From: a virus | Lineage: Duplodnaviria; Heunggongvirae; Uroviricota; Caudoviricetes | Virus record (IMG/VR): IMGVR_UViG_2600254997_000012 | Length of the DNA stretch: 11,286 nt | Strand: one strand, 5' to 3' | In this document: positions 1 to 11,286 of the stretch, piece by piece | Layout of the letters: each line of letters opens with the position of its first letter | Position numbering within the stretch: position 1 is the stretch's first letter | Translations under genes and position numbers: made by a program | Notes under the pieces: model-generated | What the model saw: only the letters and a program-made list of their open reading frames with translations | The model's database searches: none | Told to the model about the DNA's origin: nothing

Positions 1-308
1 GGGACAAGCACTTCCAGGCTAACACAGTCAGAAATCGAAACGTACTCTCAACAGTTCGCTTAGGCATGGAAGTTTTGCGGCATTCTGGCTACACAATAAC
101 AAGGGAAGACTCACTCGTGGCTGCAACCCTGCTTACTCAAAATCTATTCACACATGGTTACGTTTTGGGGAAATTATGAGGGGATCTCTCAGAGCATGAT
201 ACCGATAAAAATCGCCCATAAGATCTTATCGAAATTGTAACCGCCAGCGCAATCGCTGCTGACAGTAGCAAAAGAGGTACCTGAATCTTCTGTCTCAATA
301 TAGAAAAC

Positions 309-497
309 TCAATAATTGCCGGCACAAACAATAATTCCACAGCAAAATAAAGGCGAAATACATTTAGCTCTTGCATAGAATGTTTTCTTTTCACTAGCGA
401 AAAAGAATACAACACCAATACCCCAACCGATAAGAAATATAGCAATGACGATAACTAGCAAAAAATAAACTTCTGGCAACATCATCAACACCTGCAC
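309..497 (-). CDS. Candidate small membrane protein (62 aa) downstream of late promoter; possibly part of a longer frameshifted gene
   Basis: ORF track; strongly hydrophobic helix LLVIVIAIFLIGWGIGVVFFFA followed by charged SEKKTFYARAK. Overlaps two other minus-strand ORFs in the other two frames. No family recognised. Confidence 0.3.
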   Translation of the reverse strand: MQVLMMLPEVYFLLVIVIAIFLIGWGIGVVFFFASEKKTFYARAKCISPLFCCGIIVCAGNY

Positions 498-627
498 CTA
501 CAATCCACCATGGGAAGCCGTAGTAAAAAGAAGTACCCCATCCATAGAAATAAGCACTCCCCCATCCAAGGCATCCCATGTAGGCAATAAAAAGTGAAGA
601 ACTCCTGAGCAGTGCACCATCCTTCAT
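394..627 (-). CDS. Candidate Gly/aromatic-rich hydrophobic peptide (start placed at internal MKDGALL, preceded by GGGTGG)
   Basis: ORF track 394..669; sequence SLFIAYMGCLGWGSAYFYGWGTSFYYGFPWWIVGAGV. Frame differs from 309..497 ORF; the two could be one gene split by a 1-bp indel. Low confidence. Confidence 0.2.
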   Translation of the reverse strand: MKDGALLRSSSLFIAYMGCLGWGSAYFYGWGTSFYYGFPWWIVGAGVDDVARSLFFASYRHCYISYRLGYWCCILFR

Positions 628-835
628 AACCACCCCAATACAAGATGATAACATTGGCTTACAACTCATAACAAAAGCAATTCAATGCCGTCAAGAGGTT
701 ACAGGCTAAAAAAACTCTATTACATTGCAGTCAGCATGTTTACTACACAAATACAATTCAGAGCATAAAAACTACTCGGCGGCAGGTTATTGAGACTCAT
801 CAATGACATGTAAAAAACGCCCATTATTGGTGTCA

Positions 836-864
836 AGTTTCCCCAAAGTTATTCAAAAAGTCAA
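836..864 (-). promoter_or_regulatory. Late promoter PR' with Q-utilisation (qut) region
   Basis: Minus strand reads TTGACT-ttttgaataactttggg-GAAACT-tgacaccaataatggg, 17-bp spacer, closely matching my recollection of lambda PR' (TTGACT-tattgaataaaattggg-TAAATT-tgactcaacgatggg). About 45 bp downstream of the Q stop. Confidence 0.6.
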
Positions 865-906
865 TATTATGCCGTTAATATGTTGCCATCCGTGGCAATC
901 ATGGCG

Positions 907-1530
907 CTAACGTGTGATCGCATTCAAAATGTTGTCTGCGATTGACTCTTCCTTGTGGCATTGCACAACCAGAGCGTCATACAGCGGCTTAACAGTGCGT
1001 GACCAGGTGGGTTGGGTAAGGTTTGGGATTAGCATCGTCACAGCGCGATATGCGGCGCTTGCTGGCATTCTTGAATAACCGACGCCTTTACATCTTCCGC
1101 ACTCTTTCTCAGCAACTATCCCCCACTGCTCTGTTTTGGCTATATCAACCGCACGGCCTGTACCGTGGCAATCTCTGCATCTTGCGCCCGGCGTCGCGGC
1201 ACTACGGCAATAATCCGCATAAGCGAATGTTGCGAGCACTTGCAGTACCTTTGCCTTAGTATTTCCTTCAAGCTTTGCCACGCCACGGTATTTCCCCGAT
1301 ACCTTGTGTGCAAATTGCATCAGATAGTTGATAGCCTTTTGTTTGTCGTTCTGGCTGAGTTCGTGCTTACCGCAGAATGCAGCCATTCCGAATCCGGCTT
1401 GTGATTGCGCCATCCCCATAGCAGCCATCACATCAGTACCGGAAAGAGAGTCAGAAGCCGTGGCCCGTGGTGAGTCGCTCATCATCGGGCTTTTTGGCGA
1501 ATGAAATTTAGCTACGCTTTCGAGTCTCAT
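907..1530 (-). CDS. Q: Late-gene antiterminator Q (lambda Q type, 207 aa)
   Basis: Protein from MRLESVAKFHSPKSPMMSD... with CRDCHGTGRAVD...CGRCKGVGY zinc motif matches lambda Q as I recall it. Start taken at internal ATG 1528-1530 (RBS AGAGGGGAAG upstream) rather than track start 1563, which would overlap the upstream small ORF. Confidence 0.9.
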   Translation of the reverse strand: MRLESVAKFHSPKSPMMSDSPRATASDSLSGTDVMAAMGMAQSQAGFGMAAFCGKHELSQNDKQKAINYLMQFAHKVSGKYRGVAKLEGNTKAKVLQVLATFAYADYCRSAATPGARCRDCHGTGRAVDIAKTEQWGIVAEKECGRCKGVGYSRMPASAAYRAVTMLIPNLTQPTWSRTVKPLYDALVVQCHKEESIADNILNAITR

Positions 1531-1541
1531 CGTCTTCCCCT

Positions 1542-1676
1542 CTATCCTTTGCAATGACACCACACTTCAAACATTCGTTTCACAACCTCACGACAGTAGA
1601 AGCCGTAAGCATCGCGGGTAAGATCGTAGCGATTGCCATAACGCTGGCGCATATATCGTTCGAATGCTTTGTTCAT
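1542..1676 (-). CDS. Small conserved ORF (44 aa) between rusA and Q, YlcG-like by position
   Basis: Hand-translated: MNKAFERYMRQRYGNRYDLTRDAYGFYCREVVKRMFEVWCHCKG. Start ATG overlaps rusA stop (ATGA); stop lies just before the Q RBS. Below the ORF-track length cutoff. The family assignment is positional only, from the DLP12 rusA-ylcG-quuD order. Confidence 0.45.
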   Translation of the reverse strand: MNKAFERYMRQRYGNRYDLTRDAYGFYCREVVKRMFEVWCHCKG

Positions 1677-2035
1677 GTGTTCTCCAGTTCGGTGATTTTT
1701 ATTCCAAGCCTTCCGCCTGGTACTTTCACACCACGAATTACGCGAATGTCATCGAATTGCTCGTCGTCTTCCGCAAATCCGGCGTGGATAAGGGAGTCGA
1801 GTAAACCTTTCAGGATGTTGTCGAGGTCGCGGCGGCGGGAGTCTGGAACGTCTGCGATGACTTTGATACGGAGTCGTGATTTGGTGAAAATGTCTAACTT
1901 GAGTTGGCGAATGATTTGCTGAACGTCTTTTCGGTATTTCTGGCCTTTATCGCTGATGTAGTATTGGCCTCCCCGTCTTCGCCAGTAGGTATTCACCGAC
2001 GGCGGGTATGGAAGCACAAACTGATATTCGTTCAT
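1673..2035 (-). CDS. rusA: Holliday junction resolvase RusA
   Basis: 120 aa; YPPSVNTYWRRRG...RRRDLDNILKGLLDSL... matches RusA family catalytic motifs and length. Confidence 0.9.
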   Translation of the reverse strand: MNEYQFVLPYPPSVNTYWRRRGGQYYISDKGQKYRKDVQQIIRQLKLDIFTKSRLRIKVIADVPDSRRRDLDNILKGLLDSLIHAGFAEDDEQFDDIRVIRGVKVPGGRLGIKITELENT

Positions 2036-2322
2036 GGCTTAATCTTCCCCTCCTTCAGCAGTATCGCCTGCGTCCTGATCACGCCTTCGAGGTGGTAAAG
2101 TCTGGCGTCTTTGTTGTCGAGGTTATGGGTGCGTCGGTCGATTTCATCGTGACACGCGCTACAAGCCCATGCGCCGATCAGGTCGTCAGGCTTCATTCCC
2201 GTTCCGCAAATTCCAGCCATCCGGTAATGTGCCAGAACTGTAGTTTCAGGGTTGCCATTGCATACGCCGTAAATACGTACCTGGCATTCTCTGCCGCGAG
2301 CTTCTTTGCGTAGGTTAGCCAT
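2032..2322 (-). CDS. YbcO-like protein (DUF1364, putative Cys/His metal-binding nuclease)
   Basis: 96 aa, multiple Cys/His (CQVRIYGVC...CSACHDEID). Position immediately upstream of rusA as in DLP12 (ybcO-rusA); stop/start overlap with neighbours. Confidence 0.65.
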   Translation of the reverse strand: MANLRKEARGRECQVRIYGVCNGNPETTVLAHYRMAGICGTGMKPDDLIGAWACSACHDEIDRRTHNLDNKDARLYHLEGVIRTQAILLKEGKIKP

Positions 2323-3044
2323 TAAGCAGCCTCCCCTGTTACTTTCAGCATTCCGTTATCGAGCAGCTTTCTGGTCAGCCACTGTTGACCACACCCGGTG
2401 ATTTTTGTGGTGAACGATATCTGTATTCCGTGATTTGTGTTGACCGCTGTTTCTTTCACTGTGAAATAGCCGCGATCCATATATTCCTGCATTGGCACAT
2501 TGCGCCGGGAACCTGAAGCAATAAGGATTTTGTGATCGCGCATCCACGCAAACAGTTTGTTTGGACCAATTCCAACAACCTTTGCAAAGTTTCCAATCAA
2601 AATTCCGCTGGCCTCGCCAACGCGATCGGCAAACTCAACTTTAGGTGCGGCAATTGCTAGCTGGTTTTCCAGTTGCATTTTCTGCTCAGCAAGGTCAGCA
2701 GCAAGGCGCAACGCTTCTGGTAGCGTTTTTGGGATATTAACCGCAGCTTCTTCAAGCTCTCGCCAACGGTCAACAAGGCGAGCCGTGAATTCCGGCGACA
2801 ACTGGGCTACAACGACAATACTGTCTCGCTTTCCTTGTTCGCCTTCGAATACATACACACAAAAACTTTGATTTAAGCCTAACCCATTGATTCTTCCACA
2901 ATCCTCAATTTGAGGAAGCCGGATAACACCATTTTTAGCCAGCGTTTCGATGGTACGTTTCACATTGTCATGACGCTTACCAACCAACTCAGCGATTTCA
3001 ATGCTTGTCATTTTTATGGCATTGCCATTTATTAACTCATTCAT
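2322..3044 (-). CDS. Antirepressor-like protein (Rha-type N-terminal domain plus KilAC/ANT-type C-terminal domain)
   Basis: 240 aa; N-terminus MTSIEIAELVGKRHDNVKRTIETLAKNGVI resembles phage regulatory protein Rha; C-terminal half resembles the antirepressor KilAC domain. Assigned from memory of family signatures, not a search. Confidence 0.6.
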   Translation of the reverse strand: MNELINGNAIKMTSIEIAELVGKRHDNVKRTIETLAKNGVIRLPQIEDCGRINGLGLNQSFCVYVFEGEQGKRDSIVVVAQLSPEFTARLVDRWRELEEAAVNIPKTLPEALRLAADLAEQKMQLENQLAIAAPKVEFADRVGEASGILIGNFAKVVGIGPNKLFAWMRDHKILIASGSRRNVPMQEYMDRGYFTVKETAVNTNHGIQISFTTKITGCGQQWLTRKLLDNGMLKVTGEAA

Positions 3045-3207
3045 CGTCTTCTTCCTCGTACATTGAGCTATTCGGATCGCTCATAAGTTCTGCGCAACAG
3101 TGCTCACACACGTGAACTTCCAGCACATGCAGCTTCTGACCGCAGTTAGCGCACGTTAAAGCTCGCTCGACGCTTTCTTGTTCGTAACTTCGATTTTGGT
3201 CAATCAC
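3037..3207 (-). CDS. ninF: NinF
   Basis: C-terminal [44 protein letters not shown] matches lambda NinF. Track ORF 3037..3249 overlaps ninE; a GTG at 3205-3207 overlapping the ninE stop gives a 56-aa product, so the start is uncertain. Confidence 0.7.
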
Positions 3208-3386
3208 CTTGTTTTCCTCGCACAATGTCTTAGCCACCGGATATCCCACAGGTGAGCCGTGTAGTTGAAGGTTTTTACGTCAGATTCTTTTGGGATTGGC
3301 TTGCGTTTATTTCTGTAGCGTTTCGTTGGAAGGTATTTGCAGTTTTCGCAGATGATGTCGGTGAAACTTCGTCGCTGTCGTCTCAT
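3204..3386 (-). CDS. ninE: NinE
   Basis: 60-aa product [52 protein letters not shown]... matches lambda NinE. Start at internal ATG overlapping the methyltransferase stop (ATGA); the track ORF extends further upstream in frame. Confidence 0.8.
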
Positions 3387-3910
3387 GCTGCCCTCCTGAC
3401 GCCCTGCCCGATCGCCATCAATGCCGCTTTGGATACAGTAGTAAACATCCGTCGAGAACTGATGAACGGTCGCCAAATCAGCAGCATGGAACCTTTGCTG
3501 TTTCCCTTCTTCTCCAGTCCTGTCGATGGTTCGACAAAATTAATCCGTCCATCAGTGATAATACGAACTTCGTCGACACTCTCCAGAGCCTTGCTGAACC
3601 ATCCGACTGACATATCCTCTGGCACAAGCATCACTACCGTCTGTCGTTGTTGTATACACTGCTCAGCGGCTTTTTCCACCCACGGCCTGATATTGCTGTA
3701 CGGTGGGTTATTCCAGATTGCACCGTGGCTTACCCACTCAGAATTTAGCGCGTCGTCAGCCTCAGTTAGCCAGTGAGCGCACAGAGCATTTTTGTCGCTC
3801 GCTGCCGAATCCAGCCAGAATCCAAACTCAATATCCAGTGCATCAAAAAGCCAAAGCGGCGTTTGCCAGCAGTCCTTGTCGTGTGCTGGCGTATTTGATT
3901 TGATAGTCAT
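3383..3910 (-). CDS. Phage-type DNA N6-adenine methyltransferase (Dam-like)
   Basis: 175 aa; [11 protein letters not shown] near N-terminus and catalytic NPPY motif ([10 protein letters not shown]), typical of small phage Dam methylases occupying the ninC/ninD slot. Confidence 0.8.
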
Positions 3911-4353
3911 GCAGCCCTACCTTTTCGTTGTGACCATTCATACTCTCGCCGGGAGTCATCACTCCACCGCACGTTGCGCTCTGAGCCGAACCAGAACATG
4001 ATTTCGATAAGCTCAGTCATGCTGGCCTTTCGCATTTTGCTGGTACGCACGCCAAGCATGACAACGCCACCGTCGATACCAGGCGCACTTCGTTGCTCCA
4101 GTTTTTTGGTCTTAAGCCACAGGGCAGTGAACAGATCTTTCCAGTCCTCCGGCGCAAGTCTCTTTCCATGCCAAAGCACCTGACGTGATACGTCCTGCAA
4201 TAACGCCCACATAAGGCGGTTTTGAGGATTGCTCCGCCTGGGTTCTTTAATGTGGACTTCGTGAGGTGACTTGTCGTCGATCGGAAGTGAGAGTATTGCG
4301 TCTATGGCGTTGTTTCTGATTGCTTCGTTGCGAAGCATGTATATTTGCTTCAT
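3907..4353 (-). CDS. ninB: Recombination protein NinB
   Basis: 148 aa; N-terminal region through ...NPQNRLMWALLQDVSRQVLWHG and C-terminal ...[19 protein letters not shown] align with lambda NinB. Confidence 0.85.
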   Translation of the reverse strand: MKQIYMLRNEAIRNNAIDAILSLPIDDKSPHEVHIKEPRRSNPQNRLMWALLQDVSRQVLWHGKRLAPEDWKDLFTALWLKTKKLEQRSAPGIDGGVVMLGVRTSKMRKASMTELIEIMFWFGSERNVRWSDDSRREYEWSQRKGRAA

Positions 4354-4375
4354 TGTTACCTCGACTTAATTCTGC

Positions 4376-4702
4376 TCATTGATACCCCCTCTCACTTAAT
4401 CGCCTCCACACTTCGTTAAACTCTTCTCGGGTTGCGCCGGATTTTCTTTCTTCAAACATCATGCATTCGCTGATGTCTCCCCATGACTTTGGTCGCTTTT
4501 CAGCAAACAGATCATCCCATTCGAATACCCAACGGCCTGATTTTCGGTAGTGGTAAATAGTCAGCCATGTTGTGCTGTTCGCCGGATACCCATAGAGAAC
4601 TTCGACTTTTTGATCACGGTCTTTATGCTTCTTCAGCAGGATAAAGCCAGCAACCAGCGAAGCTCCGGCAAGAATGATGATTGGTATTTGCCAGTCAGCC
4701 AC
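4376..4702 (-). CDS. Hypothetical membrane-anchored protein (108 aa, one N-terminal TM helix), GTG start
   Basis: ORF track; N-terminal IPIIILAGASLVAGFILL then soluble domain rich in W and charged residues. RBS GGGGGAGAG 7 nt upstream of GTG 4700-4702. Sits directly after the tR2-like terminator. No family recognised. Confidence 0.5.
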   Translation of the reverse strand: MADWQIPIIILAGASLVAGFILLKKHKDRDQKVEVLYGYPANSTTWLTIYHYRKSGRWVFEWDDLFAEKRPKSWGDISECMMFEERKSGATREEFNEVWRRLSERGYQ

Positions 4703-4717
4703 GATTTACTCTCCCCC

Positions 4718-4749
4718 AAATAAAAAGGCCTGCGATTACCAGCAGGCCT
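4718..4749 (-). terminator. Intrinsic terminator, tR2-like (after ren, start of nin region)
   Basis: Minus strand AGGCCTGC-tggtaatc-GCAGGCCT hairpin (8-bp GC-rich stem) followed by TTTTTATTT. Confidence 0.55.
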
Positions 4750-4774
4750 GTTATTAGCTCAGTGATGTAGATGG

Positions 4775-5065
4775 TCATCTTTTAACTCCATATACCGCCA
4801 ATACCCGTTTCATCGCGGCACTCTGGCGACACTCCTTAAAAATTAGGTTCGTGCTCATCTTTCCTTCCCGTTCTTCCTTGGTAGCAAACCGGTAATACAC
4901 CGTTCGCCAGACCTTACCTTCGATAACCAGAAGACCTGCCCGTGCCATTTTAGCCGCGGCCTGATTTATGCTGGTTACTGTTGCGCCTGTTAGCGCGGCA
5001 ACGTCCGGCGCACAGAAGCTATTATGCGTCCCCAGGTAATGAATAATTGCCTCTTTGCCCGTCAT
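4775..5065 (-). CDS. ren: Ren protein (lambda ren)
   Basis: 96 aa, MTGKEAIIHYLGTHNSFCAPDVAALTGATVTSINQAAAKMARAG... nearly identical to lambda Ren as I recall it. Confidence 0.9.
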   Translation of the reverse strand: MTGKEAIIHYLGTHNSFCAPDVAALTGATVTSINQAAAKMARAGLLVIEGKVWRTVYYRFATKEEREGKMSTNLIFKECRQSAAMKRVLAVYGVKR

Positions 5066-5763
5066 ACACTTGCTCCTTTCAGTCCGAACTTAGCTTTGAG
5101 TTCTGCGATCTTCGCCAGAGCCTGTGCACGATTTAGAGGTCTACCGCCCATGACAGGAAGTTGTTTTACTGGTTCAGGGATCGACTCACCACGGTTAATT
5201 CTCGCAGTCATATGGACAAGCTCATCTGCGGCCTTACGGCGTAATTCCGCATCAGTAAGCGCATTGGCCCGCATGTTCTGATACAGGTTGGTAACCAGCC
5301 AGTAGTGCGCGTTTGATTTCCACGGATAAGACTCCGCATCCGGATACAGGCCTCGCTTCCGGCAATACTCGTAAACCATATCAACCAGCTCGCTGACGTT
5401 TGGCAGTCCGGCGATAACGGATGCTTCTTCCCGGCACCATGCAACAAACTGCCCGGGTGATGGCAGAAATGGTCGATTCTGCCGACGGGCTACGCGCATT
5501 CCTGCGTTAACCTGTTCCATTGTGGTGATCCCGTTTTCCCGGAAAGCCAGAACCCACTGGCGGCGGATTTCGTTCAGTTCGTTCTGGTCACGGTTAGCCA
5601 GGCTCGCCGGGAAAGTTGCCAGTAACTGGCTGAACACACCGTTGATGATCTGCGCTACCTGTTGTACCTGCGGCTTTTCGTCGTACTGTTCCGGCATGTT
5701 GTTGGCGATCCGACGCATCTGCTCACGGTCAAAGTTAACCATCTGTGCGGCGATGTTTTTCAT
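5062..5763 (-). CDS. P: Replication protein P (DnaB helicase loader)
   Basis: 233 aa, same length as lambda P and recognisably the same sequence; overlaps O stop and ren start. Confidence 0.95.
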   Translation of the reverse strand: MKNIAAQMVNFDREQMRRIANNMPEQYDEKPQVQQVAQIINGVFSQLLATFPASLANRDQNELNEIRRQWVLAFRENGITTMEQVNAGMRVARRQNRPFLPSPGQFVAWCREEASVIAGLPNVSELVDMVYEYCRKRGLYPDAESYPWKSNAHYWLVTNLYQNMRANALTDAELRRKAADELVHMTARINRGESIPEPVKQLPVMGGRPLNRAQALAKIAELKAKFGLKGASV

Positions 5764-6659
5764 AAATCCACCCCGTAAATCCAGTCAGTGTTTGTCAGGT
5801 CGAGTTTTGGTTTGCTGGCTGTCACGCCTGCCTGTTGCTTGTTACGGTTGATTTCGAGCTGGGTCCACTTGTCGCGGAGTTTGGCCGGACTCAGCACGTT
5901 ACCGGACCAGAAGTTGTCCTGGCAGGCCCAGCGGAAAAGCACACACATATCGCGGTGGTTACGTCCGTCACGTTCACGCATCAGGCGGATATCGTTAGCC
6001 CACCCAGCAAAATTCGGTTTTCTGGCTGATGGCGCGATGGTCTTCACCATGTCAAACATCCACTCTGCGGCGGTCAGGTCTTCTGCTGTTCCCCACTTGC
6101 TGCCGCTCTGAATTGCAGCATCCGGTTTAACCACAGAAAGATCGTTTTTCTGGCTGGTCAGAGGATTCGCCAGAATTCTCGGACGAATAATCTTTTCTTT
6201 TTCTTTTGTAATAGTGTCTTTTGTGTCCCCCTGTTTTGAGGGATAGCAATCCCCCAATTTGAGGGATGTTTTATCCCTCGTTTTAGGGGATTTTCCCTCG
6301 TTTTGAGGGATACACCATTCTGAGATGTTTTTATTTGGTCCAAACATGCCGCCTTGCTGCTTGATAATATTCATTCTGACGAGTTCTAACTTGGCTTCAT
6401 TGCACCGTTTGACGGGTAACTTTGTAATCTCGCTAAGTTGAGAATCGGTGATTCTGTCCATTGGTTTATTCCACCCATAGGTTTTACGCAGAATGGCAAG
6501 CAGCACTTTAAACTGTCGCTTGGTCAGATCTGCGCCTGAATAAGCCTCAAGCAGCATATTTGATAGTCTGGCGTAACCATCATCGAGATCTGCCACATTA
6601 CGCTCCTGTCCGGCAAAGTTACCTCTGCCGAAGTTGAGTATTTTTGCTGTATTTGTCAT
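5760..6659 (-). CDS. O: Replication initiator protein O
   Basis: 299 aa, same length as lambda O; contains the iteron array and AT-rich origin inside the coding sequence. Confidence 0.95.
   Translation of the reverse strand: MTNTAKILNFGRGNFAGQERNVADLDDGYARLSNMLLEAYSGADLTKRQFKVLLAILRKTYGWNKPMDRITDSQLSEITKLPVKRCNEAKLELVRMNIIKQQGGMFGPNKNISEWCIPQNEGKSPKTRDKTSLKLGDCYPSKQGDTKDTITKEKEKIIRPRILANPLTSQKNDLSVVKPDAAIQSGSKWGTAEDLTAAEWMFDMVKTIAPSARKPNFAGWANDIRLMRERDGRNHRDMCVLFRWACQDNFWSGNVLSPAKLRDKWTQLEINRNKQQAGVTASKPKLDLTNTDWIYGVDL
6186..6312. repeat. Replication origin (ori-lambda type): four iterons (about 6224-6312) plus adjacent AT-rich unwinding region (about 6186-6223)
   Basis: Four ~18-bp inverted-symmetry repeats: TCCCCCTGTTTTGAGGGA, ATCCCCCAATTTGAGGGAT, ATCCCTCGTTTTAGGGGA, TCCCTCGTTTTGAGGGA, then tcttttctttttcttttgtaatagtgtcttttgtg. 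Confidence 0.85.
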
Positions 6660-6691
6660 AATGACTCCTGTTGATAGATCCAGTAATGACC

Positions 6692-6988
6692 TCAGAACTC
6701 CATCTGGATTTGTTCAGAACGCTCGGTTGCCGCCGGGCGTTTTTTCTTTGTGATTCCATCAAGCGCATACTTAAAAGCCCTGCTAATTGGACTGATGTCT
6801 GATGCCATTCCGAAAGCACACAAGACCGAAGCAATAAACCGCCAGTCCGTTCTGCTTATCTTCGATTCATGACAGCCAATCATCTTTGCCAGACCACGCT
6901 GGGTAAGCGTTGACAGGTTGATGAGTAAATCTGTTTCTGCGCGATCAACGTCACGCTGTGATAGTTTGCTGTAACTTGTTTGTTCCAT
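6692..6988 (-). CDS. cII: Transcriptional activator CII (hybrid: non-lambda N-terminal region, lambda-like C-terminus)
   Basis: 98 aa; C-terminal KKRPAATERSEQIQMEF matches lambda CII; position immediately upstream of O. Confidence 0.8.
   Translation of the reverse strand: MEQTSYSKLSQRDVDRAETDLLINLSTLTQRGLAKMIGCHESKISRTDWRFIASVLCAFGMASDISPISRAFKYALDGITKKKRPAATERSEQIQMEF
6966..6979 (+). promoter_or_regulatory. Possible CII-binding direct repeat of a PRE-like promoter (TTGC-N6-TTGT)
   Basis: TTGCtgtaacTTGT on plus strand inside the first codons of cII, where lambda has TTGC-N6-TTGC overlapping the PRE -35. Positional analogy only. Confidence 0.3.
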
Positions 6989-7091
6989 TTCTTAAGATTT
7001 CCAATAGTGAATAGTTAGTTGAAAGGTATGCGTGGAAACGCATATGGCCTTAGTTGGTCAGATATCTTGGGGCTCGCTTTTCAGCGACGTA

Positions 7092-7104
7092 GGACGAATG
7101 TCCG
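7092..7104 (-). promoter_or_regulatory. nutR boxB hairpin (separated from its boxA by the IS insertion)
   Basis: Minus strand CGGACATTCGTCC (stem GGAC/GTCC, loop ATTC) directly abutting the left target duplication; same architecture as nutL boxB GTCGA-ACTC-TCGAC. Confidence 0.45.
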
Positions 7105-7161
7105 TTGTGAACCGCCCCGGGAATCCTGGAGACTAAACTCCCTGAGAAAGAGGTAAACAGG

Positions 7162-7488
7162 ATGACTAAAAATACTCGTTTTTCCCCCGAAGTCCGTCAG
7201 AGGGCGATTCGTATGGTTCTGGAAAGTCAGGGCGAATATGACTCACAGTGGGCGGCAATTTGTTCCATTGCCCCAAAGATTGGCTGTACACCGGAGACTC
7301 TGCGTGTCTGGGTACGCCAGCATGAGCGGGATACCGGAGGCGGTGATGGCGGGCTCACCACCGCTGAACGTCAGCGTCTGAAAGAGTTGGAACGTGAAAA
7401 TCGTGAACTGCGCCGCAGTAACGATATCCTTCGCCAGGCTTCCGCTTATTTTGCGAAGGCGGAGTTCGACCGCCTCTGGAAAAAGTGA
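7162..7488 (+). CDS. IS3-family transposase OrfA (HTH DNA-binding subunit)
   Basis: 108 aa [41 protein letters not shown]...; ends at TGG AAA AAG TGA, a candidate -1 slippage site giving an OrfAB fusion. Confidence 0.9.

Positions 7489-11286: not shown

What the first reader, a model, noticed from the sequence alone, without database searches (positions are those of the whole stretch)
158..669. AT-rich segment just downstream of PR' is open in all three minus-strand frames and encodes hydrophobic, Gly/aromatic-rich peptides
Lambda homology ends about 25 nt after the PR' start. In lambdoid phages the Q-to-lysis interval is a known cargo slot (Stx toxins, tRNAs). Three overlapping ORFs (394..669, 309..497, 158..445) sit in three different frames despite high AT content. 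Read consecutively (669 to about 485 in one frame, then about 497 to 309 in the next) they would give a ~106-aa protein with two or three hydrophobic segments, the size of a holin or small membrane effector. Each frame change is a single-base shift.
Basis: inference. Interest (0 to 1): 0.55.

Follow-up and report, generated by a model that had tools for sequence, protein, structure and literature searches.

The report
Broken copy of a phage membrane-protein gene
The three overlapping reading frames are one well-known but uncharacterised 238-residue prophage membrane-protein gene, cut short by an IS10 insertion and split by two extra bases that are probably assembly errors; it is ordinary.

Summary
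In detail: three minus-strand ORFs (394..669, 309..497, 158..445) overlap in an AT-rich stretch downstream of a lambda-like PR', more than chance allows (51 of 20,000 shuffles). They are not three peptides, a 106-aa protein or a holin. They are the first 144 codons of one 238-aa gene (ATG at 627, minus strand). NCBI calls the family 'STM1630 family protein'; it is Pfam PF27470 and PHROG 1521.

The same allele is intact in 682 of 5,426 complete E. coli genomes and is 100% identical in phage 434. Deleting plus-strand bases 457 and 396 restores residues 1-144 exactly. At 192/193 the gene runs into an IS10-like end (window 1..192), where the contig stops.

The window is a whole contig of a draft assembly. 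Compared with E2348/69, nearly all its protein differences come from 1-nt indels, and six of the eight indels lie in homopolymers. The two extra bases sit after T5/T6 runs, so they are probably sequencing or assembly errors. The IS10 insertion is probably real, because one complete genome has the same junction.

The intact protein is modelled with five long helices and a small C-terminal beta domain, with no structural or functional match. A separate class II holin lies further downstream in relatives. Low interest.

The parts
829..864 (-). Lambda-like late promoter PR': -35 TTGACT at 864..859, -10-like GAAACT at 841..836, inferred start near 829. Lambda homology ends near 820.
   Evidence: Alignment with lambda 44459-44719 and the sequence read. 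The start site is inferred from lambda, not measured.
645..674 (-). Sigma-70 promoter-like site (TTGTTA, 18 nt, TG-TATCAT) just upstream of the true ATG; possibly the gene's own promoter.
   Evidence: Consensus scan. It found 1 site where shuffles give 2.4, so this is a weak lead only.
458..627 (-). Codons 1-56 plus the first two bases of codon 57 of the STM1630-family (PF27470) membrane-protein gene, frame -1. ATG at 627..625; GGGGTGG ribosome-binding-like motif at 636..630.
   Evidence: tblastn of the intact protein: residues 1-57 at 627..457, 100% identical. The family alignment starts at this Met.
457..457 (-). Extra base 1: T on the gene strand, A on the plus strand. GCAGT becomes GCTAGT after a T6 run, at Ala57.
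   Evidence: Pairwise comparison with E2348/69, EC12 and O111:H11 88.0502.
397..456 (-). Codons 58-76 and part of codon 77 of the same gene, now in frame -2.
   Evidence: tblastn frame -2 segment at 464..384. The repaired translation is identical to the intact protein.
396..396 (-). Extra base 2: T on the gene strand. GCAGT becomes GCTAGT after a T5 run, at Ala77.
193..395 (-). Rest of codon 77, codons 78-144 and the first base of codon 145, now in frame -3. The gene ends at the IS junction.
   Evidence: tblastn frame -3 segment. After removing 457 and 396, the prefix identical to the intact protein is 144 residues long.
1..192 (-). End of an IS10-like (ISVsa5 family, IS4-like) element, with terminal CTGAGAGATCCCC at 192..180 on the minus strand. 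The contig ends inside it. ORF 158..445 reads 11 codons into it before a stop.
   Evidence: Matches to annotated ISVsa5-family transposase elements. The junction is identical in O111:H11 88.0502, which shows the 9-bp target duplication TATCATGCT.

Best explanation
Window 193..627 (minus strand) is the 5' 60% of one conserved lambdoid-prophage gene. The gene encodes a 238-aa inner-membrane protein: NCBI 'STM1630 family protein', Pfam PF27470, PHROG 1521, and 'putative membrane protein' CPT_434_68 in phage 434. When intact it is the first gene after the Q antiterminator and PR'. It should therefore be transcribed with the late operon, and perhaps also from its own promoter. The model shows five long hydrophobic helices and a C-terminal beta domain of about 55 residues. 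The N-terminal motif GWGSAYFYGWG..FPWW is strongly conserved. In this window the gene cannot make that protein. An IS10-like element is inserted in codon 145, and the contig stops inside that repeat. The IS10 insertion is probably real. The two extra bases are most probably sequencing or assembly errors of this draft contig. The biochemical function of the family is unknown. My best guess, which is inference, is a cargo ('moron') envelope protein that acts in the lysogen or during host association, rather than a lysis protein.
For: Identity: removing bases 457 and 396 gives residues 1-144 100% identical to the intact protein. The intact allele matches PHROG 1521 at E = 1.9e-154. The window's own 86-aa product carries a precomputed PF27470 hit.

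Conserved frame: 108 homologues were found; the full-length ones are 236-240 aa. The same allele is full length at 99.4% identity or more in 682 of 5,426 complete E. coli genomes. It is 100% identical in phage 434.

Position: the gene sits about 250-280 nt after Q in E. coli prophages with a lambda-type Q, about 185 nt after the Q82-like gene in phage 434, and 280 nt after a PF06530 Q in Yersinia.

IS10: annotated ISVsa5-family element with the same junction, and a 9-bp target duplication, in O111:H11 88.0502.

Error-like pattern: the window is the whole 11,286-bp contig ALNX01000111.1 of a draft assembly, and the frameshifted product is on record only there. Against E2348/69 there are 8 one-base indels and 4 substitutions. 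Six indels are homopolymer-length changes. Among the shared genes compared, every protein is 100% identical except those hit by an indel (this gene, O, the cI-like repressor, BRO, a 156-aa ORF) and one with a single substitution. The two extra T's are the only GC(T)AG sites in the window preceded by a T run of 5 or more.

Architecture: AlphaFold2 gives pLDDT 72.8 and pTM 0.68, with helices 3-36, 47-81, 84-111, 116-139 and 155-181, and strands across 184-235.

Not lysis-specific: relatives are stand-alone chromosomal genes in Salmonella, Aggregatibacter and Haemophilus ducreyi. Named relatives also occur in Neisseria and other Pasteurellaceae.
Against: No reads are available, so the two extra bases cannot be proved to be errors. 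They are not homopolymer-length changes like the other six indels. One similar site (T5-CGCA, not followed by G) is unaffected. The IS10 end differs at about 6 of 192 positions from copies in complete genomes, so the contig end could be a collapsed or chimeric repeat. Function is not shown anywhere: there was no hit in NCBIfam, the local Pfam copy or PADLOC, no fold match, and a Salmonella STM1630 deletion had no macrophage replication phenotype (PMC6785131). No tR'-like terminator was found between PR' and the gene, so the transcription scheme is inferred from position only.
Confidence: 0.88

Rival explanations
1. The two one-base insertions are real mutations: the gene, already killed by IS10, is decaying as a pseudogene in this strain.
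For: The gene is disrupted by IS10 anyway. Frameshifted and IS-fused fragments of this family are common in databases: P0080, P0086, P0097, P0104, P0105, P0108 and fragment families phrog_14371, phrog_17164 and phrog_3985. The prophage also carries an IS629-like insertion, so it is probably defective.
Against: Two identical T insertions in the same GC^AGT context, 61 nt apart, in a prophage with only 4 substitutions over 9.8 kb. Neither extra base appears in the 30 complete-genome copies shown (717 of 717 nt aligned, 99.4% or more), which include the weakest of the 682. The exact product is found on this one contig only. The rest of the contig shows a homopolymer-indel pattern, including an out-of-frame stretch inside O bounded by two compensating indels and a split repressor.
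Confidence: 0.25
2. The region encodes a protein of about 106 aa with two or three hydrophobic segments (a holin or small membrane effector), made by joining the first two ORFs.
For: The region is hydrophobic and sits in the Q-to-lysis slot.
Against: Homologues have one continuous frame of 236-240 aa. The second ORF's frame matches the real protein for only about 20 codons. Related prophages have their own class II holin, lysozyme and Rz genes downstream. There was no PHROG lysis-category hit.
Confidence: 0.02
3. The frame changes are programmed ribosomal frameshifts used to express the protein.
For: Both shifts follow U-rich runs (UUUUUUGCU, UUUUUCGCU).
Against: The complete-genome copies examined and all full-length family members encode the protein in one frame without the extra bases. 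Two successive +1 events would be needed. The gene is truncated by IS10 regardless.
Confidence: 0.01
4. The intact protein is a type IV pilus accessory protein, as the Pfam short name 'TfpB' might suggest, related to TfpY/FimB-like pilin accessory proteins.
For: The precomputed Pfam label PF27470 reads 'TfpB'. Distant relatives occur in Neisseria and Pasteurellaceae. From memory only, tfpB is an ORF in the Moraxella pilin inversion region.
Against: TfpY-like proteins are described with three transmembrane helices and a larger periplasmic domain (PMC11841053), whereas this model has five helices and a beta domain of about 55 residues. No pilin gene is next to the relatives examined. No Moraxella member was recovered. 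The literature search for tfpB with Moraxella found nothing.
Confidence: 0.07

Closest known systems
Phage 434 gene CPT_434_68 ('putative membrane protein', OL657226) and E. coli prophage proteins WP_001299184.1 / WP_001302581.1 ('STM1630 family protein' / hypothetical protein)
   Same: 100% identical over residues 1-144 once the two extra bases are removed. Same position directly after the late antiterminator gene. In relatives the same downstream neighbour (DUF3927/TciB-like) follows, and a class II holin-lysozyme cassette lies further on, directly or after other cargo genes.
   Different: The window copy has two extra bases and is cut at codon 145 by IS10, so the C-terminal 94 residues are missing. 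Phage 434 uses a Q82-like antiterminator; the window uses a lambda-type Q.
Salmonella Typhimurium STM1630 (uncharacterised inner-membrane protein next to sseJ)
   Same: Same family: 46% identity over the full 238 aa, with the same N-terminal GWGSAYFYGWG..FPWW motif and C-terminal YKPQ.KKEYEMI..WYY.LAR motif.
   Different: It is chromosomal, not in a prophage late region, and has its own promoter. It is reported as macrophage-induced and co-regulated with SPI-2, with no replication defect on deletion (PMC6785131, PMC2639726). No function is known that could be transferred.
Cargo ('moron') genes of the lambdoid Q-to-lysis interval, such as stx, and nanS-p esterases
   Same: Same slot, lower GC than the flanks, and exchanged as a module between phages with different Q types.
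   Different: It is not a toxin or an esterase. It is a polytopic membrane protein with no known activity.
Class II holins (S21/S-like) of lambdoid phages
   Same: A small-to-medium hydrophobic protein encoded downstream of Q.
   Different: 238 aa against about 70 aa; five helices plus a beta domain against two transmembrane segments; not adjacent to the endolysin gene. A real class II holin gene is present separately in relatives.

Membership tests
PF27470 / 'STM1630 family protein' / PHROG 1521 | Significant full-length sequence match to family members | tested here: met
   The repaired reading gives residues 1-144 100% identical to the intact allele. The intact allele matches phrog_1521 at E = 1.9e-154. 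The window's 86-aa product has a precomputed PF27470 hit.
PF27470 / 'STM1630 family protein' / PHROG 1521 | Conserved N-terminal Gly/aromatic motif (GWGSAYFYGWG.S.YYGFPWW) followed by ARSL | tested here: met
   The motif is present at codons 21-41, and ARSL at 51-54, in frame -1 of the window.
PF27470 / 'STM1630 family protein' / PHROG 1521 | One uninterrupted ORF of about 236-240 aa | tested here: not met
   Two one-base insertions (457, 396) and an IS10 junction at 192/193. The window holds a disrupted copy, not a functional member.
PF27470 / 'STM1630 family protein' / PHROG 1521 | Conserved C-terminal segment (YFW.FS..G.YKPQFKKEY...WYYVLARYD..L.LS) and beta domain | tested here: not met
   This part (codons 145-238) lies beyond the IS10 junction and is absent from the window.
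Holin (class I/II) of lambdoid phages | Small protein (about 70-110 aa) with 2-3 transmembrane segments, encoded immediately upstream of the endolysin gene | tested here: not met
   238 aa and five helices. In relatives the holin-lysozyme pair starts about 1.2-2.8 kb downstream of the gene's stop codon, separated by one to four other annotated genes.
IS10 / ISVsa5 (IS4 family) insertion | Terminal inverted repeat at the junction and a 9-bp target duplication | tested here: inconclusive
   The terminal sequence CTGAGAGATCCCC abuts the gene at 192/193, and window 1..192 is 97-98% identical to annotated ISVsa5 elements. The second junction is outside the contig. The duplication TATCATGCT is seen only in the relative O111:H11 88.0502.
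Programmed +1 frameshift gene | The frameshift site is conserved in homologues, and the product requires the shift | tested here: not met
   Homologues and the complete-genome copies examined have a single continuous frame.
TfpY/FimB-like type IV pilin accessory proteins | Three N-terminal transmembrane helices, a periplasmic globular C-terminal domain, and a gene next to a pilin gene | tested here: not met
   The model has five helices and a short beta domain. The neighbours examined are Q genes, sseJ, eltAB or housekeeping genes, not pilins. The family description is taken from PMC11841053. No direct sequence comparison with TfpY was possible.

The most novel reading that the evidence does not exclude
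The PF27470 family could have a function of a kind not yet described. It is the first late gene after Q in many EHEC/EPEC prophages and in phage 434, and it is also the divergent neighbour of the LT toxin operon on ETEC contigs that look plasmid-derived and of the effector gene sseJ in Salmonella. It has no structural analogue in the PDB or BFVD. A role at the envelope linked to toxin or effector cargo, or a new type of superinfection exclusion, would fit. This window's copy is broken and could not be used to study it.
Probability: 0.15. Interest if true: 0.5.

Novelty: already known. Interest (0 to 1): 0.12.

Why it matters
It matters little for biology. The finding resolves into a disrupted copy of a gene already annotated in hundreds of genomes. 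The practical lesson concerns data quality: this draft contig carries one-base indels that split several genes, including the prophage repressor and O, so any frameshifted gene in it should be checked against relatives before being interpreted. The family itself is a reasonable target for someone studying lambdoid cargo genes. It is found in 682 of 5,426 complete E. coli genomes (about 13%), including O157:H7 EDL933, and in phage 434; on ETEC contigs it sits next to the LT genes. It has no known function or fold.

Tried and rejected
NCBIfam, the local Pfam-A copy and PADLOC gave no hit for the intact protein. The name 'STM1630 family protein' comes only from RefSeq annotation, and PF27470 'TfpB' only from precomputed labels.

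Rfam, tRNA and terminator scans of 1..1100 found nothing. The leader 628..835 folds no better than shuffles, z = -0.28.

The first AlphaFold2 run with 31 close homologues was poor (pLDDT 57). Adding Pasteurellaceae relatives raised it to 72.8.

Literature searches for TfpB returned chemistry, anaesthesia and the unrelated Acinetobacter PilB-like TfpB. tfpB with Moraxella found nothing. Phage 434 with DUF3927 returned no paper on this gene.

I tested whether the GCAGT to GCTAGT change is a simple motif-wide error. It is not: 21 other GCAGT sites are unchanged. It does track an upstream T run of 5 or more.

I looked for a conserved DUF3927 partner outside E. coli prophages. None was found in the Salmonella or ETEC contexts.

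The genome-contig scan returned only 5 loci and added little.

Full report
**What is in the sequence**

The window is a lambdoid prophage read backwards, with its genes on the minus strand. A lambda-type Q antiterminator occupies 907..1530/1563. The three ORFs named in the finding exist: 394..669 (91 aa), 309..497 (62 aa) and 158..445 (95 aa), all minus strand and in three different frames. GC falls to 35-44% across about 200..700, against about 50% in the flanks. In 20,000 shuffles of 158..669, all three frames were open for at least 62 codons only 51 times, so the pattern is not chance.

An alignment with lambda shows about 95% identity through the end of Q and PR'. The -35 TTGACT is at 864..859, the -10-like element at 841..836, and the inferred start is near 829. 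Similarity is lost near 820.

**What it is**

A megablast of 1..1000 against complete E. coli genomes hit 2,163 genomes. In close relatives a single annotated gene lies under the region, named 'STM1630 family protein' or 'hypothetical protein'. In strain EC12 it is a 717-nt, 238-aa gene that starts 280 nt after Q.

A three-way alignment and a base-by-base comparison with the nearest complete relative, the E2348/69 prophage at 99.9% identity, show three differences in the window:
- One extra base at plus-strand 457.
- One extra base at plus-strand 396.
- Complete loss of homology at 192/193, where an IS10-like end begins (ISVsa5 family, IS4-like).

Deleting 457 and 396 and translating from the ATG at 627 gives 144 residues identical to the intact protein. 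The reading then runs into the IS. tblastn places residues 1-57 in frame -1, about 55-81 in frame -2 and about 69-149 in frame -3. In codon terms:
- The first extra T is the third base of codon 57 (Ala).
- The second lies inside codon 77 (Ala).
- The IS is inserted after the first base of codon 145 (Phe).

ORF 158..445 owes its last 11 codons to IS10 sequence.

**The family**

The intact protein matches PHROG 1521 (unknown function) at E = 1.9e-154. Three further PHROGs correspond to N- or C-terminal fragments. The local Pfam copy, NCBIfam and PADLOC gave nothing. Precomputed labels place all relatives, and the window's own 86-aa product, in Pfam PF27470, short name 'TfpB'.

The first protein search found 108 relatives. 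The full-length ones are 236-240 aa and come from Escherichia, Shigella, Citrobacter, Cronobacter, Klebsiella, Enterobacter, Salmonella and Yersinia. A profile search of 1.84 billion cluster representatives found only 72 clusters. The named distant ones come from Neisseria and Pasteurellaceae, plus two further Enterobacterales (Klebsiella electrica, Mangrovibacter).

The alignment is conserved mainly in two places:
- The N-terminal 70 residues: ..SS...AY.G.LGWGSAYFYGWG.S.YYGFPWW..G..D..ARSL.
- Residues around 165-210: YFW.FS..G.YKPQFKKEY...WYYVLARYD..L.LS.

The same allele, at 99.4% identity or more and full length, occurs in 682 of 5,426 complete E. coli genomes, including O157:H7 EDL933. It is 100% identical in the classical phage 434, where it is annotated 'putative membrane protein' (CPT_434_68).

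**Context**

In E. coli prophages with a lambda-type Q, the gene starts about 250-280 nt after Q. It is followed by a DUF3927/TciB-like ORF. Other cargo can come next, such as a SASA-family esterase. A class II holin, a lysozyme and Rz then follow.

In phage 434 the upstream antiterminator is Q82-like. In Yersinia it is a PF06530-type Q with a 280-nt gap. The gene therefore moves as a module between phages with different late regulators.

Outside phages it is found in three settings:
- As the divergent neighbour of sseJ in Salmonella.
- As the divergent neighbour of the heat-labile toxin operon eltAB on ETEC contigs that also carry STb and many IS elements. These look plasmid-derived, but I did not test that.
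- As a stand-alone chromosomal gene in Aggregatibacter and Haemophilus ducreyi.

**Structure and function**

Hydropathy gives four strong hydrophobic segments, at about 53-78, 88-110, 116-133 and 156-176. The better AlphaFold2 model (pLDDT 72.8, pTM 0.68) has five long helices: 3-36, 47-81, 84-111, 116-139 and 155-181. It also has a five-stranded C-terminal beta domain at 184-235.

Loop charges suggest an N-in, C-out topology, which is inference. No structural analogue was found:
- BFVD gave nothing at E <= 0.001.
- A PDB sequence-profile search gave nothing significant.

The literature on the Salmonella member says only that it is co-regulated with SPI-2 and was chosen for study from intramacrophage RNA-seq data. 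Its promoter is inactivated in ST313, and its deletion does not change macrophage replication (PMC2639726, PMC6785131). Motility screens were inconclusive (PMC4534456).

TfpY/FimB-like pilin accessory proteins have a different described architecture, with three transmembrane helices and a larger periplasmic domain (PMC11841053). None of the neighbourhoods I examined contains a pilin gene. I therefore do not file this protein there, and I could not test where the Pfam short name comes from.

My working view is inference only. The gene is a cargo envelope protein, useful to the lysogen or in host association, and transcribed with the late operon because of where it sits. A weak promoter-like site at 674..645 leaves room for autonomous expression. 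It is not the holin.

**Are the frameshifts real?**

The window is the entire contig ALNX01000111.1 (11,286 bp) of draft assembly GCA_000754045.1. The frameshifted 86-aa product is on record on that contig only.

Against E2348/69 the contig shows 4 substitutions and 8 one-base indels. Six of the indels are homopolymer-length changes, at 6145, 6198, 8683, 9008, 10336 and 11246. At the protein level, every shared gene compared is 100% identical except the following:
- The gene studied here.
- O, which has an out-of-frame stretch between two compensating indels.
- The cI-like repressor, which is split.
- BRO.
- A 156-aa ORF.
- One protein with a single substitution.

That pattern is typical of sequencing or assembly error, not of divergence.

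The two extra T's are not homopolymer changes, but both turn GCAGT into GCTAGT at an F-A-V codon triplet. They are also the only GC(T)AG sites in the window with a T run of 5 or more just upstream. The other 21 GCAGT sites are untouched, and so is one T5-CGCA site that is not followed by G.

I read this as a context-dependent error, at about 0.7, but only the reads can settle it. The IS10 junction is more credible as biology. The complete genome of O111:H11 88.0502 has the same junction with a 9-bp duplication, TATCATGCT. However, the window's IS end differs at a few positions from any complete-genome copy, and a contig that ends in a repeat always deserves caution.

**Verdict**

It is wrong on size, on the stitching and on the holin idea, and it missed the IS. 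The feature is a disrupted copy of a known, widespread, uncharacterised gene in an error-prone draft contig. Novelty: already known. Interest: low.

Noticed in passing
window 7109..8417: A 1,309-bp IS3-family element (IS629-like, with orfA 7162..7488 and orfB 7485..8375) is inserted between the cro-like gene and cII, relative to the E2348/69 prophage. The prophage is probably defective.
   Followed up: partly
window 6145, 6198, 8683, 9008, 10336, 11246: Six homopolymer-length one-base indels relative to E2348/69. Two compensating ones put about 17 codons of replication gene O out of frame. 9008 splits the cI/LexA-like repressor, 10336 alters the BRO C-terminus, 11246 shifts a 156-aa ORF, and 8683 lies in the cro-cI operator region. 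This looks like sequencing error.
   Followed up: partly
window 1..192: The IS10-like end differs at about 6 of 192 positions from ISVsa5/IS10 copies in complete E. coli genomes (best 97-98%). Even so, it sits at exactly the same insertion point as the IS in O111:H11 strain 88.0502, whose prophage is otherwise a different mosaic upstream of Q. Shared ancestry of this segment, a hot spot, or a collapsed repeat consensus are all possible.
   Followed up: partly
L006-L009 (ETEC contigs), about 4358..6714: A 59%-identical member of the same family is the divergent neighbour, about 0.9 kb away, of the heat-labile enterotoxin operon eltAB on IS-rich contigs that also carry STb. In Salmonella (L005) the family member is the divergent neighbour of sseJ. 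The family seems to travel with toxin or effector cargo.
   Followed up: no
L003 2473..2631, L001 5176..5334, L023 3303..3461 (outside the window): In E. coli prophages and phage 434 the gene is always followed by a 52-aa DUF3927 ORF. PHROG 1470 describes this as 'TciB-like inhibition of cell division or resistance to colicin'. This partner is absent in the Salmonella and ETEC contexts.
   Followed up: partly
L023 (phage 434) 1600..3217; L010-L012 (Yersinia): The same membrane-protein gene follows three different antiterminator types: lambda Q, Q82-like, and PF06530 Q. The gap is about 250-280 nt after the lambda-type and Yersinia Q genes and about 185 nt in phage 434, which indicates modular exchange at the Q/PR' boundary.
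   Followed up: partly
window 10556 and 10570: Two substitutions 14 nt apart (T to G and G to T relative to E2348/69) in the stretch upstream of a small hypothetical ORF. Together with 4410 and one other, these are the only substitutions in the window.
   Followed up: no

Follow-up and report, generated by a model that had tools for sequence, protein, structure and literature searches.

What is the 108-codon open reading frame (ORF) that lies between the terminator tR2 and ninB in a lambda-like prophage, and what might its product do for the phage? The window, by which we mean the whole 11,286-nt stretch of viral DNA that was analysed, is a lambda-like prophage with its rightward early (PR) operon on the minus strand. 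A preliminary description had noted an ORF at a place where lambda has no gene, starting with GTG behind a tR2-like terminator and a strong ribosome-binding site of its own. Its product was read as one N-terminal transmembrane (TM) helix followed by a tryptophan- and charge-rich domain, and was proposed to be a superinfection-exclusion or toxin-like moron. We examined the ORF in its operon, across its family and at the level of predicted structure.

An extra gene behind a shared terminator block

Read along the minus strand, the window carries cro, an insertion sequence (IS) element, cII, O, P, ren, tR2 and the 108-aa ORF, followed by ninB, a Dam methylase gene, ninE, ninF, genes for a KilAC antirepressor and a DUF1364 protein, rusA and Q. 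The ORF occupies positions 4376-4702 of the minus strand, with a GTG start and a TGA stop, and lies between tR2 and ninB as first described; comparison with lambda confirmed that lambda has no gene there. The last gene before tR2 is ren (4775-5065, minus strand), recognized by its match to the Ren-like PHROG 142 (E = 3.6e-42) and by the RefSeq annotation of the E2348/69 prophage. On the other side, ninB (3907-4353, minus strand; Pfam NinB, E = 4.1e-48) starts 22 nt after the stop codon of the ORF. A Q-like antiterminator is encoded at 907-1563 on the minus strand and an N-like antiterminator at 10703-11059 on the plus strand. The region matches a prophage of E. coli O127:H6 E2348/69 at 99.8% identity, and the annotated counterpart of the ORF in that prophage is the hypothetical protein WP_000796283.1.

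The GTG at 4702 is the sole workable start of the ORF, because an in-frame TAA (4706-4708) lies two codons upstream of it; the next in-frame methionine is residue 81. A longer native ORF was considered and rejected, as the 133-aa versions present in databases are fusions to a mini-ORF across tR2 that arise via a frameshift in a run of G. Tryptophan makes up 6 of the 108 residues, with five of the six outside the hydrophobic N-terminus, and 32 of the last 85 residues (38%) are charged, so that a tryptophan- and charge-rich domain of about 80 residues does follow the helix.

Six nucleotides 5' of the GTG stands a Shine-Dalgarno sequence, GGGGGAGAG (4709-4717, minus strand), with a predicted duplex energy of -8.8 kcal/mol against the 3' end of 16S rRNA. 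Ahead of it is tR2 itself (4718-4749, minus strand), an intrinsic terminator for which a terminator scan gave a stem-loop at 4726-4749, with eight pairs of which six are G-C, and a T-tract (tail TTTTATTTGG). The interval originally assigned to the ORF ended at 4749, which takes in the tR2 hairpin as well as the ORF. When lambda, the window and phages Sf6 and Oslo were aligned (alignment A3), a block of about 70 nt proved essentially invariant in all four, running from an ATG placed over the stop codon of the upstream gene, through the tR2 hairpin, to GGGGGAGAG. In the window this block (4709-4778) matches that of lambda except at one position, T/C at 4765, and the terminator upstream of the ORF is the same tR2 element as in lambda, Sf6 and Oslo.

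The genes on either side of the block vary within this alignment. Upstream there is ren, a DnaB-type helicase gene or a primase-helicase gene; downstream, the Shine-Dalgarno sequence leads to the ninB ATG in lambda and, at nearly equal spacing, to the GTG of the ORF in the window, Sf6 and Oslo. Because one Shine-Dalgarno sequence precedes either the ninB ATG or the ORF's GTG, a mosaic junction must lie a few bases from the start codon. The Sf6 record carries the labels 'terminator, homology to phage lambda tR2' and 'bsq6 boundary sequence'. The ribosome-binding site is therefore strong, as had been proposed, but it is not the ORF's own, since the same conserved sequence serves ninB in lambda. 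A junction so near the start codon means that one block of terminator and ribosome site serves any gene recombined behind it, such as ninB in lambda and the 108-aa ORF here.

The block also contains a hydrophobic mini-ORF of 27 codons (MTIYITELITGLLVIAGLFIWGRVNRG; 4695-4778, minus strand), a putative gene that spans tR2 and whose ATG overlaps the ren stop codon (ATGA). Its translation matches PHROG 5907 (E = 1.3e-18), and its counterpart is gene 45 of Sf6, annotated 'similar to phage 21 NinA'.

This setting bears directly on the proposal of a prophage-expressed moron, which would be either an exclusion protein that blocks the entry of DNA at the inner membrane, like T4 Imm, P22 SieA and HK97 gp15, or a small membrane toxin. 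The ORF coincides with a mosaic junction, its flanking genes being direct neighbours in lambda, and like Hendrix-type morons such as lambda bor and lom it is an extra gene found in some relatives only; its product is also small, with one N-terminal membrane helix. Unlike such morons, it has neither a detected promoter nor a detected terminator. A scan of both strands of 4200-5200 for sigma-70 consensus sites, which would miss weak or activator-dependent promoters, returned no promoter-like site where 1.1 were expected by chance, and the 22-nt gap before ninB holds no minus-strand terminator-like site. The ORF lies instead inside the early lytic operon, past a terminator, in a position that is repressed in the prophage and with a Shine-Dalgarno sequence that it shares. 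The moron reading is thus not borne out at the level of gene organization.

The ORF looks more like an ordinary shuffled and dispensable gene of the lambdoid nin pool than like a self-contained moron. As with ninB-ninI of lambda and ninA-ninZ of P22, it belongs to a tightly packed series of genes between tR2 and Q on the PR-operon strand, its distribution is patchy, it is swapped as a single-gene module, and its Sf6 orthologue is dispensable (PMC5630979). Specifically, Sf6 deletions that take part or all of genes 46-58 give phages that are viable and lyse faster (PMC5630979). A passage of the same paper, citing Juhala 2000, puts the pool at 30-50 interchangeable genes, with about 10 per phage (PMC5630979). 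The nin genes are delayed-early PR genes under N antitermination, and those of lambda are non-essential (PMC10695390).

In this particular genome, normal PR-driven expression of the ORF is uncertain because of two lesions. A 1310-bp IS3-family element, flanked by a 3-bp target duplication, lies between cro and cII, and the cI-like repressor gene is frameshifted by a 1-bp deletion relative to E2348/69 that separates the HTH and peptidase domains. The deletion affects a homopolymer run and may reflect an error of sequencing.

A small, patchy family with varied neighbours

The ORF is a member of PHROG 5903 (E = 3.9e-75), its residues 1-108 covering profile positions 1-108 of 108, and it is the orthologue of gene 46 of Sf6 (AAQ12235.1). 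It is 97% identical to the Sf6 protein and to AMBK_59 of Salmonella phage Oslo; with Sf6 gene 46, PHROG 5903 and WP_000796283.1 it shares 97-99% identity, equal length and a GTG right after the tR2 block. The window copy differs from these at residue 98, where it has Val in place of a near-invariant Ala carried by at least 90% of relatives (alignment A1), and it leads directly to ninB, whereas the Sf6 copy is followed by a block of genes 47-49. The exact window protein is already public in many deposits and is named "hypothetical protein" in every source; the ORF is already catalogued, yet uncharacterised. A literature search on the accessions and the PHROG identifier found nothing, and a paper on the screening of phage accessory genes (PMC12373910) makes no reference to Sf6, nin or transmembrane proteins.

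Pairwise dN/dS between the ORF and five orthologues ranged from 0.05 to 0.2, and the ORF is under purifying selection. The window protein contains the core motif of the family, VLYGYP-x4-TWLTIYHxR-x4-WxFEWDDLF-x3-RP. Within alignment A1, Y37, G38, Y39, P40, W46, L47, T48, Y50, H51 and R53 are invariant, as are F60, E61, D63, D64, L65, F66 and R70, while W62 and P71 are kept in at least 90% of the rows; the window protein has every one of these residues. The core motif holds over 25-60% identity and unrelated phage types, and it is joined by the low dN/dS and a confident AlphaFold model in arguing against a chance ORF or a decaying, functionless remnant. Such an origin might be thought to suit a gene that has no assigned function and whose orthologue Sf6 can lose in the laboratory (PMC5630979), but it is effectively refuted by this conservation.

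A profile search of a library of 1.84 billion proteins returned only 38 clusters at 50% identity, and the family is therefore small. All identifiable members that were found come from enterobacterial phages or prophages. The most remote of them, at about 25-40% identity, reside in unrelated phages, and each of the 33 diverse relatives in alignment A2 also matches PHROG 5903.

The distribution of the ORF is sporadic. It is carried by 108 of 5426 complete E. coli genomes, on the chromosome in every case, as against 2053 genomes that match a 501-bp query to which the flanks were added (tR2, ren, ninB; a match to either flank counts). Near-identical full-length copies were found in only 5 of 50,697 phage records. 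Because of this sporadic occurrence, the ORF is not a core nin-region protein shared by most lambdoid phages, in line with the expectation of the preliminary description. Patchiness of this kind would also suit an exclusion protein or toxin, and truncated copies of the ORF are present in some genomes, as might suit a costly gene.

A search for related loci with alignment A1 yielded close orthologues alone. To describe the genomic context of close orthologues, we used a set of 80 IMG/VR loci, in 77 of which the start could be located. The start codon is GTG in all 77. It is directly preceded by the tR2 and Shine-Dalgarno block in 69 of them, and in eight a 68-aa hydrophobic ORF with GGAGG takes the place of this block. 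Over the full set, the upstream gene encodes a DnaB-type helicase (46 loci), Ren (11), a primase-helicase (10), the 68-aa ORF (8), an HNH protein (2) or another product (3). Downstream there is a gene-47-like gene at 45 loci, NinB at 9, and another gene or the contig edge at 26. These varied neighbours indicate that the ORF is shuffled, as a module of one gene, among the replication modules and the nin modules.

Divergent relatives in four lambdoid prophages (L009, L010, L015 and L021) occupy the same slot, between the replication genes and a downstream NinB, NinG or Q. The start codon of the L015 family member is overlapped by a Ren-like gene; in L021, the family member is followed by a NinB-like candidate gene, which has a PQN stretch, no Pfam match and no BLASTP pairing with the window's NinB. 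A 108-aa ORF beside ninB in L009 was rejected as a family member, being unrelated. At four other loci (L003, L004, L017 and L018), on phage contigs of 19-78 kb, the family member comes after DNA polymerase A, and a Pantoea prophage has one in its early-left region. Divergent homologues sit tightly within early operons, their start and stop codons overlapping the adjacent genes.

Anchorless relatives (25-40% identity) occur in virulent phages, which lack a lysogenic state. They include Goslar gp199, CDS38 of the 112-kb coliphage KookSpook, and HC6_0070, which abuts the start of a DNA helicase gene; others are found in many Salmonella "seszw" genomes. In an all-against-all BLAST of the neighbours at 10 loci, no conserved partner gene appeared, and the only pairings were the Ren-like upstream gene in L015 and pairs common to closely related loci.

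The repeated proximity to replication genes suggests another explanation, that the protein anchors phage DNA replication or metabolism to the inner membrane by tethering replication proteins or replicating DNA there, in the manner of p16.7 of phi29. The latter, a Bacillus phage protein, is early and non-essential, has an N-terminal membrane helix and a cytoplasmic domain, and is encoded near replication genes. The 108-aa protein shares this proximity and the layout of an N-terminal helix with a domain that is here predicted to be cytoplasmic. In the window its gene follows lambda P and ren; in Sf6, as in the 46 IMG/VR loci, it follows a DnaB-type helicase gene, in Oslo and L009 a primase-helicase gene, and in L003 and L017 DNA polymerase A, to which the HC6 copy adds its contact with a helicase gene. 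However, at least four unrelated types of replication module are represented among these neighbours, which argues against a specific replisome partner, and the copies in Pantoea, Goslar and KookSpook lie away from replication genes. Early operons are dominated by replication genes, so that adjacency may be meaningless. The domain is also unlike that of p16.7 in that it is not basic (pI 6.8), and it has no fold match to any DNA-binding protein, nor does any PDB entry match it in fold or sequence. We consider a replication anchor improbable.

A membrane helix joined to a conserved orphan domain

The N-terminal TM helix spans residues 5-27, with a core at residues 6-22 (4622-4690, minus strand). 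Residues 6-22 form the best 17-residue hydrophobic window of the protein (mean Kyte-Doolittle 2.54), and AlphaFold predicts a helix at 5-27, so the single N-terminal helix of the preliminary description stands. In the AlphaFold model (29-sequence alignment, mean pLDDT 86.8), a short linker follows, and then strands at 32-39, 46-52, 57-63 and 81-84 and a helix at 92-104. The conserved soluble domain (residues 32-108; 4379-4609, minus strand) is made of the first three of these beta strands, the fourth strand and the helix. Relatives at 40-65% identity retain the N-terminal helix, whose sequence is free to vary while its hydrophobicity is kept. Conservation of the soluble domain beside a freely varying helix is not what an exclusion protein of the moron type would lead one to expect.

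The distribution of charge around the helix suggests an orientation. On the N-terminal side, the flank MADWQ is acidic and free of Lys and Arg, whereas the C-terminal flank has five Lys or Arg in 12 residues. Among 26 anchored relatives, the net charge of the N-flank is zero or negative in all, and the C flank has at least two Lys or Arg in 25. Taken with the positive-inside rule, this pattern predicts that the N-terminus is out and the C-terminus in; one hydrophobic helix with Lys and Arg on its C-terminal flank is the sequence signature of a bitopic N-out/C-in protein.

The other formats of the family argue independently in the same direction. A TM helix is present in 8 of 33 representatives and a C..H...CxxC motif in 10, and none has both. 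The latter motif (C-x(2-4)-H ... C-x-x-C) is placed at the N-terminus and the turn of the beta-hairpin. To judge from these soluble and zinc-ribbon-like relatives, the conserved domain is probably cytoplasmic. The N-termini of unanchored relatives were also examined for amphipathic helices that might bind membranes; their hydrophobic moment exceeded that of shuffled sequences at the 5% level in none of 12 cases.

An opposite arrangement would make the N-terminus an export signal or a reversed anchor and place the domain in the periplasm, where its target could be, for example, the envelope or an incoming phage. The small residues in the hydrophobic N-terminus (AGAS, VAG) could resemble a cleavage region, and the domain is Trp-rich with a single Cys. 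We nevertheless regard a periplasmic domain as very unlikely. An acidic region before the helix that lacks Lys and Arg, and then KKHKDRDQK, reverses the arrangement of a signal peptide, and this pattern is conserved family-wide; moreover, many relatives have no hydrophobic segment, and the ten with a Cys/His zinc-ribbon-like motif show a feature typical of cytoplasmic proteins.

Characterised nin genes act on DNA or on regulation, through recombination, methylation, nucleases or a phosphatase. A membrane-anchored product is, to our knowledge, unusual among them.

We then compared the protein with known families and folds. Foldseek against the PDB gave no match at E <= 0.001, the best E value in a profile search of PDB sequences was 0.18, and a structure search of BFVD brought up nothing beyond the family itself, namely the proteins of Goslar and IME207. 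The best Pfam match of the window protein was to the FG-GAP repeat (E = 0.081), below the cut-off of that model, and NCBIfam and PADLOC gave no matches for it. When 33 diverse relatives were compared with Pfam, nothing scored above threshold, one zinc-ribbon relative matching DUF1660 weakly (E = 0.0025). The PHROG 5903 fold is an orphan, with no relative in Pfam, NCBIfam, PADLOC, the PDB or BFVD.

These results also weigh against the proposed prophage-expressed role in superinfection exclusion or as a toxin. T4 Imm, P22 SieA and HK97 gp15 are likewise small and membrane-anchored, but the protein has no sequence or profile similarity to them (nothing in Pfam at E <= 0.08), and PHROG 5903 differs in conserving a soluble domain that is often anchorless. 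T4 Imm is likewise an early gene of a lytic programme. With no match in Pfam, NCBIfam or PADLOC, and with anchorless homologues among the early genes of virulent phages, the proposal of a prophage-expressed exclusion protein or toxin is not supported, and we now think it unlikely; exclusion exerted during lytic growth may still apply.

A nin-region accessory gene and its possible role

Together, these observations identify the 108-aa ORF as a genuine gene, an accessory and probably non-essential member of the lambdoid nin region. Its reality, family, position, selection, patchy distribution and architecture are well supported, and the N-dependent timing, the topology and the mechanism of its product are predictions. 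As to function, we give an about even chance to a reading in which its product is a lytic-phase accessory protein, whose cytoplasmic domain binds a host or phage component and, in this subfamily, does so at the inner face of the inner membrane. The lytic-phase part of this reading follows from the operon architecture and from the homologues in virulent phages. The gene would be transcribed within the PR delayed-early operon and, as the first gene past tR2, its product would be made only when the N-like antiterminator permits read-through of that terminator. The expected timing would be during lytic growth or after induction, and not in the stable lysogen. Translation would proceed from the conserved Shine-Dalgarno sequence that serves ninB in lambda.

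The product would be a single-pass inner-membrane protein, with its five N-terminal residues in the periplasm and an alpha/beta domain of about 80 residues in the cytoplasm. This domain may bind a cytoplasmic host or phage partner and hold, or sequester, it at the membrane; it would be the functional unit, and the anchor an optional add-on. A role in host takeover, counter-defence or lytic-phase exclusion, useful on some hosts only, would be compatible with such an activity. Because functional homology was not found, the proposal of a binder at the membrane is drawn from architecture and context. The near-invariant acidic, His and Arg residues (H51, R53, E61, D63, D64 and R70) may alternatively belong to a catalytic or metal-binding site, and the near-neutral pI of the soluble part, at 6.8, gives no clue to a ligand.

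A bolder version, which we offer as speculative and rather doubtful, is that PHROG 5903 consists of orphan-fold early effectors in three interchangeable formats, all presenting a strictly conserved EWDDLF...RP surface that binds and neutralises one conserved host factor. The formats would be the membrane-anchored, the plain soluble and the zinc-ribbon one, spread over temperate and virulent enterobacterial phages, and the host factor could be a membrane-proximal component of defence or stress responses. If true, this would define a new anti-defence or host-takeover module.

On its own, the finding of this ORF adds little, as the gene is annotated in Sf6, belongs to a PHROG and has its protein deposited. 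The layout of the family, with an unexplained fold and three mutually exclusive N-terminal formats, suggests that the family tunes where in the cell a cytoplasmic binding domain is placed. The presence of this family in both temperate and virulent enterobacterial phages makes it a reasonable, though not outstanding, candidate for accessory-gene screens directed at counter-defence and host takeover.

Differences between the window and the E2348/69 prophage

The prophage of E. coli O127:H6 strain E2348/69 is otherwise near-identical to the window. Within the 108-aa ORF, the sole nucleotide difference from the E2348/69 orthologue falls in codon 98 (4409-4411), which encodes Val in the window copy and Ala in at least 90% of family members (NEVWRRL versus NEAWRRL).

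An IS3-family element of 1310 bp (7108-8417), absent from the E2348/69 prophage, occupies the cro-cII intergenic region. It is flanked by a TTG target duplication (7105-7107 and 8418-8420), has terminal inverted repeats TGAACCGCCCCGGG... and carries orfA (7162-7488) and orfB (7485-8375), both on the plus strand; the element lies antisense to PR transcription. This insertion probably disturbs the nutR/tR1 region and the expression of all downstream genes, including the 108-aa ORF.

The cI-like repressor is intact in E2348/69, where it encodes 231 aa. The window copy (8726-9426, plus strand) is missing 1 bp in an A-run (9008-9012), and because of this deletion it is split into two ORFs, one containing an HTH (8726-9106, plus strand) and the other a Peptidase_S24 domain (9052-9426, plus strand). 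Either this frameshift is genuine and inactivates the gene, or it reflects a sequencing error in the homopolymer.

Divergent relatives and other profile matches of the 108-aa protein

A subfamily of related proteins (P0069, P0071, P0072, P0074, P0076, P0080, P0082, P0085, P0087 and P0088) carries a C-x(2-4)-H ... C-x-x-C motif in place of the membrane helix, and the two features never occur in the same protein. The motif is likely to be a zinc site, which would clamp the N-terminus onto the beta-hairpin. One motif-bearing member weakly matches the Pfam prophage protein family DUF1660 (E = 0.0025).

Thirteen separate stretches of the 3904-aa protein P0075 match profile positions 53-78, which correspond to the WxFEWDDLF...RP hairpin (E = 3.1e-8). 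This giant may be a beta-hairpin repeat protein in which the motif is convergent.

Small hydrophobic ORFs upstream of family members

On the minus strand, a hydrophobic mini-ORF of 27 aa (4695-4778; translation MTIYITELITGLLVIAGLFIWGRVNRG) has the tR2 hairpin within its span, and its ATG overlaps the stop codon of ren (ATGA). It matches PHROG 5907; its counterpart in Shigella phage Sf6 is gene 45, annotated as 'similar to phage 21 NinA', and the same reading frame is present in lambda. In certain E. coli proteins (P0001, 133 aa), the mini-ORF is joined to the 108-aa ORF through a G-run frameshift. This DNA block is nearly invariant, so that coding selection is inseparable from selection on the terminator.

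In several settings that are unrelated to one another, a family member is likewise preceded directly by a small hydrophobic ORF (61-86 aa), as in relative loci L023 (3334-3540, minus strand), L010 (3722-3916), L008 (3816-4001) and L009 (3671-3931). Among the 77 close-orthologue IMG/VR loci with a located start codon, eight have such an ORF (for example, L058 and L046). One of these small ORFs is DUF4752. Judged by eye, they resemble membrane proteins with one or two helices, and they also occur directly upstream of family members without a membrane anchor of their own. These small upstream ORFs may be partners, or their position may be a coincidence of early regions.
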